The position numbers were made by a program, and so were the translations under genes. DNA of 64,000 nucleotides from Vulcanimicrobiota bacterium (GTDB lineage Bacteria; Vulcanimicrobiota; Xenobia; Xenobiales; JADMJV01). Shown here in pieces: positions 1 to 64,000 of this stretch. Below the pieces are notes generated by a model that was not told the origin of the DNA, searched no databases, and saw only the letters and a list, made by a program, of their open reading frames with translations. Numbering within the stretch: the stretch's first letter is position 1; each line of letters opens with the position of its first letter. The stretch lies in NCBI GenBank assembly GCA_050250895.1, contig JBFWNU010000004.1, forward strand, positions 238,934 through 302,933, in the 5' to 3' direction.

Positions 1-402
1 GGGAGGCGCGTGGGGCGACGGCGTGGCGGGCTCATCGATACCCGTCGGGGCGCTCTGTCGAAGTGCAGTTGGCGTGGCTCGCCAGGGGGCGCTTGGGGGA
101 TGAACACGGAGATCAGGAGGGCACGGAGAGGGTCGCGCGGGGCCTGGGGTGGGCTCTCGGTCGTGGACACCGCCGAGGCGCCGAGACGCAGAGGTTGTAG
201 GGGTTGCTGGGCGGGGGCCTCTTTGATGATCGGTGGCCTGTCGTGAGACGGCTTGAGGGTTTGGGGGGAGGCGCGTGGGGCGACGGCGTGGCGGGCTCAT
301 CGATACCCGTCGGGGCGCTCTGTCGAAGTGCAGTTGGCGTGGCTCGCCAGGGGGCGCTTGGGGGATGAACACGGAGATCAGGAGGGCACGGAAAGGGTCG
401 CG
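1..402. repeat. ~137-bp direct repeat, two copies (1-137 and 266-402), period 265 bp
   Basis: GGGAGGCGCGTGGGGCGACG...GATCAGGAGGGCACGGA(G/A)AGGGTCGCG is repeated almost identically. The first copy may be cut by the window edge. Confidence 0.9.
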
Positions 403-408
403 GGGCCG

Positions 409-892
409 GCCGACTTCCGCACGGAAGAGCATCCTCGGCCGAGTACGGCGCTACCACGTGCCGAATCCGGCACCACCTGGTGCCGTACCGCCGCCGGCCA
501 GCCTGGGTAGCTCGGCGACGGTCGCGGGGCAAGCCGACTTTTGCACGGAAGAGCAACCTCGCCCGAGTACGGCGCTACCACGTGCCGAATCCGGCACCAC
601 CTGGTGCCCTACCGCCGCCGGCAGCCTGGGTGGCTCGACCACGGTCGCGGGCAAGCCGACTTCCGCACGGAAGAGCAACCTCGGCCGAGTACGGCGCTGC
701 CACGTGCCGAATCCGGCACCACCTGGTGCCGTACCGCCGCCGGCCAGCCTGGGTAGCTCGACCATGGTCGCGGGGCAAGCCGGCTTCCGCACGGAACAGG
801 CGAACAGGCGCGGCGCGTGGTCGAAGCAAGAACTGAAGAGCCGGCTTGTTTGCGGCGACCTGCAGCGACTCAAGCTTCCGTGCGGAAGTGGC
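409..892. repeat. Tandem ~123-bp REP/BIME-like repeat (3 copies plus a partial) with an inverted partial copy
   Basis: Units start at 409, 533, 655 and 779 with GCCGACTTCCGCACGGAAG, which contains the palindrome CTTCCG-CA-CGGAAG. The inverted copy CTTCCGTGCGGAAGTGGC lies at ~875-892. Confidence 0.85.
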
Positions 893-1119
893 CTGTCGCC
901 TGGCCGATCTCAAGCGTACCGGCCTCAACTATAGAAATCGCGAGAGAGCCAGACACCAGTTTGCGCCCACCGCGTCAAGACCCTCGGCGCCTGATAGGCG
1001 GCTTCACTGAAGAGCGCCAAACCTTGCAGCCCCCATGCACGGCCAAATCGGTAACAGAACGGTTACATGTTTTCGGCTCGACCAACCTGGCGACAATCCG
1101 TAACGGCTAGACTGGAGTC

Positions 1120-2418
1120 GTGCAGCTTGGCCCTCTCGATCGACCGACCCCTCGCGCGCTGGCCTTTGCGGCCGGGCTAACGCCGCGCCCGCCGGTGGTA
1201 GTCGAGGGAGAGGATCAGGCTTTGCCCAGCGGCCCCCTGGACCAGGTGGCCGTGGTGCACGCCGATGCCCACCTGATCAGCCACCAGAGCACTCCCGCCA
1301 TCGAGCAGGCCGCCCGGCAACTACAGCCCGGCGGCGCTTTGATGGTCACCACCGGCCGTGGCTTGATGGGTGATCTTGATGCCTTTCAAGAGCGGATGGA
1401 CAGTCTGGGCTTTCACACCATGGGCGTGATCTTCCAAGAGAAAGCCTATGTGGTGGCCGAGAAAGATGTGCTGCCCGGGCTGGGCTCGGTCTCGCCCGAG
1501 CAATCGCGCTTACTGCTGGCCCGCACCCAATTCGCCGGCCAACCCGATGCCCACCGACAGATTGAAGCGGCCGGGCTGGCCCCGCGCTTCACCACCAGCT
1601 TCGAGGGCCGGCGCGTGCACCTTTCGCGACCTTTCCGCTGCCGGGGTTACCAGGCGACTCTGGGTTATGTCGAAGGTAAAGACGGCAGTCTGAAAGCCCG
1701 CCTGTTCTACCAGAGCAAATCGCAGGGCCTGTGGCGCTCGGCCTCGGGCCTCCTGGGGCAGGTGCTGGGCAAAGGCCCGGAGGGGCAGTTTGAATCCTCG
1801 ACCACCCTGCCGGCGAGCCTACAGAAGACCCTCAACGGCCTGACCACCGCCGTGCCCCCCGTCGAGGGCGAGCAAGAGGTCGCTTTTCATGCCCCTCTAG
1901 AGAAGCTTGCTCTCAAAGGCGGGGGACAATTCGACCACGAGTTGACGGCCGTCCACTTTGGCCACTTCGCCAGCGATCGTCCCGACTCGTTTGTCTATGC
2001 CCGGCCCGAACTGGCGCCCGATTTCTCGAAGGTGCGCGACCAATTCACCCTGGAGCACCCCAGCCGCGGCCAACTGCACGCTTACGTGGTGGATTCCCAA
2101 GACGAGAGCGCCCGCTATCTCTTCTTGCGCGACTCGGACCAGCGAGCCTGGCTGGGCTCGGTGGAAGCCCGCACCGAGGTCAACTCCTTTATGGTCCCGT
2201 CTCAGGCCTATCGCCTGGGAGCCCTGACGCATCCCGCCATCGAATACGTCCAGCAGGTGCCGCCTGAGTATCGTGGCGAGACGGTGGTCAAAGAACAGGT
2301 CTACAACCACTTCACCAAGGCATACGAAGAGTTGCCGACCTATGTCGACGCCACCTCGTTCGTCTATCAACTCCCCCCGGTGCGCGACTTCCAGTCGTGG
2401 CAAGCAGCCAGACGGTAG
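1120..2418 (+). CDS. Hypothetical protein, 432 aa
   Basis: Long ORF with GC-rich codon usage. TAGACT -10-like hexamer 6 nt before the GTG. No confident family. Confidence 0.75.
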   Translation: MQLGPLDRPTPRALAFAAGLTPRPPVVVEGEDQALPSGPLDQVAVVHADAHLISHQSTPAIEQAARQLQPGGALMVTTGRGLMGDLDAFQERMDSLGFHTMGVIFQEKAYVVAEKDVLPGLGSVSPEQSRLLLARTQFAGQPDAHRQIEAAGLAPRFTTSFEGRRVHLSRPFRCRGYQATLGYVEGKDGSLKARLFYQSKSQGLWRSASGLLGQVLGKGPEGQFESSTTLPASLQKTLNGLTTAVPPVEGEQEVAFHAPLEKLALKGGGQFDHELTAVHFGHFASDRPDSFVYARPELAPDFSKVRDQFTLEHPSRGQLHAYVVDSQDESARYLFLRDSDQRAWLGSVEARTEVNSFMVPSQAYRLGALTHPAIEYVQQVPPEYRGETVVKEQVYNHFTKAYEELPTYVDATSFVYQLPPVRDFQSWQAARR

Positions 2419-2447
2419 TCGCGGCGGAAGCCGTCGCCAAAGCCCAA

Positions 2448-3578
2448 TTAGAGCCCGATGAACTCGGGACTGCCTAGAAGCTGCAAGCCAAAGTCGCGCT
2501 CGATGGCCAGGGGTAGAAGCGGATGCATGCCGAGATAGGGCAGTTGGAACAGAACCCGCTCGAGCATGGTGCCGGGGCGCAGGCAGCGAGTGCCGGTGAC
2601 ACTGCGGATGCCGTCGGCCACCAGGTTACAGACCCGAGTGGTGTGATACTTGATGGCCGAGCTGAAATCGAGCAGGGGCAGCACCAGCGACATGTCGACC
2701 GGTCCCAGGCGTTGACCCAATCGCCGCACCAGGTTGACGGCGCTACGGTGCTCGAGGACAAGGCGGCCCATGCGGGCCACGTTGCTGTCGAGATGAGCCG
2801 AAGGGCCGCCGTGGGGGCCGGGAATGTCGTAGAGAATCTGGCGGGCCTCTTCGAGGGCGCGCGCAGCGGCGCCGAGATAGGCCGCCGAAACCAGGCCCTG
2901 AAACCAGGCCGTTTGATAGTGGAGCAGGTCCCAGGTCTGCTGATGGTCCGCAATGATGGGTGCCCCCAGGCGCAGGCCGTCGAAGGTCAGTCGGCGAGTG
3001 TCGGTGTGGTCCATCGGCCAGGCGAAGACCGCCTCCCCCACTTTGAGGGCCTCCTGGCCCTTGAGCGGAGACAGGAAGTAGGCGGTGGCCCCGTCGGGGG
3101 TCTCAGCCGCAAAAGCCAGCAAGTCGGCCTGGCGGGCCTGGCTCTGGAAGAGCGCGCCACCGTTGGCCACGAAGCCTTTGTCGGCCGCCTCGATCTGCAC
3201 GCCGGCCCGAGAGCCATCGTCGATGTCCGAGCCGAAGGTCGAGACGGTGATCAACAGCTTATGCTTGGCGAAGTCGGCCACGATGCGGTCCCGCTTCTTG
3301 AGCAGTGGATGCCCGTCTTCGAAGGGCGCCAGGGCCAGGCTGCTGATGACATAAAGATGCTGGGCCAGAGCCACGGTCAGCGGGAGGGAGGCGCGGGCCA
3401 GGATATAGACACACTCGAAGGTCTGCTCGAACACCGCCGCGGGCCGCCCCCCGTGGCAGCAAAGATAGGGAATACCGGTGTCGCGAATCCCGTCATAGTA
3501 GACCTGCGGCTGGTCGGCGTAGTTGGTCTCGTCGATGAGCCGGGCGAATTCGTGGGCCGGCTGGCGATAGGGTTTCAC
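2448..3578 (-). CDS. Acyl-CoA dehydrogenase-fold flavoprotein (candidate group D flavin monooxygenase / N-hydroxylase)
   Basis: ACAD-like motifs ALAQHLY, GFVANGGALFQS, MDHTDTRRLTFDG, AAYLGAAARALEEA. The GTG at 3578 overlaps the upstream TGA (GTGA), so the ORF-track start at 3827 is spurious. Confidence 0.8.
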   Translation of the reverse strand: MKPYRQPAHEFARLIDETNYADQPQVYYDGIRDTGIPYLCCHGGRPAAVFEQTFECVYILARASLPLTVALAQHLYVISSLALAPFEDGHPLLKKRDRIVADFAKHKLLITVSTFGSDIDDGSRAGVQIEAADKGFVANGGALFQSQARQADLLAFAAETPDGATAYFLSPLKGQEALKVGEAVFAWPMDHTDTRRLTFDGLRLGAPIIADHQQTWDLLHYQTAWFQGLVSAAYLGAAARALEEARQILYDIPGPHGGPSAHLDSNVARMGRLVLEHRSAVNLVRRLGQRLGPVDMSLVLPLLDFSSAIKYHTTRVCNLVADGIRSVTGTRCLRPGTMLERVLFQLPYLGMHPLLPLAIERDFGLQLLGSPEFIGL

Positions 3579-5581
3579 ACCAACACCGTCGGCCTGGGGA
3601 TGACCTCGCCCAATCCCACCAGGGGTTCTCCGGCCGGCAAGAACTGCAACTGGCTGTCCCACTCTCGCACCCGTCCGCGAAAGCCCAGGGCCTTCCAGAG
3701 GCGAGCCGAGGCATTGGGCATGATCGGCGCCATCATGATGGCCAGCGAGCGGGCCGCGGCCAATTCGAGGGCCAGCGCTCCGTTGCGCTCTTCCCCGGCG
3801 CCCTCGACCCCGTCGAGAAAGTCCCAAGAACTGCCGAAATCGGCCATCTCATGGACCCACTCGTTGAGCAGACGGGCCACCTTGCAGGGCGAGAAGGCCT
3901 CGCTCTCGTAGGCCGCCTCCACCTCATGGATGCGGCTCTGGAGATGCCGGTAGAGGTCGCTTTGTTCAGCATTGAGGCCGGTGGCTTGAGGTACCTGCCC
4001 CCCGGTGCGGGCCTCGAGGCGAGCCAGCCAGGCCTGCCAACCGTCAAAAAGCTCGCGCTGTTTGACGGCCGCGTAGTCTTCATGGCTAAACGAAGTCTTG
4101 CTCTGTTCGGGGCGGGTGTAGCACAGGTAGAAGCGCACCAGGTCGACCGGCTCGTGGGCCAGGAAATCGTCAACCCAGACCGCGTGTTGGCGACTGGTCG
4201 AGAACTTCGAACCGCCGAACTGGTAATGCTCGTTGGTGCAAAAGGCGTGGGGCAGCACGATCCGGTCCGAGACCGCCCGCATGACGGCCGGAAAGAGGAC
4301 CGTGTAGTAAAAAGCATTGTCGCAGCCGAAGAACTGCACAACTTCGGCCTCGGGATCATCCCAGAAATTCTTGGGCAACTGGTTGGTCTTGGCGATGACA
4401 TCAGCGGTGAACAGATAGCCCAGCACCATCTCGAGCCAGACCGAGATGATCTGGCCCGGAAACTGCTCGTCGGGCACCGGGATGCCCCAATCCGAGACGT
4501 GGGTGACCGGCGCGTCGGGCAAGCCTTTCGCCATCAGCTTCGAGACCACCGCGCGCAGCCGCAAGGGCAGCTTCATGGCGGCGTAATACTCCTCGAGTAT
4601 CGGGCGAGATTGTTCGAGAGGAAAATAGCAGCGCTTGACGGTGCGGGTCACGGGGGTCTGGTTGCACACCGAGCAGACCGGTTTGCCCAGGTCGGTGCAG
4701 TCGTTGGGCAGCCCGCACTCTTCGCAGCCGTTGCCCATGCAGTGGGTGCCGCAGTGGGGGCACGCTCCCATCACCCAGACTTCGTAGAGATGGCGCTGGC
4801 ATTGCTCGCAGTAAAGAGTGGGTGCCTCTTTGACCAACAATTTGCCGGTGCCCAGCAGCTTCTTGAAAACGGCCTGGACGAACTGGGTGTACTTCGGTGA
4901 CTTGCGCGGATAAAGAAACATCTCGAGGTCGACGCCCGCCTTCTTTAGCGTCGCCTCGACCGCCTGACCGAAATGGTCGGCCGTTTGCTCGGGAGTCTGG
5001 CCCAGCGTATTGGCCTTATCACAGGTATAGCTCTGGTGGTCGTCGGCCCCGCACAGATGGAAGGTGGGAACCCCCCGCAGGGCCGAGTAGCGGCGATAAA
5101 TGTCGGCGCCGAGATAGGGCCCCGAGAGGTGGCCCAGGTGCAACTTCCCGTTCGGGGTGGGAGGGGCGGAGATGACCAGACGACGCTTCGCCGAAGGGGG
5201 TTTGGAGCCCGACGCCCCGCCGTTGGCAGCGGCTCGCGCGGCCTTGAGCGTATCGTCGTCCCAATAGACCGAGAGAAAGACGAGCCGATTGTCGGGAGAG
5301 AGATTATGGATGGTGTGGGTGCTGGTAGCGGGCAAATAGACGACGTCGCCCACCCCGACTTTCGAGCGCTGGCCATCGATATCCATCTCGCCCTCGCCTT
5401 CGACGATGAAGAAGGTCTCGGGCAACTCGTGACTGTGGGGTTCGGTGTTGCCACCAGGCGACACTACCGCCCAGGTGGCCCCAAACGGCGTCTCGTCGAT
5501 CTCGGGCCAGGGATACATGTCCCGACACTTGACATTGTACTCGGAATGAAACTTTTCCAGGTCGAACTTGCGGACGAACAC
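3575..5581 (-). CDS. Cupin / methionyl-tRNA synthetase-like didomain protein (hydrazine synthetase family)
   Basis: N-terminal cupin (HSHELPETFFIVEG...HTIHN), a linker, then a class I aaRS-like domain: PTPNGKLHLGHLSGPYLGAD (HIGH), CxxC zinc knuckles, KFSTS (KMSKS equivalent). Confidence 0.88.
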   Translation of the reverse strand: MFVRKFDLEKFHSEYNVKCRDMYPWPEIDETPFGATWAVVSPGGNTEPHSHELPETFFIVEGEGEMDIDGQRSKVGVGDVVYLPATSTHTIHNLSPDNRLVFLSVYWDDDTLKAARAAANGGASGSKPPSAKRRLVISAPPTPNGKLHLGHLSGPYLGADIYRRYSALRGVPTFHLCGADDHQSYTCDKANTLGQTPEQTADHFGQAVEATLKKAGVDLEMFLYPRKSPKYTQFVQAVFKKLLGTGKLLVKEAPTLYCEQCQRHLYEVWVMGACPHCGTHCMGNGCEECGLPNDCTDLGKPVCSVCNQTPVTRTVKRCYFPLEQSRPILEEYYAAMKLPLRLRAVVSKLMAKGLPDAPVTHVSDWGIPVPDEQFPGQIISVWLEMVLGYLFTADVIAKTNQLPKNFWDDPEAEVVQFFGCDNAFYYTVLFPAVMRAVSDRIVLPHAFCTNEHYQFGGSKFSTSRQHAVWVDDFLAHEPVDLVRFYLCYTRPEQSKTSFSHEDYAAVKQRELFDGWQAWLARLEARTGGQVPQATGLNAEQSDLYRHLQSRIHEVEAAYESEAFSPCKVARLLNEWVHEMADFGSSWDFLDGVEGAGEERNGALALELAAARSLAIMMAPIMPNASARLWKALGFRGRVREWDSQLQFLPAGEPLVGLGEVIPRPTVLV

Positions 5582-5640
5582 TTGTGCCTCCTCGGGCTGT
5601 TGTTCTTCTTTCTAGCGCGAAAGGGAACCTGCCCTGAAGC

Positions 5641-6168
5641 TTACTCGGCCCGGGGGTCGGCAAGCTCCCGCCACAAAGGGTCTTCTAGCTTCTCGAGAGC
5701 CGAGCGGACGAATTCCTCGAGGTCGAGATCCTGGTCCAGGCTGTAAAGGGCTGCCTGGAGAGCCATGTCCAGTTTGTCCAGGGCCCGCACCAGGCGGGCT
5801 TCGCGGCTGGTGCCTTCGGCATACTCGTGCCAGGCCAATCGCAGTCGGCCGGCCTGGGGCAACCCCTCGGTCATGCGACGAAAGGCGCGTCGTTCCAGGA
5901 CCAGCTTCTCCTCGGGGTCAACCGCGTCGTGGGGGGTAAGATCGCCCACCCTCACTTCGGCGAGGTCGTGGACCACGGCCAGGCTGAGCGCCTTTTCGAG
6001 GTCGAGTTCGGGAGGGCAGAAATTGAGAACCAGCCAGGCCACGCCCCAACTATGAGAAGCCACCGCCTCGGGGCCCTGCACCCCCGCGCGCACCCAGCCA
6101 GCCCGAGGCAGCGCCTTGAGTCTAAGGGCCTCGAGCAAACGCTCTCGAACTCGCTGGTCATAGTTCAC
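5641..6168 (-). CDS. HD-domain phosphohydrolase (YfbR/HDDC2-like 5'-deoxynucleotidase)
   Basis: LKALPRAGW...EAVASHSW...VVHDLAE...GD...DKLDM. Start inferred at GTG 6168. Confidence 0.85.
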   Translation of the reverse strand: MNYDQRVRERLLEALRLKALPRAGWVRAGVQGPEAVASHSWGVAWLVLNFCPPELDLEKALSLAVVHDLAEVRVGDLTPHDAVDPEEKLVLERRAFRRMTEGLPQAGRLRLAWHEYAEGTSREARLVRALDKLDMALQAALYSLDQDLDLEEFVRSALEKLEDPLWRELADPRAE

Positions 6169-6229
6169 CAAGGCGAATTCCGCGCCCACCTCCCGAGGCC
6201 TTCCGAGGGGTGGCCGAGAAGGAGAGCCA

Positions 6230-7066
6230 ATGAAGCAAGCCATCAATGTTCCCCCCTTTGGTCCGGCCGCCAACCCGCGACTTCTGATGCAAATGGCTCG
6301 CGAGGCAGAAGCGGCCGGCTGGGACGGCTTCTTCGTCTGGGACCACATGAACTGGATGGACTGGGGCCCGGAGATAGCCGACCCCTGGGTTGTTCTGGGG
6401 GCGGTGGCTACCGTCACCGCGACCATACGTCTGGGCACGATGGTCACGCCGATGCCCCGTCGGGATCCAACCAAACTGGCCCGCGAGACGGTCACGCTCG
6501 ACCACCTCAGTGGCGGTCGCCTCACGCTCGGATTGGGCCTGGGAGCGCCGGATCCCGAAGAAAGCGCCGACCTTGGGCTACCGCTATCCTACAAGTTACG
6601 AGCTCGACGGGCCGAAGAGGGATACGAACTGTTGCGCAAACTGTGGTCGGGTCGACCGGTCACCCATCAAGGCGAGCACTACCGCCTCGACAGCCGGGGA
6701 TTTCTGCCTCGACCGCTGCAGGAGCCTACCATTCCGGTCTGGTGGGCGGCCATGCTGCCAGGGGGCCCGGGTCCCCTGGCCCGGGCGGCCCGGGCGGACG
6801 GGGTCGTGCCTTTGTGCCAGGCCAATCGTCCCCTCGAGATCGCAGAACTGCTCGAGGTGGCCCAAAAGGTGCGGGCCTTGCGGAAAGATGAAGACTTCGA
6901 CCTGGTGTATGGCTGCCGCACTGGTCAAGATCCCGAGGCCGACCGCCAGACCCTGAGGGCCCACGCGGCAGCCGGCGTCACCTGGTGGCTCGAGCCGCTC
7001 GACCCCTGGGCGGCCGACTTCGCCACCCACCACGCGCGCCTGCGCCAGGGGCCCACCCCACTATGA
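6230..7066 (+). CDS. LLM-class (luciferase-like) flavin-dependent oxidoreductase
   Basis: AEAAGWDGFFVWDH, DPWVVLGAVA, TLDHLSGGRLTLGLGLG; RBS GGAG upstream. Confidence 0.9.
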   Translation: MKQAINVPPFGPAANPRLLMQMAREAEAAGWDGFFVWDHMNWMDWGPEIADPWVVLGAVATVTATIRLGTMVTPMPRRDPTKLARETVTLDHLSGGRLTLGLGLGAPDPEESADLGLPLSYKLRARRAEEGYELLRKLWSGRPVTHQGEHYRLDSRGFLPRPLQEPTIPVWWAAMLPGGPGPLARAARADGVVPLCQANRPLEIAELLEVAQKVRALRKDEDFDLVYGCRTGQDPEADRQTLRAHAAAGVTWWLEPLDPWAADFATHHARLRQGPTPL

Positions 7067-7245
7067 GAGATTTGGCTTCCGTCCCGCTTCTTTATACGGA
7101 TATTCCGACACTTTCGGGGGCGGCCACACCTTTCAGATTCTGGAGTTGCGGCCGGGTGGTCGGCCCTCCAAACCCGGTCTAGTGCGCTGCGCGCCCGAGT
7201 TCCACGAGCTGGAATGAGAAGGACCGCAACCCGATCCTTCGAACC

Positions 7246-9414
7246 TTGCAGACAAGCATGCTTAGCTCTTTCCAACGGTCTGAAGTGGAGAGAATCCTCG
7301 ACCGGGTCGGTTACCCCCTGGCCGAACTGCGCTGGACCGGCATGCAAGAGTTCCCCTACTATCAGCGAGAGCTTGCCCCCAGCCGCTTGCCGACCGACAC
7401 TCAGGTGTGCTGGGACCCGGGCAGCGGCTACTATTTCGCCTTCCACACCACCGGGGTCGAGTGGCGAGGTGTCTTCTCGCCCTCGAAAGCTTTTGTGCGC
7501 GCCAGCTATGTGGTGGACAGCTGGCATTCTATCCCGGGCTTTCTCTACATCTGGGCCGAAGAGCTGGCCGAAGAACTCAAGACAGGGCCCACCTGGAAGG
7601 GAGCCGAGGATGCCAGTGGCGGGCGCAACCTGCTCAAGCGCAGCCAGCTCAACCTGGTGGGTCAGGCCCTGCAAGAGGCCGGGGTCGACCTCACCAAGCT
7701 CAAGTGCGTGACCACCGGGCCGGCCGTGATCTTCACCCACACCGACGAAAGCATGAAATTCAGCCTCACGAGCCCGACCTGGACCACCTTTTCGGGTCAA
7801 TATGCCCCTGGGGACCAGAGCTTTTCGGACCTCAACTGGGTCAAGGTGATCTATCAGTTTCAGCAATGGGGCAAGGCGGTTCGTGAGGAACTCGAACTGC
7901 GCGCCCTCTCGGCCGAGGAACGGGCCGAGCGCGAGCGTCAGAAGCGCCAGGAGGCCGAGCGCCTCGAGCGTGAAGAGCGAGAGCGCCGCGAACGCGAAGA
8001 AGCCGAGCGTCTCGAAAGGGAACGTCTCGAGCGCGAACAGCGCGAACGCGAAGAGGCCGAGCGACTCGAGCAAGAACGGCTCGAGCGCGAAGAATCCGAA
8101 AAATGGGAACGACTCGAAGCCCGCGTGCGCGAGTTGGAAGAGGCGCTCGCCGAAGCCCAGCAAGAGCGCGAGCGGCTCGAACAAGAACTGGCCGAGGTCC
8201 GGCAACGGTTGGCCGAGGAGGTGGCGCGCCGCCAGAACCTCGAGACCGAGTTCGACGAAGCCCGAGAGCAGTTGACCAACGAGCAAGAACGGGCCGACAA
8301 CGCCGAGGCCGAACTCGAGGCCCGGATTCAAGAGCTGGAACTCGAGCGCACTCGCCGCGAAAATTTCGAGGCCGAAGTGCCCCAACTGCGCCAGGATCTC
8401 AACGCGGCTCTGGAGGCTCGCCAACACCTGGAACAGCAACTCGAAGGGCATCGCCAGCGCGAGCAACTCGAGGCGTCGGCCCGCCAGCGCGAAGACCAGG
8501 ACGCTAAGAGCCGAACGGATTCGTTCCTCAACGACCTGTGGCGGCTGCGCGGCTTTCGCCTGGAAGGCATCCGCGGCTTGAGGGTAGTCGAGCACCGGCT
8601 GGCCGAGCAGCCCCGCTCGCTGGCGCTGCTGGCAGGCGATAACGGCACCGGCAAAACCTCGGCCCTGGTGGCCCTGGCGGTAGGTCTCTCTCAGGTCGGC
8701 GAAGCCCACACCATCTTACGCACGCCGGCCGCGGCCGGGCTCATACCAGAGGGGCAAGACGAGGCCGGTATCGTGCTCGAGTTCGAAGGGCCGGAAGGCC
8801 GAGTCGAATATTGTCGCACCAGCCTGGGTCTCAACAGCCGGGGCGAGCAGATCGTGCTCGAGAAGGATCCCGGCCCCGACCTGCTGGTGGTCGGCTTCGG
8901 CTCGGCCCGGGCCGCTGGCAGTCTAGCCCTTCCCAACGCCTACTCGGTATTGGCCGGATGCCGCACCTTGCTCGGCTTTGACCCGCGCCTGGCGGATACC
9001 GAGCAAGTGCTGCGTCGCCTGCGCCTGAAAATGGGCGCAGCCGACTTCGCCCCGATCCTGACCCAACTGGCGTCGTTGCTGCCGGTCGAGGGCCTCAAGC
9101 TCGAACTCGACGAGCACGGCCTCTGGGTCGAGCAAGGCACAAGACTGCCGGTCAGTCGCTGGTCGAACGGTCTGCGCGGAGTGCTGGCCTGGGTGGCCGA
9201 ACTGATCGGCTGGGCCATCCTGAGCGGACGCCTCGAGGACGATCTCAACGCGGTGTTGCTGCTTGACGAAGCCGACCTGCACCTGCAGGCCCCGCTTCAG
9301 GCTCGCCTACTGGGCGGTCTCTGCCAGGGCCTGCCCGGGTTGCAGGTAGTGGCCACCAGCCTCTCGGCCAATGTGTCTCGCTCGGTCATGCCCGAGGAAC
9401 TGGTGCAGCTCTAG
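7246..9414 (+). CDS. Unknown N-terminal domains + E/R-rich coiled coil + C-terminal ABC/AAA_21-type ATPase
   Basis: Walker A GDNGTGKT, signature-like WSNG, Walker B LLLDEADLHL, and a long ER/K helix. Start uncertain (TTG). Confidence 0.8.
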   Translation: MQTSMLSSFQRSEVERILDRVGYPLAELRWTGMQEFPYYQRELAPSRLPTDTQVCWDPGSGYYFAFHTTGVEWRGVFSPSKAFVRASYVVDSWHSIPGFLYIWAEELAEELKTGPTWKGAEDASGGRNLLKRSQLNLVGQALQEAGVDLTKLKCVTTGPAVIFTHTDESMKFSLTSPTWTTFSGQYAPGDQSFSDLNWVKVIYQFQQWGKAVREELELRALSAEERAERERQKRQEAERLEREERERREREEAERLERERLEREQREREEAERLEQERLEREESEKWERLEARVRELEEALAEAQQERERLEQELAEVRQRLAEEVARRQNLETEFDEAREQLTNEQERADNAEAELEARIQELELERTRRENFEAEVPQLRQDLNAALEARQHLEQQLEGHRQREQLEASARQREDQDAKSRTDSFLNDLWRLRGFRLEGIRGLRVVEHRLAEQPRSLALLAGDNGTGKTSALVALAVGLSQVGEAHTILRTPAAAGLIPEGQDEAGIVLEFEGPEGRVEYCRTSLGLNSRGEQIVLEKDPGPDLLVVGFGSARAAGSLALPNAYSVLAGCRTLLGFDPRLADTEQVLRRLRLKMGAADFAPILTQLASLLPVEGLKLELDEHGLWVEQGTRLPVSRWSNGLRGVLAWVAELIGWAILSGRLEDDLNAVLLLDEADLHLQAPLQARLLGGLCQGLPGLQVVATSLSANVSRSVMPEELVQL

Positions 9415-9418
9415 GACG

Positions 9419-10213
9419 TTGGCAAGCGTCGAAGAGAACCACCATTTCTGGAACAACGTCTACGATTGGAGCCGCTACCAGGGCGACGAATGGTCAGCCC
9501 GTTGGGGCGGCCCCGACGCTCAGTGGTTTTTTTCCATTCTGCCCCGACTCCAACGCTTCTTGCCGGCGCCATCGGCGCTAGAGATCGGACCCGGCCAGGG
9601 CCGTTTCACAGCCTATCTCAAGGACTGCTGCCAACACCTCATCCTGGTCGATGTCAGCGAGAGATGTATCCAGGCCTGTCGCCAACGCTTTCGCGACGAA
9701 CACCTCGAGTTCAGGATCGGTGACGGCCGGTCTTTGCCCGGGGTCGAGCCAGAGAGCCTGGATCTCGTGTTCAGCTTCGAGTCGCTGGTCCACGCCGAGG
9801 AGGACGTGATGGAGGCCTACCTGCAAGCCATTGCCGAGGCTCTCAAGCCTGGTGGGGCTGCCTTCTTGCATCACTCGAACCTGGGCGAGCACCTCGACTA
9901 TTTCAGCCGCACCGACTGGCTCCCCAAAACCTGGCGACGCCCCCTCAAGCGAGCCGGGTTGCTCGACTTTGGCGAATGGCGAGCCCACTCCATGACCGCC
10001 GATCGCTTTCTCGAACTTTGCCCGGCCGGCTTGCATTGCAGCCACCAGGAACTCATCCCATGGGGCGGAAAACGCTTGATCGACTGTTTCTCGACGGTGG
10101 TCAAGGTCGAGAGCTCGAGTCCTCCGGCTCGCCTGGCGAACACCCGATTCATCGCCCGGGCCTTCGCCATCCAGCGGCTGGCCGAACTCTACTGCGCCGA
10201 TGTCCCGTGGTGA
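9419..10213 (+). CDS. Class I SAM-dependent methyltransferase
   Basis: ALEIGPGQGRF, VDVS, LKPGG. TTG start inferred just after the upstream stop. Confidence 0.85.
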   Translation: MASVEENHHFWNNVYDWSRYQGDEWSARWGGPDAQWFFSILPRLQRFLPAPSALEIGPGQGRFTAYLKDCCQHLILVDVSERCIQACRQRFRDEHLEFRIGDGRSLPGVEPESLDLVFSFESLVHAEEDVMEAYLQAIAEALKPGGAAFLHHSNLGEHLDYFSRTDWLPKTWRRPLKRAGLLDFGEWRAHSMTADRFLELCPAGLHCSHQELIPWGGKRLIDCFSTVVKVESSSPPARLANTRFIARAFAIQRLAELYCADVPW

Positions 10214-10216
10214 AGG

Positions 10217-10927
10217 TTATTTCACCGTAAAGCTCGCCGAGGCGACCTCTTTGCCATCGCTGTCGCTGTCGTTGAGCCGCACGTCGTAGTTCCCCGGCTC
10301 GGGAGGCGCCACCAACTCGGCCGTGCCGATGGTGCGACCGTCCAGATGGACATAACCGGCGTCGTTCTCGTCGTTGACCGACTCCTTGCCATGCTCGACC
10401 ACCGACGGCACCACGCCGATCCAGGCCGACCGATCAAAACCGGCGGGAGCCTCGAACCGAACGACGATCTTCTCGCCAGGCTTGAAGCTCTCGGCCGAGA
10501 GTTCGAGCTTGACCTGGCCGGGCGCTTCGCCCTTCACTTCAAAGCCGCGCGCGGCCACTTCTTTGCCGTCGTCGTCGCTATCGTTGAGGCGCATCTCGTA
10601 GCGGCCGGGTTGGAGTGGGGCCGCCATGTTCAGCCCGCTCAATTCTTCGAGCTTGCGAAAATCGAGGTCGTACTGATCGTTGGTGGCTTCGCTGCCGTGA
10701 GCGACCTCGGGCGGAACGATACCCACCCAGCCATCCGCGGACAGGTCAGCCCCGATGACGGTCACGTTGATCTGCTCACCCGGGCGATAGCTCTCTTTGT
10801 CCAACTGGACATCAGGCTGCAGCCCGGCGGCCACCGGGGCAGGGGTAGTGGTAGGCTCTACCGTGGAAGTCGAGGGCTGGTTGCAGCCCACCAGAAAAAG
10901 GACAAGACAAGCGAGCAAGATGCGCAT
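10217..10927 (-). CDS. Lipoprotein with two tandem Ig-like beta domains
   Basis: Lipobox LVGC. Internal duplication WVGIVP..HG.E..ND...PG.Y..RLNDSD.DGKEVA (x2). Confidence 0.8.
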   Translation of the reverse strand: MRILLACLVLFLVGCNQPSTSTVEPTTTPAPVAAGLQPDVQLDKESYRPGEQINVTVIGADLSADGWVGIVPPEVAHGSEATNDQYDLDFRKLEELSGLNMAAPLQPGRYEMRLNDSDDDGKEVAARGFEVKGEAPGQVKLELSAESFKPGEKIVVRFEAPAGFDRSAWIGVVPSVVEHGKESVNDENDAGYVHLDGRTIGTAELVAPPEPGNYDVRLNDSDSDGKEVASASFTVK

Positions 10928-10997
10928 AGCCGAAAATTCTCACTCTGCGGGGGCTTTCCTGGCCCGACGAGGCGCCATCGAGGTCATCCACGAATTT

Positions 10998-11672
10998 TCA
11001 AGGTAGGTCGGCGAAGCTCCAGATCATGCCCGATTGGGGCACGACTTCCCTTTCTCGCACGACCGCCTCGGGAGCCACGACGGTCGCTCCCTCGACGCGA
11101 TAGCCTTTGGCCTGCAGGCCGCGAGTGAACCGTTCCATCAAGTCCAACTGGCCAGCTTGGACCTCTTGATAGGCCCCGAAAGCTCTAGCCCGACTCTCGC
11201 CATCGTTGGTCAGTTGCACGCTGATATCGCCGTGCGGTTCGCGACCGTCGGGCTTGTCGGTGCCGCACACCAGGTCGAGATCCGAATTGGCCCCGAAGCG
11301 GCCCTTGATCAGGCTGCCCGTGATGAAGAATCGGCAGGGATAGGGTTGGTGGCGAGTGGCAAGTTCTTCGACCACATGGTCGGCCCTGGTCTGCAGCTCG
11401 GCTACTCGGTCGAGCACCTGAGCGTCGGTGTAAGGTTTCTCTAACTCACGAAAGACCTTGTGGGTCCAGCGCATATCGCCGGCGCTGAAGCCACCGCGCA
11501 TCGCAAACAGCGGCTCGGACGCATCGGCCACTCGTTCGACGAAGTCGTCCTTGAGCTGGTGCAGACAGGTGGCCACGTTCTCGCGCAGCAAGAGGTGGTC
11601 CTCGACCGGAATCTTGCTCGCTGCGAGCAGCCGCCCGGCGGCGTAGAGACAGCGATCAGCACGAACATCCAT
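10998..11672 (-). CDS. Nucleotidyltransferase-domain (Pol-beta superfamily) protein
   Basis: ITGSLIKGRFGANSDLDL motif. TAGAAT 6 nt before the ATG. Confidence 0.7.
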   Translation of the reverse strand: MDVRADRCLYAAGRLLAASKIPVEDHLLLRENVATCLHQLKDDFVERVADASEPLFAMRGGFSAGDMRWTHKVFRELEKPYTDAQVLDRVAELQTRADHVVEELATRHQPYPCRFFITGSLIKGRFGANSDLDLVCGTDKPDGREPHGDISVQLTNDGESRARAFGAYQEVQAGQLDLMERFTRGLQAKGYRVEGATVVAPEAVVREREVVPQSGMIWSFADLP

Positions 11673-11786
11673 ACGCTCATTCTACCCTTCAGCGCTGAAA
11701 GCTCGCTGAAATCAGGCTTTCAGCATAGTTTCAGCCGGGGGGTCTAGACTCGCTGCATAAAGATTAAGAGGAGCTAATAACAAGCC

Positions 11787-12491
11787 ATGCAAGTCAACAC
11801 CGGATTCCGCGCCTTCACCCCGGCCTCTCACACCGCCCGCATCGTCGACAAACAGCCCGCCCCCGAATCGGCCGGCCCCAGCGACGGCTACACCCAGGGC
11901 CTCTACTCGAAGGCTGAACTGGCCGCCGCCAACGCCCCGGCCGAAGCGGCCCGCCCCGAAGTGCTGTCCCTGATCGACACGGTCAAAAACCTTCCTATTT
12001 CTGGCATCAAACACACCACCCGCGGCCTGCCCCGGATGGATTTCTTCACGCCCGAATCGCCCAAGCCGTTTGCTGCCGGCCGCTTCCAGGTCGACTTCGA
12101 AAAGCCCGACGGCAGTAACATCGGCGTCATCTTCCAGACCGAGGCCGGCCCCGGCCACCTGGCTACTGTGGTGCCTGGCGAGACCCCGATTTCGGGTGGC
12201 TCCATCGCCTTTCTCAGCGACCCCAACAACTCGCACAGCGAGGGCGCGGTGCTCAATAAGACCGAAATCAAAGAGTTCATCGGCGGTCTCTATGGCCGGT
12301 TCACCCAGCCGATGACCCAGACCCAGGCCGATCGCGCCAATCACACCATCGCCTGCGCTTTCGCCATCTATCACAAAGAGGGCGGCCAAGGAGCGGCCGT
12401 GGCTGCCGAGCACGCTCAGCTGAGCGCGGCTGTCAAAGCTGCCCAGCCCGGCAACGCCGCCAGCGACGGTGGCTGGAACCTGCGCGGCTAG
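11787..12491 (+). CDS. Hypothetical protein
   Basis: RBS GAGGAG, strongly biased codon usage, low-complexity N-terminus. Confidence 0.8.
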   Translation: MQVNTGFRAFTPASHTARIVDKQPAPESAGPSDGYTQGLYSKAELAAANAPAEAARPEVLSLIDTVKNLPISGIKHTTRGLPRMDFFTPESPKPFAAGRFQVDFEKPDGSNIGVIFQTEAGPGHLATVVPGETPISGGSIAFLSDPNNSHSEGAVLNKTEIKEFIGGLYGRFTQPMTQTQADRANHTIACAFAIYHKEGGQGAAVAAEHAQLSAAVKAAQPGNAASDGGWNLRG

Positions 12492-12542
12492 AAGTCGCTA
12501 GCAAATCGTCAGAGCCGAGGAGACATCCTCGGCTCTTTGCTT

Positions 12543-14291
12543 TTACTCGCTCGGTAGCCAGAAGAAGAAGGTGGTTCCTTTTCCCGGTTCGGACTCGAAC
12601 CAGACGCGCCCGCCGTGGCGCTCGACCACTCGCTTGACGATGGCCAAACCCAGCCCTGAGCCTGGTCGGGGGTTGTCAGCCCAAAGCCTCTGAAAGGGGT
12701 TGAATACCTTCTCTTGGTACTGAGGCTCGATTCCGATCCCGTTGTCGACGACCTCAAATCGCCAGCCTCCCTGGTCGGGCTCAGCGCCCACCCGAATCCT
12801 CGGCTCCTGGTCGCAATACTTGTGGGCGTTGGTCAAGAGATTGGCAAAGACCCGGCGCAACTGCGACTCGTCACCCAACACCAGGGGCAACTCCGCTACC
12901 TCGACCTGGCCGTGCAGTTCCAACTCTTGGACCAGTTCGGCCACCAGGTCCTGGGTAGCCACCCGGGAGACCTCGTGGGGCGAGACAGCACTGGAAGTGA
13001 AGATGGTCAGGTCCTCGGTCAATCGCTTCATCCGCACGGCGCTTTGCCGTATTCGCTCTAGCCGCTCCTGGGCGGCCGGCTCCAAATTGTCACCGTGGCG
13101 TCTCTGAATCCATTCCGCGTTGATGACGATCGAGCGGACCGGCGTCTGCAAGTCGTGCGAGGCGGCGGCTGCAAAAAGGCGTAAGTCCTGATTCGAACGA
13201 CTCAGCTCGCGGGCTCGCTCGGCCACTTCGCCGGCCATCTCCTGAAAGGTGCGAGCCAGGTTGCTCAACTCTTGAGGAGCGGAGCCGAGGACGAAGTCGG
13301 GTCGTGCCCCTTTACCAAACTCTTCGGCTTGACGCGCCAGGGTGGAAATTGGTCTGGTGATGGAGCGAGCCAGCCAGATTCCGAACAAGAGCGAAGCCGT
13401 GGCCGCCGCGATGGCAACCAGCAGACTGACCCGACGCACCGCCTTGAGCGGGGCGGCAAATTCTTGGGCAGGTTGCCAGGCGATGACCGTCAGCCTATGC
13501 CCGGAACCCAGGGCGAGCGACTCAGTGGCCATGGCGTAACTCGAGGCCCGATAGGCCCGGCCGGTGCGGCCCAGCAATCCAGTCCAATCGGGGAACTCGC
13601 TCGCGAATCGATGAGAGGATTCCAGGTCGCGGCCGAACTCGTGGGTGGGGTCCGGGTGCGACAGAAACGCACCAGCCTCGTCCACCACCATCAGGTTTTG
13701 CCGGCGCATTTGCTCGAGCACTGGTCGCATATCGAGATTGAGCACCAGTAGGAGCGGTTCTTTGCCCGTGGCCACGGGCGTAGAGAAGCGAGCGACCGGA
13801 ACATAAGGGACTTCGATCTTGCCCTGCTCCTTGTTGAGTTCAACTCCGGTCACCGCCACCTCGCCCGCGGCCAACTTGCGGGCCTCCTGGAAATAGGGTC
13901 GTGAGCTTTTGTCCTGTAGTCGAGAGTGAGGCACTCGCAGGATCTCGCCGGCCTTTCGTTCGAGTCGAAGCTGTTCTTGCCCGGCCAGGTCCAACAGCCG
14001 CAACTGAAGATGGTTGGGCCGGCCGGCCAGAATCGAGCCAAACAGGTCGGCGCACAATTCCTGGTTCTGGCCGACCACCTGCGAACCGGCCAGAGCCAGA
14101 ACCTCTTGCCTGGCGCCCTGGGTGTAACTGGCCAGTTCCAGCGAGCCTTCGTGGGCTCGATTGGCCAGATTGTTCAAGCGAGAAGGCAACAGCAATTGCT
14201 CGAGGTTGCGGTGGGTCAACACCCCTACCAGGGCGGCAGTCAGCACGACCAGAGCCAGCATGATCGCAGTCAGATGGCTGAAAAGACGCAT
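12543..14291 (-). CDS. Sensor histidine kinase (TM-Cache-TM-HAMP-HisKA-HATPase)
   Basis: ASHDLQTP H-box, NLLTNAHKY, DNGIGI, GSGLGL. Start at MRLFSHL. Confidence 0.92.
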   Translation of the reverse strand: MRLFSHLTAIMLALVVLTAALVGVLTHRNLEQLLLPSRLNNLANRAHEGSLELASYTQGARQEVLALAGSQVVGQNQELCADLFGSILAGRPNHLQLRLLDLAGQEQLRLERKAGEILRVPHSRLQDKSSRPYFQEARKLAAGEVAVTGVELNKEQGKIEVPYVPVARFSTPVATGKEPLLLVLNLDMRPVLEQMRRQNLMVVDEAGAFLSHPDPTHEFGRDLESSHRFASEFPDWTGLLGRTGRAYRASSYAMATESLALGSGHRLTVIAWQPAQEFAAPLKAVRRVSLLVAIAAATASLLFGIWLARSITRPISTLARQAEEFGKGARPDFVLGSAPQELSNLARTFQEMAGEVAERARELSRSNQDLRLFAAAASHDLQTPVRSIVINAEWIQRRHGDNLEPAAQERLERIRQSAVRMKRLTEDLTIFTSSAVSPHEVSRVATQDLVAELVQELELHGQVEVAELPLVLGDESQLRRVFANLLTNAHKYCDQEPRIRVGAEPDQGGWRFEVVDNGIGIEPQYQEKVFNPFQRLWADNPRPGSGLGLAIVKRVVERHGGRVWFESEPGKGTTFFFWLPSE

Positions 14292-14364
14292 CGCTTTCAG
14301 GATTAGCCACTCTCGGTGCCATCCCTTGACGGAGGATCCCCGGGCTCCGCCGAAGGGGGTCTGC

Positions 14365-14913
14365 ATGAGACTCACAGCCATTGTGCTCTTGCTTTTGTTG
14401 GCCCCGGTATGGGCTCGACCCGACCGACCTGAACGCAACCACGAGCGCCCCAGCGAGCCCAACAACCATGTCTCACCCACTCAACAGGGCAATCTGCAGA
14501 AGCTGCAGAGTGACCTGCTCAAACTCAAGGGCGAGTCGCAAGTCACGCCAGCCCAAAAAGAAAAGCTGGCCAACGACCTCTACGCCCTGGCCGACGGGGC
14601 CCACAAGCCCGACCGGGCGACGGTGGACAAGTTGGCCGCCGACCTGAGTTCGGCCGTGGCCGACTCGTCCATCAGCCAGGCCGAGATGGCCAGGCTCATG
14701 CGCGACATCGAAGCTGTGCTTGACAGCGCCGGAATCCCGCCCGCCGAGGTTTCGGCCGTCATCCACGACGCCCAGCAGATTCTGCTCTCATCGAACGTCG
14801 ACCGAGCCGATGTCCAGGTGATCGTGGCCGACCTGGAAGCCATTGCCCGCGAGGTCCAAAAAAACGTGACCGAGGCCCAGCCCGACACCGCGCCCCAGCG
14901 CCGCCGCCGGTGA
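14365..14913 (+). CDS. Secreted helical hypothetical protein
   Basis: Signal peptide MRLTAIVLLLLLAPVWA. Stop overlaps the next gene (GTGA). Confidence 0.75.
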   Translation: MRLTAIVLLLLLAPVWARPDRPERNHERPSEPNNHVSPTQQGNLQKLQSDLLKLKGESQVTPAQKEKLANDLYALADGAHKPDRATVDKLAADLSSAVADSSISQAEMARLMRDIEAVLDSAGIPPAEVSAVIHDAQQILLSSNVDRADVQVIVADLEAIAREVQKNVTEAQPDTAPQRRRR

Positions 14914-16145
14914 GCGAACTCGACGACTTTCTCGAATGGGCCCGGGGCGGCCCGGCCGAGTCGAGTGGCGCCTTCACCATCGATGCCGAAGGCGCCCTGG
15001 CCAAGCTCTCGGGCCATCAACTGGCCGAGCGAGGCATGTGGCTGGTCAAGATGGTCCAGGCGGCCGTGGCCGGCGGAGCCCCCTCGATCCAGATAGACCT
15101 GAGCAGCCACGACATCGAGGTGCGCTTTTTGGCCAGCGATCGCCTCAAGGCCGATCACATTCTCGACATGATGACCACCGGCCAGCTTCCCTCCTCGCGC
15201 TGGCAGCGCCATTTGTTGGTAGCCTTGCGGGCAGCCTATGGTCAAAATCCCAACCTGATGGCCTGGAGCGCCCCGGGCGGCGGCTCGATCCGGCTGGCCG
15301 GCAAACAGTTCGAGCGAGGCGATCAGAGTGACCCCAACCTCTATTCCTTTCTGGTGCGCGCGCCGCTCCGCTGGCTACGGGGGGCCGACGAATACGAGCT
15401 TCTGTGTCGACGCTGCTGGCTGTGCCCCGTGCCCTTGCTGGTCAACGGCCAGAGGACCAACACCACCTTTCCCCCTCATCTTCCCATCAAAGGAGACAAT
15501 ATCTACCTGGCTACGGCCGCCCTGGTCTCGGGAGGGGACTCCTTCGAGGCGGATCTCAGTCCGCCCCAGGGCGAACGCGTGGCCCCCCAGCTCTTCGTGC
15601 ACAAGACACCCGGCCTCAGAGAGTGCTTTCTTTTTCGCGGCCCCGAGCAACCCGGCCGGCAATCGGTGCGCGGCCTGGCTACGCTCGGCACCGATCTGGG
15701 CGCCAAAGCCGAACTGGTCTATGTGCAAGATGGCGCTCTGCTCGACCCGATTCCCCTCCCCCTCCGACTTTCTCGGCTCAACCTTCGCGTGTACCTGTCC
15801 GGCAACCAGCACAAGACCGACCTCTCTGAAATGAAGCTGCTGGATGTCTCGCTGCCTACGGTATGGGCCGAGTTGCGCCCCCAACTGCTGCAACTCGCTC
15901 GCCAAACCCTGGAATATCTTCCCGCCCTGCGCATCCAATACCGTCCGACCCGCTCCTGGCTTCCCTGGTTGCTGGCTTTTGGCTTGATAGCCGGCAACGC
16001 CTGGGAGCTCATGGGAGCCGTCACGCCCCTGGCCGCGGCCGGCCTCGGAGTGCTCTCCTCGAAAGGGTTGCGCTATACCGAGCCCGACCACCGGCTGGGC
16101 GAGCGCCTCCAGCACCTGATCGACCAGCTCGAGAGACCAGAGTAG
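14910..16145 (+). CDS. Hypothetical protein, degenerate GHKL-ATPase-like N-terminus, C-terminal TM hairpin
   Basis: SSGAFTIDAEGALAKL..WLVKMVQAAVAGGA N-terminus; hydrophobic segments near the C-terminus. Confidence 0.65.
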   Translation: MSELDDFLEWARGGPAESSGAFTIDAEGALAKLSGHQLAERGMWLVKMVQAAVAGGAPSIQIDLSSHDIEVRFLASDRLKADHILDMMTTGQLPSSRWQRHLLVALRAAYGQNPNLMAWSAPGGGSIRLAGKQFERGDQSDPNLYSFLVRAPLRWLRGADEYELLCRRCWLCPVPLLVNGQRTNTTFPPHLPIKGDNIYLATAALVSGGDSFEADLSPPQGERVAPQLFVHKTPGLRECFLFRGPEQPGRQSVRGLATLGTDLGAKAELVYVQDGALLDPIPLPLRLSRLNLRVYLSGNQHKTDLSEMKLLDVSLPTVWAELRPQLLQLARQTLEYLPALRIQYRPTRSWLPWLLAFGLIAGNAWELMGAVTPLAAAGLGVLSSKGLRYTEPDHRLGERLQHLIDQLERPE

Positions 16146-16181
16146 AGGTTGGGCCCCGGTCGAGGCAGAATGGGCGGCCCC

Positions 16182-17786
16182 ATGAAGAAGACAATCCTGC
16201 TGTTGGTGGCCCTGGCCCTGTGGACCCCGACCCTGGCCGAAACCTTACCCAAAGACCAGTTCAAGAAATACACCACGGTCAAACTGACCAGCGACCTTTC
16301 CCACTTAAGTCCCAATCAGAAGAAGATGGTGGGCGAGCTGCTGGCCGCGGCCCAGATCATGGACCACCTCTTCTGGCAGCAGGCCTATGGCGACAAAGCC
16401 TATCTACTCGAGTCGATCACCGACCCCGAGCTGCGCCGCTACGCCGCCATCAACTACGGCCCCTGGGACCGCCTCAACGGCGACGCCCCCTTCTTGCCCG
16501 GCTATGGCCCCAAACCGCTGGGAGCTCGCTTCTATCCCATCGACATGACCAAAGCAGAGTTCGAGGCCGCCAATTTCGCCGGCCAGAAGAGCCTCTATTC
16601 GGTGGTGCGCCGCGATTCCAACGGTAAGCTGGTCTCGATCCCCTATAGTCAAATGTATCAGCCGGAGCTGCAAAAGGCGTCTGCCCACCTGCGCGCCGCC
16701 GCCGCCCTGGCCGAGGACCCGGGCTTCAAGCATTACCTCGAGCTGCGCGCCAAAGCCCTGCTCGACGACAACTATCAACCCAGCGACATGGCCTGGATGG
16801 ATATGAAGAACAACCAGGTCGACCTGGTGGTCGGCCCCATCGAGAGCTACGAAGACAAGCTCTTTGGGTATCGCACCTCGTTCGAGGCCTATCTGCTCAT
16901 CAAAGACCTCGAATGGAGCCAGAAGCTGGCGCGCTTCGCCTCGTTCCTGCCTCGCCTGCAAGAGGGTCTGCCGGTGCCCGCCAAATACAAAGCTGAAAAG
17001 CCAGGCAGCAACTCGGATCTCGGCGCCTATGACGTGGTCTATTACGCCGGCGACTGCAACGCCGGCAGCAAGACCATCGCCATCAACCTGCCCAACGATG
17101 AAGAGGTCCAGCTCAAGAAGGGCAGCCGCCGGCTGCAGCTCAAGAACGCCATGCGAGCCAAGTTCGACGCCATCATGATGCCCATCGGCGAGGTGCTCAT
17201 CGATCCGGCCCAGCGCCACCACGTCAAGTTCGACGCCTTCTTCGCCAACACCATGTTCCACGAAGTGGCCCACGGTCTGGGCATCAAGAACACCCTCGAC
17301 GGCAAAGGCACCGTCGACGACGCCCTCAAAGAATTCTCGGGCACCCTCGAAGAGGGCAAGGCCGACCTGCTGGGCCTCTACATGATCGCCGAACTGCAAA
17401 AGGCGGGCGAACTGCCCGAAGCCGATGTGCGCGACAACTACGTCACTTTCATGGCCGGCATCTTCCGCTCGGTGCGCTTCGGCGCTTCGAGCGCCCACGG
17501 CAAGGCCAACATGGTGCGCTTCAACTACTTCGAGAAGATGGGAGCCTTCCAGCGCGATCCCAAGACCGGCACCTATCACGTCGATTTCGACAAGATGAAG
17601 CTGGCCACCGACAGACTGTCGGAAGAAATCCTGACCCTGCAGGGCGACGGCAACTATGAGGGAGCGCGCAAGATGGTCACCGAACTTGGCACCATCAGCC
17701 CGCAGCTGCAGAAAGACCTGGATAGGCTACAGGCCATCCCGGTCGACATCATTTTCGAGCAGGGCGCGGAGGCATTAGGACTGTAA
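16182..17786 (+). CDS. Zn-dependent dipeptidyl-peptidase III (M49) family, secreted
   Basis: Signal peptide; AINLPND, FHEVAHGLG, LEEGKAD. Confidence 0.88.
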   Translation: MKKTILLLVALALWTPTLAETLPKDQFKKYTTVKLTSDLSHLSPNQKKMVGELLAAAQIMDHLFWQQAYGDKAYLLESITDPELRRYAAINYGPWDRLNGDAPFLPGYGPKPLGARFYPIDMTKAEFEAANFAGQKSLYSVVRRDSNGKLVSIPYSQMYQPELQKASAHLRAAAALAEDPGFKHYLELRAKALLDDNYQPSDMAWMDMKNNQVDLVVGPIESYEDKLFGYRTSFEAYLLIKDLEWSQKLARFASFLPRLQEGLPVPAKYKAEKPGSNSDLGAYDVVYYAGDCNAGSKTIAINLPNDEEVQLKKGSRRLQLKNAMRAKFDAIMMPIGEVLIDPAQRHHVKFDAFFANTMFHEVAHGLGIKNTLDGKGTVDDALKEFSGTLEEGKADLLGLYMIAELQKAGELPEADVRDNYVTFMAGIFRSVRFGASSAHGKANMVRFNYFEKMGAFQRDPKTGTYHVDFDKMKLATDRLSEEILTLQGDGNYEGARKMVTELGTISPQLQKDLDRLQAIPVDIIFEQGAEALGL

Positions 17787-18160
17787 TGGAACTAGCACCT
17801 GCAGAAATCGACATCGTCGGTCTCGACGAGGCCGTGCTGATGCGCGGCTACCTCTACCTGGTGGTCCCGGGACCCGACGCTCTCACCGAACTCGAGACCG
17901 ATGACGACGAAGAGCCCTGGCCGGTCAGCTTCGACCCTGAATGCTGTCCGCCCAGCTCAGGCGACTGCGTGGCCGAACTCGAGAAGGGCTATCTGGTCAT
18001 CAGCGAGGTCGAGACAGCCGAGGAACTCACCCGACTCGACGGCTGGGAAGTCGCCCCCGCCAACCTCGAAGAAAACTACGAACTCCAAGCCCCACCCCTC
18101 TACGTCCGCATCCTACGCCGCCGCAAAGACGGCCAGGTCCTGGTCGTAGCCTGCGGCTGA
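17786..18160 (+). CDS. Acidic hypothetical protein
   Basis: TAATG overlap with the upstream stop; coding-like codon usage. Confidence 0.65.
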   Translation: MELAPAEIDIVGLDEAVLMRGYLYLVVPGPDALTELETDDDEEPWPVSFDPECCPPSSGDCVAELEKGYLVISEVETAEELTRLDGWEVAPANLEENYELQAPPLYVRILRRRKDGQVLVVACG

Positions 18161-18162
18161 CG

Positions 18163-18465
18163 GCGCAGCGGCTCGCGGCTACGCCGCGCCAGGCTTACGA
18201 CGCGAAGCGTCGACGACATCAAAACTCGAGTCGAGCGACAGCTCGACTCGCTCCCCTCTCGGAGCTTCGCTCCGCTCCCACCCCCGCGCAGCGGCTCGCG
18301 GCTACGCCGCGCCAGACTTACGACGCGAAGCGTCGACGACATCAAAACTCGAGTCGAGCGACAGCTCGACTCGCTCCTCCCTCGGAGCTTCGCTCCGCTC
18401 CCACCCCCGCGCAGCGGCTCCCCTCTCGACGGCGCAGCCGTCGCTCCTTGTCGGCCGAAGGCCGA
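18163..18465. repeat. 123-bp multi-hairpin tandem repeat (2 copies plus a partial)
   Basis: Units at 18163, 18286 and 18409. Hairpins CGACGCGAAGCGTCG, GAGTCGAGCGACAGCTCGACTC, GGAGCTTCGCTCC. Lies between convergent genes. Confidence 0.9.
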
Positions 18466-18864
18466 CTACAGCTGGGTGTCTGTCTTGCCGAAAAACTTGG
18501 GCAGCGTGTCGCCCACGTCGAGCCATGGAACGGCTTCTTCAAAGCTGACATGACAATCGGGTTGCTGGTCGAGCGCGTCGAGATTGGCTACGACCGCATA
18601 GACCTTCTCGGCACTCTGGGCCGAGCGGTAGAAGAGCGAGGTACCGCAACGAGGACAGAACTCCCAGGCGATGCCCGGCGAGGACTCATAACTACGGGGC
18701 TGTCCCGAGAGCAGTTCGAACCGCTCCCGGGGCACGGCTGTCCAGGTTACCAGTGGCGCCCCGTGGGAACGGCGACAAGACTGGCAGTGGCAGTGCGAAA
18801 CAAATTCGGTCGGGGGGGTTAGACGAAAGCGGATGTCCCCGCAAAAACAACTTCCAGTGAGCAT
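18466..18864 (-). CDS. GFA (glutathione-dependent formaldehyde-activating enzyme / CENP-V) family protein
   Basis: GSCFCG...CHCQSCRR...FCPRCGT. Confidence 0.92.
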   Translation of the reverse strand: MLTGSCFCGDIRFRLTPPTEFVSHCHCQSCRRSHGAPLVTWTAVPRERFELLSGQPRSYESSPGIAWEFCPRCGTSLFYRSAQSAEKVYAVVANLDALDQQPDCHVSFEEAVPWLDVGDTLPKFFGKTDTQL

Positions 18865-18906
18865 GGAGATAACTTCCACAAAACGCGGGTTCCCCCCCGT
18901 GCAACT

Positions 18907-18946
18907 GGTAACATAAGGGTAACAATCCGAACCGAGCGCCCGATAT
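18907..18946 (+). promoter_or_regulatory. 11-bp-period GGTAACA direct repeat overlapping a sigma28-like promoter
   Basis: GGTAACA at 18907 and 18918. TAAC-N15-CCCGATAT at 18920-18946 versus the FliA consensus TAAA-N15-GCCGATAA. Confidence 0.4.
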
Positions 18947-18971
18947 ACAACAGTGCCGGAGGTAGCGCGTA

Positions 18972-19043
18972 ATGACTCTGCAACAGCTTCGACTCGAGTT
19001 GGACCGAGTCCGAGCCCGCTACCAGGAGATCTTTCCCTGGTAG
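18972..19043 (+). CDS. Small ORF, 23 aa (MTLQQLRLELDRVRARYQEIFPW)
   Basis: GGAGGT RBS at 18958-18963, 8 nt before the ATG; followed by a terminator-like hairpin. Confidence 0.55.
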   Translation: MTLQQLRLELDRVRARYQEIFPW

Positions 19044-19075
19044 CCCTGGCTAAATGACACTCACGTTAGGTCCAC

Positions 19076-19117
19076 GAGCCGCGGCGCCCCAGTTCTGGAG
19101 GCCCGCGGCTTTGCTTT
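19076..19117 (+). terminator. Probable intrinsic terminator
   Basis: AGCCGCGG...CCGCGGCT stem followed by TTGCTTT. Confidence 0.6.
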
Positions 19118-19193
19118 ATCCAGGTAACATTCTTTTAACATTGTTATCTAAATGTCCAAGATCGGGCCAAGCCCGGTGGGGTATGCTCGAAGT

Positions 19194-19574
19194 ATGGAGG
19201 ACACGACTCGCTTGATGCGCCATCTGCGCGCCCACGATTGCGGCTACACCCGCGAGTCGATGGCTTTGCTCGAGTCGCTATCGCGCGGACGGTTCGGTGT
19301 GACTCTGGCTCAACTTGAAGAGCAGCTCTGGCAAGAGACGAGTCGCGAAGAGAGAACGTTCCTGGCCTGTCTGGCCATCTCCATGCTGGCCCTCGTCTGT
19401 TCGATGTTGGGAATGGCCGTCGGGCCCGAGTTGCTGCCCGCCGCCGTGGGTGCCCTGACGGTGGCCTTCTACACCGCCTGGGCCAGCTGGCATCACCGCC
19501 GCGAAGCCGGTTCAAGACGACGCCGGGCTGAGCGGCTCAACAGCGAGCGCATCGTCCTGGCTCTAGCCGCCTAG
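19194..19574 (+). CDS. Small two-TM membrane protein
   Basis: Two hydrophobic helices. Start is 19194 (TATGCT 6 nt upstream) or 19152. Confidence 0.65.
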   Translation: MEDTTRLMRHLRAHDCGYTRESMALLESLSRGRFGVTLAQLEEQLWQETSREERTFLACLAISMLALVCSMLGMAVGPELLPAAVGALTVAFYTAWASWHHRREAGSRRRRAERLNSERIVLALAA

Positions 19575-20714
19575 CTCGACCCAGAGCCGCTGCAATCGTC
19601 TTAGCACCAGGTTCTGATCGCGCGGGGGGTCGCTCTCGCGCACCCGCATGCGAGGAAAGCGTCGCACCGTCTCTGCCAGGGCGATGCGTCCCACCAGCCG
19701 AGCCAGCACCGCCCCCACACAGTAGTGTCGCCCGTGACCAAAGGCCAGATGAAGATAGTGGGGACGATGGAAGTCGAGCTGGTCGGGATGTTCGAACTGA
19801 GTCGGGTCGCGATTGGCCGCGGCCATATAGAGGTTGACCACCTGACCCTCCCTGAACTCGTGCCCGTCCAGGCAAATCGTCTCGCGCACCAGCCGGGCGG
19901 CCACCTGCGAAGGGCTGTCAAAACGCAGGAACTCTTCCACTGCGTTGTCGATGAGATCGGGCTGGCGCACCAGCCTGATGTGGGCAGCCGGGTCGTTCAA
20001 GAGGGCCAGGAGTCCGTTGCAGATCAGGTTGGCGGTGGTGTCATGCCCGGCCAGCAGCAAGAGCGAGCACATCGACACTACTTCTGGCCGCTCCATTCCG
20101 GCCCCGAGCAGGGCCGGGATCAAGCCACGCGAGGTGGTCAAGAGGCGCTCGAAATAATCATTCATCTCGGCCACCGCGGCGTCGGCCGCGGCTAGCAATT
20201 CATCGCTTCGCTCGGCCGCTCCCACCAGGCTCGAGACCAGATGGCCCCAGCGATAGAACAGCGGCAGGTCCTGCCGAGGAGCGCCCAGGACCTCGGCCAT
20301 CACCAGCGCCGGCAGAGGCATCCCCAGCTGCTCTACCAGGTCGGCCTCGGCCTGCAGCCCATCGAGCAGACCTGCGACCTCGAGCCTGGTGCGTTCTTCT
20401 AGCGAGCGGATGAAGCGAGCCGAGAAGACCGAGGTGACCTGCTTTCGCAAGCGGGTATGCACGGGCGGATCGCGATAGAGAATCCAATAGGGAGAGGTGT
20501 GTTCAAAGGCGGGCAAGCGGACCCCGGAACCGGCAAACATTGGGAAGACTTCATTAGAGAGGCGGTCATCCTTGAGCAACAGGGCGTTCTCGGCATAACC
20601 CGTCACCAACCAGCCGAGTTGCTCGTCCCAGAGAATGGGGGCTTGCTCGCGCAATCGTTGGTAGACCGGGTAAGGGTCCTGAAAGAAGGAAGTCTCCAGA
20701 AACCAGGAAGTCAT
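19563..20714 (-). CDS. Cytochrome P450
   Basis: AGHDTT I-helix, EEFLR, AFGHGRHYCVG heme motif. Confidence 0.95.
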   Translation of the reverse strand: MTSWFLETSFFQDPYPVYQRLREQAPILWDEQLGWLVTGYAENALLLKDDRLSNEVFPMFAGSGVRLPAFEHTSPYWILYRDPPVHTRLRKQVTSVFSARFIRSLEERTRLEVAGLLDGLQAEADLVEQLGMPLPALVMAEVLGAPRQDLPLFYRWGHLVSSLVGAAERSDELLAAADAAVAEMNDYFERLLTTSRGLIPALLGAGMERPEVVSMCSLLLLAGHDTTANLICNGLLALLNDPAAHIRLVRQPDLIDNAVEEFLRFDSPSQVAARLVRETICLDGHEFREGQVVNLYMAAANRDPTQFEHPDQLDFHRPHYLHLAFGHGRHYCVGAVLARLVGRIALAETVRRFPRMRVRESDPPRDQNLVLRRLQRLWVELGG

Positions 20715-20774
20715 GACAACCTTTCAACGATTTTTCATGGGGCGGCGGTAAAGTATCGGCAGGAGGTTCGTAAA

Positions 20775-21179
20775 ATGCAGATCATCAATCACCGCGCCAA
20801 CTCTTACACGCCCCCCCAGGGTTCTCCCCCATCCGGAACCAACCCTTACGAGTTCCGTCCCCAGAACCCCACCGGACAGGCCCCGGCTGCTCCTCAATGC
20901 CCTTGGGACCAGCCCACTGAAACCTTTACTCCCTCCGCTTCGCCTTCGCCCTGCGCCCCCCAGAGCCTGGGCCGGGCCACCTGGAACGGCACCAAGAAGG
21001 GCGCCTTCTGGGGAACCGTCACCCTGGGCGCGGTCACCCTGGCCAGCGCCCTGGCCACCGGCCAGGTCGAGCCCCAGTTTTTACTCGAAGCCGGCGTTGG
21101 TGCCGCTTTCGGTGGTGCGCTGGTGGGTGGAGCCGTGGGCGGCCTGATCGGAGCCGGCAAGCACCTGATGGGCAAGTAG
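20775..21179 (+). CDS. Glycine-zipper membrane protein with Pro-rich N-terminus
   Basis: RBS AGGAGG; MQIINHRANSYTPP...; C-terminal GxxxG TM hairpin. Confidence 0.75.
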   Translation: MQIINHRANSYTPPQGSPPSGTNPYEFRPQNPTGQAPAAPQCPWDQPTETFTPSASPSPCAPQSLGRATWNGTKKGAFWGTVTLGAVTLASALATGQVEPQFLLEAGVGAAFGGALVGGAVGGLIGAGKHLMGK

Positions 21180-21250
21180 CTTTACAAAACGGCAACACTT
21201 TCTTGAGCCACTCCAAACTTTTCTCCAACCTCACCGACTAGGCTGGTGGT

Positions 21251-23122
21251 ATGACCAGCCTGCCTGTGTCCGTCGCCACCCCTTCTAGCCCCGCCCGAAC
21301 GCAACCGCGTTCGCTCGCCCCTACCCGAACCTCTAAGAGCGTCCCTACCTCGGAGGGTGTGGCCCTCTCTCCCGGGGCGGGCGGTCTGTTGGATGGCGGC
21401 ACTCAAGAGGCCAACTACCGCCACGACACCCAGGCCCTCGACGACGGCGGACGCCAGGAGACTTTCGAATACACCTCGCCCGAGGGCGAACTCTTTACCG
21501 AGGTCTATCGCTACGATGCCGACGGCAAGCTGGTCGAGCGCACTTTACGCCGCCTCGAAAAGGTTGAAAACCCGATAGAGCAAGGCAAGCCCGACGGTTT
21601 TGCCGACTTTCCCGACCTGTCGATGGAGACCACCATCGTCAGTCGTTTCGACGAGAACGGCGAACAGGTCGACGATATCACCAGGCGTGAGATTGTCGAT
21701 CGTCCCGACGGCAGCCGCACCGAGTTCGTCAACCACCAGGACTTTGACGGAAACACCACCTGGCAGCGGGTCGATACCTCCGAAGACGGCCAGGTTCGGG
21801 CTCGCGAGCCGCGCCCCACCCACCCCATGGAGGTCGAGGCTCCCCCACTAAAAGGCGAGGTTCCGGCCAGCCAGTTCAGCCGCGAGGAAGTCGATCTGCC
21901 TGGTGGCGGCTTTCGCCTGACCACACGATTCCAGGACCCGTTCAGCGGGCGACAAGAAAGCCAGCTGACCGTGTTCGATGCCGACGGCAACCCCACCCAG
22001 CGGGTCAGCGAATCGCAGCGGCAGACCGAAGTAGACCGAGACGTAGCCGGACTCGGCATCCTCGACGGCCTGATTCGCAATCCGCAGGGCCTGGTGGATT
22101 CGCTGGGCGAGGGGCCCCTCACCCAGACCGAAAGCAAGCAGAAAATCGAGACTTTCGGCCCCGACGGCGCCAGCCAGGAGGTCACTCGCGATCTGACCAG
22201 TTGGGATGACGCAAAGGGAACCCAGGTCCATCGCGTCGAGCAAGAAGGCCAGGCCACCCAGTGGAAGGTGGTCAAGCACGAGGGGGACCGCGAGGTCAGT
22301 CAGACCTTTGTGGAGGGTAGCGAAGACACCACCATCAGCGAGACCTACCTCGACGAAGATGGGTTCGAGGTGCAACACGTCCAGAGCACTACTCCCGACC
22401 TGGCTGAACAAGTCGGGGCGCCCCAGGTCTCGGACACGGTCGTGCGGGTCAAGCAAGGCGCCAGCCCCGACGACCTGCGCAAAATCATGGGCGACGAGGC
22501 CTTCGACAAGCTCAGCCCGCGGGTGCGCGACCTCATCACGTCGGGCCAGTTTCAGCTAACAGAACTTGACAGTCAGCAGCAATATCAGGACCACCGCCAG
22601 GATGTTCACGGGCTCGTCATCGCCGGGGCCGACGGACAGCGTCTGGCCCTCGACTGCGACCCCGAGACCGGAACCTGGAGCGAGTCTTCTCCCCCGGGTC
22701 TTGAGCAAACCGGGCTTGACCGTCCCGAAGAGGCGCCTCATTCGGGCTCTTCCTCGGGTCGCGCCGACGCCATCCTGGCAATCTTTGGAGGGACCGCCTG
22801 GGACAAACTCGCCGGCAGCGCCTCTCTGGCCCGCCAGGGTGGCGGCTTGATCTCGGTGCTGGCCACCACTCCCGGAGCCCACACCCTGGGCCAAGCTCTG
22901 GGTCTAGCCGGGTCGGGCTGGCTGGCCTTTGAGGGCGTGACCGAGTTGCTCGACGGCGATCCTTACCGGGGTGGCATCGACTTGCTGACCGGCGCGGGAG
23001 GCTTGATGACCACGGCCGGCATCGCTGGCCCCCTGGGTTGGATTGCGGTCGGTGCCGGCACCTGCCTGGGACTGGCCTACGACTATATGGACCGCCACCG
23101 CATCGCTGACCTGCAGATCTAG
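21251..23122 (+). CDS. Hypothetical protein with YD/RHS-like beta repeats and a C-terminal hydrophobic glycine-zipper region
   Basis: Repeats YRYDADGKL, RFDENGEQ, VFDADGNP, TFGPDG; hydrophobic Gly-rich C-terminus. Confidence 0.7.
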   Translation: MTSLPVSVATPSSPARTQPRSLAPTRTSKSVPTSEGVALSPGAGGLLDGGTQEANYRHDTQALDDGGRQETFEYTSPEGELFTEVYRYDADGKLVERTLRRLEKVENPIEQGKPDGFADFPDLSMETTIVSRFDENGEQVDDITRREIVDRPDGSRTEFVNHQDFDGNTTWQRVDTSEDGQVRAREPRPTHPMEVEAPPLKGEVPASQFSREEVDLPGGGFRLTTRFQDPFSGRQESQLTVFDADGNPTQRVSESQRQTEVDRDVAGLGILDGLIRNPQGLVDSLGEGPLTQTESKQKIETFGPDGASQEVTRDLTSWDDAKGTQVHRVEQEGQATQWKVVKHEGDREVSQTFVEGSEDTTISETYLDEDGFEVQHVQSTTPDLAEQVGAPQVSDTVVRVKQGASPDDLRKIMGDEAFDKLSPRVRDLITSGQFQLTELDSQQQYQDHRQDVHGLVIAGADGQRLALDCDPETGTWSESSPPGLEQTGLDRPEEAPHSGSSSGRADAILAIFGGTAWDKLAGSASLARQGGGLISVLATTPGAHTLGQALGLAGSGWLAFEGVTELLDGDPYRGGIDLLTGAGGLMTTAGIAGPLGWIAVGAGTCLGLAYDYMDRHRIADLQI

Positions 23123-23154
23123 GGTTTGGCCTGCCGGACGCCTAATGCCCGGCC

Positions 23155-24030
23155 ATGAAGATCCACGCCATCGACGGCACCTATGAACTCTTTCGCAACC
23201 ACTTTGGGGCTCCCTCGAGCCAACTGCCTGATGGGCAAGAGGTGGGAGCCACCCGCGGCTTCATGCGCTCGATGGTGGGCATGCTGCGCGACCCCGAAGT
23301 GACCCACGTCGGAGTGGCCTTCGACACGGTCATCGAGTCGTTTCGCAACCGGATGTTCGCGGGCTATAAGACCGGTGAGGGCATCGAGCCCGAGCTGAAA
23401 AGCCAGTTTCCCCTCATCGAAGAGGCGGCCGAAGCGCTGGGTCTGGTGGTCTGGCGCATGGTCGAGTTCGAGGCCGACGACGCCCTGGCCACCGTGGCCG
23501 CCCGCTTCGCCGATCAGGTCGACCAGGTGCTACTGTGCTCGCCCGATAAAGACCTGGCCCAGTGCGTCATCGGCCAAAAAGTGGTCTGCTTTGATCGGCG
23601 CAAGCAGCAGGTCATGGATGAAGGTGGGGTACGCGCCAAGTTCGGCATCGAACCAGCCTCGATCCCCGACTATCTAGGATTGGTGGGCGACACTGCCGAC
23701 GGCATTCCCGGCCTCAAGGGCTGGGGCGCCAAGTCGACAGCCACGGTGCTGGCCCACTATCGCCACCTCGAGGCCATCCCCGACGACCACGCCCAGTGGC
23801 AGGTGAAAGTGCGCGGCGGCGCGGGTCTAGCCGCGACTCTGGCCAGCGGGCGAGAGATTGCAATGCTCTATCGCGAACTGGCCCGGCTACGCCGTGACGT
23901 GCCCCTGGAAGAAGACCTGGCCGGGCTGGAATGGCGCGGCGTTCCCCGCGCCAGGTTCGAGGCGTTCTGCGAGAAGGTCGGCGAACGCGAACTGGTCAAC
24001 CGGGTCGAACGCTGGCAGTCGCAAGACTAG
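23155..24030 (+). CDS. 5'-3' exonuclease / flap endonuclease (Pol I N-terminal-like)
   Basis: AIDG, EADD, SPDKDL, GDTADGIPGLKGWGAK helix-hairpin-helix. Confidence 0.93.
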   Translation: MKIHAIDGTYELFRNHFGAPSSQLPDGQEVGATRGFMRSMVGMLRDPEVTHVGVAFDTVIESFRNRMFAGYKTGEGIEPELKSQFPLIEEAAEALGLVVWRMVEFEADDALATVAARFADQVDQVLLCSPDKDLAQCVIGQKVVCFDRRKQQVMDEGGVRAKFGIEPASIPDYLGLVGDTADGIPGLKGWGAKSTATVLAHYRHLEAIPDDHAQWQVKVRGGAGLAATLASGREIAMLYRELARLRRDVPLEEDLAGLEWRGVPRARFEAFCEKVGERELVNRVERWQSQD

Positions 24031-24048
24031 CTTTGCTCCGCCCGGCGG

Positions 24049-24186
24049 CGGGTGGGGCCAGGGCCGGCGGGCTGCAATCGCCCACCCCGGCAGGGGGATT
24101 TCGCCCACTCCGGGTGGGGCCAGGGCCGGCGGGCTGCAATCGCCCACCCCGGCAGGGGGATTTCGCCCACTCCGGGTGGGGCCAGG
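24049..24186. repeat. 62-bp tandem repeat (2 copies plus a partial)
   Basis: CGGGTGGGGCCAGGGCCGGCGGGCTGCAATCGCCCACCCCGGCAGGGGGATTTCGCCCACTC at 24049 and 24111, partial at 24173. Confidence 0.9.
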
Positions 24187-24350
24187 ACCTGCGGAGCGAG
24201 CCTAGACGTCGACTTCGTCGGCGTCGCCGGCCCGTTCCATCACGGGCAGGCCTCGGACTTTCGTCCTCACCACTACCACGCCGGCCGCTTCTACACGGCG
24301 GAAGCCGACGGCCTGGTGGTTTCCCAAGTCATGATCGATGCCTAGCAGCT

Positions 24351-24533
24351 CTAGAGCCTTCCAGGAAGCAGCGGTTCGGGGGGTGGCGGATACACGGAGG
24401 GGACTGGTCCGTCAGGCTGCTGTTCCTCTTCGCACTTGACCAGGAATACGGCGGCGCTCAGCGTCCCCGTCGCGAAAATCAAATCGGCCAAGAAGCGGCG
24501 TCGAGACTGGCGCTGAGGGGTGAAGGAGTTCAT
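24351..24533 (-). CDS. Possible small twin-arginine (Tat) lipoprotein-like ORF
   Basis: SRRRFL, a hydrophobic stretch, a Cys and a Pro-rich tail. Start poorly supported. Confidence 0.35.
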   Translation of the reverse strand: MNSFTPQRQSRRRFLADLIFATGTLSAAVFLVKCEEEQQPDGPVPSVYPPPPEPLLPGRL

Positions 24534-24586
24534 TCCTTGGCTACGCTGCCTCGATGGGTTCGGTTCAACCCCCTCGGAAGGCGTCG

Positions 24587-24820
24587 TTAGCCGTCGGCCT
24601 GGGCTTTTCGGCGCCTTCGCGCACGTTCGCGAATCCAGTTCTCGCGGTCGAGATTGGCCTCTTCCATCGAGCGGAACTTCTTGACCCCGCGGGGTATTTC
24701 GGGGCTGAACACTCTGCCCGCGTCCCACACGAATTCTAGCTTCGCAACGATGGTCTCCATATCGGTTGCTCTCGGTGGGTCGGGCATGTCTTCAACATCC
24801 CGAAACTTCTCGAGCGGCAT
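24587..24820 (-). CDS. Small protein, putative antitoxin/partner of the nucleotidyltransferase
   Basis: Starts 2 nt after the NTase stop. Internal repeat KFRDVEDM / KFRSMEEA. Confidence 0.7.
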   Translation of the reverse strand: MPLEKFRDVEDMPDPPRATDMETIVAKLEFVWDAGRVFSPEIPRGVKKFRSMEEANLDRENWIRERARRRRKAQADG

Positions 24821-24822
24821 GA

Positions 24823-25305
24823 CTATTCATCCTCCACTTCAGCAAAGTTCTGTCGCAGGGCCTCGGCATCGACCCGGTCCTTGGCCCTCACGGTATCCTT
24901 CTTCATTCGATATAGAGTCCTCGGAGTGGCCACCGGAACGGGGACGCCTCGTACCACCTTCTCCTCCGCTTCCAGATCCTGATAGGAAAAGGTTTCTCCC
25001 AGCCTCGCCAACAGGCGAACCACGAAGACCTCCTCGGGCGGACCGTAGCGTACGGTCGGATAGTCTCCAGCCAAATCGTCATAGGAAATCTCGTCGATAC
25101 AGGGATCGTCCCACAGACTTCTGAGAGCCGACCGCAATCGCTCGACGTTGTCCGGACTTGGCAGAACAAAGAGGTCAACATCCTCGGTGGCACGGGCCAA
25201 GCCCTGCAGGCCCAGGGCCAACCCGCCCACGAGAATGTAATCTACCTCGTGCTCGTGGAGAGCTTTGAGAAGCTCTACGGCTCGGTCGAAAGCCTTCTTT
25301 TCCAC
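24823..25305 (-). CDS. AbiEii/DUF6036-like nucleotidyltransferase
   Basis: ILVGGLAL...RATEDVDL...MK..TVRAKDRVD. Confidence 0.8.
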   Translation of the reverse strand: MEKKAFDRAVELLKALHEHEVDYILVGGLALGLQGLARATEDVDLFVLPSPDNVERLRSALRSLWDDPCIDEISYDDLAGDYPTVRYGPPEEVFVVRLLARLGETFSYQDLEAEEKVVRGVPVPVATPRTLYRMKKDTVRAKDRVDAEALRQNFAEVEDE

Positions 25306-25351
25306 AACTCTTTCTTTAGCCGAGCCGCTGAATTGGACCTGCGGAGCGAGC

Positions 25352-27252
<1,901 letters not shown>

Positions 27253-27253
<1 letters not shown>

Positions 27254-29673
27254 TAGAACAGTTCTCCTTGCTCAGGGCTGCTGGTGGGTGGGTCTTGCAC
27301 CCCCGGTGCTTCTTCGATGGAAGTCGATTCTGGTTCGGCCGACTCGTCGGCCAGGGCGGGCACCTCGAGGGGCTCGGGCACCACCTTGAGCAGCCCGCGC
27401 TTAACCACCGGAAAGCCTTTGCCTCCGCGACTGACCAGCTTCTTGCCCTTGATCTCGATCTCTTTGCCGCCCTCGTCGCGAATGACCGTCAGCGGGTCGT
27501 TGGGGTCGGTGGTCAGCTTGAGGCCAATCAAGCGGTCTTCCTTGGCCAGCTTCATCACCATCACGCCCTTGCCCGCTCCCGACAAGAAGTTGACCTCGTT
27601 GGCCATACACACCAACGCCCGGCCCATGCGGGTAGCCGCCAGCAGAATCTCGTCGCCCGCGCACAGCTTGACATCGATGATCTCTTGCCCGGCATTGTAG
27701 CGGGCGAACTTTCGCCCCGACTTGGTAGAGGGCTCGGCCAGCCCCGCCAGCGAGAAACGCAAGCCGCGCCCATCGCTGGCGACCGTCAAAGCGTGCAGAG
27801 CCGGTTCTTGCTCTTCGCGGTCTTCGATCCCCGGAGCAAAGCGCGGATCAAGCGACAAGGCCGCCACCACCCGCTCGCCGTCGGTGAAGTTAAACAGCGC
27901 CTGAATCGGGTCACCATAGCCCCGGGCCGAGGCCGGAATATCGTTGACCCGCACCGAGTAAGCCGTGCCGTAGTTCGAGAAAAAGACCATCGTCGATAGC
28001 GTCGAGCCGCGCAGCACCGCTTGCAGCTCATCGCCCTGGCGCAGCCTCACCTTGGACAGATCGCCCACCTTACCCACCCGGCGCACCCAGCCGTCGCGGC
28101 TGAGCAGCACAGTGGCGTCTTCGGCCACGATAAACGACTCTTCGTTGTAGGTCAGCTCTTCGGCTCCGCGGGCCAGAATCTTGGTGCGACGTTTATCGCC
28201 GAACTTCTCGCCCACCTCGCGCAGCTCGTTCTTGACTACACCCCACAGGCGCTGAGGCGAGTCGAGCAGGTTCTCGAGTTCTTGTTCCATCTTCAGCTTC
28301 TCATCGAGCTCGTCGAGCACGGCCGCGATATCGGGGCGCCCGAGCTTATACAGGCGCATATCCAGAATAGCATTGGTCTGTACCTCGTCAAGGCCGAAGC
28401 GAGCCATGATCTTCTCTTGCGAATCCTTGCGCCCCTCAGAGGTGCGGATGATCTCGAGAGCCTCGTCCAGGTCGGCGAAGACAATCTGAAAACCGCGCAA
28501 AATGTGAATACGCTCGCGCAGCAAGCGCAGCTCGTGAGCCAACCGGCGGGTCAGCACCTTGTAGCGAAAATCGTTGAAGTGACGCAGCATCGGCTTGAGC
28601 CCGATGCGATCGGGACGCACTCCGACCTGGCTGTGCTCGGGCACCAGGCAGGTCATATTCACGTGAAAATTCGTGCGCAGGTTCGTGTTCTTATACAGAT
28701 AGGCGAGCACCGTCTCGGGGTCGGCTCCGCGCTTGAGTTCGAGCACGATGCGCACGTCGTCGGTCGACTCGTCGCGCACATCGACCAGCTGAGGCACCTT
28801 GCGGTCGATGATAATCTGGCCGATCTCCTCGACCAGGCTCGACTTATTGACCATATAGGGAATCGACTTGATGATGATGGCCTGGCCTTTGCGCGGCAAC
28901 TCTTCGACCTCATACTCCCCGCGCAGGCGGATGCGGCCCTGGCCCTTCTCGTAGAGTTCGATCAGGCTGGCCCGATCTTCGAGAATCTCGCCCCCGGTCG
29001 GAAAGTCAGGGCCCTTGACCAACTTCAGCAGCCCGGCCGTATCCAGGTCGGGCTCGTCGATCAGCGCCACCGCCGCATCGATCACCTCTTTAAGGTTGTG
29101 GGGTGGAATATTCGTGGCCACCCCCACCGCGATGCCGGTGCAGCCGTTAACCAGCAGTTGCGGCACCCGGGTAGGCAGCACCACTGGTTCGACCGTGCTC
29201 TCGTCAAAAGTCGGACGAAAATCGACGGTCTCTTTCTCGATCTCGTCGAGAAAGGGCACGGCCACGGGCTCGAGGCGAGCCTCGGTGTAGCGATAGGCCG
29301 CCGCCGGGTCGCCGTCAAGCGAGCCAAAGTTGCCTTGACCGTAAATCAGCGGATAGCGCAAGGCCCAGGGCTGGGCCATCCGCACCAGCGCCTCGTAGAC
29401 GGCCGAGTCGCCGTGAGGGTGATAGTTGCCCAGCACCTGCCCCACCACCTTGGCGCACTTCAGGGTCTTCTTATCGGGCAACAAGCGCAGGTCGCGATAC
29501 ATCGTGTAGAGGATGCGCCGCTGCACCGGCTTGAGCCCGTCACGCACGTCGGGCAGGGCCCGCGAGGTAATGACCGAGACCGCGTAGTTGAGAAACCGGC
29601 TGCGCGTGACCTGGTGCAGGGGCACCTCGATAACCTTGCCGGGATCGTTGGGGTCGTGGCTGACTTTACTCAC
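27253..29673 (-). CDS. parC: Type IIA DNA topoisomerase subunit A (ParC/GyrA-type)
   Basis: [26 protein letters not shown], catalytic AAAYRYTE. No canonical GyrA-box at the start of the CTD. Confidence 0.85.
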
Positions 29674-29689
29674 TTACTCTCTCTCTCTT

Positions 29690-30097
29690 TCACCAGACGC
29701 TGACTAGAATTTTTCTTCGGCTGGGTCGATCACGGTGTTCCCATAGGTAGATTCCCTGCCAGGTGCCCAGGGCCAGGCGCCCGCTGCGCACCGGCACGTT
29801 CAGGCTCACGTCGGTCAGAATACTCTTGATGTGGCTGGGCATATCGTCGGGCCCCTCGTGGACGTGCTTGAAATAGGGCTGATTCTCGGGCACCAGCCGG
29901 TCCATGAAAGCCTCGAGATCGCCGCGGGCGCTGGGATCGGCGTTTTCGTTGATACACAGGCTGGCCGAGGTGTGCTGGATGAACACGTTGCACATGCCGT
30001 TGGTCACGCCGCTCTCTTGGACGGCGCCGGCCACCTGTTCGGTAATCTCGAAAAGGCCCCGCCGGGGGGCCGTCACGCTCAGTAAAGTATCAGTCAT
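29690..30097 (-). CDS. yjbQ: YjbQ / UPF0047 (secondary thiamine-phosphate synthase family)
   Basis: HTSASLCINENADP, EGPDDMPSHIK, LGTWQGIYLWEHR. Confidence 0.92.
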   Translation of the reverse strand: MTDTLLSVTAPRRGLFEITEQVAGAVQESGVTNGMCNVFIQHTSASLCINENADPSARGDLEAFMDRLVPENQPYFKHVHEGPDDMPSHIKSILTDVSLNVPVRSGRLALGTWQGIYLWEHRDRPSRRKILVSVW

Positions 30098-30456
30098 GAA
30101 GTCCGCTCTGGAGAAATTAGGCCCGGCTGGCTGAAAATCCTTCAACTTCGGGCTTCTCAAGCGCAGTATTAAGGGATCCGCGCCCCAATCTCCTGTCGAA
30201 CACCGTCGAACTTTTCGGGGGGTCCTTTAGCCAGTCACCGGGAATGACCCAGTGAGGGGGCTCTCGTGGCGCGTCCGGGAGCGAGGGTCTTCACCCCAAT
30301 AGTCCAACTCCCAATCAAGATCCTGGCGAGAATATCAAATCCACTCATAGTGCAGCCCCAAGCACTCCCACCCAGAAGCTCAGAGGACCGCGGGAGCCGC
30401 TGAAGAGCATTCTAGGTCGCTAAAGGTTCGAGGGGAAGAGGAGCGCGTGATAGGCG

Positions 30457-30873
30457 ATGAAGCTTAACTTGAGATCTACTTGTGGAAGAAGGCACATTCG
30501 TGGGGATGTGCGTCAGGATGGACTCGTCGATCTTCGACTTTCTGCGACAGATTTGGAGGACCGCCTGCTCTGGGAGAGTGAACTCCTCACGATTGCCATG
30601 GCACCGGGCGCACTCCAGTCGTTGAGAGAATTACTTTCAGAATGCGGTGCTACCTGGCGATCAGAGTCGTCGGTTAACTTGACCGAGGAGAGCAGTCTCA
30701 CTCAGGTCGAGATCCGACTAGCCTCAGAGCACCCTGATGTAATAATCGACGTAGGGAAGACCTTAGTTGCTATTAATGCGATGTCTTGGGGTCTTAGGCT
30801 CTCCTTCCATATGGTTGTTGACCCAAGTTGCCTTCGTGATTTCGAATCGCAGCTTTCCGTCTTGACGGACTGA
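30457..30873 (+). CDS. Low-GC orphan protein (cassette-like unit 1)
   Basis: Atypical A/T-ending codons; purine-rich RBS region; stop codon lies inside a shared trailer. Confidence 0.6.
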   Translation: MKLNLRSTCGRRHIRGDVRQDGLVDLRLSATDLEDRLLWESELLTIAMAPGALQSLRELLSECGATWRSESSVNLTEESSLTQVEIRLASEHPDVIIDVGKTLVAINAMSWGLRLSFHMVVDPSCLRDFESQLSVLTD

Positions 30874-31018
30874 AACGCCACCGGGGCGCTGACGGGCTCT
30901 TTGCCCAGAGAGTGTCGAACCTGAACAGCGCGCGGGACGAAGAACGGAGCGCGCCCGGCGAAACGGCTCAGCGACCCCCCGACTAGAAAAAGCTCAGCGG
31001 GGGCACTTCACGGCCAAC

Positions 31019-31172
31019 CTAGCCCGCTCGAGCCCATTCCAGCAGCCATTCCAATAGCCCGCTGTCACGCTCGCGTTCAAGCTCGCGCCCCCGGCGGTCG
31101 CGCCAGACCAGCCCTTCTGGAGCCACCCCGCTCACGCGCAGGATGCCCCGATGGATGTTCTTGTGGCAGTCC
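31019..31172 (-). pseudogene. C-terminal fragment of an HNH endonuclease (DUF222-type tail)
   Basis: CHKNIHRGILRVSGVAPEGLVWRDRRG resembles the CHxxxH end of HNH domains; N-terminal part is absent. Confidence 0.5.
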
Positions 31173-31279
31173 GCAAGGTGGAAAGATGCAAATACTAAGC
31201 CCAACCAGCGTGCTGCCAGAGGCTCTTCGGGAGTTCAGGTCGCAAGAACGATCAAGCTAGGCTGAGAGGAAGGAGGCGA

Positions 31280-31789
31280 ATGGAGAAAGTATTCGATATT
31301 CGAGAGGCGCCGAGCTACATCTCCCGATTTCAGCAAGACTCTTTGAAGGCTCTTCGCTTCGTGCCCGACCCATTGATTGGAAGCCAAGAATGGTGGCAAG
31401 CGATTGACGACGGAATGATTGAGCGCGTTGTCATGCAGGGTTGGATAACTTCGGTCACTTGGGGAGCAATGGGTGATACTCCTGAATTTGAGATCACCGA
31501 TGAATCGGGAAGGTCAAGGCGGTGTCATCGATATGGCGACCACACGCGATATGTCAAGGGATTAGCTGCTAGAGTCACCTGGCTAAGGTTGAAGGTTTTC
31601 CCTATCAACCTCCAGCACGTGCCTCCAGAAGAGCGCGCTGACCTGATGGCAAGGGAGATCGACCTTCTTTGCGAGAGTATTTCGATTGAAGAGAGTGAGC
31701 GTCGCTCGGAGAAGAGCGCCCCTGGACCGTCGGGAGTGTTAGAGCGAAACTCGCTGGAGGCTCTGGAGGTGACAGATCGGGCAGACTGA
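31280..31789 (+). CDS. Low-GC orphan protein (cassette-like unit 2)
   Basis: RBS AAGGAGG; atypical codon usage; stop codon lies inside a shared trailer. Confidence 0.7.
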   Translation: MEKVFDIREAPSYISRFQQDSLKALRFVPDPLIGSQEWWQAIDDGMIERVVMQGWITSVTWGAMGDTPEFEITDESGRSRRCHRYGDHTRYVKGLAARVTWLRLKVFPINLQHVPPEERADLMAREIDLLCESISIEESERRSEKSAPGPSGVLERNSLEALEVTDRAD

Positions 31790-31864
31790 AACGCTACCGG
31801 TTCGCCGACGCGCTTTTGCCAAGGGCGCTCGCCAGCGCGGCCGGCCCACAGTCCGGCTGCTGGC

Positions 31865-32104
31865 TCACCAGAACACCATGCCGGGATAGCTCTCGGGCGG
31901 CTCCCAATCGGTGTCGTCAAAAAACCTCGCGGACACGCCAAGCGCCGCGCACAAACGCCGCAACTCCTCCGGAGCCGGAGCCAGGGTGCCCTTTTCCCAC
32001 CGAGCCACCGTTCGGCTCTCGATCTCCAGGCGACGAGAGAGTTCCCGCTGGCTGAGGCCCAAGTCTTTGCGCCGATTTTTCAGCTTTTCGTGAAACGACT
32101 GCAC
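31865..32104 (-). CDS. XRE-family HTH transcriptional regulator
   Basis: LKNRRKDLGLSQRELS...TVARWEKG..P. Confidence 0.85.
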   Translation of the reverse strand: MQSFHEKLKNRRKDLGLSQRELSRRLEIESRTVARWEKGTLAPAPEELRRLCAALGVSARFFDDTDWEPPESYPGMVFW

Positions 32105-32210
32105 CGAGACGGATCTTCACGCCAACGAGCCCCATGGCCCTGCTCGCGAGCAAGCAATTCAGCATCCATTCAGGCCCTCGGTCTAGACTGGCCCTGCAGG
32201 AGGACCCGCC

Positions 32211-33098
32211 ATGCTCATCCACCAGGGCCCTTTTGTCGGTCATCGCGGAGCGCGGGGTAGCGCGCCAGAGAATACTTTTGCGGCATTTCGCGAGGCTCAC
32301 CGACAAGGGGCAAGTTCGATCGAACTCGATGTCGGCTTGAGCGCCGACCAGCAGTTTTACGTTCTTCACGACGACACCCTCGACCGCACCACCAACGGCA
32401 CCGGTCGCCTCGACCAGACCCTTTCGCAGCAACTCGACGGTCTCGACGCGGGCTCGTGGTATGGCCCAGACTACACGGGCGAGCGGGTGCCGCGGCTGGC
32501 CGATGTGCTCGACTGGGCTAAAGACCGAATTCATGTGACCATCGAGGTCAAAACCTCGGCGGTCGGTCCCGGCGTGGGACGGCGCCTGGTCGAGATGGTC
32601 GAGGCTCGCCAAATGGCCGAACAAGTCGCCATCGTCAGCTTCTCGCCAGAAGTGGTGGCTGAGGTCGAGCAAGTCAAGCCAAGCTTCGACACCGGACTGC
32701 TGCTCTCAGAGCGCCCCACCCTCGGTCGGATCAAGCTAGGAGTTCAATTTGGACTGGCCCTGGGAATTGCCGGAGCGGTGGTCGGATGCTCGAGCCCGCT
32801 GGCGGGTCTGGGGGTGGCGGCCGCCTCGACCGTGCTCGGCGGTCTGGTGGGCAAGGGGGTCAGCGCCCTCGAGACGCGGCGCCAATTGAGTCAAACACCG
32901 GCCGATGCCATCCTGCCGTTCTGGCTCGATGCCGACCGGGCGTTGGCTCGAGCCGCCGCCAGGCAAGGCAAGCGAATGGTGCCCTACACCGCCAACAGCC
33001 CCTGGTTGGTAGGCCGCTTGCTCAAAGGCGGAGCAAGCGCCGTCATCACCGACATCCCCGGCCGTTTCACCGGTTCGAGCAGATCGAGGCCTACCTAA
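32211..33098 (+). CDS. Glycerophosphodiester phosphodiesterase with an internal TM hairpin
   Basis: GHRG...PENT, ELDV, HD.TLDRTT, IEVK, ITD; RBS AGGAGG. Confidence 0.9.
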   Translation: MLIHQGPFVGHRGARGSAPENTFAAFREAHRQGASSIELDVGLSADQQFYVLHDDTLDRTTNGTGRLDQTLSQQLDGLDAGSWYGPDYTGERVPRLADVLDWAKDRIHVTIEVKTSAVGPGVGRRLVEMVEARQMAEQVAIVSFSPEVVAEVEQVKPSFDTGLLLSERPTLGRIKLGVQFGLALGIAGAVVGCSSPLAGLGVAAASTVLGGLVGKGVSALETRRQLSQTPADAILPFWLDADRALARAAARQGKRMVPYTANSPWLVGRLLKGGASAVITDIPGRFTGSSRSRPT

Positions 33099-33264
33099 CA
33101 AAAGAAGCGGGCATCCTTAGACGATTCACCTGTCGCCTCGACACCCTCACCTCGGTGCGCAGCTAGGGCGCTGCTTAAGCCGACGGCCTCGGGGCTCCCT
33201 CGGGTGCCCTCAACCCGGCTGTGCCGTTACCGAACTTCTCGCGGGCCGGCGTCGTCCTATCGGC

Positions 33265-33447
33265 ATGCGAACCCTCAATCCGATCCCCTTCACTCTGGTC
33301 GCGATTCTGGTCCTGCTCGTCCTTTCAGGCATCGTCGGGCTGGAAGTCGGACCCGCCGGTGTCACGATTGAAGCCAACCTCTACGACCGGGTATTCTACC
33401 TCCGGGTCGGGCGCGACGGCATCCGCGCCGGAGAAGACAAGGGATGA
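33265..33447 (+). CDS. Small membrane protein
   Basis: N-terminal hydrophobic helix; coding-like codon usage. Confidence 0.5.
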   Translation: MRTLNPIPFTLVAILVLLVLSGIVGLEVGPAGVTIEANLYDRVFYLRVGRDGIRAGEDKG

Positions 33448-33561
33448 CGTCTGGAAGGTCGCCTGGGTCAGGCGACGCCGGTTGAATACTACCGGATGCT
33501 CCCCAACCATCCCGGAGACCCTCGCCTGACCGGACGCACGCGGCCAAGCTTGATATAGACC

Positions 33562-33918
33562 ATGAATCTTCCCAGGCTAATCCTGCGCCTGAGCCTTGGT
33601 CTCAACTTCTTCCTGCATGGATTGGTGAGGCTGCTCGGCAACTACGACGAATTCGTCAAACAAACCGTGAGCGGCTTTGACAAGACCATTCTGCCTTCGG
33701 TCCTGGCCGTGCCCTTCGCCTTTCTCATTCCGCCCCTCGAACTGCTGCTGGGAGTGGCGCTGGTGGCCGATTTTCGCCCTCGCGAGACGCTCATCGGCGT
33801 GACGGGCCTAATGTGCCTGCTCATCGCCGGCAAGTGTCTGCAGCAGGACTGGGCGGTGGTCGGGTCCCAGATGATCTACGTGCTCTGCCTCTACCTGCTG
33901 GCCCGCGAGACCGAATAG
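33562..33918 (+). CDS. DoxX family membrane protein
   Basis: LRLSLGLNFFLHG...E..LG. Confidence 0.8.
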   Translation: MNLPRLILRLSLGLNFFLHGLVRLLGNYDEFVKQTVSGFDKTILPSVLAVPFAFLIPPLELLLGVALVADFRPRETLIGVTGLMCLLIAGKCLQQDWAVVGSQMIYVLCLYLLARETE

Positions 33919-33953
33919 GCAGGCCATCCATTCCCTGATGCGAACGAGGCGAG

Positions 33954-35726
33954 ATGCGAATTCTTCTAGGAGTCGTGTTGTTGCTGATGAGCCTGCCTGT
34001 CGCGGCCGAGACGATCACCTATTCGGTGAGCTTCTCGCCCTCCACTCACTATCTCGAGGTCGAGGCGAACATGCCTGCCGGTTCGCCGGTCGTGACCTTA
34101 CCGGTGTGGACCCCCGGCTCTTACAAAGTGCGAGATTACTCGGGTCAGGTCGAGAACATGCAAGCCTACGATCCGGCCGGGACCCCCATCGCCACCCAGA
34201 AAGTACGCAAGAATCGCTGGCAGGTCGCTTCGCCAGGAGCCTACAACCTGAAATACCGCATCTATGCCCACGAGCCGTCCGTGCGCAACAACTGGGTTGA
34301 CCAGGAATATGCTCTGATCGTGGGAGCGGCCACCTTCGTGACGCCGTTCGAGCGGGGTCCCTTCGACTATCGGGTCCAGCTCGAACTTCCCTCAGAATGG
34401 CAATCCAGCTACTCGGGCCTGGCGGAAGTGGGTCCGAACACCTTCGGCGCGGCCGACTATGACGAACTGGTCGACTGCCCTATCCTGGCCGGCAATCCGG
34501 CCGTCTACACCTTCACTGTGGGCGGAAAGCCTCACTACCTGGTCAATGTCGGCGAGGCCGGGGTGTGGGACGGGCCGGGCTCGGCCCGAGACGTGAAAAA
34601 GGTGGTGGAAACGCAACTGGCGCTGTGGGGCCAGTTGCCCTACGACAAATATCTCTTCTTCAACATCATCAACGAAACGCACGGCGGGCTCGAACACAGG
34701 AACTCGACCGTGCTGATGACCAGCCTGTGGAAGAGGCAGACCGAGCAGCACCAAGCCTGGTGTAGCCTGGTGGCCCACGAGTTCTTCCACGCCTGGAACG
34801 TCAAGCGCCTTCGGCCGGTCGAGTTGGGGCCCTTCGACTATGAGAACGAGGTCTACACCCGCAGCCTGTGGGTGGCCGAGGGGATCACCTCTTATTACGA
34901 CGACCTGTTAGTGGCCCGGGCCGGCCTGGCCAATGAGGCCGACTATCTCAAAGCGCTGTCGAAGTCTGTGGAACGGCTTCAAACGACGCCGGGACGCAAA
35001 GTGCGCTCCCTGGCCGAAGCCTCTTTTGATGCCTGGATCAAACTCTACGCCCCCGACGAGAACACCAATAACACCAACATCAGTTATTACACCAAGGGAG
35101 CCCTGGTCAGCTGGTTGCTCGATATCGAGATTCGCCAGGCAACCGGCGGCCAGAAGACACTCGACGACCTGCTCCGCCTGGCCTATCAACGCTTCGCCAA
35201 AGATGGTTTCGAAGAGCAAGCCTTTCGCCAGCTGGCCTCAGAAGTGGCCGGCAAAGACCTGAGCGGGTTCTTCAGCCGCAACGTGGATAGCACCCAGGAG
35301 CTGGACTACGCGCCGGCCCTGACCTATTTTGGCCTGCGCTTCAAGCCTCCTGAAAACCAGGCCAACCCGGCCGGCTGGCTGGGCGCCAAGCTCGCTACCG
35401 ACAACTTCGTCACCGAAGTACCGCGCGACACGCCGGCCTATCGAGCCAGCCTGCAACCCGGTGACGAACTGTTGGGTCTGGATCAGTTTCGCCTGCCCCC
35501 CGACGGGCTTGAGGAACGGCTCAAGCAATATGCGCCCGGCACCCAGGTCGAGTTGCTGGTGGCCCGGCGCGGTCGACTCTTTCGACTGCCCGCGCGTCTG
35601 GAGGGCAAACCCACCCAGACCTGGACCCTGGAACCCGACCCGGCCGCCAACCCCACCCAGACCGCCCGCCGCAACCAGTGGCTGGGCAGTTCCAAGACAG
35701 CTAACCAGCCGGCCACGACCCGGTAA
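33954..35726 (+). CDS. M61 glycyl aminopeptidase with PDZ domain
   Basis: Signal peptide, PVWTPGSY, GGLEH, AHEFFHAWNVKR, EGITSYY, SYYTKG. Confidence 0.93.
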   Translation: MRILLGVVLLLMSLPVAAETITYSVSFSPSTHYLEVEANMPAGSPVVTLPVWTPGSYKVRDYSGQVENMQAYDPAGTPIATQKVRKNRWQVASPGAYNLKYRIYAHEPSVRNNWVDQEYALIVGAATFVTPFERGPFDYRVQLELPSEWQSSYSGLAEVGPNTFGAADYDELVDCPILAGNPAVYTFTVGGKPHYLVNVGEAGVWDGPGSARDVKKVVETQLALWGQLPYDKYLFFNIINETHGGLEHRNSTVLMTSLWKRQTEQHQAWCSLVAHEFFHAWNVKRLRPVELGPFDYENEVYTRSLWVAEGITSYYDDLLVARAGLANEADYLKALSKSVERLQTTPGRKVRSLAEASFDAWIKLYAPDENTNNTNISYYTKGALVSWLLDIEIRQATGGQKTLDDLLRLAYQRFAKDGFEEQAFRQLASEVAGKDLSGFFSRNVDSTQELDYAPALTYFGLRFKPPENQANPAGWLGAKLATDNFVTEVPRDTPAYRASLQPGDELLGLDQFRLPPDGLEERLKQYAPGTQVELLVARRGRLFRLPARLEGKPTQTWTLEPDPAANPTQTARRNQWLGSSKTANQPATTR

Positions 35727-35820
35727 CACCCAGCCGCTCTCTCCGGCTACGGTTCTTGGCTACTGCACATCAGAGTCGACCCGTGGGTGGAAGAAAATCG
35801 GTGTGGATCTTCACAGGTTC

Positions 35821-37749
35821 ATGGATGCGCATGCGGACCTAAACGAGCCGCGGGCCCCGCAGGTCCCTTCCTTTGCGCTCCCAACCGCGGTTCGGCAAGG
35901 CGTTCTTGCAGGTTTCAAGCCCACGCTCCCGAACGATAAGCCGTTGAACGTGGGTGCAGCCAAAGGTCGCCAAAGCCTGCCTCCCGGCGCTGAACTCAAA
36001 GACGGGACCTACATCGTGGGTCCCGTTCTCGGTGCCGGTGGGTTTAGTATCACATATTCAGGCAAGGAAAAACGCCTGGGTACGCCGGTGGCTATCAAAG
36101 AGTTCTTCCCCAAAGGCTGCACTCGCGACCAGGGAGTGATCATTCCCGGCGGCAAGTGGAATGCGGCCAACTTCATGGACACCCGCGAGGCCTTCCTGGA
36201 AGAGGGTAAGACGATGGAGCGGTTCGAGCGCCCCGGTATCGTCAAGGTCTACGCCGCTTTCGAAGCCCACGGCACGGCCTACATCGTGATGGAGTATCTG
36301 CAGGGCAAGACGTTCTCGACCCTGATCCAGGAGCGCGGACTGTTGCCCGAGGCTCTGGCCATGAAATTTATCAGCCAATTGGCCCGCACCCTCGACGGTA
36401 TCCACCTGGCCGGTTTGCTGCACGGCGACATCAAACCCGACAACATCATGCTGACCGAAGACCAGCGGGTCATTCTGCTCGACTTCGGAGCGGCGCGCAG
36501 CTATCTGTCGGTCAAGGAAGAGGAAGAGACGGTCTTTCTCACGCCCGGCTATGCGCCTCCAGAACAATACCAGCGAGACTACCCCATCGATCCCGCCACC
36601 GATGTCTACGCGGTGGCCGCCACCCTCTACAACCTGCTCGGTGGCAAGCGCCCGCCCGCCGCACCCGCCCGACTCAAAGGCGAAACTCTGCCGGCTCTAA
36701 ATTCGCTCAACTCTAGCGTGTCGGCCCGCACGGCCAAGGCCATTCGGCACGGCCTGTCGCTTCATCCCGAGCGCCGCCCGCCTACCATTCGGGCCTTCCT
36801 GGGCGAGCTGATCGGGCCGTCCGAGGCCGATCTGGTGCTGGCTTCCCAGGTTTTCACCCAGATTCAACCGCGTCAGGTGGCGGTGCTTGAAGGTCACGAA
36901 GGCTGGGTCATCGCGCTAGACTTTCACCACGAGGGCAATCTGCTAGCTTCGGGCGATAAAGAGGGAAAGGTGTGGCTGTGGTCCCTCGACCGGGGAGAGG
37001 CTCTCGGAGTGCTCGACCTGGGCTCGTCCATCACGGGTCTCGAGATCTCTCCTGACGGCAAATTGATCGCCGTGGGCACGATGGCCGGGGGCCTGGTGCT
37101 CATCGACCTGGCTACCGGCCATACGGTGGCCACGCTCAAGAAAGATCCTCCGCCGGTCCAATGCCTGTGCTTTACCACCGATGGCACTCGATTGGTGGCC
37201 GGCTTCACCGACGGCACCATCAACGTCTATGAACCGCCGGGACGCATCATCAACACCTTGACCGGGCACCAGAGTCCCGTCAACGACGTCAAATGCTCGC
37301 CCGGTGGGCGACTGATGGCCTCGGTGTCTAACGATAAGACGGCCCGGCTCTGGGACCTCAAGTCAGGGCGAGCCGTGCGCGTCTTTGCCGGCCACACGCG
37401 GGTAGTGCAGGCTTGTGCTTTTTCACCCGACGGCCGGGTGCTGGCGACCGGCGCCAGCGACTTCACCATTCGCCTGTGGGACGTGCGCAAGGGCGAAGAA
37501 CTGCGCAAGCTCAAAGGCCACGAAGCCATGGTCTGGAACGTGATGTTCACCCCCGACCGCTCCTATCTGCTCTCTTCCGCTGGCGACAAGACGGTGAGGG
37601 TGTGGCGACTGGACTCGGCCCGCGAAGTGGCCCGGATGGAAGGCCACACTTCGTGGGTGCGGGCGCTGGATTACGCTCCCAGCCGCAATCTGGTCGCCTC
37701 GGGCGGGGGCGACGGTCAGATCCGTCTGTGGGAAGTCGACTGGTCCTAG
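35821..37749 (+). CDS. Ser/Thr protein kinase with C-terminal WD40 repeats
   Basis: LGAGGFSITY, VAIKE, HGDIKPDN, DFG, GYAPPE; several GH...WD repeats. Start is 35803 or 35821. Confidence 0.92.
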   Translation: MDAHADLNEPRAPQVPSFALPTAVRQGVLAGFKPTLPNDKPLNVGAAKGRQSLPPGAELKDGTYIVGPVLGAGGFSITYSGKEKRLGTPVAIKEFFPKGCTRDQGVIIPGGKWNAANFMDTREAFLEEGKTMERFERPGIVKVYAAFEAHGTAYIVMEYLQGKTFSTLIQERGLLPEALAMKFISQLARTLDGIHLAGLLHGDIKPDNIMLTEDQRVILLDFGAARSYLSVKEEEETVFLTPGYAPPEQYQRDYPIDPATDVYAVAATLYNLLGGKRPPAAPARLKGETLPALNSLNSSVSARTAKAIRHGLSLHPERRPPTIRAFLGELIGPSEADLVLASQVFTQIQPRQVAVLEGHEGWVIALDFHHEGNLLASGDKEGKVWLWSLDRGEALGVLDLGSSITGLEISPDGKLIAVGTMAGGLVLIDLATGHTVATLKKDPPPVQCLCFTTDGTRLVAGFTDGTINVYEPPGRIINTLTGHQSPVNDVKCSPGGRLMASVSNDKTARLWDLKSGRAVRVFAGHTRVVQACAFSPDGRVLATGASDFTIRLWDVRKGEELRKLKGHEAMVWNVMFTPDRSYLLSSAGDKTVRVWRLDSAREVARMEGHTSWVRALDYAPSRNLVASGGGDGQIRLWEVDWS

Positions 37750-37782
37750 AGGGCAAAGCCCCCCTTGGAAGAACCTCTGTCT

Positions 37783-38160
37783 ATGACCAACAACCTGCCT
37801 CCCGGCCTGACGGCGAAGACGGGCGAGGTATTTGCACGATACCTCGAGAGCGTTCCTCGTTCGCGCGCCAGTCTCGAGCGAGCGGTCAAAGCGCATCTGA
37901 CCGAGGTCAACCTGGCCAGCGAGACCAACGAGTTGCTAGACCTGGCCACCGCGCGCAAGCTGGCTCAGGGCCTGCTCACCCTGCTCGAACGCAGCCAGGA
38001 CGAGCAGCTACGGCTGGTCCAGGGCGCCATCCTCTACTTCGTCGAGGATGAGGATGCCGAATCCGACTTCGCTTCGGCCGTCGGATTCGACGACGATGTC
38101 GAGGTCTTCAACGCCGTCTGCCATCAGCTCGGGTTGCCCGAACTCGCCCTAACGCTTTAG
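37783..38160 (+). CDS. DUF1232/YkvA-like protein
   Basis: AILYFVEDED...GFDDD. Confidence 0.65.
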   Translation: MTNNLPPGLTAKTGEVFARYLESVPRSRASLERAVKAHLTEVNLASETNELLDLATARKLAQGLLTLLERSQDEQLRLVQGAILYFVEDEDAESDFASAVGFDDDVEVFNAVCHQLGLPELALTL

Positions 38161-39597
38161 CTACTTCTCGCACAGGATCAGGGTGCGGCCGGCCGGATGG
38201 GACTCGAGCAGGCGCTGGGCCGAAAAGTATCGCGACACGACGCTTTGAAGATTCTCGAGCGTGTACCAGTCGAAGCTTTCACGCTGGAAATGGCTGAGGA
38301 GGACCTGCGATTTCTCGTCATCCAGGGGCACGAACTCGAGTACCAGCCAGCGGGTCGTGAAGCACTCGAGTAACTCGACCACCCGCTCGAACGATTGCCA
38401 ATTGGTGAGCACCAGGTGGTGAATCAGGGCCAGGGCAAAGACCATTTCACCCTGGATGCGGGCTAACGCCGAAGGAAACTGGACCAGCTTCCAACCGAAG
38501 GCGGGGGTCGGATTGAGCAGGTTCATCACCAGCGGTAATACATCCAGCCTCTGCTGGCTAGCCCGGTCGTAAAGCCGGGTGACACAACCCTCATCGAAGT
38601 CGATGGCCACCACTCGAGAGCCGCGATGGGCGGCCAGCATGGCGTACCAACCCTCGTTGCAGGCCAGGTCGACCACCGTGTTGGGACGATGCTCGTCGAG
38701 CAAATCGGCCAGGGCTCGATGCTTCTGATGCCAGTTCGAGCTATCGTCCCAGGATGGCCAATCTTCATAGTAGTTGACCCAGGTGGTGGTGGGCTTGGGC
38801 AGCCGAATCTTGCTGACGTCGCGCACGAGACCTTTGAAGAAGCCGCTCCGCATGGCTGCCAGCCGCTCGGGGGGGTGGGTGGTCTTCTGCATCTTCTTGT
38901 CGAGTTCGAGCTTCTGAGCCAGACTGCTCACTCGACGCGGCAACTCGAGGCGGGTCCAGGTTTGGGGGTGGGTCAACTTGTAGCCGCCCGAAAGCAGCGC
39001 CGAGCAAGTCGCGAACGATATTCCCCGCAGATAGTCCTGCAACAGCGGGCGCACCACCTCATGCAGCCCGGCCGCATAGAGGTACAGGGGGAAGAGAAAA
39101 AAATTGCAGAACTGTTGGTAGGCCGACCAGATGAACTGGCCCTCTTCTTCCACCGGCCGCAACGAACCGACATCCACAAAGACCGGGGTAGTACCGTTCC
39201 ACAGCACATTCCAGGGATAGGCGTCTTGCAGGATAGCCCCGTGCTCGAGACCTTTCTGGCAAATCTCCAGAGTCAGCAGGGCCGACTCTTTGAGCATCTC
39301 GGCACTCCACTCCATGCAGTAGCTTCGCACCGGCACGGTGGCGTGGCTCAGCACCAGCCCATAGCCATCAAGACGAAGCGCGGTGGCGGATGTCTCGACC
39401 ATGCGACCCGAGGTCATCATGCTCTGGAAGAATTCGGCCCCGAGCAAACTATGGAAAAAGGCTACCCGGCTCTCGGTGATGGCTCGATAGAGGGAACCTT
39501 GCCAGCTGAAGAGACGGCCGTTGGGGTCGACGTAGGAGCTGGGGTCGACCGAAATCTGGTCAGCTGGGATCTGGTTCGCTTTGGTCAGGTGCGTCAG
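38161..39597 (-). CDS. NoeA-like SAM-dependent methyltransferase
   Basis: SYVDPNGRLF N-terminal motif, SYCMEW, DAYPWN, DLACNEG, ALALIHHL. The frame opens to a CTG at 39597. Confidence 0.85.
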   Translation of the reverse strand: MTHLTKANQIPADQISVDPSSYVDPNGRLFSWQGSLYRAITESRVAFFHSLLGAEFFQSMMTSGRMVETSATALRLDGYGLVLSHATVPVRSYCMEWSAEMLKESALLTLEICQKGLEHGAILQDAYPWNVLWNGTTPVFVDVGSLRPVEEEGQFIWSAYQQFCNFFLFPLYLYAAGLHEVVRPLLQDYLRGISFATCSALLSGGYKLTHPQTWTRLELPRRVSSLAQKLELDKKMQKTTHPPERLAAMRSGFFKGLVRDVSKIRLPKPTTTWVNYYEDWPSWDDSSNWHQKHRALADLLDEHRPNTVVDLACNEGWYAMLAAHRGSRVVAIDFDEGCVTRLYDRASQQRLDVLPLVMNLLNPTPAFGWKLVQFPSALARIQGEMVFALALIHHLVLTNWQSFERVVELLECFTTRWLVLEFVPLDDEKSQVLLSHFQRESFDWYTLENLQSVVSRYFSAQRLLESHPAGRTLILCEK

Positions 39598-39799
39598 TTT
39601 GCCCTCGCGAACGTGTGAACTTCGACTTCAAGGCGAGGAAGAAATTCTTGATGGGACGGAAGAAGAACGCCAGCGCCCCGAGCAATCCGTAGAAGACCGC
39701 ATAGCCGATCTGGAAGAGCAGGCCTGCCGTGCCCGGATCGACGTAGGCGAGGCAGGGCAACGGGGCCAGGACAAGAATGAGGGCGAGGCGGATGAACAT
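39560..39799 (-). CDS. Small 'AYxDPG' membrane protein
   Basis: Signal-like helix + AYVDPGTAG + TM + basic tail; overlaps the methyltransferase start. Confidence 0.75.
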   Translation of the reverse strand: MFIRLALILVLAPLPCLAYVDPGTAGLLFQIGYAVFYGLLGALAFFFRPIKNFFLALKSKFTRSRGQTDAPDQSEPDPS

Positions 39800-39853
39800 T
39801 CCTTTCTCCTTCTCTCGAGCTTTCGACGGCTCAGCGGGGCCTCCTTTCGGGCC

Positions 39854-41659
39854 TTGAGCAGATTCGACGCCAGTCTGGGCCTGGGCGTGCTGGTGGTGGG
39901 GCTGGCAATCCTGCTCGATTTCAACTATCGCAGTTCGTTTCTCACCCTGCTGGGGGGCTGGGGCTTGTTGGTCAACCTGTTGGTATTGTTGGCCTTCGTC
40001 CTACCCATCGGAGCTTTGCTTGGAGCCCTATTGGCCGGACTCGGGCGAATGAAGTCCAACGAATGGTCGCTGGGTGGCGCTTTCCTGGTCATCGCTTATC
40101 TGTGCGCCGACCACCTCAAGATCTTTCTCAACCTGGCCGCCGGATTGTCGATCCCGAGGGCTACTTCGGTCGCTGTCGCCTTACTGGGGCTGCTTCTGGT
40201 CGCCTATCCTCGGGCCATTCGCCCCAACTTCGAACCCGACAGCTTCGCCTGGCTGGGCCAGGCGGCCCGGTTCGTCTGGCCGGCCACGCTCCTGGCGGGG
40301 GCACTGGCCTGGTGGCCCGGCAGCGCCAACCCGGCCGGCTTCGAGCGACCCCACGTCTTGATCTTGACCAGCGACTCGCTGTCAGCCGAGGCATTCGAGG
40401 CCGGAGCGCCAGGGGTGAAGCAATGGTCGCGCTCGGCCACGGTGCTAGAACATGCCCTGACCAATGCTAACGCCACCAAGTTCGCCATGCCTTGCTTTTT
40501 GGGCAAGCTACCCGCGGTGATCAGCCAACCGGTCGGCCCACTGCTCGAGAGCCTGCGCCAGGCGGGCTATGACCAGCGCACCTTCATTTCGTTCTTTAAC
40601 GTCTCGCCGGGCTTCGTGAATCAGTTCTCCGATGTCGTTCGGGTGGCCCGAGCCGAGCAGTGGTTCGATTTCTCGGGGCTGGCCTCACGCCAATGGTTGT
40701 GCAATCTGGCCAGCGAGGACAGCCGCTACTGGAGCCTCATCAGCCAGCAGAGCCCGGCCGACTTCAACTATGGCGAGCAGCCAACCTACCCTACCCGTCC
40801 AGCCCTCGAGCACGCCCTGACGGTCTTCCGACAGGCGCAAGGTCCGGCCGTGGTCTGGGTCCATCTCTTTGCCCCTCATCATCCCTTCTATCTGGAGGGT
40901 CGCTGGAAAGAGGGGCCCGAGGACATGCCGGCCCTCTACCACCGGGCCGTCGGCCAGTGGGACGAAGAGGTGGCGGCTTTCTTAAAAGAACTCGACCAGC
41001 GATTTCCCGATACGCTGGTGGTCCTCTCCTCGGATCACGGCGAGTCGTTCGGGCGAGCCGAAGGCGGCTGGCACGGCACCCTCCACGGCGCCAACTGGCT
41101 CAACCAGGACATTTGCCACATTCCGCTGATCATCAAGACCCCCGGCCAAATCGAGGGTCGCCGGCTCAAGACCTTCGCCAGTCAGATCGATGTGGCCCCG
41201 ACCCTGCTTGAGCTGCTCGGGCTCGAGCTTCCTCCGGACCTCGACGGCGAGAGCCTGGTGCCCTACTTCGACCAGCCCGACCAGCTCAGCCAAAAGATCA
41301 AGATCTGCGTGCCAGAATCCTATTTCTTGCGCCACACGTTAAAGATCCAGGACAAGCCCGAGGCCTGGGTGACCGGCAGCGAGGACATGTTCGCGGCCTT
41401 TATGGGCGAGTTCAAGGTGGGCTGGTTCCAGCTCTATGAGCGCGGCCCCGACGGCTATCTCAACCGCTACAAAGACGCCCTCATCTATGGCCTTTACAAG
41501 CCGCGCTCCGATCCCGACCTGAGTCACGACCTAAGCAAAGACCCTGCCCACCGTGAAGTGCTGGTCAGGGTCTTCAATTCGCCGCTCGTAGCCAGCTATC
41601 GGCACCAAGGAGCCGATGGCGCTTCGCGCCAAGGAGCCTCGGCTTCGCCGAGGAGATAG
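39854..41659 (+). CDS. Membrane-anchored sulfatase/alkaline-phosphatase-superfamily protein (LtaS-like)
   Basis: About five N-terminal TMs, LTSDSL, HLFAPHHP, SSDHGE, HIPLII, DVAPTLL. Start approximate. Confidence 0.8.
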   Translation: MSRFDASLGLGVLVVGLAILLDFNYRSSFLTLLGGWGLLVNLLVLLAFVLPIGALLGALLAGLGRMKSNEWSLGGAFLVIAYLCADHLKIFLNLAAGLSIPRATSVAVALLGLLLVAYPRAIRPNFEPDSFAWLGQAARFVWPATLLAGALAWWPGSANPAGFERPHVLILTSDSLSAEAFEAGAPGVKQWSRSATVLEHALTNANATKFAMPCFLGKLPAVISQPVGPLLESLRQAGYDQRTFISFFNVSPGFVNQFSDVVRVARAEQWFDFSGLASRQWLCNLASEDSRYWSLISQQSPADFNYGEQPTYPTRPALEHALTVFRQAQGPAVVWVHLFAPHHPFYLEGRWKEGPEDMPALYHRAVGQWDEEVAAFLKELDQRFPDTLVVLSSDHGESFGRAEGGWHGTLHGANWLNQDICHIPLIIKTPGQIEGRRLKTFASQIDVAPTLLELLGLELPPDLDGESLVPYFDQPDQLSQKIKICVPESYFLRHTLKIQDKPEAWVTGSEDMFAAFMGEFKVGWFQLYERGPDGYLNRYKDALIYGLYKPRSDPDLSHDLSKDPAHREVLVRVFNSPLVASYRHQGADGASRQGASASPRR

Positions 41660-41922
41660 GAGCGGAGCAAGCTCCGAGATGGGAGCGCTGGCTTCGCTTG
41701 CGCTCGCCAGCGAGTTAAAGCCTCGAATTGAGCGACAGCTCAATTCGCTCCCCTCTCCGGGCGCAGCCCGGCTCCCCTCTCAGCGGCAAAGCCGCTGCTC
41801 CCCTCTCCGGGCGCAGCCCGGCTCCCCTCTCCGGGCGCAGCCCGGCTCCCCTCTCAGCGGCAAAGCCGCTGCTCCCCTCTCGGCCGAAGGCCGCGGCTCC
41901 CCTCTCGGCCGAAGGCCGCGGC
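41660..41922. repeat. Array of GCTCCCCTCT(C)+hairpin modules
   Basis: Seven units at 41747, 41771, 41797, 41821, 41845, 41871 and 41896, plus upstream hairpins shared with the 18163 repeat. Confidence 0.9.
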
Positions 41923-41923
41923 C

Positions 41924-42661
41924 CTAGAGGTAGGCGCCGACGATGTGGGGCATCATGGCGCGCCAGGTAGGCCAGTCGTGGCGCATGTCGTGACCCCAGA
42001 AGTCGACGTTGGCGGGCACGCCCTTGCTGTGCAGGGTGCCGCCCAGCCAGGCCGAGGCTTCGGGCTTTTCGTAGGCGCCCTGACCGGTCAGGATGTGGAT
42101 GTCGCGCTTGCGCTGCAGCATCGGCAGGTGGTGATCATCCCAGAGGTGAGGCAGATACTCGGCCACGTTGTTGAAGTAGATGTTCTCGTCGTGGTAGCCG
42201 TAGCTCTCGTAGTAATCCCGAATGTCATAGGCGCCGCTCATGGCAATGGTGCCGGCGAAGAGGTCGGGACGGCGCAACAGCTGGTTGACGGCGTGATAGG
42301 CACCCAGGCTGGCGCCGACCGTGATGATGCCGTGATTACCCTGGCAGCTGTGCCAGATATAGGGCACGACTTCCTCGGTGACATACCGGTTGAAAGCCTG
42401 CTGCAGCAACCCTTTGATGCGGGGATGGCAGTCTTTGTTGAGCCAGCCTTCGCGATTGATGCCGCCGATGGAGAAGACTTTGATCTTGCCGGCGTTGATG
42501 AACGGCTCGAGAAAGTCGATCATCAGGAAACGCTCGTGCTCGAGGAAGTCGGCCGCGGCCGTGGGGAAGAACAGCAACGGACGGCCGTAGTGACCGTAGG
42601 TGGCGATGTTCATTGGCATGTTGAGGTGGGGGCTTACCCAGCCATCGATGTGCTTGTTCAT
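41924..42661 (-). CDS. Putative esterase (alpha/beta hydrolase)
   Basis: YGHYGRP, nucleophile motif GASLG, HDWPTW. Confidence 0.88.
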   Translation of the reverse strand: MNKHIDGWVSPHLNMPMNIATYGHYGRPLLFFPTAAADFLEHERFLMIDFLEPFINAGKIKVFSIGGINREGWLNKDCHPRIKGLLQQAFNRYVTEEVVPYIWHSCQGNHGIITVGASLGAYHAVNQLLRRPDLFAGTIAMSGAYDIRDYYESYGYHDENIYFNNVAEYLPHLWDDHHLPMLQRKRDIHILTGQGAYEKPEASAWLGGTLHSKGVPANVDFWGHDMRHDWPTWRAMMPHIVGAYL

Positions 42662-42729
42662 TTTGTTCGATTCTCCGATAAAAAAGTGTGCAAGCACTAT
42701 ATCCCGATCTACGAAAAAGAACACCTATT

Positions 42730-43356
42730 CTAGGGAATTGGTGTAAAACTCGGCTCGGGAACGGCCGGGGTGTCTTGTTCGAACGGTCCCAGCATTGCCA
42801 GGTAATGGGGCTGGACGTAGAGCCAGCGAAAGGCGGCCAGGTCGCGAGCACTGAGCTCGGCGGCCTGGAGGTTGGGATAGCGCCGAGTCTGCATGACCCG
42901 GTACATCACGTCTTCGCGCCGGTCGGAATGGTCCAGGCCCAGGATGTGCCCAAGTTCTTGCAGCAGAATTTGAGCCAGGTTGCCAACCGGCAGGCGCCGG
43001 TCGGGGTCTATCGTCAGGCCGACGATGCGGGGGCGTGTTCCGTCGGTATTCCACCAGACGGCGGCCGCCTTGTCGGGGGGCAGGTTTCGACCGCTCCAGT
43101 CGATAACGAGCTGGGCCGACGAAGGAGAGTCGACCAGCGAGAACAGGTCAGGCATTCCGGCAGCATGGCCGGCCGCGTTCCAGGTGCGCACGCAGTGCAG
43201 AGTCACCTGAAAAAAGGCCGGATCGTTGGAGTACAGGCGCCAGGGCAAGGATTCAGGAGCCAGCCGGCACAGGCTGCCTCGGTGCTGGATGAACTCGTAG
43301 CCGGGGGGCTGGGCCCAGGCCGGCACGGTCAAAAGCACGAGCAGCAACCATCTCAC
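42730..43356 (-). CDS. Matrixin (M10)-like metzincin with an altered zinc motif
   Basis: Signal peptide; QELGHILGLDHS...DVMY Met-turn. Confidence 0.75.
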   Translation of the reverse strand: MRWLLLVLLTVPAWAQPPGYEFIQHRGSLCRLAPESLPWRLYSNDPAFFQVTLHCVRTWNAAGHAAGMPDLFSLVDSPSSAQLVIDWSGRNLPPDKAAAVWWNTDGTRPRIVGLTIDPDRRLPVGNLAQILLQELGHILGLDHSDRREDVMYRVMQTRRYPNLQAAELSARDLAAFRWLYVQPHYLAMLGPFEQDTPAVPEPSFTPIP

Positions 43357-43439
43357 CCCGACCCATTCAGGTCCGCCTCAAGCCGTCCCTCTGTCGGCGA
43401 GGTAGGGAGGCTAGCCCGGGCGCGAGAATGTGTGTGGGC

Positions 43440-44108
43440 ATGGTGGAGATTGTGCTGGTGCGCCATGCCCAGCCAAATTGGGAGCCGAACGGCAAGGCGG
43501 TCAACGACCCTTGCCTGACCGACTATGGTCAACAACAAGCCATCCAGCTGGCTTCGGCCCTGGAAGGAAAGGAATTTGACGCCTTCTACGTCAGCCCGCT
43601 GGTTCGGGCTCGCGAGACGGCGGCCCCGGTGGCAGAAGTGCTGGGGCGTCAGCCGAAAGTGTTGAGCTGGCTCGAAGAGATCCGTCTCCCCGACCTCGAG
43701 GGCAGCCCGGCCGACGAGGTCAAGCACATGCTCGAAGAGGCCCAGGCCCGCGATCTGATGGACTGGTGGGAGGGGTTGCCCGGGGGCGAGACGTTTCGGC
43801 ATTTCAACGAGAGAGTCTGTGGCGGGTTCGAGGACCTGCTCAGCAACCAGCACCGAGCCCGCATCCACGATCGTGGAGTGTACTCGGTCTGGGACCTACC
43901 AGAAGGCGAGCAACGTATCCTGATCGTCTGTCATCTCGGCACCATCTCGGTGTCTGTATCGCATTTGTTGGGCCTGGAGCCGGTGCCCTGGGCCTGGGAA
44001 CGATTTGCCATGGACTGGGCCGGCATTACCATCGTCCGGTCGGTTCCTTTGGCAGGGCGAGCCATTTGGGCTCTGAAGGCGTTTAATCAGGTGCATCACC
44101 TCCAATGA
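43440..44108 (+). CDS. Histidine phosphatase family protein
   Basis: VRHAQP, SPLVRARETA, GET, IVCHLG. Confidence 0.88.
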   Translation: MVEIVLVRHAQPNWEPNGKAVNDPCLTDYGQQQAIQLASALEGKEFDAFYVSPLVRARETAAPVAEVLGRQPKVLSWLEEIRLPDLEGSPADEVKHMLEEAQARDLMDWWEGLPGGETFRHFNERVCGGFEDLLSNQHRARIHDRGVYSVWDLPEGEQRILIVCHLGTISVSVSHLLGLEPVPWAWERFAMDWAGITIVRSVPLAGRAIWALKAFNQVHHLQ

Positions 44109-44416
44109 CCGATCCAGCTTTTACCGAAGTCTTGTTTTGGGACCTGGGCGGCGGGGCCATCGCCGGCCTGGCCGTCGGCTACGCCATCAAACGGGCCAGT
44201 CGTTGGGCTCTGCTGGTGCTGGGTCTTTCTATCGTGGCTCTGTATGGCCTCAGCCAGACCGGCATGGTCAGCGTCCACTGGGACATCGTGGGCCAGGGCA
44301 TCGAGTCGGGCGCGCGCAGCGTGTCGGACTGGATCTGGGTGGCCTGCAAGGAGCTCAGCATCGCCATGATCGGGTTTGGCGGCGGTATGGCGGCCGGGCT
44401 CAAGATGAGCGCGTGA
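44105..44416 (+). CDS. FUN14 family membrane protein
   Basis: GGGAIAGLAVGYAIK...G.V.V.W...GFGGG; ATGA overlap. Confidence 0.75.
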   Translation: MTDPAFTEVLFWDLGGGAIAGLAVGYAIKRASRWALLVLGLSIVALYGLSQTGMVSVHWDIVGQGIESGARSVSDWIWVACKELSIAMIGFGGGMAAGLKMSA

Positions 44417-45246
44417 AGCATCGAACTTTCGACCTCGGTTCGCTCTCGATGCACGCGGTGGAGGCGGGTGAGGGACCGCTGGTGCTGCTTTTGCACGGCT
44501 TTCCGGCCTGCTGGTATTCGTGGAAGGACCTCATCGAGCCGCTGTCTCGTCACTTTCGAGTGGTGGCTCCCGACCTGCGTGGCTATAACCTGAGCGATCG
44601 ACCGAAGGGGGTGCATCACTACACCACGGATGCCCTGGGCGAGGATATCGCCCGTCTGGTGCGGGCGCTGGGTGAGACCAGAGCCCATATCGTGGGGCAC
44701 GACTGGGGCGGCGCTCTGACCTGGAGCCTGGCTTCGACCCGGCCCAACCTGGTGGACAAAGTGGCCGTGCTCAACTGCCCGCATCCGGCGGCCATGCTCA
44801 GGCATCTGCGCACCAACCGAAGGCAACTCAAGCGTTCGTGGTATATCATGTTCTTTCAGCTGCCCCGACTGCCCGAGTGGGTCTTCTCGCGGCGGCAGAG
44901 CCAATTTGTCAAATTCGCCTTCGCCGCGCGACGGGGCACCTTCGAGGCCGAAGATCTCGAGCGTTATCGCGAGGCCATCTTCGCCCCCGGCGCCCTGACC
45001 GCAGCCATCAACTACTATCGGGCCGCCGGACGGCAACTGCTGGCGCCGGTGAAATATCCGCCCATCGCGGCTCCCTCTTTGCTGATCTGGGGTGAGCGCG
45101 ACAAAGCGCTGGGCAAAGAGCTGACCTTTGGCATGGAGCGCTACTTCTCGGGTGATTATCGGGTTGAGTATCTCGACGCCGGCCACTGGGTCCACAACGA
45201 GCAGCCCGAGCGGGTGCTTGAGCTACTCGGCAACTTCTTGACCTGA
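44413..45246 (+). CDS. Alpha/beta hydrolase (epoxide hydrolase-like)
   Basis: LLHGFP, DLRGYN, GHDWGG, NYYRA, GHWV; GTGA overlap. Confidence 0.92.
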   Translation: MKHRTFDLGSLSMHAVEAGEGPLVLLLHGFPACWYSWKDLIEPLSRHFRVVAPDLRGYNLSDRPKGVHHYTTDALGEDIARLVRALGETRAHIVGHDWGGALTWSLASTRPNLVDKVAVLNCPHPAAMLRHLRTNRRQLKRSWYIMFFQLPRLPEWVFSRRQSQFVKFAFAARRGTFEAEDLERYREAIFAPGALTAAINYYRAAGRQLLAPVKYPPIAAPSLLIWGERDKALGKELTFGMERYFSGDYRVEYLDAGHWVHNEQPERVLELLGNFLT

Positions 45247-45303
45247 CCATGATTTCACTCGGTGGTAACCCCTCCCGGGGACTTGTGGGCTACGATCGCA
45301 GTG

Positions 45304-45741
45304 ATGATTCAGATCAATCCGCGCCAATTCACCTCTCCCATTCGCTCTTCGGCCCCTCCTACGAGTGAAGCCCCCGAGGCTCCCGTCGGCGACAGCTTCG
45401 CCGCCCAGGAACCAGAAAAGAGCGGCGGCCATTGGAAGGCCGGCCTGATGCTGGGTGTGGCCGCCCTGGGCACGCTGGCCCTGGCCGGCTGCAGCGACGG
45501 CGGCGGCAGCCAGCCGGGCAGTAGCGTCTCGACCTCCCAGACCGGAGGCTCGGGAGTGACCGTCAACTCGGGCGGCCGAGTCGGCGTCGACGTGGGCAAT
45601 GGCGTCAGCGTCAACAGCGACGGCAGCGTTGGCTTTGATGTCGGGGGAGGCACCACCATCAACTCCAACGGTACGGTGGGCTTTGATGTGGGCGGCGGAG
45701 TGATCATCAACTCCGACGGCACCGTCGGTTTCAAGTTCTAG
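45304..45741 (+). CDS. Small beta-repeat protein with an internal lipobox-like motif
   Basis: LALAGC after a ~40-aa extension; four 16-aa repeats (I/V)NSxGxVGFDVGxG. Confidence 0.7.
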   Translation: MIQINPRQFTSPIRSSAPPTSEAPEAPVGDSFAAQEPEKSGGHWKAGLMLGVAALGTLALAGCSDGGGSQPGSSVSTSQTGGSGVTVNSGGRVGVDVGNGVSVNSDGSVGFDVGGGTTINSNGTVGFDVGGGVIINSDGTVGFKF

Positions 45742-47032
45742 TCAGCACTCGACGGGGCGAGACCCGCACCCGCAGCCCATGGCGCGGCCGTAGTGTGATG
45801 CCGGCTTTGAGTTCGAGCTTATGGTCGGGCACTTCGAAGCGCACTTTTTGGGCTAATGTAGCCAGCACCAGCACAGCTTCCATCCGGGCAAAACCCTCTC
45901 CGATACAGATTCGCGTGCCCCCGCCGAACGGGAAATAGGCGTAGCGGGCCGGACTACCCTGGGCCCAACGCTCGGGCACGAATTCGGTGGGCCGGTCGAA
46001 GTAGCGGGCATCGCGGTGAAGCAGCCACTGAGGGGCCAGCAGAATGGTGCCGGCCGGCACCTGGTAGGTTCCCCAATCGAGGTCCTCGAGACTGCGGCGA
46101 CCGACCATCCAGGCCGGCGGAAACAGGCGCAGCGTCTCATCGACCACCTGGCGAGTGTAGACCAGGTCGTGGTAGTCGTCGGAGCGAGCCCTTCTCTGGC
46201 CTAGCACGGTATCGACCTCGGCATGGAAGTTGGCGGCCGCGTCGGGGTTTTGGGCCAGCAGATAGATGGCGAAGGTCAGGGCGTTGGCAGTGGTTTCGTG
46301 GCCGGCCAGCAGCATGGTCATCACCTCGTCGCGCACCCGGGTCGGCTCGACTTCGGCCAGCAAAGCCACCAGACTATCCTGAGAGGCCCGACCCTGGCGA
46401 TGGGCCTCGAGAATCGATTCGACCACCTCGTCGAGTTCACGTCGAGCCTGGTCGAAGCGACGGACGGATGGTAGTGGAAGATGGCGCAATAAGGGAAAGA
46501 AGGGCATCGTGGTCAGCTGAAACTGCCCCAGCGCCTGCTCGAGCGCCCGGCCGATGCGCCGATGTTCATGCTCGAGGTCGGTGCCTAGCAGGGTGCGCGA
46601 GACGATGCCCAGAGCCAGGTCCATCATCACTCGGTGGATGTCTACCTGGCCCTCCAACTCCACGGCCAATCGCTGGGCACACTCGACCATGGTGTCGGCG
46701 TAGCCGGCGATGCGCTGGCGACGGAAGGCCGGTTGCACCAATCGGCGCTGATGCAGGTGGTCGTCGCCCTCGGCGGTCAGCAAGCCGTTGCCCAACAGCA
46801 CCCGTGTGTGTTGGAGGGCCCGACCCTTTTCAAACTGCTGGTGATGCCCGGTGAGAAGCTTCTCGACCAGTTCTGGCTGCGACAAGATCCAGACTTCGCG
46901 CCCGAACATTTGCAGCCGGCAGGCATCCGGATAGGCGGCCACCACCTGCTCGAGAAAGCCGAGCTGGTCTTTGGTCAGGCGCCGGAAGAGGTCGCCGGGA
47001 TAACGATTTCGGGGTCCATCTGGTTTGCTCAT
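45731..47032 (-). CDS. Cytochrome P450
   Basis: AGHETT, ETLRLFPP, PERW, PFGGGTRICIG. Confidence 0.95.
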   Translation of the reverse strand: MSKPDGPRNRYPGDLFRRLTKDQLGFLEQVVAAYPDACRLQMFGREVWILSQPELVEKLLTGHHQQFEKGRALQHTRVLLGNGLLTAEGDDHLHQRRLVQPAFRRQRIAGYADTMVECAQRLAVELEGQVDIHRVMMDLALGIVSRTLLGTDLEHEHRRIGRALEQALGQFQLTTMPFFPLLRHLPLPSVRRFDQARRELDEVVESILEAHRQGRASQDSLVALLAEVEPTRVRDEVMTMLLAGHETTANALTFAIYLLAQNPDAAANFHAEVDTVLGQRRARSDDYHDLVYTRQVVDETLRLFPPAWMVGRRSLEDLDWGTYQVPAGTILLAPQWLLHRDARYFDRPTEFVPERWAQGSPARYAYFPFGGGTRICIGEGFARMEAVLVLATLAQKVRFEVPDHKLELKAGITLRPRHGLRVRVSPRRVLTRT

Positions 47033-47130
47033 AGTCCCAGCCTAGCACCGAGACATCTACATTCTTGAGGAAAGTGTCCGCAAAATGTCCACGAGGAAGG
47101 AGGCGGCAGTCTGCTTTGGAAGTGGCCAGA

Positions 47131-48618
47131 ATGTTCGCTCCTCCGGTCGATTTCAACCTTGCCCATCATCTTCTCGACGCACGGGTCGAAGAAGGCAACG
47201 GCCAGCGAACGGCCATCCGCACCGACCACACCACCTATACCTACGCCCAGGTGCAGGCTCGCGCCAACCGGCTGGCCGCGGCCCTGGTGGAGGCCGGGCT
47301 GGCTCAAGAGCAACGCGTCATTCTGGCCCTTCCTGATGGCCTCGATTTCGTGGCCGGGCTGTTTGCCATCCTCAAGGCCGGGGGGGTGGTGGTCATGATC
47401 AACCCCGACCTGCCAGTGGCCGACCTGGAATATTTCTTCGAGTATTCCCGGGCTCCCCTGGCCCTGGTCCACTCCGGCCAGCAAGAGACCTTCGCCTCGG
47501 CGGCCGCGAGGGCCCGTCTGCTGGCCGCCGATCAACTCCCGGGCGAAGCCGAGTTCGCCAATCGTAAAACCCACCGCGACGACCCCGCTTTATGGATCTT
47601 TAGCGGGGGAACCACCGGCAAGCCGAAGGCGGCCGTGCAATCGCATCGTTCCTTCGCCAACACCACTTTTCATTACGGCCAACAGTTTCTGGGGCTGGGG
47701 CCCGACGACGTCACCCTGGCCATCCCCAAGCTCTATTTCGGCTATGCCACCGGTCTCAATCTCTTCTTCCCCTTCTCGGTGGGGGCCAGCTGTTGTCTGT
47801 TCGAGCAGCCATCGACCCCCGAGGCCATCTTCGAGCGCATCGACCGCCATCGCCCCACGCTGCTGGTCAACGTGCCCAAAATCATCCACCGCATGGCGGC
47901 CCATCCCCAGGCCCAGCAACACGATCTCAGCTGTCTGCGGTTGTGCACCAGCGCTGGCGAGGCTCTGCCTCCGGCCCTCTATAGCCTCTGGGTCGACACC
48001 TTCGGAGTCGAACTGGTCGACGGCCTGGGCACGGCCGAAATGTGGCATATCTTTCTCTCCAACAAGCCGGGACAGGTAAAGCCCGGTACCCTGGGCCAGG
48101 CCGTGCCAGGCTTTACCATCAAGCTCGCCGACGACGAGGGCGTGCCCGTGCCCCGAGGCGAGCTGGGCCGGCTCTGGGTCCGGGGCGATTCGCGGGCCAT
48201 CTGCTATTGGCAGCGGGCCGAAGAGAGCCACGAGGCCTTTCGTGGGCCGTGGTTTGCCTCGGGCGACAAGCTCTATGAAGACGAAGACGGCTATTTCGTC
48301 TATTGCGGCCGGGGCGACGACATGATGAAAGTGGGGGGCAAGTGGCTGGCTCCCCTCGAGGTCGAAGACTGCCTCTTGCGCCACCCAGCCGTGCGCGAGT
48401 GCGCCGTCGTGCCCGAAATCGACGAGGCCGGGCTCACCAAGCCCAAGGCCTTTGTGCTGGCCGCCGAAAACAGCGAGGGGCTGGCCGAAGAACTCAAGGC
48501 CCACACTCTCGAGCATCTCGAAGCCTACAAGCACCCCCGCTCGATCGTTTTTGTCGACGAGATGCCGCGGACCCACCTGGGCAAGATCGACAGGGCCCGG
48601 CTCAAGGCGATGGCATGA
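47131..48618 (+). CDS. Benzoate-CoA ligase family (ANL superfamily)
   Basis: FSGGTTGKPK, KLYFGYATG, SAGEALP, DGLGTAE, GRGDDMMKVGG. Confidence 0.88.
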   Translation: MFAPPVDFNLAHHLLDARVEEGNGQRTAIRTDHTTYTYAQVQARANRLAAALVEAGLAQEQRVILALPDGLDFVAGLFAILKAGGVVVMINPDLPVADLEYFFEYSRAPLALVHSGQQETFASAAARARLLAADQLPGEAEFANRKTHRDDPALWIFSGGTTGKPKAAVQSHRSFANTTFHYGQQFLGLGPDDVTLAIPKLYFGYATGLNLFFPFSVGASCCLFEQPSTPEAIFERIDRHRPTLLVNVPKIIHRMAAHPQAQQHDLSCLRLCTSAGEALPPALYSLWVDTFGVELVDGLGTAEMWHIFLSNKPGQVKPGTLGQAVPGFTIKLADDEGVPVPRGELGRLWVRGDSRAICYWQRAEESHEAFRGPWFASGDKLYEDEDGYFVYCGRGDDMMKVGGKWLAPLEVEDCLLRHPAVRECAVVPEIDEAGLTKPKAFVLAAENSEGLAEELKAHTLEHLEAYKHPRSIVFVDEMPRTHLGKIDRARLKAMA

Positions 48619-49970
48619 TCCACCTGGCTGCCGAGTCCACCTATCACCAGGGTCGTTTTCAGCCTGACCTGGTGGTCACCATCGAGGCCGGCCGGATCGT
48701 CGAGGTGGCCCCTCGAGCCGACCAGCGAGTCCAGCGCCTGGCCCGCCGAGCACTGCTACCCGGGTTAGTGAATGCCCATAGCCATGCCTTTCAGCGGGCC
48801 ATCCGGGGGCGCACCGAGTTTCGGGATCCGGCCCGGCCCAGCGACGATTTCTGGAGCTGGCGCGAGTGCATGTACGCGGCCGCCCGTAGTCTTTCGCCCG
48901 AAGAGGTCGAGGCCGTCTCGCGCATGGCGTTCGTCGAGATGGTCCTCGCGGGCATCACCGCGGTGGGCGAGTTTCACTACCTCCATCACCAGCCCGATGG
49001 AACCCCCTATGACGACCCCAATGAACTTTCCCACCGCGTCCTGAGCGCGGCCGAATCGGCCGGGCTGGCTCCGGTTCTGTTGAAGGTCGCCTACGCCCGC
49101 GCAGGCTTTGGCAAAGAACCCAATCCCGGCCAGGCCCGCTTTCTGGCCCCCGATGTCGACACCTATCTCGACCACCTCGAGCGCCTGCGCCGGGCCGGCC
49201 ACGCCGTCGGCGTCACTCCCCACAGCGTGCGCGCCGTGCCGGCGGATTGGCTAACGCCCCTGGGCGAATATGCCGAGCGTCACGACCTGCCCTTTCACAT
49301 TCACGTGAGCGAGCAACCCCGCGAAATCGAGGAGTGCCAGGCCGAACATGGTCTTCGGCCCATCCAACTGCTGGCCGAGCGAGGCTTGCTGAGCCCGCGC
49401 TTCGTGGGCGTCCATGCCATCCACCTCGAGCCAGACGAGGTCGAGGCGCTGGGCCAGACCGGCTCGCGGGTCTGCTCTTGTCCGACCACCGAGCGCAACC
49501 TGGGCGACGGAGTGGTGCCCGCCGACCAGCTCTACGAGGCCGGAGCCGGATTCTGCTTTGGCAGCGACTCCAACGCCCAGATCGATCTGCTCGAAGACGC
49601 CCGCCAACTGGATTATCACCTGCGCCTGGTGCACCTGCAGCGAGCCGTGCTGGGACAGGGCCAGGATCTGGCCGGGCGACTGTTCGAGGCGGCCACAGCC
49701 GGCGGCGCCCAGGGGCTGGGGCTCGAGGCCGGCCGAATCGAGCCAGGCCTGTGGGCCGACCTGGTAGCCGTCGACCTTGACGACCCGTCCATCGTGGGCG
49801 CCTCGGACGAAGACCTGCTTTCGACCATCGTCTTTTCGCTGGAGCGGACCGCCGTCAAGGAGGTTTGGTGTCGAGGCCGGCAGGTGGTGAGCGAAGGGCA
49901 TCATCCTCGCGCCCGCGAGGCGGGGCAGGCCTTTAGCCGCGTGATGCGCCGGCTGACCCGACCGGGATAG
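48615..49970 (+). CDS. hutF: Formimidoylglutamate deiminase
   Basis: NAHSHAFQRA, DDFWSWRE, EFHYLHH, HSVRAV, HIHVSEQ, CPTTERNLGDG, GSDS. Confidence 0.92.
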   Translation: MIHLAAESTYHQGRFQPDLVVTIEAGRIVEVAPRADQRVQRLARRALLPGLVNAHSHAFQRAIRGRTEFRDPARPSDDFWSWRECMYAAARSLSPEEVEAVSRMAFVEMVLAGITAVGEFHYLHHQPDGTPYDDPNELSHRVLSAAESAGLAPVLLKVAYARAGFGKEPNPGQARFLAPDVDTYLDHLERLRRAGHAVGVTPHSVRAVPADWLTPLGEYAERHDLPFHIHVSEQPREIEECQAEHGLRPIQLLAERGLLSPRFVGVHAIHLEPDEVEALGQTGSRVCSCPTTERNLGDGVVPADQLYEAGAGFCFGSDSNAQIDLLEDARQLDYHLRLVHLQRAVLGQGQDLAGRLFEAATAGGAQGLGLEAGRIEPGLWADLVAVDLDDPSIVGASDEDLLSTIVFSLERTAVKEVWCRGRQVVSEGHHPRAREAGQAFSRVMRRLTRPG

Positions 49971-51014
49971 CCTGAGCAGCCCCCGAAGAGCCGATGACCT
50001 CGGCCACCTCGTCGGGGTCAAAGCCCAGAATGGGCAAGTTGCTACCGGTGGCCAGCAGCTCCTGGCGCGAACGGTTTTGGTAGAACTCGTGGCTGACCAC
50101 GGCCAGACGCGGTTTCAAGGCCGGCAGACCGGTGCTCTCGAGTCGACGGTTGACCGAGTCGAGATAGGCCTTGATGGTCAAAGCGGTGGGAGCGGCCTGA
50201 GTCAGGCCCGCCGCGAAGTGAGCGGCGGGAACTTCGTTGCCGCGGGCATCGAGCCTGCCTTCGGCGCGCTCGACCACCTCCCTGAGATCGGTCACCAACC
50301 GGGCCAGAAAGGCTTTGAACTCGTCGCCGCTGGTGGCGGCCTGCAGTCCACCCAGGCCGCCCACCTCGATCAGCACCCAGGCTGGAGTGGCCACCCGGCG
50401 GAGCTTGCGACGAGGACGTGGTCGCGGCTCGGCCACCGCTTCGGGAGCGGGCGGTGCCTCGGGCCGTTCGACCCCGAGCAGAACCAGCGCGGCCAGCAAC
50501 CCCCCCAGGTGGACCGCCCACAGTGACGGTTGATAGAGGCAAAGGATGACCAGACAGAGTCCCGCCGAGACCAGCACACCGACGCGATAGAGGCGTAACC
50601 CGGCATAGCCCAACCAGACGGCCAGTAGAGTCGTGGCCAGCCAGCCCGGCAACGGATGAGGCAAGCCGTAAAGGACGGCGCCCAGCATCATGGGTTCTCC
50701 AACCGCCAGCGTCAGCTCGACCGGTTGGGTTCGCCTGGGAACCGTGCGACTGACGGCATAAGCATAGATGGCGAACAGAAAAGCCAGCAAAGTGACGGTG
50801 CAAGAAACGAAGCCGGCCTCGAAGCGATGACCGCGGATCCAATCGCCGAGATTGGCCGAGAAAACAGCGGCCACCACCCCGCCCACAGCGGCGTAGTAGC
50901 GTGGTTCCACCTGGCGTGGGGCTAGGCCAGCACCCACCACAGCAGGCCCAAAAGAGCGACCACATAGAAGACCTGAAAGATCTTGAGGTCGGTCTCTAGC
51001 TCGGGACGATCCAT
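49933..51014 (-). CDS. Multi-TM membrane protein with a degenerate cyclase-like C-terminal domain; apparent frameshift near 50940
   Basis: The ATG at 51014 reads MDRPELETDLKIFQVFYVVALLGLL and then needs a 1-nt shift to join the 49933-50940 frame. Confidence 0.55.
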
Positions 51015-51123
51015 TCTTTGAATCTACCTCAACTTCTGACTCGTGTCTACGAGACTACCATGTCCGACTGAAAGCGACCTGAAACAGAGAGGTTCCCTGC
51101 TTCACCGGCGGGAAACAGTAGCG

Positions 51124-54100
51124 ATGCTTCGTAAAGTGACCTTGACTGCGGTCTTCTTGCTCTTGATTTCGGCGGGTGCCTGGGCTCAGACCGAGGCTCA
51201 GCTGCAATCGTTTCTGGCCCGCATCAGCTCGATCGAGAACCTGGACCAGGGGGTGGCGGTGGCCGCCAGCGACCCCGAGACGGCTCAGGCGGTCTATCAA
51301 TACTGCCGTGAAACCATCGGGGCAGGCGGGGCCGACGAGCAGCAGGCCCAGGGCATGGTCTTCGTCATGAACATCATCGCGCGAGCCATGGCCGGGCTGG
51401 GCGATATGTCGTATGTTCAGGACCTTCAGGCCAACAACGTCTGGGTAGACGACCAGATGTGGGCGTCGCTGGGTGGCAGCCTTAACAGCAGTCAGGCGGC
51501 CCCGGTCGAACAACCCTCTGGAGACTTCGCCGACTACGACCGCTATCAATATCTGATTCGCATCGCCGCCAGCCTGGGCAACTTCAGTCGCTGTCTGGCC
51601 TATTTTCGCGAAGCTCTAGACAAACTTCCGGCCGTGGCCGCCGCCAGCGATTCGGGAATCGTGCTCGAATTTCTCGAACTGGCCGTCTATGCCGAACTCG
51701 GGCTCCACTCGACGGTGCTCGAGAAGGGGCCCGCCGTCCTGGCCAAGGTTCCAAGCTTGACCCTGGTCGAGGCCGACGACCGGGCCAGCATGCAGATCAT
51801 CGGCAAACTGATGCTGGCCAACGCCGAACTTTCGGGCGGCCAGGTCAAGCCGGCGCTGGCCTATCTCGACGACGCCGACAAACTGGTGTCAGGACTGGAA
51901 GGCAACGACCGCAAGGTGGCCCGCTTCACCCTCGAGACCGCTCGCTTTGCCCTCAAGCTCGAGCGTGACCCCGATATGCCCGTCCAGAGCGTATTGGCCG
52001 AAAAAGACCGGGTCTGGGCTCTGCTCGACGGCATCCCGGCCAAAGACGAAAGCATGAGCAATATGGTCGGTCCCGGGGCTCTGTGGCTGCAGCTACTCTG
52101 CTTCCGGGGCGCCCGGGCCCTGCCCGACGAGGCCCAGACACTCGGCGACGCCGCCGCCGCCCTGGGTCCTCGCATCACGGCCGTGATCGACCCCTCAGAA
52201 ATGGCCGAGCCTCAGGCCGATAACCCCCAATCGCTCTGGACCTTCGCTGTGGGGGCGGCCGAATTCGGTGACAAGAGCAACACGGTCGCCTCGACCTTCT
52301 TGGAGATCACCAAGATCTGTCGTGAGGCTCGCAAATATGATGCGGCTGCCAGTTGGCTCACCTATATGGAAGAGTTCGTCCCCATGCTCGACTACCCGGG
52401 CCAGATGGTCGACACGGCTCTGGCCCCTCTGGGTATTAGCGACAAGGAGCTAACCTCTCACGGTGGCGCTCAGCAGGTCCAGGGAAGATTCTACGAAGAA
52501 CAGGCCCGGCTCGAACTGGCCAAACTCGGCGCGGATCCCACGCCGGCCCAGGCCGGCCCGATCAAAGCCAAGCTCGAGAAAGCGGTGACCTTCTATCATC
52601 AAGCCGAGCGCCCGGGGGCGATGCTCAAACTGTATCCTCAGATCCTGTGGTTGAGCTATCTGATGGGTGAGGGGGATCCCGTGCCCAAGCTCAATGAACA
52701 CTACGACACGGTCAAGTCCTTTGGTGACCGCGAGCTCGAAATGGAGTATCTGGTGGTTCGCGGCAAGGTGCTGGCCGCCAAAGGAGACAAACAGGGTGCC
52801 ATCCGCGACTTCCAGGCGGCCACCGACCGGCTCGAGGAATTGATTACCAATCTCAACCCCACCGCCGCCGGGGCCAACCGTCTTCGGGAAGAGCGCTCCG
52901 ACGTCTATGACTACCTGGCCCGGCTGCAAATCGAGCAGGGCAACCCGCAACAGGCTCTCTTGACCATCGACGCCGCCCAGCAATTGCAGACCGTAGCCAA
53001 CTTTGCCAGCCGCGTGCGAGGCAAAGACGCGGCCACCGAAAAGACCTTGACTGAAGCTCGCGAAGCTCAGACCCGGTCCAAGTCGCTACAGATGGAACTG
53101 CAGACGATGCAGGCCCTACCGGCCGCTGAGCAACGCCCCGAACAGATCGCCCGCACCCAGCGACTGCTGGCCGATTCCAAAGCCACCTTCCTTCAGAAAG
53201 TGCGCGAACTGCGCACCGCCAACCCCGAGTATAGCCGGGTGCTGAGTGTCAACCCCATCGAATTCGGACGCCTGCAGAAATCCATCCCACCTCAGATGGC
53301 GGTGGTCCAATATTTTCCGACCGACAAGCGGCTCTACATCTTCGTCGTCACCGCCGAGGCTTTTCGCCTGCGCGAAGTCAACATCGGCGGACAAGAGATC
53401 ACCGAATTGGTCAAGAGCTTCCGCCGGCAGACGGCGGCCAAAGACAGCAAAGCCGGCTTCAGTTGGTCCTCGCCCGAGGCCGCCCCGCTGATAGCCACTC
53501 TCACTCAACTGCATAGCGCGCTGATCGATCCCATCGAGCAAGACCTGGCCACCTCCGAGGTGGTCGGGTTCATCCCCAGCGGCGAGCTGCACTATATGCC
53601 GCTGCAAGCCCTGGCCCGCAAGAAAGCCGATGGTAGCCCCGAGTTTCTTATCGAGCGCAAGCAGGTCGTCAGCCTGAGCAAAGCCACCGACCTGGTTTCG
53701 ATGGCCAGCCGGGCCAAGGTGACCAACCCGCAACTGGTGGCCTTTGGCAATCCCGACGGCACTCTACCCGGAGCCGGAGAGGAGTCGCGCGAGATTGCGG
53801 CGCTGTTCGGCAGCAAAGCTATCTTCACCGAAGCCAAAGCCACCGAAAAGCAACTGATCGCCTCGACCCCCGGAGCAGCCTATCTGCATCTGGCCACCCA
53901 CGGCAACCTCTCGAACCGCGACCCCAACAGTAGCTACCTGGTGATGGCCGGCGACGAAAAGCTGACTCCTCCAGACATCTTCGGCTTGCCTCTGGAAAAT
54001 ACCCGACTGGTGACCCTCTCGGCTTGCGAAACCGCCCTGGGCGGCCCCAACCCCGGCGCCGACATCACCAGCCTGGCGGAAGCCTTCTGGGCAGCCGGCC

Positions 54101-54300
54101 CGCCCACCGTAGTAGCCAGCCTGTGGCGGGTCTCCGACGACTCGACTCGCGAGCTGATGCTAGAGGCCTATACCCGTCTCAAGAAGGGCGAAAGCCCGGC
54201 CGCAGCCTTCCAGGCAGCCCAGATCAAGCTGCTGCATAGTCCGAAATACGCCCATCCCTTCTACTGGGCCCCGTTCATGGTCTATGGGGACTGGCGCTGA
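51124..54300 (+). CDS. Secreted TPR/helical-repeat CHAT-domain (caspase-like) protease
   Basis: Signal peptide; HLATHG and LSACET catalytic dyad; ASLWRVSD; HPFYWAPF..GD. Confidence 0.9.
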   Translation: MLRKVTLTAVFLLLISAGAWAQTEAQLQSFLARISSIENLDQGVAVAASDPETAQAVYQYCRETIGAGGADEQQAQGMVFVMNIIARAMAGLGDMSYVQDLQANNVWVDDQMWASLGGSLNSSQAAPVEQPSGDFADYDRYQYLIRIAASLGNFSRCLAYFREALDKLPAVAAASDSGIVLEFLELAVYAELGLHSTVLEKGPAVLAKVPSLTLVEADDRASMQIIGKLMLANAELSGGQVKPALAYLDDADKLVSGLEGNDRKVARFTLETARFALKLERDPDMPVQSVLAEKDRVWALLDGIPAKDESMSNMVGPGALWLQLLCFRGARALPDEAQTLGDAAAALGPRITAVIDPSEMAEPQADNPQSLWTFAVGAAEFGDKSNTVASTFLEITKICREARKYDAAASWLTYMEEFVPMLDYPGQMVDTALAPLGISDKELTSHGGAQQVQGRFYEEQARLELAKLGADPTPAQAGPIKAKLEKAVTFYHQAERPGAMLKLYPQILWLSYLMGEGDPVPKLNEHYDTVKSFGDRELEMEYLVVRGKVLAAKGDKQGAIRDFQAATDRLEELITNLNPTAAGANRLREERSDVYDYLARLQIEQGNPQQALLTIDAAQQLQTVANFASRVRGKDAATEKTLTEAREAQTRSKSLQMELQTMQALPAAEQRPEQIARTQRLLADSKATFLQKVRELRTANPEYSRVLSVNPIEFGRLQKSIPPQMAVVQYFPTDKRLYIFVVTAEAFRLREVNIGGQEITELVKSFRRQTAAKDSKAGFSWSSPEAAPLIATLTQLHSALIDPIEQDLATSEVVGFIPSGELHYMPLQALARKKADGSPEFLIERKQVVSLSKATDLVSMASRAKVTNPQLVAFGNPDGTLPGAGEESREIAALFGSKAIFTEAKATEKQLIASTPGAAYLHLATHGNLSNRDPNSSYLVMAGDEKLTPPDIFGLPLENTRLVTLSACETALGGPNPGADITSLAEAFWAAGPPTVVASLWRVSDDSTRELMLEAYTRLKKGESPAAAFQAAQIKLLHSPKYAHPFYWAPFMVYGDWR

Positions 54301-54342
54301 AATTCAGGGCGTTTTCATGCCCAATGACCATACTGGGTGGGC

Positions 54343-55377
54343 ATGGTCATCGGGCAGAACGTCGCTCCCCAGCCAGTGCGCCCCAAGCGCACCGTCGGTT
54401 CGATTTGTCGCGAGGTGTTCGAGCGCACCGGTGGAGTCATCGGCGCGGCCGGCCAGGTAGCCGGCAGCCTCTTGCCGTCGACCATCGTGGGAGCGACCGA
54501 AGGCCTGCGCCGGGCCAAGCACCCGGACCAACCCGCCGACCCTAAGAAAATCGCCCTCTGGGTTACCGCCGGCACAGCCGCCCAGGCCTTACTACCCACC
54601 GCCGCCCTCGGCTATTGGGCGGCCGGCTGGAAGGGCGCCGCGGTGGCGCTCGGTGGTCAGGGTGCGGGAGCGGCTACCGGTGTGATCATGTTCGCCCGAG
54701 GCGGTTCGGCCGACCTGGTCGGCAAGGGAATGGCCAACGACCTCAATGCCGCCCTCGAAGGCGAGACCAACCCCGGCAAAGCGACGCTCAAAGGCCTCAA
54801 GACCGGCTTGCTCAGCGGCGCGGTCCTCAACGCCAAAGCCGGCTATCGCGAAGGGACCGGGGCCTTTTCGGGATTTATCGAAGGGGTTCGCACTGTTCCC
54901 GAGTCTTTTCGCGGGGCCGGCTCGGTCAAGCTGACCGGCTCGGGCCTGGCCAAATCGGCTCAAGTCGTGGCCGGGGCTGTTACCGCCGGACTGGCGGTGC
55001 CGGCCGGGATTGTGCACGGCATCGTCGAGGGGCTGGGCGGCTCCGAGAGCTATGGACTGACCCGCCAGGTGGCCTATACCGCCGGGGGCCTGGCCGTGAC
55101 CCTGGCCAGCTGGCCGCTGGCCTTCGGGGCCCTGACCCCCGCCCTCATCGCCGCTGGCGCCGGTGGGGCCGTGGGAGCCGTTTCGGCCCTGGTAGCCGGC
55201 CGCGACTCGATGGAAAAAGTCCCGGCGGCCGTCAAGCACGCCCAGCGTGACAACAAAGTCTTCGACGATCCCATCAGCGATCGCCGCCAGAAGATGTTCG
55301 AAGGCGCCTTCGCCGGAGCGGCCGTGGCCGCCGGAGTCGGTTGGCGCAAAGGCGCCAAGCTGCTCGGTGCGACCTAG
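54343..55377 (+). CDS. Glycine-zipper-rich membrane protein
   Basis: Multiple GxxxG hydrophobic segments with an apparent two-fold internal repeat. Confidence 0.7.
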   Translation: MVIGQNVAPQPVRPKRTVGSICREVFERTGGVIGAAGQVAGSLLPSTIVGATEGLRRAKHPDQPADPKKIALWVTAGTAAQALLPTAALGYWAAGWKGAAVALGGQGAGAATGVIMFARGGSADLVGKGMANDLNAALEGETNPGKATLKGLKTGLLSGAVLNAKAGYREGTGAFSGFIEGVRTVPESFRGAGSVKLTGSGLAKSAQVVAGAVTAGLAVPAGIVHGIVEGLGGSESYGLTRQVAYTAGGLAVTLASWPLAFGALTPALIAAGAGGAVGAVSALVAGRDSMEKVPAAVKHAQRDNKVFDDPISDRRQKMFEGAFAGAAVAAGVGWRKGAKLLGAT

Positions 55378-55455
55378 GCAGCCCGGCTTCGCTTGCCACC
55401 AAGAAGAGAGCGACGGCCGAGCCGTCGCTCTCTGCGATCGTCGACCCGGTCGCGG

Positions 55456-56457
55456 CTAGCCAGCCTGGAGGACCTTCTGGGCCTCGGCCGTCTTCTCGGC
55501 TTTGATGCGAGCGTAGTTGCCTTTCCACTCTTCGTGATAGGCGGCTCGCTCATCGGCCCACTGCTTGAGGTACTGCTGCTCACCGATCTCGCCCAGGGCG
55601 AAAGCTCGCGTGCTGGGATACTCCTTCCAGGCGATAGGCTCCCAGGAGTCGGTCGTGCCGCCGATAGCCTGGCGAACGTTCGGCCCCACCGCCTCGCCGA
55701 GCTTGTAGATACCCGCCTCGACGCCGCGCCAGTAGTGGGTCTTCTGCATCCAGCCGTTGTGCATGCCATTGAGCAAACAGTAGTCGTCGTCAGGATGCTT
55801 GTGGTGCTGGAAGTGCGGCTCGGGCTTGACGGCGATACCCGCCTTCTGCAAAAGCTGGATGGCGACCGGCGGATTCTTCTGGTGGGCGTAGCGATGGAAC
55901 GCCTGGGCCAGGAAGCCTCCACTGAGGGCTCCCAAACTAAAGGCCGCAGCAGCCGGGTGCATGGCGCCGGTGAAGGCAGCCAGGCCCACCAGCGGCGCGG
56001 CCAGGAACTTGCCGACATGCTGGGTGTTGTGCCAGATGTCCGACTCGCTCATGTCGTGGGGCCAATCGTGATGGGTCTGGAAGATAGCGGCCGTCTCGTT
56101 GAGGAAGCCGTCGCCGGTCTTGGCGGGATAGTTGTCGAAAAAGTGGTGAACGTGCCCGCCCAGCCAGTCGGCGGCCGTATAACCGGCTGCCAGTCCGGCC
56201 ACCGTGCCCAGGGCAAGGCCGACATTACCGGTGCTGGCCACATCATAGGCGATGCGCCCGGCGGCCACGGCCATCGCGCCCAGGCAGATCGCTCCGATGG
56301 CAACGTGCGAGGGCTTGGGGGCCGGACGAAGGATGGTGGCTACATCCTCCATGCTCATCTTGACGCCGTCGACCTGGGTGACATCGGGCTCGTCGGTCTT
56401 GGGGGCCACGGCTCTGGCCACGAAGGGGATGGTATTCTTCACGGGGCAAACCTGCAT
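55456..56457 (-). CDS. CarF/TMEM189 (PEDS1/FAD4)-family lipid desaturase
   Basis: ADWLGGHVHHFFDNY, FQTHH, FHRYAH, LQKAGI, HFQHH, YCLLNG His-box pattern. Confidence 0.85.
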   Translation of the reverse strand: MQVCPVKNTIPFVARAVAPKTDEPDVTQVDGVKMSMEDVATILRPAPKPSHVAIGAICLGAMAVAAGRIAYDVASTGNVGLALGTVAGLAAGYTAADWLGGHVHHFFDNYPAKTGDGFLNETAAIFQTHHDWPHDMSESDIWHNTQHVGKFLAAPLVGLAAFTGAMHPAAAAFSLGALSGGFLAQAFHRYAHQKNPPVAIQLLQKAGIAVKPEPHFQHHKHPDDDYCLLNGMHNGWMQKTHYWRGVEAGIYKLGEAVGPNVRQAIGGTTDSWEPIAWKEYPSTRAFALGEIGEQQYLKQWADERAAYHEEWKGNYARIKAEKTAEAQKVLQAG

Positions 56458-56727
56458 CTTTGCTCCACCTCAATCTTCAAGTTGGGGTGAGATGCAGTCT
56501 GGCGTAGTGGACAGTCTGAAGATAGCGGGCCGCCCTGAAAGTAGCCTTACAGAATCACGGGTTAGGATGATATCCCCTGAGCAGCTCGGACAGCATCTCG
56601 GTGCGACGGTTGTAATAATCGGTGTGCATGTGGACCACTTTGAACTCTTTGCCGAAGCGACGCCAGACGATGGTCACTCGCTGCTCGGGTGCCGGGAGTC
56701 GAGCCCGGCCGCCTCGAAGTGGAGCGG

Positions 56728-57153
56728 ATGAGAAGCTTGATCCTGGTGCTCTTTCTGCTGGCGATCCCAGCCTGGTGCGACGGCCTGGCCGGCCACTGGT
56801 CCCTGGTCGAGGTCGAGACGGACGGGCAGAAGAACCGCGACCCACGATGGGAGTTCGAGCTCTGGCTGGAAAGCGACGGCCAGGCCAAACTTTGGTCGCG
56901 GCAGACCACCGAAATTCGCACCACGTCCGGGGTCAAATCGCGAATGGACGAGGTCGAACTGGAGGGGAAGTATCGGGTGGAAGGCAAGCAACTGGTCTTT
57001 TTTTGGAAGAACAAGTCCGAAGCGCAAGCCCTGCTCGAGGCCAACTTCGGCCCACTGCGCGCCGATGGCAGCCGACAGGTCAACTTCGACCTGGCCAAAC
57101 AGTTGGCCTTGTCCGGACCCCGCATTCTGCGTTTCGCCAGGGCGACCCCCTAG
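56728..57153 (+). CDS. Secreted lipocalin-like hypothetical protein
   Basis: Signal peptide followed by LAGHWSLV (GxW). Confidence 0.6.
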   Translation: MRSLILVLFLLAIPAWCDGLAGHWSLVEVETDGQKNRDPRWEFELWLESDGQAKLWSRQTTEIRTTSGVKSRMDEVELEGKYRVEGKQLVFFWKNKSEAQALLEANFGPLRADGSRQVNFDLAKQLALSGPRILRFARATP

Positions 57154-57274
57154 CCGAGGACACCGAAGCTAGCGCTCTCCCTGGCCGGTCCGTTGGCTTG
57201 CAAAAAGTGAAAATCTGTATGACAAAGCTTCAAATAGTAAAGGAGAACGCGGCCCAAGTCATAAACCTGTCGAA

Positions 57275-57988
57275 ATGTTCTCCCACAAGCTTCGTTCGGA
57301 TGCTGTTGCAACCTCGCTAGAGGGCGAAACCCTCATCTATCTCGGCCGAGAGAAGAAGGTCCACCTGTTGGGCGCCACCGTCGGTCGGCTCCTCCCCCAC
57401 TGCGGCTCGAACCTGACCATCGACCAGGTGGCTCGGCTCGAGGAATTGGCTCCCGAGGTGGTCGAGGCAGGGCTGGCCCAAATCGAAGCCGCCGGACTGC
57501 TCGAGGGTGCCGACCCCGAACGTCGCAAGCTGCTCAAGCAATTGACCGCCGCGGCCATTTTGCCGGCGGTGATGTCGGTGGCGGTGCCGCGCCCGGCCCT
57601 GGCCGGCTCGACGGCCATCGATGACGACTCGGGAGTGGGCTGTGAAGACCAGGGCATTCCGGGCTTTCCCCCGGCCGGCTGCCAGCCTTGCTGCGACTCG
57701 CAGAGCAGCTGCTGTAGTGGCGGCGTGGCAGTCGCCTGTCCCACCGTCGGCAACTGCTTTTGCGCCACCCGCATCCGATGTGCCGGCAGCAACTGCTGCG
57801 CTGGCTCGTGCGCAGGCGATGCCCCGGAGGCTTCTCCGACTGAGGGCTTCACCTTCTTTTGCAACGACTTCCCCAACTCGGCCTGCTGCGGGGGCGGCGC
57901 TCACTGCCAGCGGGATTGCGGGCTGGCTCGCCAGGCCGCCTGCGGAGCAGGTCTGTCGGTCTATCACTGCTGCGAGAGCTGCAGCTAA
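57275..57988 (+). CDS. PqqD/RRE domain fused to a twin-Arg-like segment and a Cys-rich peptide
   Basis: GETLIY....VHLL......C..T.....L.......V...L..I..AGLL; RRKLL...LPAVMSVAVPRPALAGS; 22 Cys in the C-terminal ~115 aa. Confidence 0.8.
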   Translation: MFSHKLRSDAVATSLEGETLIYLGREKKVHLLGATVGRLLPHCGSNLTIDQVARLEELAPEVVEAGLAQIEAAGLLEGADPERRKLLKQLTAAAILPAVMSVAVPRPALAGSTAIDDDSGVGCEDQGIPGFPPAGCQPCCDSQSSCCSGGVAVACPTVGNCFCATRIRCAGSNCCAGSCAGDAPEASPTEGFTFFCNDFPNSACCGGGAHCQRDCGLARQAACGAGLSVYHCCESCS

Positions 57989-59085
57989 TCTCCCACCGGC
58001 ACGTAGACGCCGTCGACCACCAGATAGCCGTCTTCTTCGCGCAACTCGGGTAGGGCTCGCGCCGCGGCATCTTCGAACTGCCGCTCGAGGCTGACCTGGT
58101 GGTCGAGGGCCAGCAACTGACCCTCGGCCTGCACATAGACCCGGCCGTCGGCGGCCTGGGCAGGAGCCACCGGGCCTGCCCCGGTCCACTGCCAGTCGAG
58201 GCGACCGCTGGCCCGATCCAACGCCGTGACACCCGAGGCACCGCCCGTGACCAGGGCCGGGCCCAAGCTCGGCTCGGTGCGGCCGGCCGTCGCCTTCCAG
58301 GTCTCGTCGCCACTGGCCGGGGCCAGGCTGTGGACGGTGTCGTCCGCGCCAGCCACATACAGTTGCTCGGCCGCCGTCAGGCGAGGCGAGGCGGCCACCT
58401 GGCGTTTCCATAGAGAGTTGCCGGCCGGGTCACAGGCCTCGACCTGACCGGCGTGATAGCCGAGATAGACGCGCGCGCCATCGCTATCGACCGAATCGAG
58501 CATGGGAAAGCGGTTGATGGTCAGGGTGGGGCGATCGACCTTCCACACCTGGGCGCCGGTGGTGGGGTCAAGCGCCTGGGCGCCCACCCAGTTGGGGCGC
58601 GTCAGGCCGTCCCAGAGCAAGAGATTGCCGTCCTTGCCCAACCGTGGCCCCCGCAAGTTGGGGTCGACCGAAATGGTCCAGGCCGGCTTACCCTCGACCA
58701 ACACCGTCAACCGGTCGCGACTACGCACGGCCACCGCCTGGTCGGAGGCCCGGGTGAGCATTCGAGCCTCGGAAACCTCGGCCTGCCAGAGCCTGCGGCC
58801 GGTGAGGGGGTCCAGGGCCTCGACCGAATCGGGGCCGGCCACCACCAGGCAGTGTGGATTGAGCGCTACGGGCTCGGCCGTCAACTGGCGCGTCTGAGTG
58901 TAGAGGGGCTGACCGGCGGTGGAAAAGACCGACAGGCCGTCGGGGCCGCGCACGACCACGGCCTGGCCGGCGACCACCGGACGGCTGCTAGGAGCGGCCT
59001 CGACGGGCTGGCTCCAGTCAGGTTGAACCTGGCGGTGGCGGTCTTCGAGCACGATCGCCGACACCGGGCGTGGAGAGATGAGCAC
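57985..59085 (-). CDS. PQQ-like beta-propeller repeat protein
   Basis: Repeats ALDPLTGRRLW, ALDPTTGAQVW, ALDRASGRLDW. Confidence 0.82.
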   Translation of the reverse strand: MLISPRPVSAIVLEDRHRQVQPDWSQPVEAAPSSRPVVAGQAVVVRGPDGLSVFSTAGQPLYTQTRQLTAEPVALNPHCLVVAGPDSVEALDPLTGRRLWQAEVSEARMLTRASDQAVAVRSRDRLTVLVEGKPAWTISVDPNLRGPRLGKDGNLLLWDGLTRPNWVGAQALDPTTGAQVWKVDRPTLTINRFPMLDSVDSDGARVYLGYHAGQVEACDPAGNSLWKRQVAASPRLTAAEQLYVAGADDTVHSLAPASGDETWKATAGRTEPSLGPALVTGGASGVTALDRASGRLDWQWTGAGPVAPAQAADGRVYVQAEGQLLALDHQVSLERQFEDAAARALPELREEDGYLVVDGVYVPVGD

Positions 59086-59130
59086 GAAATCACTCTGGCA
59101 CGGGCGGGGGTCGGGTGTGTGAACCGGGTG

Positions 59131-60360
59131 TTACTTCTCGTCGGGGCCATAGACCAGGCGCACGCCCCACTTCCAGGCCACATAGGCCCAGGCCCAGCGA
59201 GCCGTGACCAGCACCCGGTTCTGAAAATCGACGATGCGCAGCAGGTGGTGATAGAGCCAGGTGGCCCAACCGCGGGTGCCAGTGTAGTGGCGCCCGCCCA
59301 GCAGGGCCACCCCGCGGGTTCGCCCCACCGTGGCCATGATGCCCTCATCGTGATAGACGAAGGGCTCGGTGGCTTGCCCGGCCGCCAGGCGCACCAGGTT
59401 CTGACCGGCGTGACGCCCCTGCTGCATAGCCACCGGGGCCATGGCGGGCAAGCCGTCGAGGCTGGCCATGTCCCCCAGGCAGAAGACGCGCTCGGCCACC
59501 CGCAGATCGGGTCCGGTGAGGATCTGACCGCGAGCATTGGTGGCATATCCCAGCTTCCTGGCCAGGGGCACGCCCTCGATGCCGCCAGCCCAAACGACCG
59601 TATGGGCTTCGAGGGCCCGGTTGGTGGTGGTGAGCCCGCCGGGGCCGATCGAGGTCACCCGTTCGCCCAGCCAAACCTCGACGCCCAACGCTTCGAGGTC
59701 GCGCTGGGCGGCCCGGCAGAGGTCTTCGGGAAAGAAGCTGATCAAGCGGTCGCCCCCTTCGATGAGCACGATGCGCGCGTCTTGCGGGTCGATCGAGCGA
59801 AAATCCCAGCGCAGCACGTGGCTGCGCAACTCGGCGAAGGCTCCTGAAAGCTCGACGCCGGTGGGGCCGCCACCCACCACGGCGATGGTCATCAGGCGGC
59901 GGCGCAGTTCGGGGTCGCTGCTCTTCTCGGCCGACTCGAAGGCCAGCAAGACGCGCTTGCGAATAGCCAGGGCCTCTTCGATCGACTTGAGACCGTAGGC
60001 GTGCTCTGACCACTCGGGATGGCCAAAAAACGAGGTCTGGCCGCCCACCGCCAGCACCAGGTAATCATAGTCGAGACGCACCTCGCCGTCATCGAGCACG
60101 ACCTGGCGAGCCTCGGCGTCGTGACCGGTCATCTCGCCCATCAACACCCGCACGTTGGCCCGGTCGCGAAAGATGGCCCGCACCGGGCTGGCGATTTCAG
60201 AGGGGTTGAGCCCGGCCGAGGCGACCTGATAGAGCAAGGCCTGGAAGAGGTGATGGTTGCGCCGGTCCACCAGCGTAATCTGCCAGTCGGACGAGGTGGG
60301 CAGGACCCGCACCACGGCCAGACCCGCAAAGCCCGCCCCGATGACCACCACCCGCCTCAT
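59131..60360 (-). CDS. ndh: Type II NADH dehydrogenase-like FAD oxidoreductase
   Basis: GAGFAG, HHLFQALLYQVA, GGGPTGVE, APVAMQQG. Confidence 0.9.
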   Translation of the reverse strand: MRRVVVIGAGFAGLAVVRVLPTSSDWQITLVDRRNHHLFQALLYQVASAGLNPSEIASPVRAIFRDRANVRVLMGEMTGHDAEARQVVLDDGEVRLDYDYLVLAVGGQTSFFGHPEWSEHAYGLKSIEEALAIRKRVLLAFESAEKSSDPELRRRLMTIAVVGGGPTGVELSGAFAELRSHVLRWDFRSIDPQDARIVLIEGGDRLISFFPEDLCRAAQRDLEALGVEVWLGERVTSIGPGGLTTTNRALEAHTVVWAGGIEGVPLARKLGYATNARGQILTGPDLRVAERVFCLGDMASLDGLPAMAPVAMQQGRHAGQNLVRLAAGQATEPFVYHDEGIMATVGRTRGVALLGGRHYTGTRGWATWLYHHLLRIVDFQNRVLVTARWAWAYVAWKWGVRLVYGPDEK

Positions 60361-60535
60361 TGTGAACGCACGGTTAACCTTTTATGAACTGGGTTTAGGC
60401 AGGCGGCGACCAGGAAACGGAGAGGCATGAGTATCGTGCAGAAAAAGAAGAAGAGACCTGCTCGTCCACTTCTTGCCGGCAAGAAAAAGCCTGCACCCAG
60501 GCCCGGGGCCAAAGCCAAGCTCTGGCGGCTAGAGA

Positions 60536-61255
60536 TCACTCTTTAGCCCGGGCCGCTTCCCATTGAGCCAGAAAGGCCGCGACCGTCTCGGTCGACTGGC
60601 CTTCTGGCTCGAGGTCGGCCGGAAACGGCTTGTCTTCTCGCAAGCAAGCCAGCATCTCGGAAAGCCGGTTGGCGGCCACCGTCATCTCGGCCACCGAACG
60701 GTTGACCACGCTCTTGAGGTAGTTGAAAAAGACCACCGCGCCGATGGCCACAAATAGACCCATAGCGGTGGCTACCAGGGCTTCGGCGACGCCGGCCGAG
60801 ACCACTTCGACCCCGGCCTGGCCTTGCTTGGCCACATCCGAAAAGGTCTTCATGATGCCGACCACCGTACCGAAGAGGCCGATGAAGGGAGCGATGACGG
60901 CCACCGTGCCCAGGACGGGCAGGCCCCGCTCGAGCAGCAGCTTCTCTTCGGCCACCTGGTTGCCCATGGCCAACTCGAGGTCCTCAGAGCGGTCGTTGGG
61001 GCGATTGAGACCCACCACGTAGACCCGGCTCAGACTGCTCCCCAGCTGGGCCATGAACTGCCGGGCTGCTTCGAGCTTCTTCTGGACCAGCAGGTGATAG
61101 AGCTGGGCGTGCAGCCAGGCCGGCTCGAAGAGAGCGGTGCGATAAAAGCCGTGGCGCTCCCAGATGATGGCCACCATTCCCACCGAACACAGCAGCAGAG
61201 CCGCCAAAGTGGCAAAGCCCACGGGGGAAAGGTCGGATAGCACGCTCACGGGCAT
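60536..61255 (-). CDS. MotA/TolQ/ExbB proton channel family protein
   Basis: APFIGLFGTVVGIM...GVAEALVATAMGL. Confidence 0.9.
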   Translation of the reverse strand: MPVSVLSDLSPVGFATLAALLLCSVGMVAIIWERHGFYRTALFEPAWLHAQLYHLLVQKKLEAARQFMAQLGSSLSRVYVVGLNRPNDRSEDLELAMGNQVAEEKLLLERGLPVLGTVAVIAPFIGLFGTVVGIMKTFSDVAKQGQAGVEVVSAGVAEALVATAMGLFVAIGAVVFFNYLKSVVNRSVAEMTVAANRLSEMLACLREDKPFPADLEPEGQSTETVAAFLAQWEAARAKE

Positions 61256-61365
61256 TCCTTTCCCGTGGCCCTGGTTGGGTCCCTTCCCGCCTGTACACAA
61301 AACGGTAATAACAACTTCGCGGCGGCTGGCTATCGTAGGCCAAAGCACGCCAAGGAGAGTTAGAG

Positions 61366-62778
61366 TTGAACGTCACCCACGCCGCCCCGCGACCGCTGGT
61401 CGCCCGTAAGCCCGATCCCCTCGAGCCGCCTTCCATCGATAGCCGCGGCCAGCAGGCTTCGCCTCTCGAGCCCGACCCTTCGGGCTATCCCTACGAGACG
61501 TTCCCCGAAACCACCAATCCCCTCGACACCCACTGGGGTTTTGGCTGCTTCGAGAATCACTTCAACCAGATGCTCGAGCAGGCTGTGGTCGAGAAGTGGA
61601 GAGACCAGCAGAACCCTCTTCCTTCGCTGTTGTTCAAGTCGCTGATTGCGGCCGAGAGCGCCTTCGACCCGGTGGCCATCAGCCGCACCGGGGCGGCCGG
61701 CCTCACCCAGTTGACGCGGGGCACGGCCCAGGCTTTCGGTCTTTCCCTCACCCCCATTGACGAGCGCATGGTGCCGGCCAAAGCCCTCGGGGTCGGGGTG
61801 GCCGTGCTCGACGAAAAGTATACCGTGCTCAACAACCCACCGCTGGGCACCGATTGGGGCTCGAAAGTGGCCGAGAGCTACGAGAAATATGGTCGCCCCA
61901 GCGGACAAGCCATGTGGCAGCTAGCTCTGGCCGGCTACAACGGCGGCGCCAGTACGGTGATGCGAGCCATGGCCCGCGCCTATGACGCTGGCGTCGACCC
62001 CACCAGCTTCGCCAACCTGGTGGGCGACCGCAGCCAGCCCGAAAGCTCTTTCCTCTATCAGTCGGTCAAAGAGATCTACGGCGAGCACTCGGCCCTGTCG
62101 AAGTATCGCGAGATGGCCAACTATCCCGGCCGTGTGCTGGGCTATATGGATCGAGCCGAGCATCCGCTGCAGGGACTGAAGATCGTGGTTGACCCGGGCC
62201 ACGGTGGGCGCGACTCGGGCGCCGTCGGTCCCACCGGAAAACAAGAAAAGGACTGCACCCTGGGTATCTCGCTCAAACTGACCGAGAAGCTGCGTGGCCT
62301 GGGCGCCGAAGTGCGCATGACCCGCGAGACCGACCGCACCGTGGGCCCGCCCGATGGGTCCCATCGCGACGAACTGCAAGCGCGGGTCGACTTCGCCAAC
62401 AGCTGGCCGTCAAATCTGTTCGTCAGCGTCCACTGTAACTCTAACGAGAGCCCCAGCGCCCACGGCACCGAGGTCTACATTGCCCGGGGGGCCTCCCGGG
62501 CCTCGCAAGAGATGGCCCGCGAAATCCACCGCGACATGGTCGATCAGACCGGCCTGCGCGGTCGCGGAGTGAGCCGGGCCGACTTCTATGTCATCAAAAA
62601 CACCACCATGCCAGCAGTGCTCATCGAGACAGCCTTTATCTCCAATCCCACCGAAGAGGCCCTGCTGGCCGACAGCAACTTTCAGCAACGCACCGCTGAC
62701 TCGATCGCCTCGGGCCTGGTAAAGTTCCACCACGCTCAGACCGAAGAGTGCTGCCAGCCCGAGTTCCTGATGACTTAA
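61366..62778 (+). CDS. Lytic transglycosylase (SLT) fused to N-acetylmuramoyl-L-alanine amidase (Amidase_3)
   Basis: AESAFDP.A.S..GA.GL.Q, AGYNGG; DPGHGGRD, SVHCN, LIETAFISN; RBS AGGAG + TTG. Confidence 0.9.
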   Translation: MNVTHAAPRPLVARKPDPLEPPSIDSRGQQASPLEPDPSGYPYETFPETTNPLDTHWGFGCFENHFNQMLEQAVVEKWRDQQNPLPSLLFKSLIAAESAFDPVAISRTGAAGLTQLTRGTAQAFGLSLTPIDERMVPAKALGVGVAVLDEKYTVLNNPPLGTDWGSKVAESYEKYGRPSGQAMWQLALAGYNGGASTVMRAMARAYDAGVDPTSFANLVGDRSQPESSFLYQSVKEIYGEHSALSKYREMANYPGRVLGYMDRAEHPLQGLKIVVDPGHGGRDSGAVGPTGKQEKDCTLGISLKLTEKLRGLGAEVRMTRETDRTVGPPDGSHRDELQARVDFANSWPSNLFVSVHCNSNESPSAHGTEVYIARGASRASQEMAREIHRDMVDQTGLRGRGVSRADFYVIKNTTMPAVLIETAFISNPTEEALLADSNFQQRTADSIASGLVKFHHAQTEECCQPEFLMT

Positions 62779-62817
62779 GGCGGAAGGTCCGCCAATTCTC
62801 CGCACGAAAGGGAGAAT

Positions 62818-64000
62818 ATGGCCCCAGCCCCTAATCCCGTCTTCGATTTCCACCGCGAAGTCCTGGAAGGGGCTCCCCAAGCCATTCTGGTGGTGGATGA
62901 ACAGGGTGTGCTGCAGTTCGTGAACCGGGCTGCCGAGGGTCTGTTCGGCTACGAGACGCACGCGCTGGCTGGGCGCCCCGTGACCGACGTCCTTCCTCTT
63001 TGGTTCGGGCTTCCGCTGCGGGGGGTCGGTGACGATACCGTCGGTCGTGATGTGGACGGCGCCGAAGTCATGGTCCAGGTCAAGGTCCGTCTGCTGGCCA
63101 CCGCCCTTGGCCCGGTGGCTGTCGCCAGCCTGCGAGATGTCACTCGCGAACGGGCCCAGGTCCGAGACCTACGCTCTCAGCGCAAAGAGTTGCGGCAGCA
63201 GGTCAACGATCTCGACCAGGCTCGCGGTGCGGCGCAGTCGCAACTCAAGGCCGCAGCCCGCGTGCTGGAGAGCTATCTGCCCGAGCGACCGCCGCGGCCT
63301 CTGCCTATCGATGTCTATTGGGCCTTCGAACCGTGCGAGACCCTGGGTGGGGATATGCTCGTTTTTCATCCAATCGACGAGTATCGTTATATGCTCGGCG
63401 TCCTGGACGTGTCTGGCCACGGCCCCGCCGCCTCTTTGCTCTCGGTGAGCCTGGCCAAGAGCCTCTCGCCAGAACTGGGCCAGGGCGGTCTCGTGCGGGG
63501 GCGCGACGGCAATTTGCGCGCCCCCCACGAAGTCGTATCGCGACTCAATCGGGGCTTTCGAACGTTCTTCGAGGCGGGCCTCTTCGTCACTGCAATCTAT
63601 GGAATACTCGACCTGCCCAACCGGCGTCTGGACTATATCTGCGCGGGCCACCCCCATCCTCTGTTGCGGCGGCAGGGCCGGACATGCGCGGTGGCTGGTC
63701 CGATCGGCCCTCCCCTGGGGATCGAGCCCAAAGCCAGGTATCAGCCGACTTCGTTGGTACTGGTCGAGGGTGACCAATTGTTCTTCTACACCGACGGGGT
63801 CACCGAGACCCGCAGTCCTAACCGCGACTTCTTCGGAGAAGACGGCCTGGCTGCCAGGCTCACGGGTTCTGGGTCCGCCCCGGTCAAACAGGTCGTGGAC
63901 GGCCTGCTCCTGGAACTGGCCAACTTCCGCGGGGGCCAGGCGCCAACCGATGACGTGGCCATCCTGGCGTTCGGAGTGCCCTACCCGGAGCCAGAATCCC
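62818..64000 (+). CDS. PAS + SpoIIE/PP2C phosphatase (runs off the window)
   Basis: AILVVDEQG..FVNRAAEGLFGY; GGD, DVSGHG, AGHP, YTDGVTE, DDVA. Confidence 0.9.
   Translation, partial: MAPAPNPVFDFHREVLEGAPQAILVVDEQGVLQFVNRAAEGLFGYETHALAGRPVTDVLPLWFGLPLRGVGDDTVGRDVDGAEVMVQVKVRLLATALGPVAVASLRDVTRERAQVRDLRSQRKELRQQVNDLDQARGAAQSQLKAAARVLESYLPERPPRPLPIDVYWAFEPCETLGGDMLVFHPIDEYRYMLGVLDVSGHGPAASLLSVSLAKSLSPELGQGGLVRGRDGNLRAPHEVVSRLNRGFRTFFEAGLFVTAIYGILDLPNRRLDYICAGHPHPLLRRQGRTCAVAGPIGPPLGIEPKARYQPTSLVLVEGDQLFFYTDGVTETRSPNRDFFGEDGLAARLTGSGSAPVKQVVDGLLLELANFRGGQAPTDDVAILAFGVPYPEPES

Follow-up and report, generated by a model that had tools for sequence, protein, structure and literature searches.

The question raised by the present locus is how a hydrazine synthetase (HS) homologue is fed when the gene next to it encodes a flavoprotein of the acyl-CoA dehydrogenase (ACAD) fold. 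The known hydrazinoacetate cassettes, namely Spb38-40 (s56-p1), Tri26-28 (triacsin) and AzsL-N (azaserine), combine a class B lysine N6-hydroxylase with an HS and a DAO-type FAD oxidase. The window, by which we mean the entire 64 kb stretch of DNA that was analysed, contains an HS with the same architecture and motifs, and in the relatives of this locus a DAO-type oxidase adjoins the HS as well. However, unlike the hydrazinoacetate cassettes, the locus has no class B N-hydroxylase and its constant partner is the ACAD-fold flavoprotein, while the DAO gene of this genome is located on another contig and downstream NRPS, PKS and ligase genes are absent.

The gene pair and the identity of the didomain protein

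The two genes together span 3.1 kb (Table 1). A preliminary description of this DNA had noted that the stop codon of a cupin-MetRS fusion overlaps the start codon of an ACAD-fold gene in the sequence GTGA, and this was confirmed: positions 3580-3575 read GTGTGA, with the HS stop codon TGA at 3577-3575 and the start codon GTG of the ACAD-like gene at 3578-3576. The HS gene itself starts with GTG at 5581, separated by a 5-nt spacer from GAGGAGG. Scans of positions 2000-7200 returned no promoter and one terminator-like site, which lies inside the HS gene, a count below the shuffled expectation. An ORF on the + strand (2523-3911) was rejected as a real gene, as it has no family match and overlaps the 3' end of the HS gene by 336 nt, and we regard it as a shadow frame that arises from the high GC content.

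Table 1. Positions of the gene pair and its elements within the window.
Feature	Positions	Strand	Basis
HS homologue, cupin and MetRS-like didomain, 668 aa	3575..5581	-	Pfam, MetG cut-offs, PDB match, tree
HS cupin domain, residues 38-106, with H49, H51, E55 and H89	5264..5470	-	Pfam
HS MetRS-like adenylating core, residues 135-521	4019..5179	-	Alignment with PyrN-C and residues named in 10.1101/2025.08.22.671884
Shine-Dalgarno-like GAGGAGG before the HS GTG start	5587..5593	-	Sequence read directly
GTGA overlap of HS stop and ACAD-like start	3575..3578	-	Sequence
Divergent ACAD-fold flavoprotein, 376 aa, candidate N-hydroxylase	2448..3578	-	Relatives, profile, model

The didomain protein matches the Pfam families Cupin_2 (E 9.8e-16) and tRNA-synt_1g (E 2.3e-79), but it remains below every MetG equivalog cut-off (295 bits versus 587 for NF001100). 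Its best match in the PDB is PyrN-C (9l8v/9vq4; 271.5 bits over residues 135-633), which outscores every true MetRS in the PDB, including that of P. abyssi (217.6 bits). Furthermore, a housekeeping metG is present on a separate contig of the same genome (G000:C2:370700-371800). The HS carries the motifs HLGH (148-151) and KFSTS (459-463), the residues Q183 and D421-N422, and the eight Cys of two zinc knuckles. At the KMSKS position the genome's MetG has KMSKS where the window HS has KFSTS, and MetG has Ile in place of the Asn of D421-N422. The cupin residues H49, H51, E55 and H89 recur in each of the 38 HS rows shown and fall into gaps in MetG, and from its position E55 would be the essential Glu of published HSs (E54 in AspHS). 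In the HS tree, MetG is a long outgroup and the window protein falls into a clade of ACAD-linked HSs. Thus, judged by its sequence, the didomain protein is a homologue of hydrazine synthetases and not a MetG, as previously suggested, because PyrN-C is its best solved relative, the motifs and the cupin set are present, and a separate metG exists.

The likely substrates of the HS can be considered by comparison with PyrN, the HS of pyrazomycin biosynthesis (PDB 9L8V, 9VQ4, 9VQJ, 9VR2). Both proteins share HLGH, the KFST core (KFSTG in PyrN), the Gln and Asp-Asn residues (Gln182 and Asp420-Asn421 in PyrN) and the eight zinc-knuckle Cys. The positions of Q183, D421 and N422 hold the alpha-amino and carboxyl groups of the substrates (10.1101/2025.08.22.671884). 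In PyrN, the side chain of glutamate is held by Arg390 and Arg425; the window HS has Gly388 and Tyr426 in their place, and glutamate is therefore not its expected substrate. The pocket of the window HS (A139, P140, D180, Q183, W382, M385, N422 and Y426; code APDQWMNY) equals the published glycine code TPDQWMNH at six of eight positions (PMC12376268). N144, which contacts the N-OH in PyrN, is conserved, and Glu284, one of the named hydroxylamine-binding residues of PyrN, aligns with Gly285, a position that is variable among the canonical HSs too. Two types of HS can be told apart: the window type has KFSTS and the pocket APDQWMNY, whereas the cluster type has KMSTS and SPDQW[AILMV]NY.

The ACAD-fold flavoprotein

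All Pfam ACAD models miss the window protein, which has no Pfam match at E≤0.1, and domain searches therefore do not reveal its fold. The ACAD fold was instead assigned on the basis of three observations. Firstly, relatives of the protein match PF00441, PF08028 and PF02770. Secondly, a family profile finds structures of the ACAD superfamily, with 5gj7/5z8t ('flavin-containing monooxygenase'), DszC and KijD3 at the top (E 1e-25 to 2e-22) and ordinary ACADs next, from 8e-22. Thirdly, an AlphaFold model (pLDDT 93.9) superimposes on ACAD-fold structures with TM scores of 0.74-0.82 in Foldseek. The model thus shows the three-domain fold of ACADs, in agreement with the preliminary assignment of the downstream gene. 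The Foldseek ranking was mixed, ordinary acyl-CoA dehydrogenases scoring nearly as well as monooxygenases, and the fold alone can therefore not tell an oxygenase from a dehydrogenase.

The catalytic Glu motif reads IYEGT or IYEGA in three true ACADs encoded by this genome, GMHP at the aligned site of the window protein, and LHP or LQP in its relatives; this comparison covers the C-terminal (I/V)YEG(T/A) motif, the alternative LCAD/IVD-type Glu position lying outside it. The LHDP and FCSGA residues of DszC have a catalytic role, and H352-P353 of the window protein aligns with LHDP, while S146 aligns with the Ser of FCSGA. However, P0005 and P0133, which rank next among the relatives of the window protein, have Gln instead of this His. 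The group D enzymes DszC/TdsC, KijD3, DnmZ and ORF36 lead the profile and fold matches, though at an identity of only 17-19%; the window protein has an L-H-x-P-like motif in place of the ACAD Glu motif, and its aligned Ser is that of DszC. Judged by profile and motifs, the protein appears closer to the ACAD-fold monooxygenases than to the dehydrogenases.

The ACAD-like family is small: a set of 1.84 billion proteins yielded 88 representative clusters. A second paralogue is encoded on contig C6 of the window genome without an adjoining HS. Distant members of the family lie in NRPS clusters, and in that setting the dehydrogenation of carrier-bound substrates would be no less plausible a role than hydroxylation. 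The 810-aa protein P0135, considered as a fusion of an ACAD-like protein with another domain, turned out to be a tandem duplicate of this NRPS-context type. Fused ACAD-like/HS proteins were not found in a weak search among longer proteins.

Conservation of the pairing and the search for other enzymes

A survey of gene neighbourhoods showed that the pairing is conserved and recurs among related bacteria from soil. Among 20 loci fetched with the ACAD-like query, six contain an HS (L009, L010, L020, L021, L024 and L028), and four more (L019, L022, L023 and L029) hold other genes of the cluster described below but end within about 1.2 kb of the place where the HS is expected. Conversely, 14 HS loci with a cupin were retrieved from the phylum; 9 of them contain the ACAD-like gene, while two have a class B N-hydroxylase instead. 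All 14 ACAD-linked HSs form one clade (SH-aLRT 100), which also takes in three HSs truncated at contig ends as well as P0014, P0015 and P0022, and the N-hydroxylase-linked HSs fall outside it. The tree of the ACAD-like proteins likewise divides into a window type and a cluster type. Of 401 genomes from the phylum, 14 have an HS belonging to this clade (a count in which 17 of the 20 clade rows were placed by locus), 16 have the ACAD-like gene, and 13 have both. The four genomes with only one of the two are 64-82% complete, and the ACAD-like gene is absent from both genomes of the N-hydroxylase type. It should be noted that these counts are not independent, since the two genes occur together only in two related families of a single phylum and on a few MAG and metagenome contigs. 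When metagenome contigs were scanned with the HS protein as sole query, 16 pattern matches were obtained, none of them a relative, and the ACAD-like alignment A3 was then used as query. In view of the fully supported clade and the co-occurrence in 13 genomes, the pairing is not due to chance, but conserved and co-evolving.

In the sister clade, the pair belongs to a cluster of four to five genes encoding the HS, a DAO-type oxidase (PF01266), the ACAD-like protein, a small cupin (cupin_3) and a Zn-ribbon protein; the relatives of the window HS directly adjoin the DAO-type oxidase. The window genome encodes a DAO-cupin_3 fusion on contig C3, the best matches of which in the relatives are exactly those cluster genes, and no other conserved neighbours of the pair were seen within the window. 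The idea of a minimal two-gene pathway is therefore only partly right: it describes the unit in the window, but not the larger cluster of the relatives or the fusion elsewhere in the genome. The only redox enzymes of the full clusters are the ACAD-like protein and the DAO-type oxidase. Cupin_3 was rejected as a metal oxygenase, as the conserved His triad was not found. The Zn-ribbon protein ('u311', ~290 aa) has no Pfam match, its atlas matches are below 0.9 and all hypothetical proteins, and nothing in the PDB matches its model (pLDDT 82) at E≤0.001, the only resemblance being to helical bundles with TM≤0.3. It shows no kinship with the ORFs that precede the C6 paralogue and the ACAD-like gene of L010, and it was rejected as a recognisable oxygenase or reductase. 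Since a role for the DAO is documented in the case of Tri27, cupin_3 lacks the His triad and u311 has no enzyme-like fold match, the ACAD-like protein is the sole candidate oxygenase of these clusters.

According to the preliminary description, the window lacks N-hydroxylase, NRPS and PKS genes, which holds for the families searched (PF13434, PF00668 and PF00109). The window does contain a stand-alone AMP-binding enzyme (47035-48618), and the nearest matches to PF00668 and PF00109 lie ~34 kb before it (C4:205260) and ~70 kb after it (C4:373260), respectively. No NRPS, PKS or ligase genes were seen to travel with the pair, and none of the neighbours of the window pair, L009, L010, L020 and L024 encodes a PP-binding protein or acyltransferase. 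The neighbours of the window pair likewise include no class B N-hydroxylase, and a search of the whole genome yielded a single partial PF13434 match of 22 bits, on contig C1. Indeed, a true PF13434 enzyme was found in none of the five ACAD-linked genomes searched (G000, G088, G074, G050 and G054), which gave only partial matches of 20-27 bits, whereas the control genome G327 has four matches of 280-335 bits; the search was confined to PF13434, so that P450, diiron and other N-oxygenases were outside its scope. Two-component flavin monooxygenases often borrow their reductase from an unlinked gene, and four PF01613 flavin reductase genes are present elsewhere in the genome, with none in the window.

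A proposed pathway and its alternatives

We propose that the pair is a translationally coupled module for N-N bond formation in which an ACAD-fold N-hydroxylase replaces the class B lysine/ornithine N-hydroxylase and feeds the HS, a reading that in our opinion stands about an even chance of being correct. In the first step, a primary amine, most probably the one on the side chain of a diamino acid, would be N-hydroxylated by the ACAD-like protein with O2 and with reduced flavin supplied by a free-standing reductase. Homology to PyrN, Spb40 and Tri28 suggests that the MetRS-like domain then adenylates a small amino acid and passes it to the N-OH oxygen, and that the zinc cupin domain rearranges the resulting O-aminoacyl-hydroxylamine to a hydrazine. 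Lastly, judging from the relatives, the DAO-cupin_3 fusion may cleave the conjugate and free a hydrazino acid.

The literature searched contained no description of an HS paired with an ACAD-fold flavoprotein, and the pairing points to an undescribed way of feeding N-N chemistry. At the level of the pathway description, the logic of the proposal does match that of valanimycin biosynthesis, in which VlmH is an enzyme with the ACAD fold. In valanimycin biosynthesis, VlmH and VlmR form a two-component isobutylamine N-hydroxylase, and an O-aminoacyl-hydroxylamine and then a hydrazine follow (PMC11705231). Seryl transfer by VlmL/VlmA and rearrangement by VlmO involve a tRNA-dependent transferase and a membrane protein, where the window has the HS didomain. 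The same paper names the class B hydroxylase PyrM as the partner of PyrN, and gives AlaD/AlnG of alanosine biosynthesis as a hypothesised ACAD-fold N-hydroxylase in an N-N pathway (PMC11705231); this is a nitrosohydroxylamine pathway without an HS, compared here by description only.

If the ACAD-like protein is a hydroxylase, it would represent a new enzyme class for making hydroxylamines, the upstream step of HS pathways would have been invented twice, and new amine donors for enzymatic hydrazine synthesis would probably become available. HSs are currently sought both for use in biocatalysis and because they mark N-N natural products, and the filters applied would skip the whole ACAD-linked clade. 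More speculatively, and with considerable doubt, the ACAD-fold protein may be the founder of a novel amine N-hydroxylase class devoted to HSs, a second and independently recruited feed, which in this genus would have been reduced to a relocatable, self-contained two-gene unit and which would act on an amine outside the Lys/Orn/DABA set to give hydrazines not yet seen, in the largely uncultured phylum Vulcanimicrobiota/Eremiobacterota.

The ACAD-like protein was initially suggested to be either an N-hydroxylase or an oxidase of the hydrazine; the pairing proved to be conserved, and of the two roles we regard the first as the more probable. In the second role, which we regard as unlikely, it would be a flavin dehydrogenase or oxidase that acts after the HS and oxidises the hydrazine, at C-N or N-N, to a hydrazone, azo or diazo product, the hydroxylamine being made by an unrecognised enzyme encoded elsewhere. 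ACAD homologues within HS gene clusters are indeed not unprecedented: Tri22 is an ACAD homologue with FAD that oxidises ACP-bound succinyl-hydrazinoacetate to a hydrazone (10.1101/2021.05.12.443849), and AzsF of the azaserine cluster is 65.9% identical to it (PMC10445470). The good fold matches to ordinary ACADs and the Gln of P0005 and P0133 are also consistent with such a role. However, Tri22 and AzsF, which we compared with the window protein by description, act on an ACP-bound hydrazine and have a class B hydroxylase in the cluster, whereas no neighbourhood scanned contains a carrier protein or loading enzyme. The missing ACAD Glu motif argues against this role as well, and the role would leave the pathway without a source of hydroxylamine, given that none of the five genomes searched yielded a PF13434 enzyme. 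Moreover, the DAO-type oxidase of the full clusters already supplies an oxidation after the HS, as does Tri27, by oxidative cleavage of the hydrazine (10.1101/2021.05.12.443849). Finally, a swap of the upstream partner predicts a clean split between ACAD-linked and N-hydroxylase-linked HSs, which is what the tree shows.

It is still less probable that the ACAD-like protein modifies one of the HS substrates in another manner before coupling, for example by desaturating or oxidising an amino acid, or that the nucleophile in this HS clade is something else than an N-hydroxy amino acid, so that the product is not a classical hydrazine. The differences in the KMSKS-site motif and pocket code between window-type and cluster-type HSs, the change from Glu284 to Gly285, and the conservation of a Zn-ribbon protein and cupin_3 without an assigned role would fit this view. 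Nevertheless, Q183, D421, N422, N144 and the cupin catalytic set are conserved, position 285 also varies in canonical HSs, and a DAO partner fits the classical logic of hydrazine cleavage. That the adjacency has no functional meaning, or that the didomain protein is a spare MetRS, is very improbable, for although no other conserved neighbours are present in the window, this is contradicted by the MetG cut-offs, the KFSTS motif and the housekeeping metG, and the start/stop overlap, the clade structure and the co-occurrence across genomes favour a functional pair.

The gene pair and the identity of the hydrazine synthetase

The window (G000:C4:238934-302933, in a genome, G000, of 9.5 Mb and 17 contigs) has a GC content of about 63%, and the GC content at third codon positions is high in both frames of the pair (0.80 and 0.76). 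The hydrazine synthetase (HS) gene ends in GTG TGA, and the GTG start of the gene for the acyl-CoA dehydrogenase (ACAD)-like protein overlaps its stop, which bears out the GTGA overlap of the preliminary description. An ORF on the plus strand (2523-3911) was without a family match and would overlap the 3' end of the HS gene, and it was therefore taken as a shadow frame and rejected as a gene. On the same strand as the HS gene, and ending 59 nt upstream of it, lies a gene for an HD_3/YfbR-like phosphohydrolase, whose first ~134 residues have no family match and which is not kept beside the pair in L009, one of the fetched loci. When translated, a 219-aa ORF has matches at dozens of sites across many contigs of G000 (45-95% identity, overlapping registers), which probably marks a repeat family or a low-complexity repeat. 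Lastly, no Pfam family matches a 722-aa ORF that is related to a gene on contig C7: over its first 209 residues the identity is 77%, and the C-terminal 300 residues match the continuation on C7 at 40%.

Locations of the gene pair, its counterparts and neighbouring genes (G000 is the genome of the window; L020, L030, L031, L064 and L067 are fetched loci)
Feature	Location	Strand	Basis or remark
HS gene	window 3575-5581	-	ORF, 668 aa, GTG start
Shine-Dalgarno-like GAGGAGG	5 nt before the HS GTG start	-	sequence reading
ACAD-like gene	window 2448 to 3578, start GTG 3578-3576	-	ORF, 376 aa
HD_3/YfbR-like gene	window 5641-6525	-
219-aa ORF	window 275-934	+
722-aa ORF	window 7246-9414	+
Housekeeping metG	G000 C2:370700-371800
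DAO-cupin_3 fusion	G000 C3, L031:6549-8054		501 aa
Second ACAD-like paralogue	G000:C6:267688-268893 (L030:9689-10897)
Zn-ribbon genes	L020:5082-5963; L064:3294-4121 and 6373-7239; L067:2145-2987 and 6350-7228; others

In Pfam, the HS comprises a Cupin_2 domain (38-106) and a tRNA-synt_1g domain (135-521). That this didomain is an HS homologue and not MetG, as previously claimed, is upheld by its scores against the NCBIfam MetG equivalogs, which are far below every cut-off (best 295 versus 587 bits). Among all PDB sequences its best match was PyrN-C (9l8v/9vq4; 271.5 bits), the best true MetRS reaching 217.6, and the separate housekeeping metG for which a check had been proposed is present in the genome. 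PyrN-C is the adenylating part of the pyrazomycin HS, for which functional residues are named in 10.1101/2025.08.22.671884. Alignment to PyrN-C revealed that the window HS keeps HLGH (148-151), KFSTS (459-463), Gln183, Asn144, Asp421-Asn422 and eight of eight zinc-knuckle cysteines. Among the aligned HSs, the His/His/Glu/His set of the cupin is kept too. The counterpart of KFSTS is KFSTG in PyrN and KMSKS in true MetRS, and Arg390 and Arg425, which hold the glutamate in PyrN, are replaced by Gly388 and Tyr426. The eight-residue pocket code of the window HS, APDQWMNY, is the same at 6 of 8 positions as TPDQWMNH, the AzsN code, which agrees with the Spb40 residues given in PMC12376268. TPDQWMNH is read as a glycine code because the AzsN and Spb40 enzymes make hydrazinoacetate. 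From these residues we infer that the amino acid substrate of the window HS would be a small one (Gly, Ala or Ser).

Conservation of the pairing

The preliminary description had proposed to survey the neighbourhoods of homologues for the same pair. The ACAD-like query gave 20 loci, 9 from species-representative genomes and 11 from metagenomes, and an HS was present in 6 of these (L009, L010, L020, L021, L024, L028). Another four (L019, L022, L023, L029) contain other cluster genes and end within ~1.2 kb of the expected place of the HS, seven (L011-L016, L026) represent a separate clade, and three (L017, L025, L027) are fragments or have no HS within their span. With the HS query, a cupin-bearing HS was found in 16 of 401 genomes of the phylum, and 14 loci were fetched besides those of G000 and its sister genome G088. 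The full cluster was present in 8 of the 14, one was cut by the contig end (L062), three had the HS and a DAO-type oxidase with no ACAD-like gene in the span (L063, L066, L073), and in two, from another family of the phylum, a class B N-hydroxylase adjoins the HS instead (L074, L075). The HS genes in the latter two loci (G327:C1 and G273:C20) have one in-frame TAG each, as has a MetRS-like match in genome G106.

An HS phylogeny, as had been suggested, was computed from 73 rows (19 HSs from the loci, the relatives' proteins P0014-P0061, six more among the 120 matches listed, and, as outgroup, the MetG of G000; the duplicates L069 and P0013 were omitted). In this tree, computed rapidly under LG+G4 and with SH-aLRT as the sole measure of support, all 14 ACAD-linked HSs fell into one clade (support 100), together with three cut cases and P0014, P0015 and P0022. 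The N-hydroxylase-linked HSs, including P0100, a 1154-aa HS-hydroxylase fusion, were placed outside this clade. Within it, the cluster type has as its sister group the window HS, L009, P0014 and P0015. The tree of ACAD-like proteins (57 rows, fragments and duplicates left out) splits in the same way, with P0005, whose contig is of the same length as that of P0014, grouping with the window protein. Across the 401 genomes, an HS of this clade was found in 14, an ACAD-like gene in 16 and both in 13, 17 of the 20 tree rows having been placed by locus; the genomes with one gene only are G104 (64% complete), G078 (75%), G094 (78%) and G110 (82%). It should be noted that these genomes, from families f1 and f3, are closely related and that the counts are therefore not independent events. 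The pairing of HS and ACAD-like gene is conserved and co-evolving.

In the sister clade, genes for a cupin_3 protein, the ACAD-like protein and a ~290-aa Zn-ribbon protein are followed by a divergent HS and a DAO-type FAD oxidase (PF01266), and in L010 the ACAD-like, cupin_3, HS and DAO genes form a single stretch. The Zn-ribbon protein, whose gene immediately precedes the ACAD-like one in the relatives and is duplicated in two genomes, is helical with a central CxxC...CxxC. In G000 it has only ~27% paralogues, and the other cluster genes lie away from the pair. The window and L009/G088 share no neighbours of the pair, and the two genes therefore move together as a unit. Contig C3 of G000 encodes a fusion of a DAO-type FAD oxidase and an EutQ-like cupin_3, which are separate genes in the relatives' HS clusters. 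This fusion has a full-length counterpart of 56% identity in G088, and in G074, G050 and G054 it matches best the very DAO and cupin_3 genes that belong to their clusters. A Lipase_3/thioesterase-like gene adjoins it.

The ACAD-like protein and a possible source of the hydroxylamine

The ACAD-like protein has no match in Pfam, and its sole match in NCBIfam is PigA (E 0.035). Relatives at 27-32% identity carry PF00441/PF08028 and others PF02770. With only 88 representative clusters at E <= 0.001 out of 1.84 billion, this is a small family. With a 52-row profile the top matches (E 1e-25 to 2e-22) were DszC, KijD3 and 5gj7/5z8t, one of the last two bearing the title 'flavin-containing monooxygenase'; true ACADs came next, from 8e-22. 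The AlphaFold model (pLDDT 93.9) resembles ACAD-fold structures with TM-scores of 0.74-0.82, monooxygenases and dehydrogenases being intermixed. Where three true ACADs of G000 have the catalytic-Glu motif IYEGT or IYEGA, the window protein has GMHP and its relatives LHP or LQP. In the HMMER alignment its His-Pro aligns with LHDP of DszC and its Ser146 with the Ser of FCSGA, residues that we take to be catalytically important in DszC. P0005 and P0133 have Gln at the His position, and the His is therefore not essential family-wide. The second gene product adopts an ACAD fold but seems not to be a dehydrogenase.

A second ACAD-like paralogue on contig C6, with a counterpart in G088, is 40% identical to the window protein and 40-43% to the cluster type; no HS adjoins it, and DHDPS-family, EPSP synthase and shikimate dehydrogenase genes follow. 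The separate clade occurs in MAGs labelled Acidobacteriota (L011, L012, L014, L026). On scanning these four loci, NRPS genes were found in L011 and L012, only an ABC transporter in L014, and in L026 two carbamoyltransferase genes flank the ACAD-like gene. This type also occurs as a tandem duplicate, the 810-aa P0135.

A genome search for a class B N-hydroxylase had also been proposed. In G000, G088, G074, G050 and G054 no true PF13434 enzyme was found, only partial matches of 20-27 bits, which also occur in most control genomes; the control G327 gave four matches of 280-335 bits, one adjoining an HS. According to 10.1101/2021.05.12.443849, Tri27, a DAO-type enzyme acting after the HS, cleaves N6-(carboxymethylamino)lysine to hydrazinoacetate. 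Given a Tri27-type role for the DAO, a cupin_3 lacking the His triad and a Zn-ribbon protein with neither a Pfam family nor a fold match, the ACAD-like protein is the sole unassigned redox enzyme in the clusters, and the sole activity missing from the relatives' clusters is N-hydroxylation.

We give an even chance to the ACAD-like protein supplying the hydroxylamine, a reading that draws on this elimination, on how the clades divide and on the dehydrogenase Glu having been lost. The HS would then, by homology, form an O-aminoacyl-hydroxylamine and rearrange it, and the DAO-cupin_3 fusion might release the hydrazino acid. Precedents for ACAD-type N-hydroxylases in N-N pathways, named in the review PMC11705231, are VlmH/VlmR and, as hypothesised there, AlaD/AlnG. 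The main rival, that the ACAD-like protein oxidises the hydrazine in the manner of Tri22/AzsF, can point to ACAD homologues with such a role in known HS clusters, but these work alongside a class B hydroxylase and on substrates bound to an ACP, neither of which is seen here, and we regard it as unlikely. Another modification before coupling, or a different nucleophile, seems more improbable still.

Literature and lineage

In the literature searched, no HS was linked to an ACAD-type hydroxylase; the survey of 401 HSs by Matsuda et al., which reportedly distinguishes 13 HS clades, may show this clade unremarked. Within that literature, the terms 'hydrazine synthetase' and 'acyl-CoA dehydrogenase' occurred together only in the review PMC11705231, where they are unrelated. 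The accessible text of PMC13149037 held nothing further on such a link, and the clade is possibly drawn uncommented in its Supplementary Figs 34-36. Published HS mining demanded an adjoining N-hydroxylase (10.1101/2025.08.22.671884), and such mining would overlook the ACAD-linked clade.

The lineage had been described as one not known for this chemistry. This holds in that nothing characterised from the phylum appeared in the literature searched, but HSs are not rare in its families f1 and f3. Of the named proteins, the closest one, at 94% identity, carries the label Candidatus Eremiobacteraeota, and the Atlas neighbours are mostly Vulcanimicrobiota. MAG labels, including 'delta proteobacterium' for L010, were taken with caution. 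L009, titled 'uncultured Burkholderiales bacterium', shares its HS coordinates with G088:C41, from the same genus as G000; it was therefore not counted as another phylum, and its label is probably wrong.
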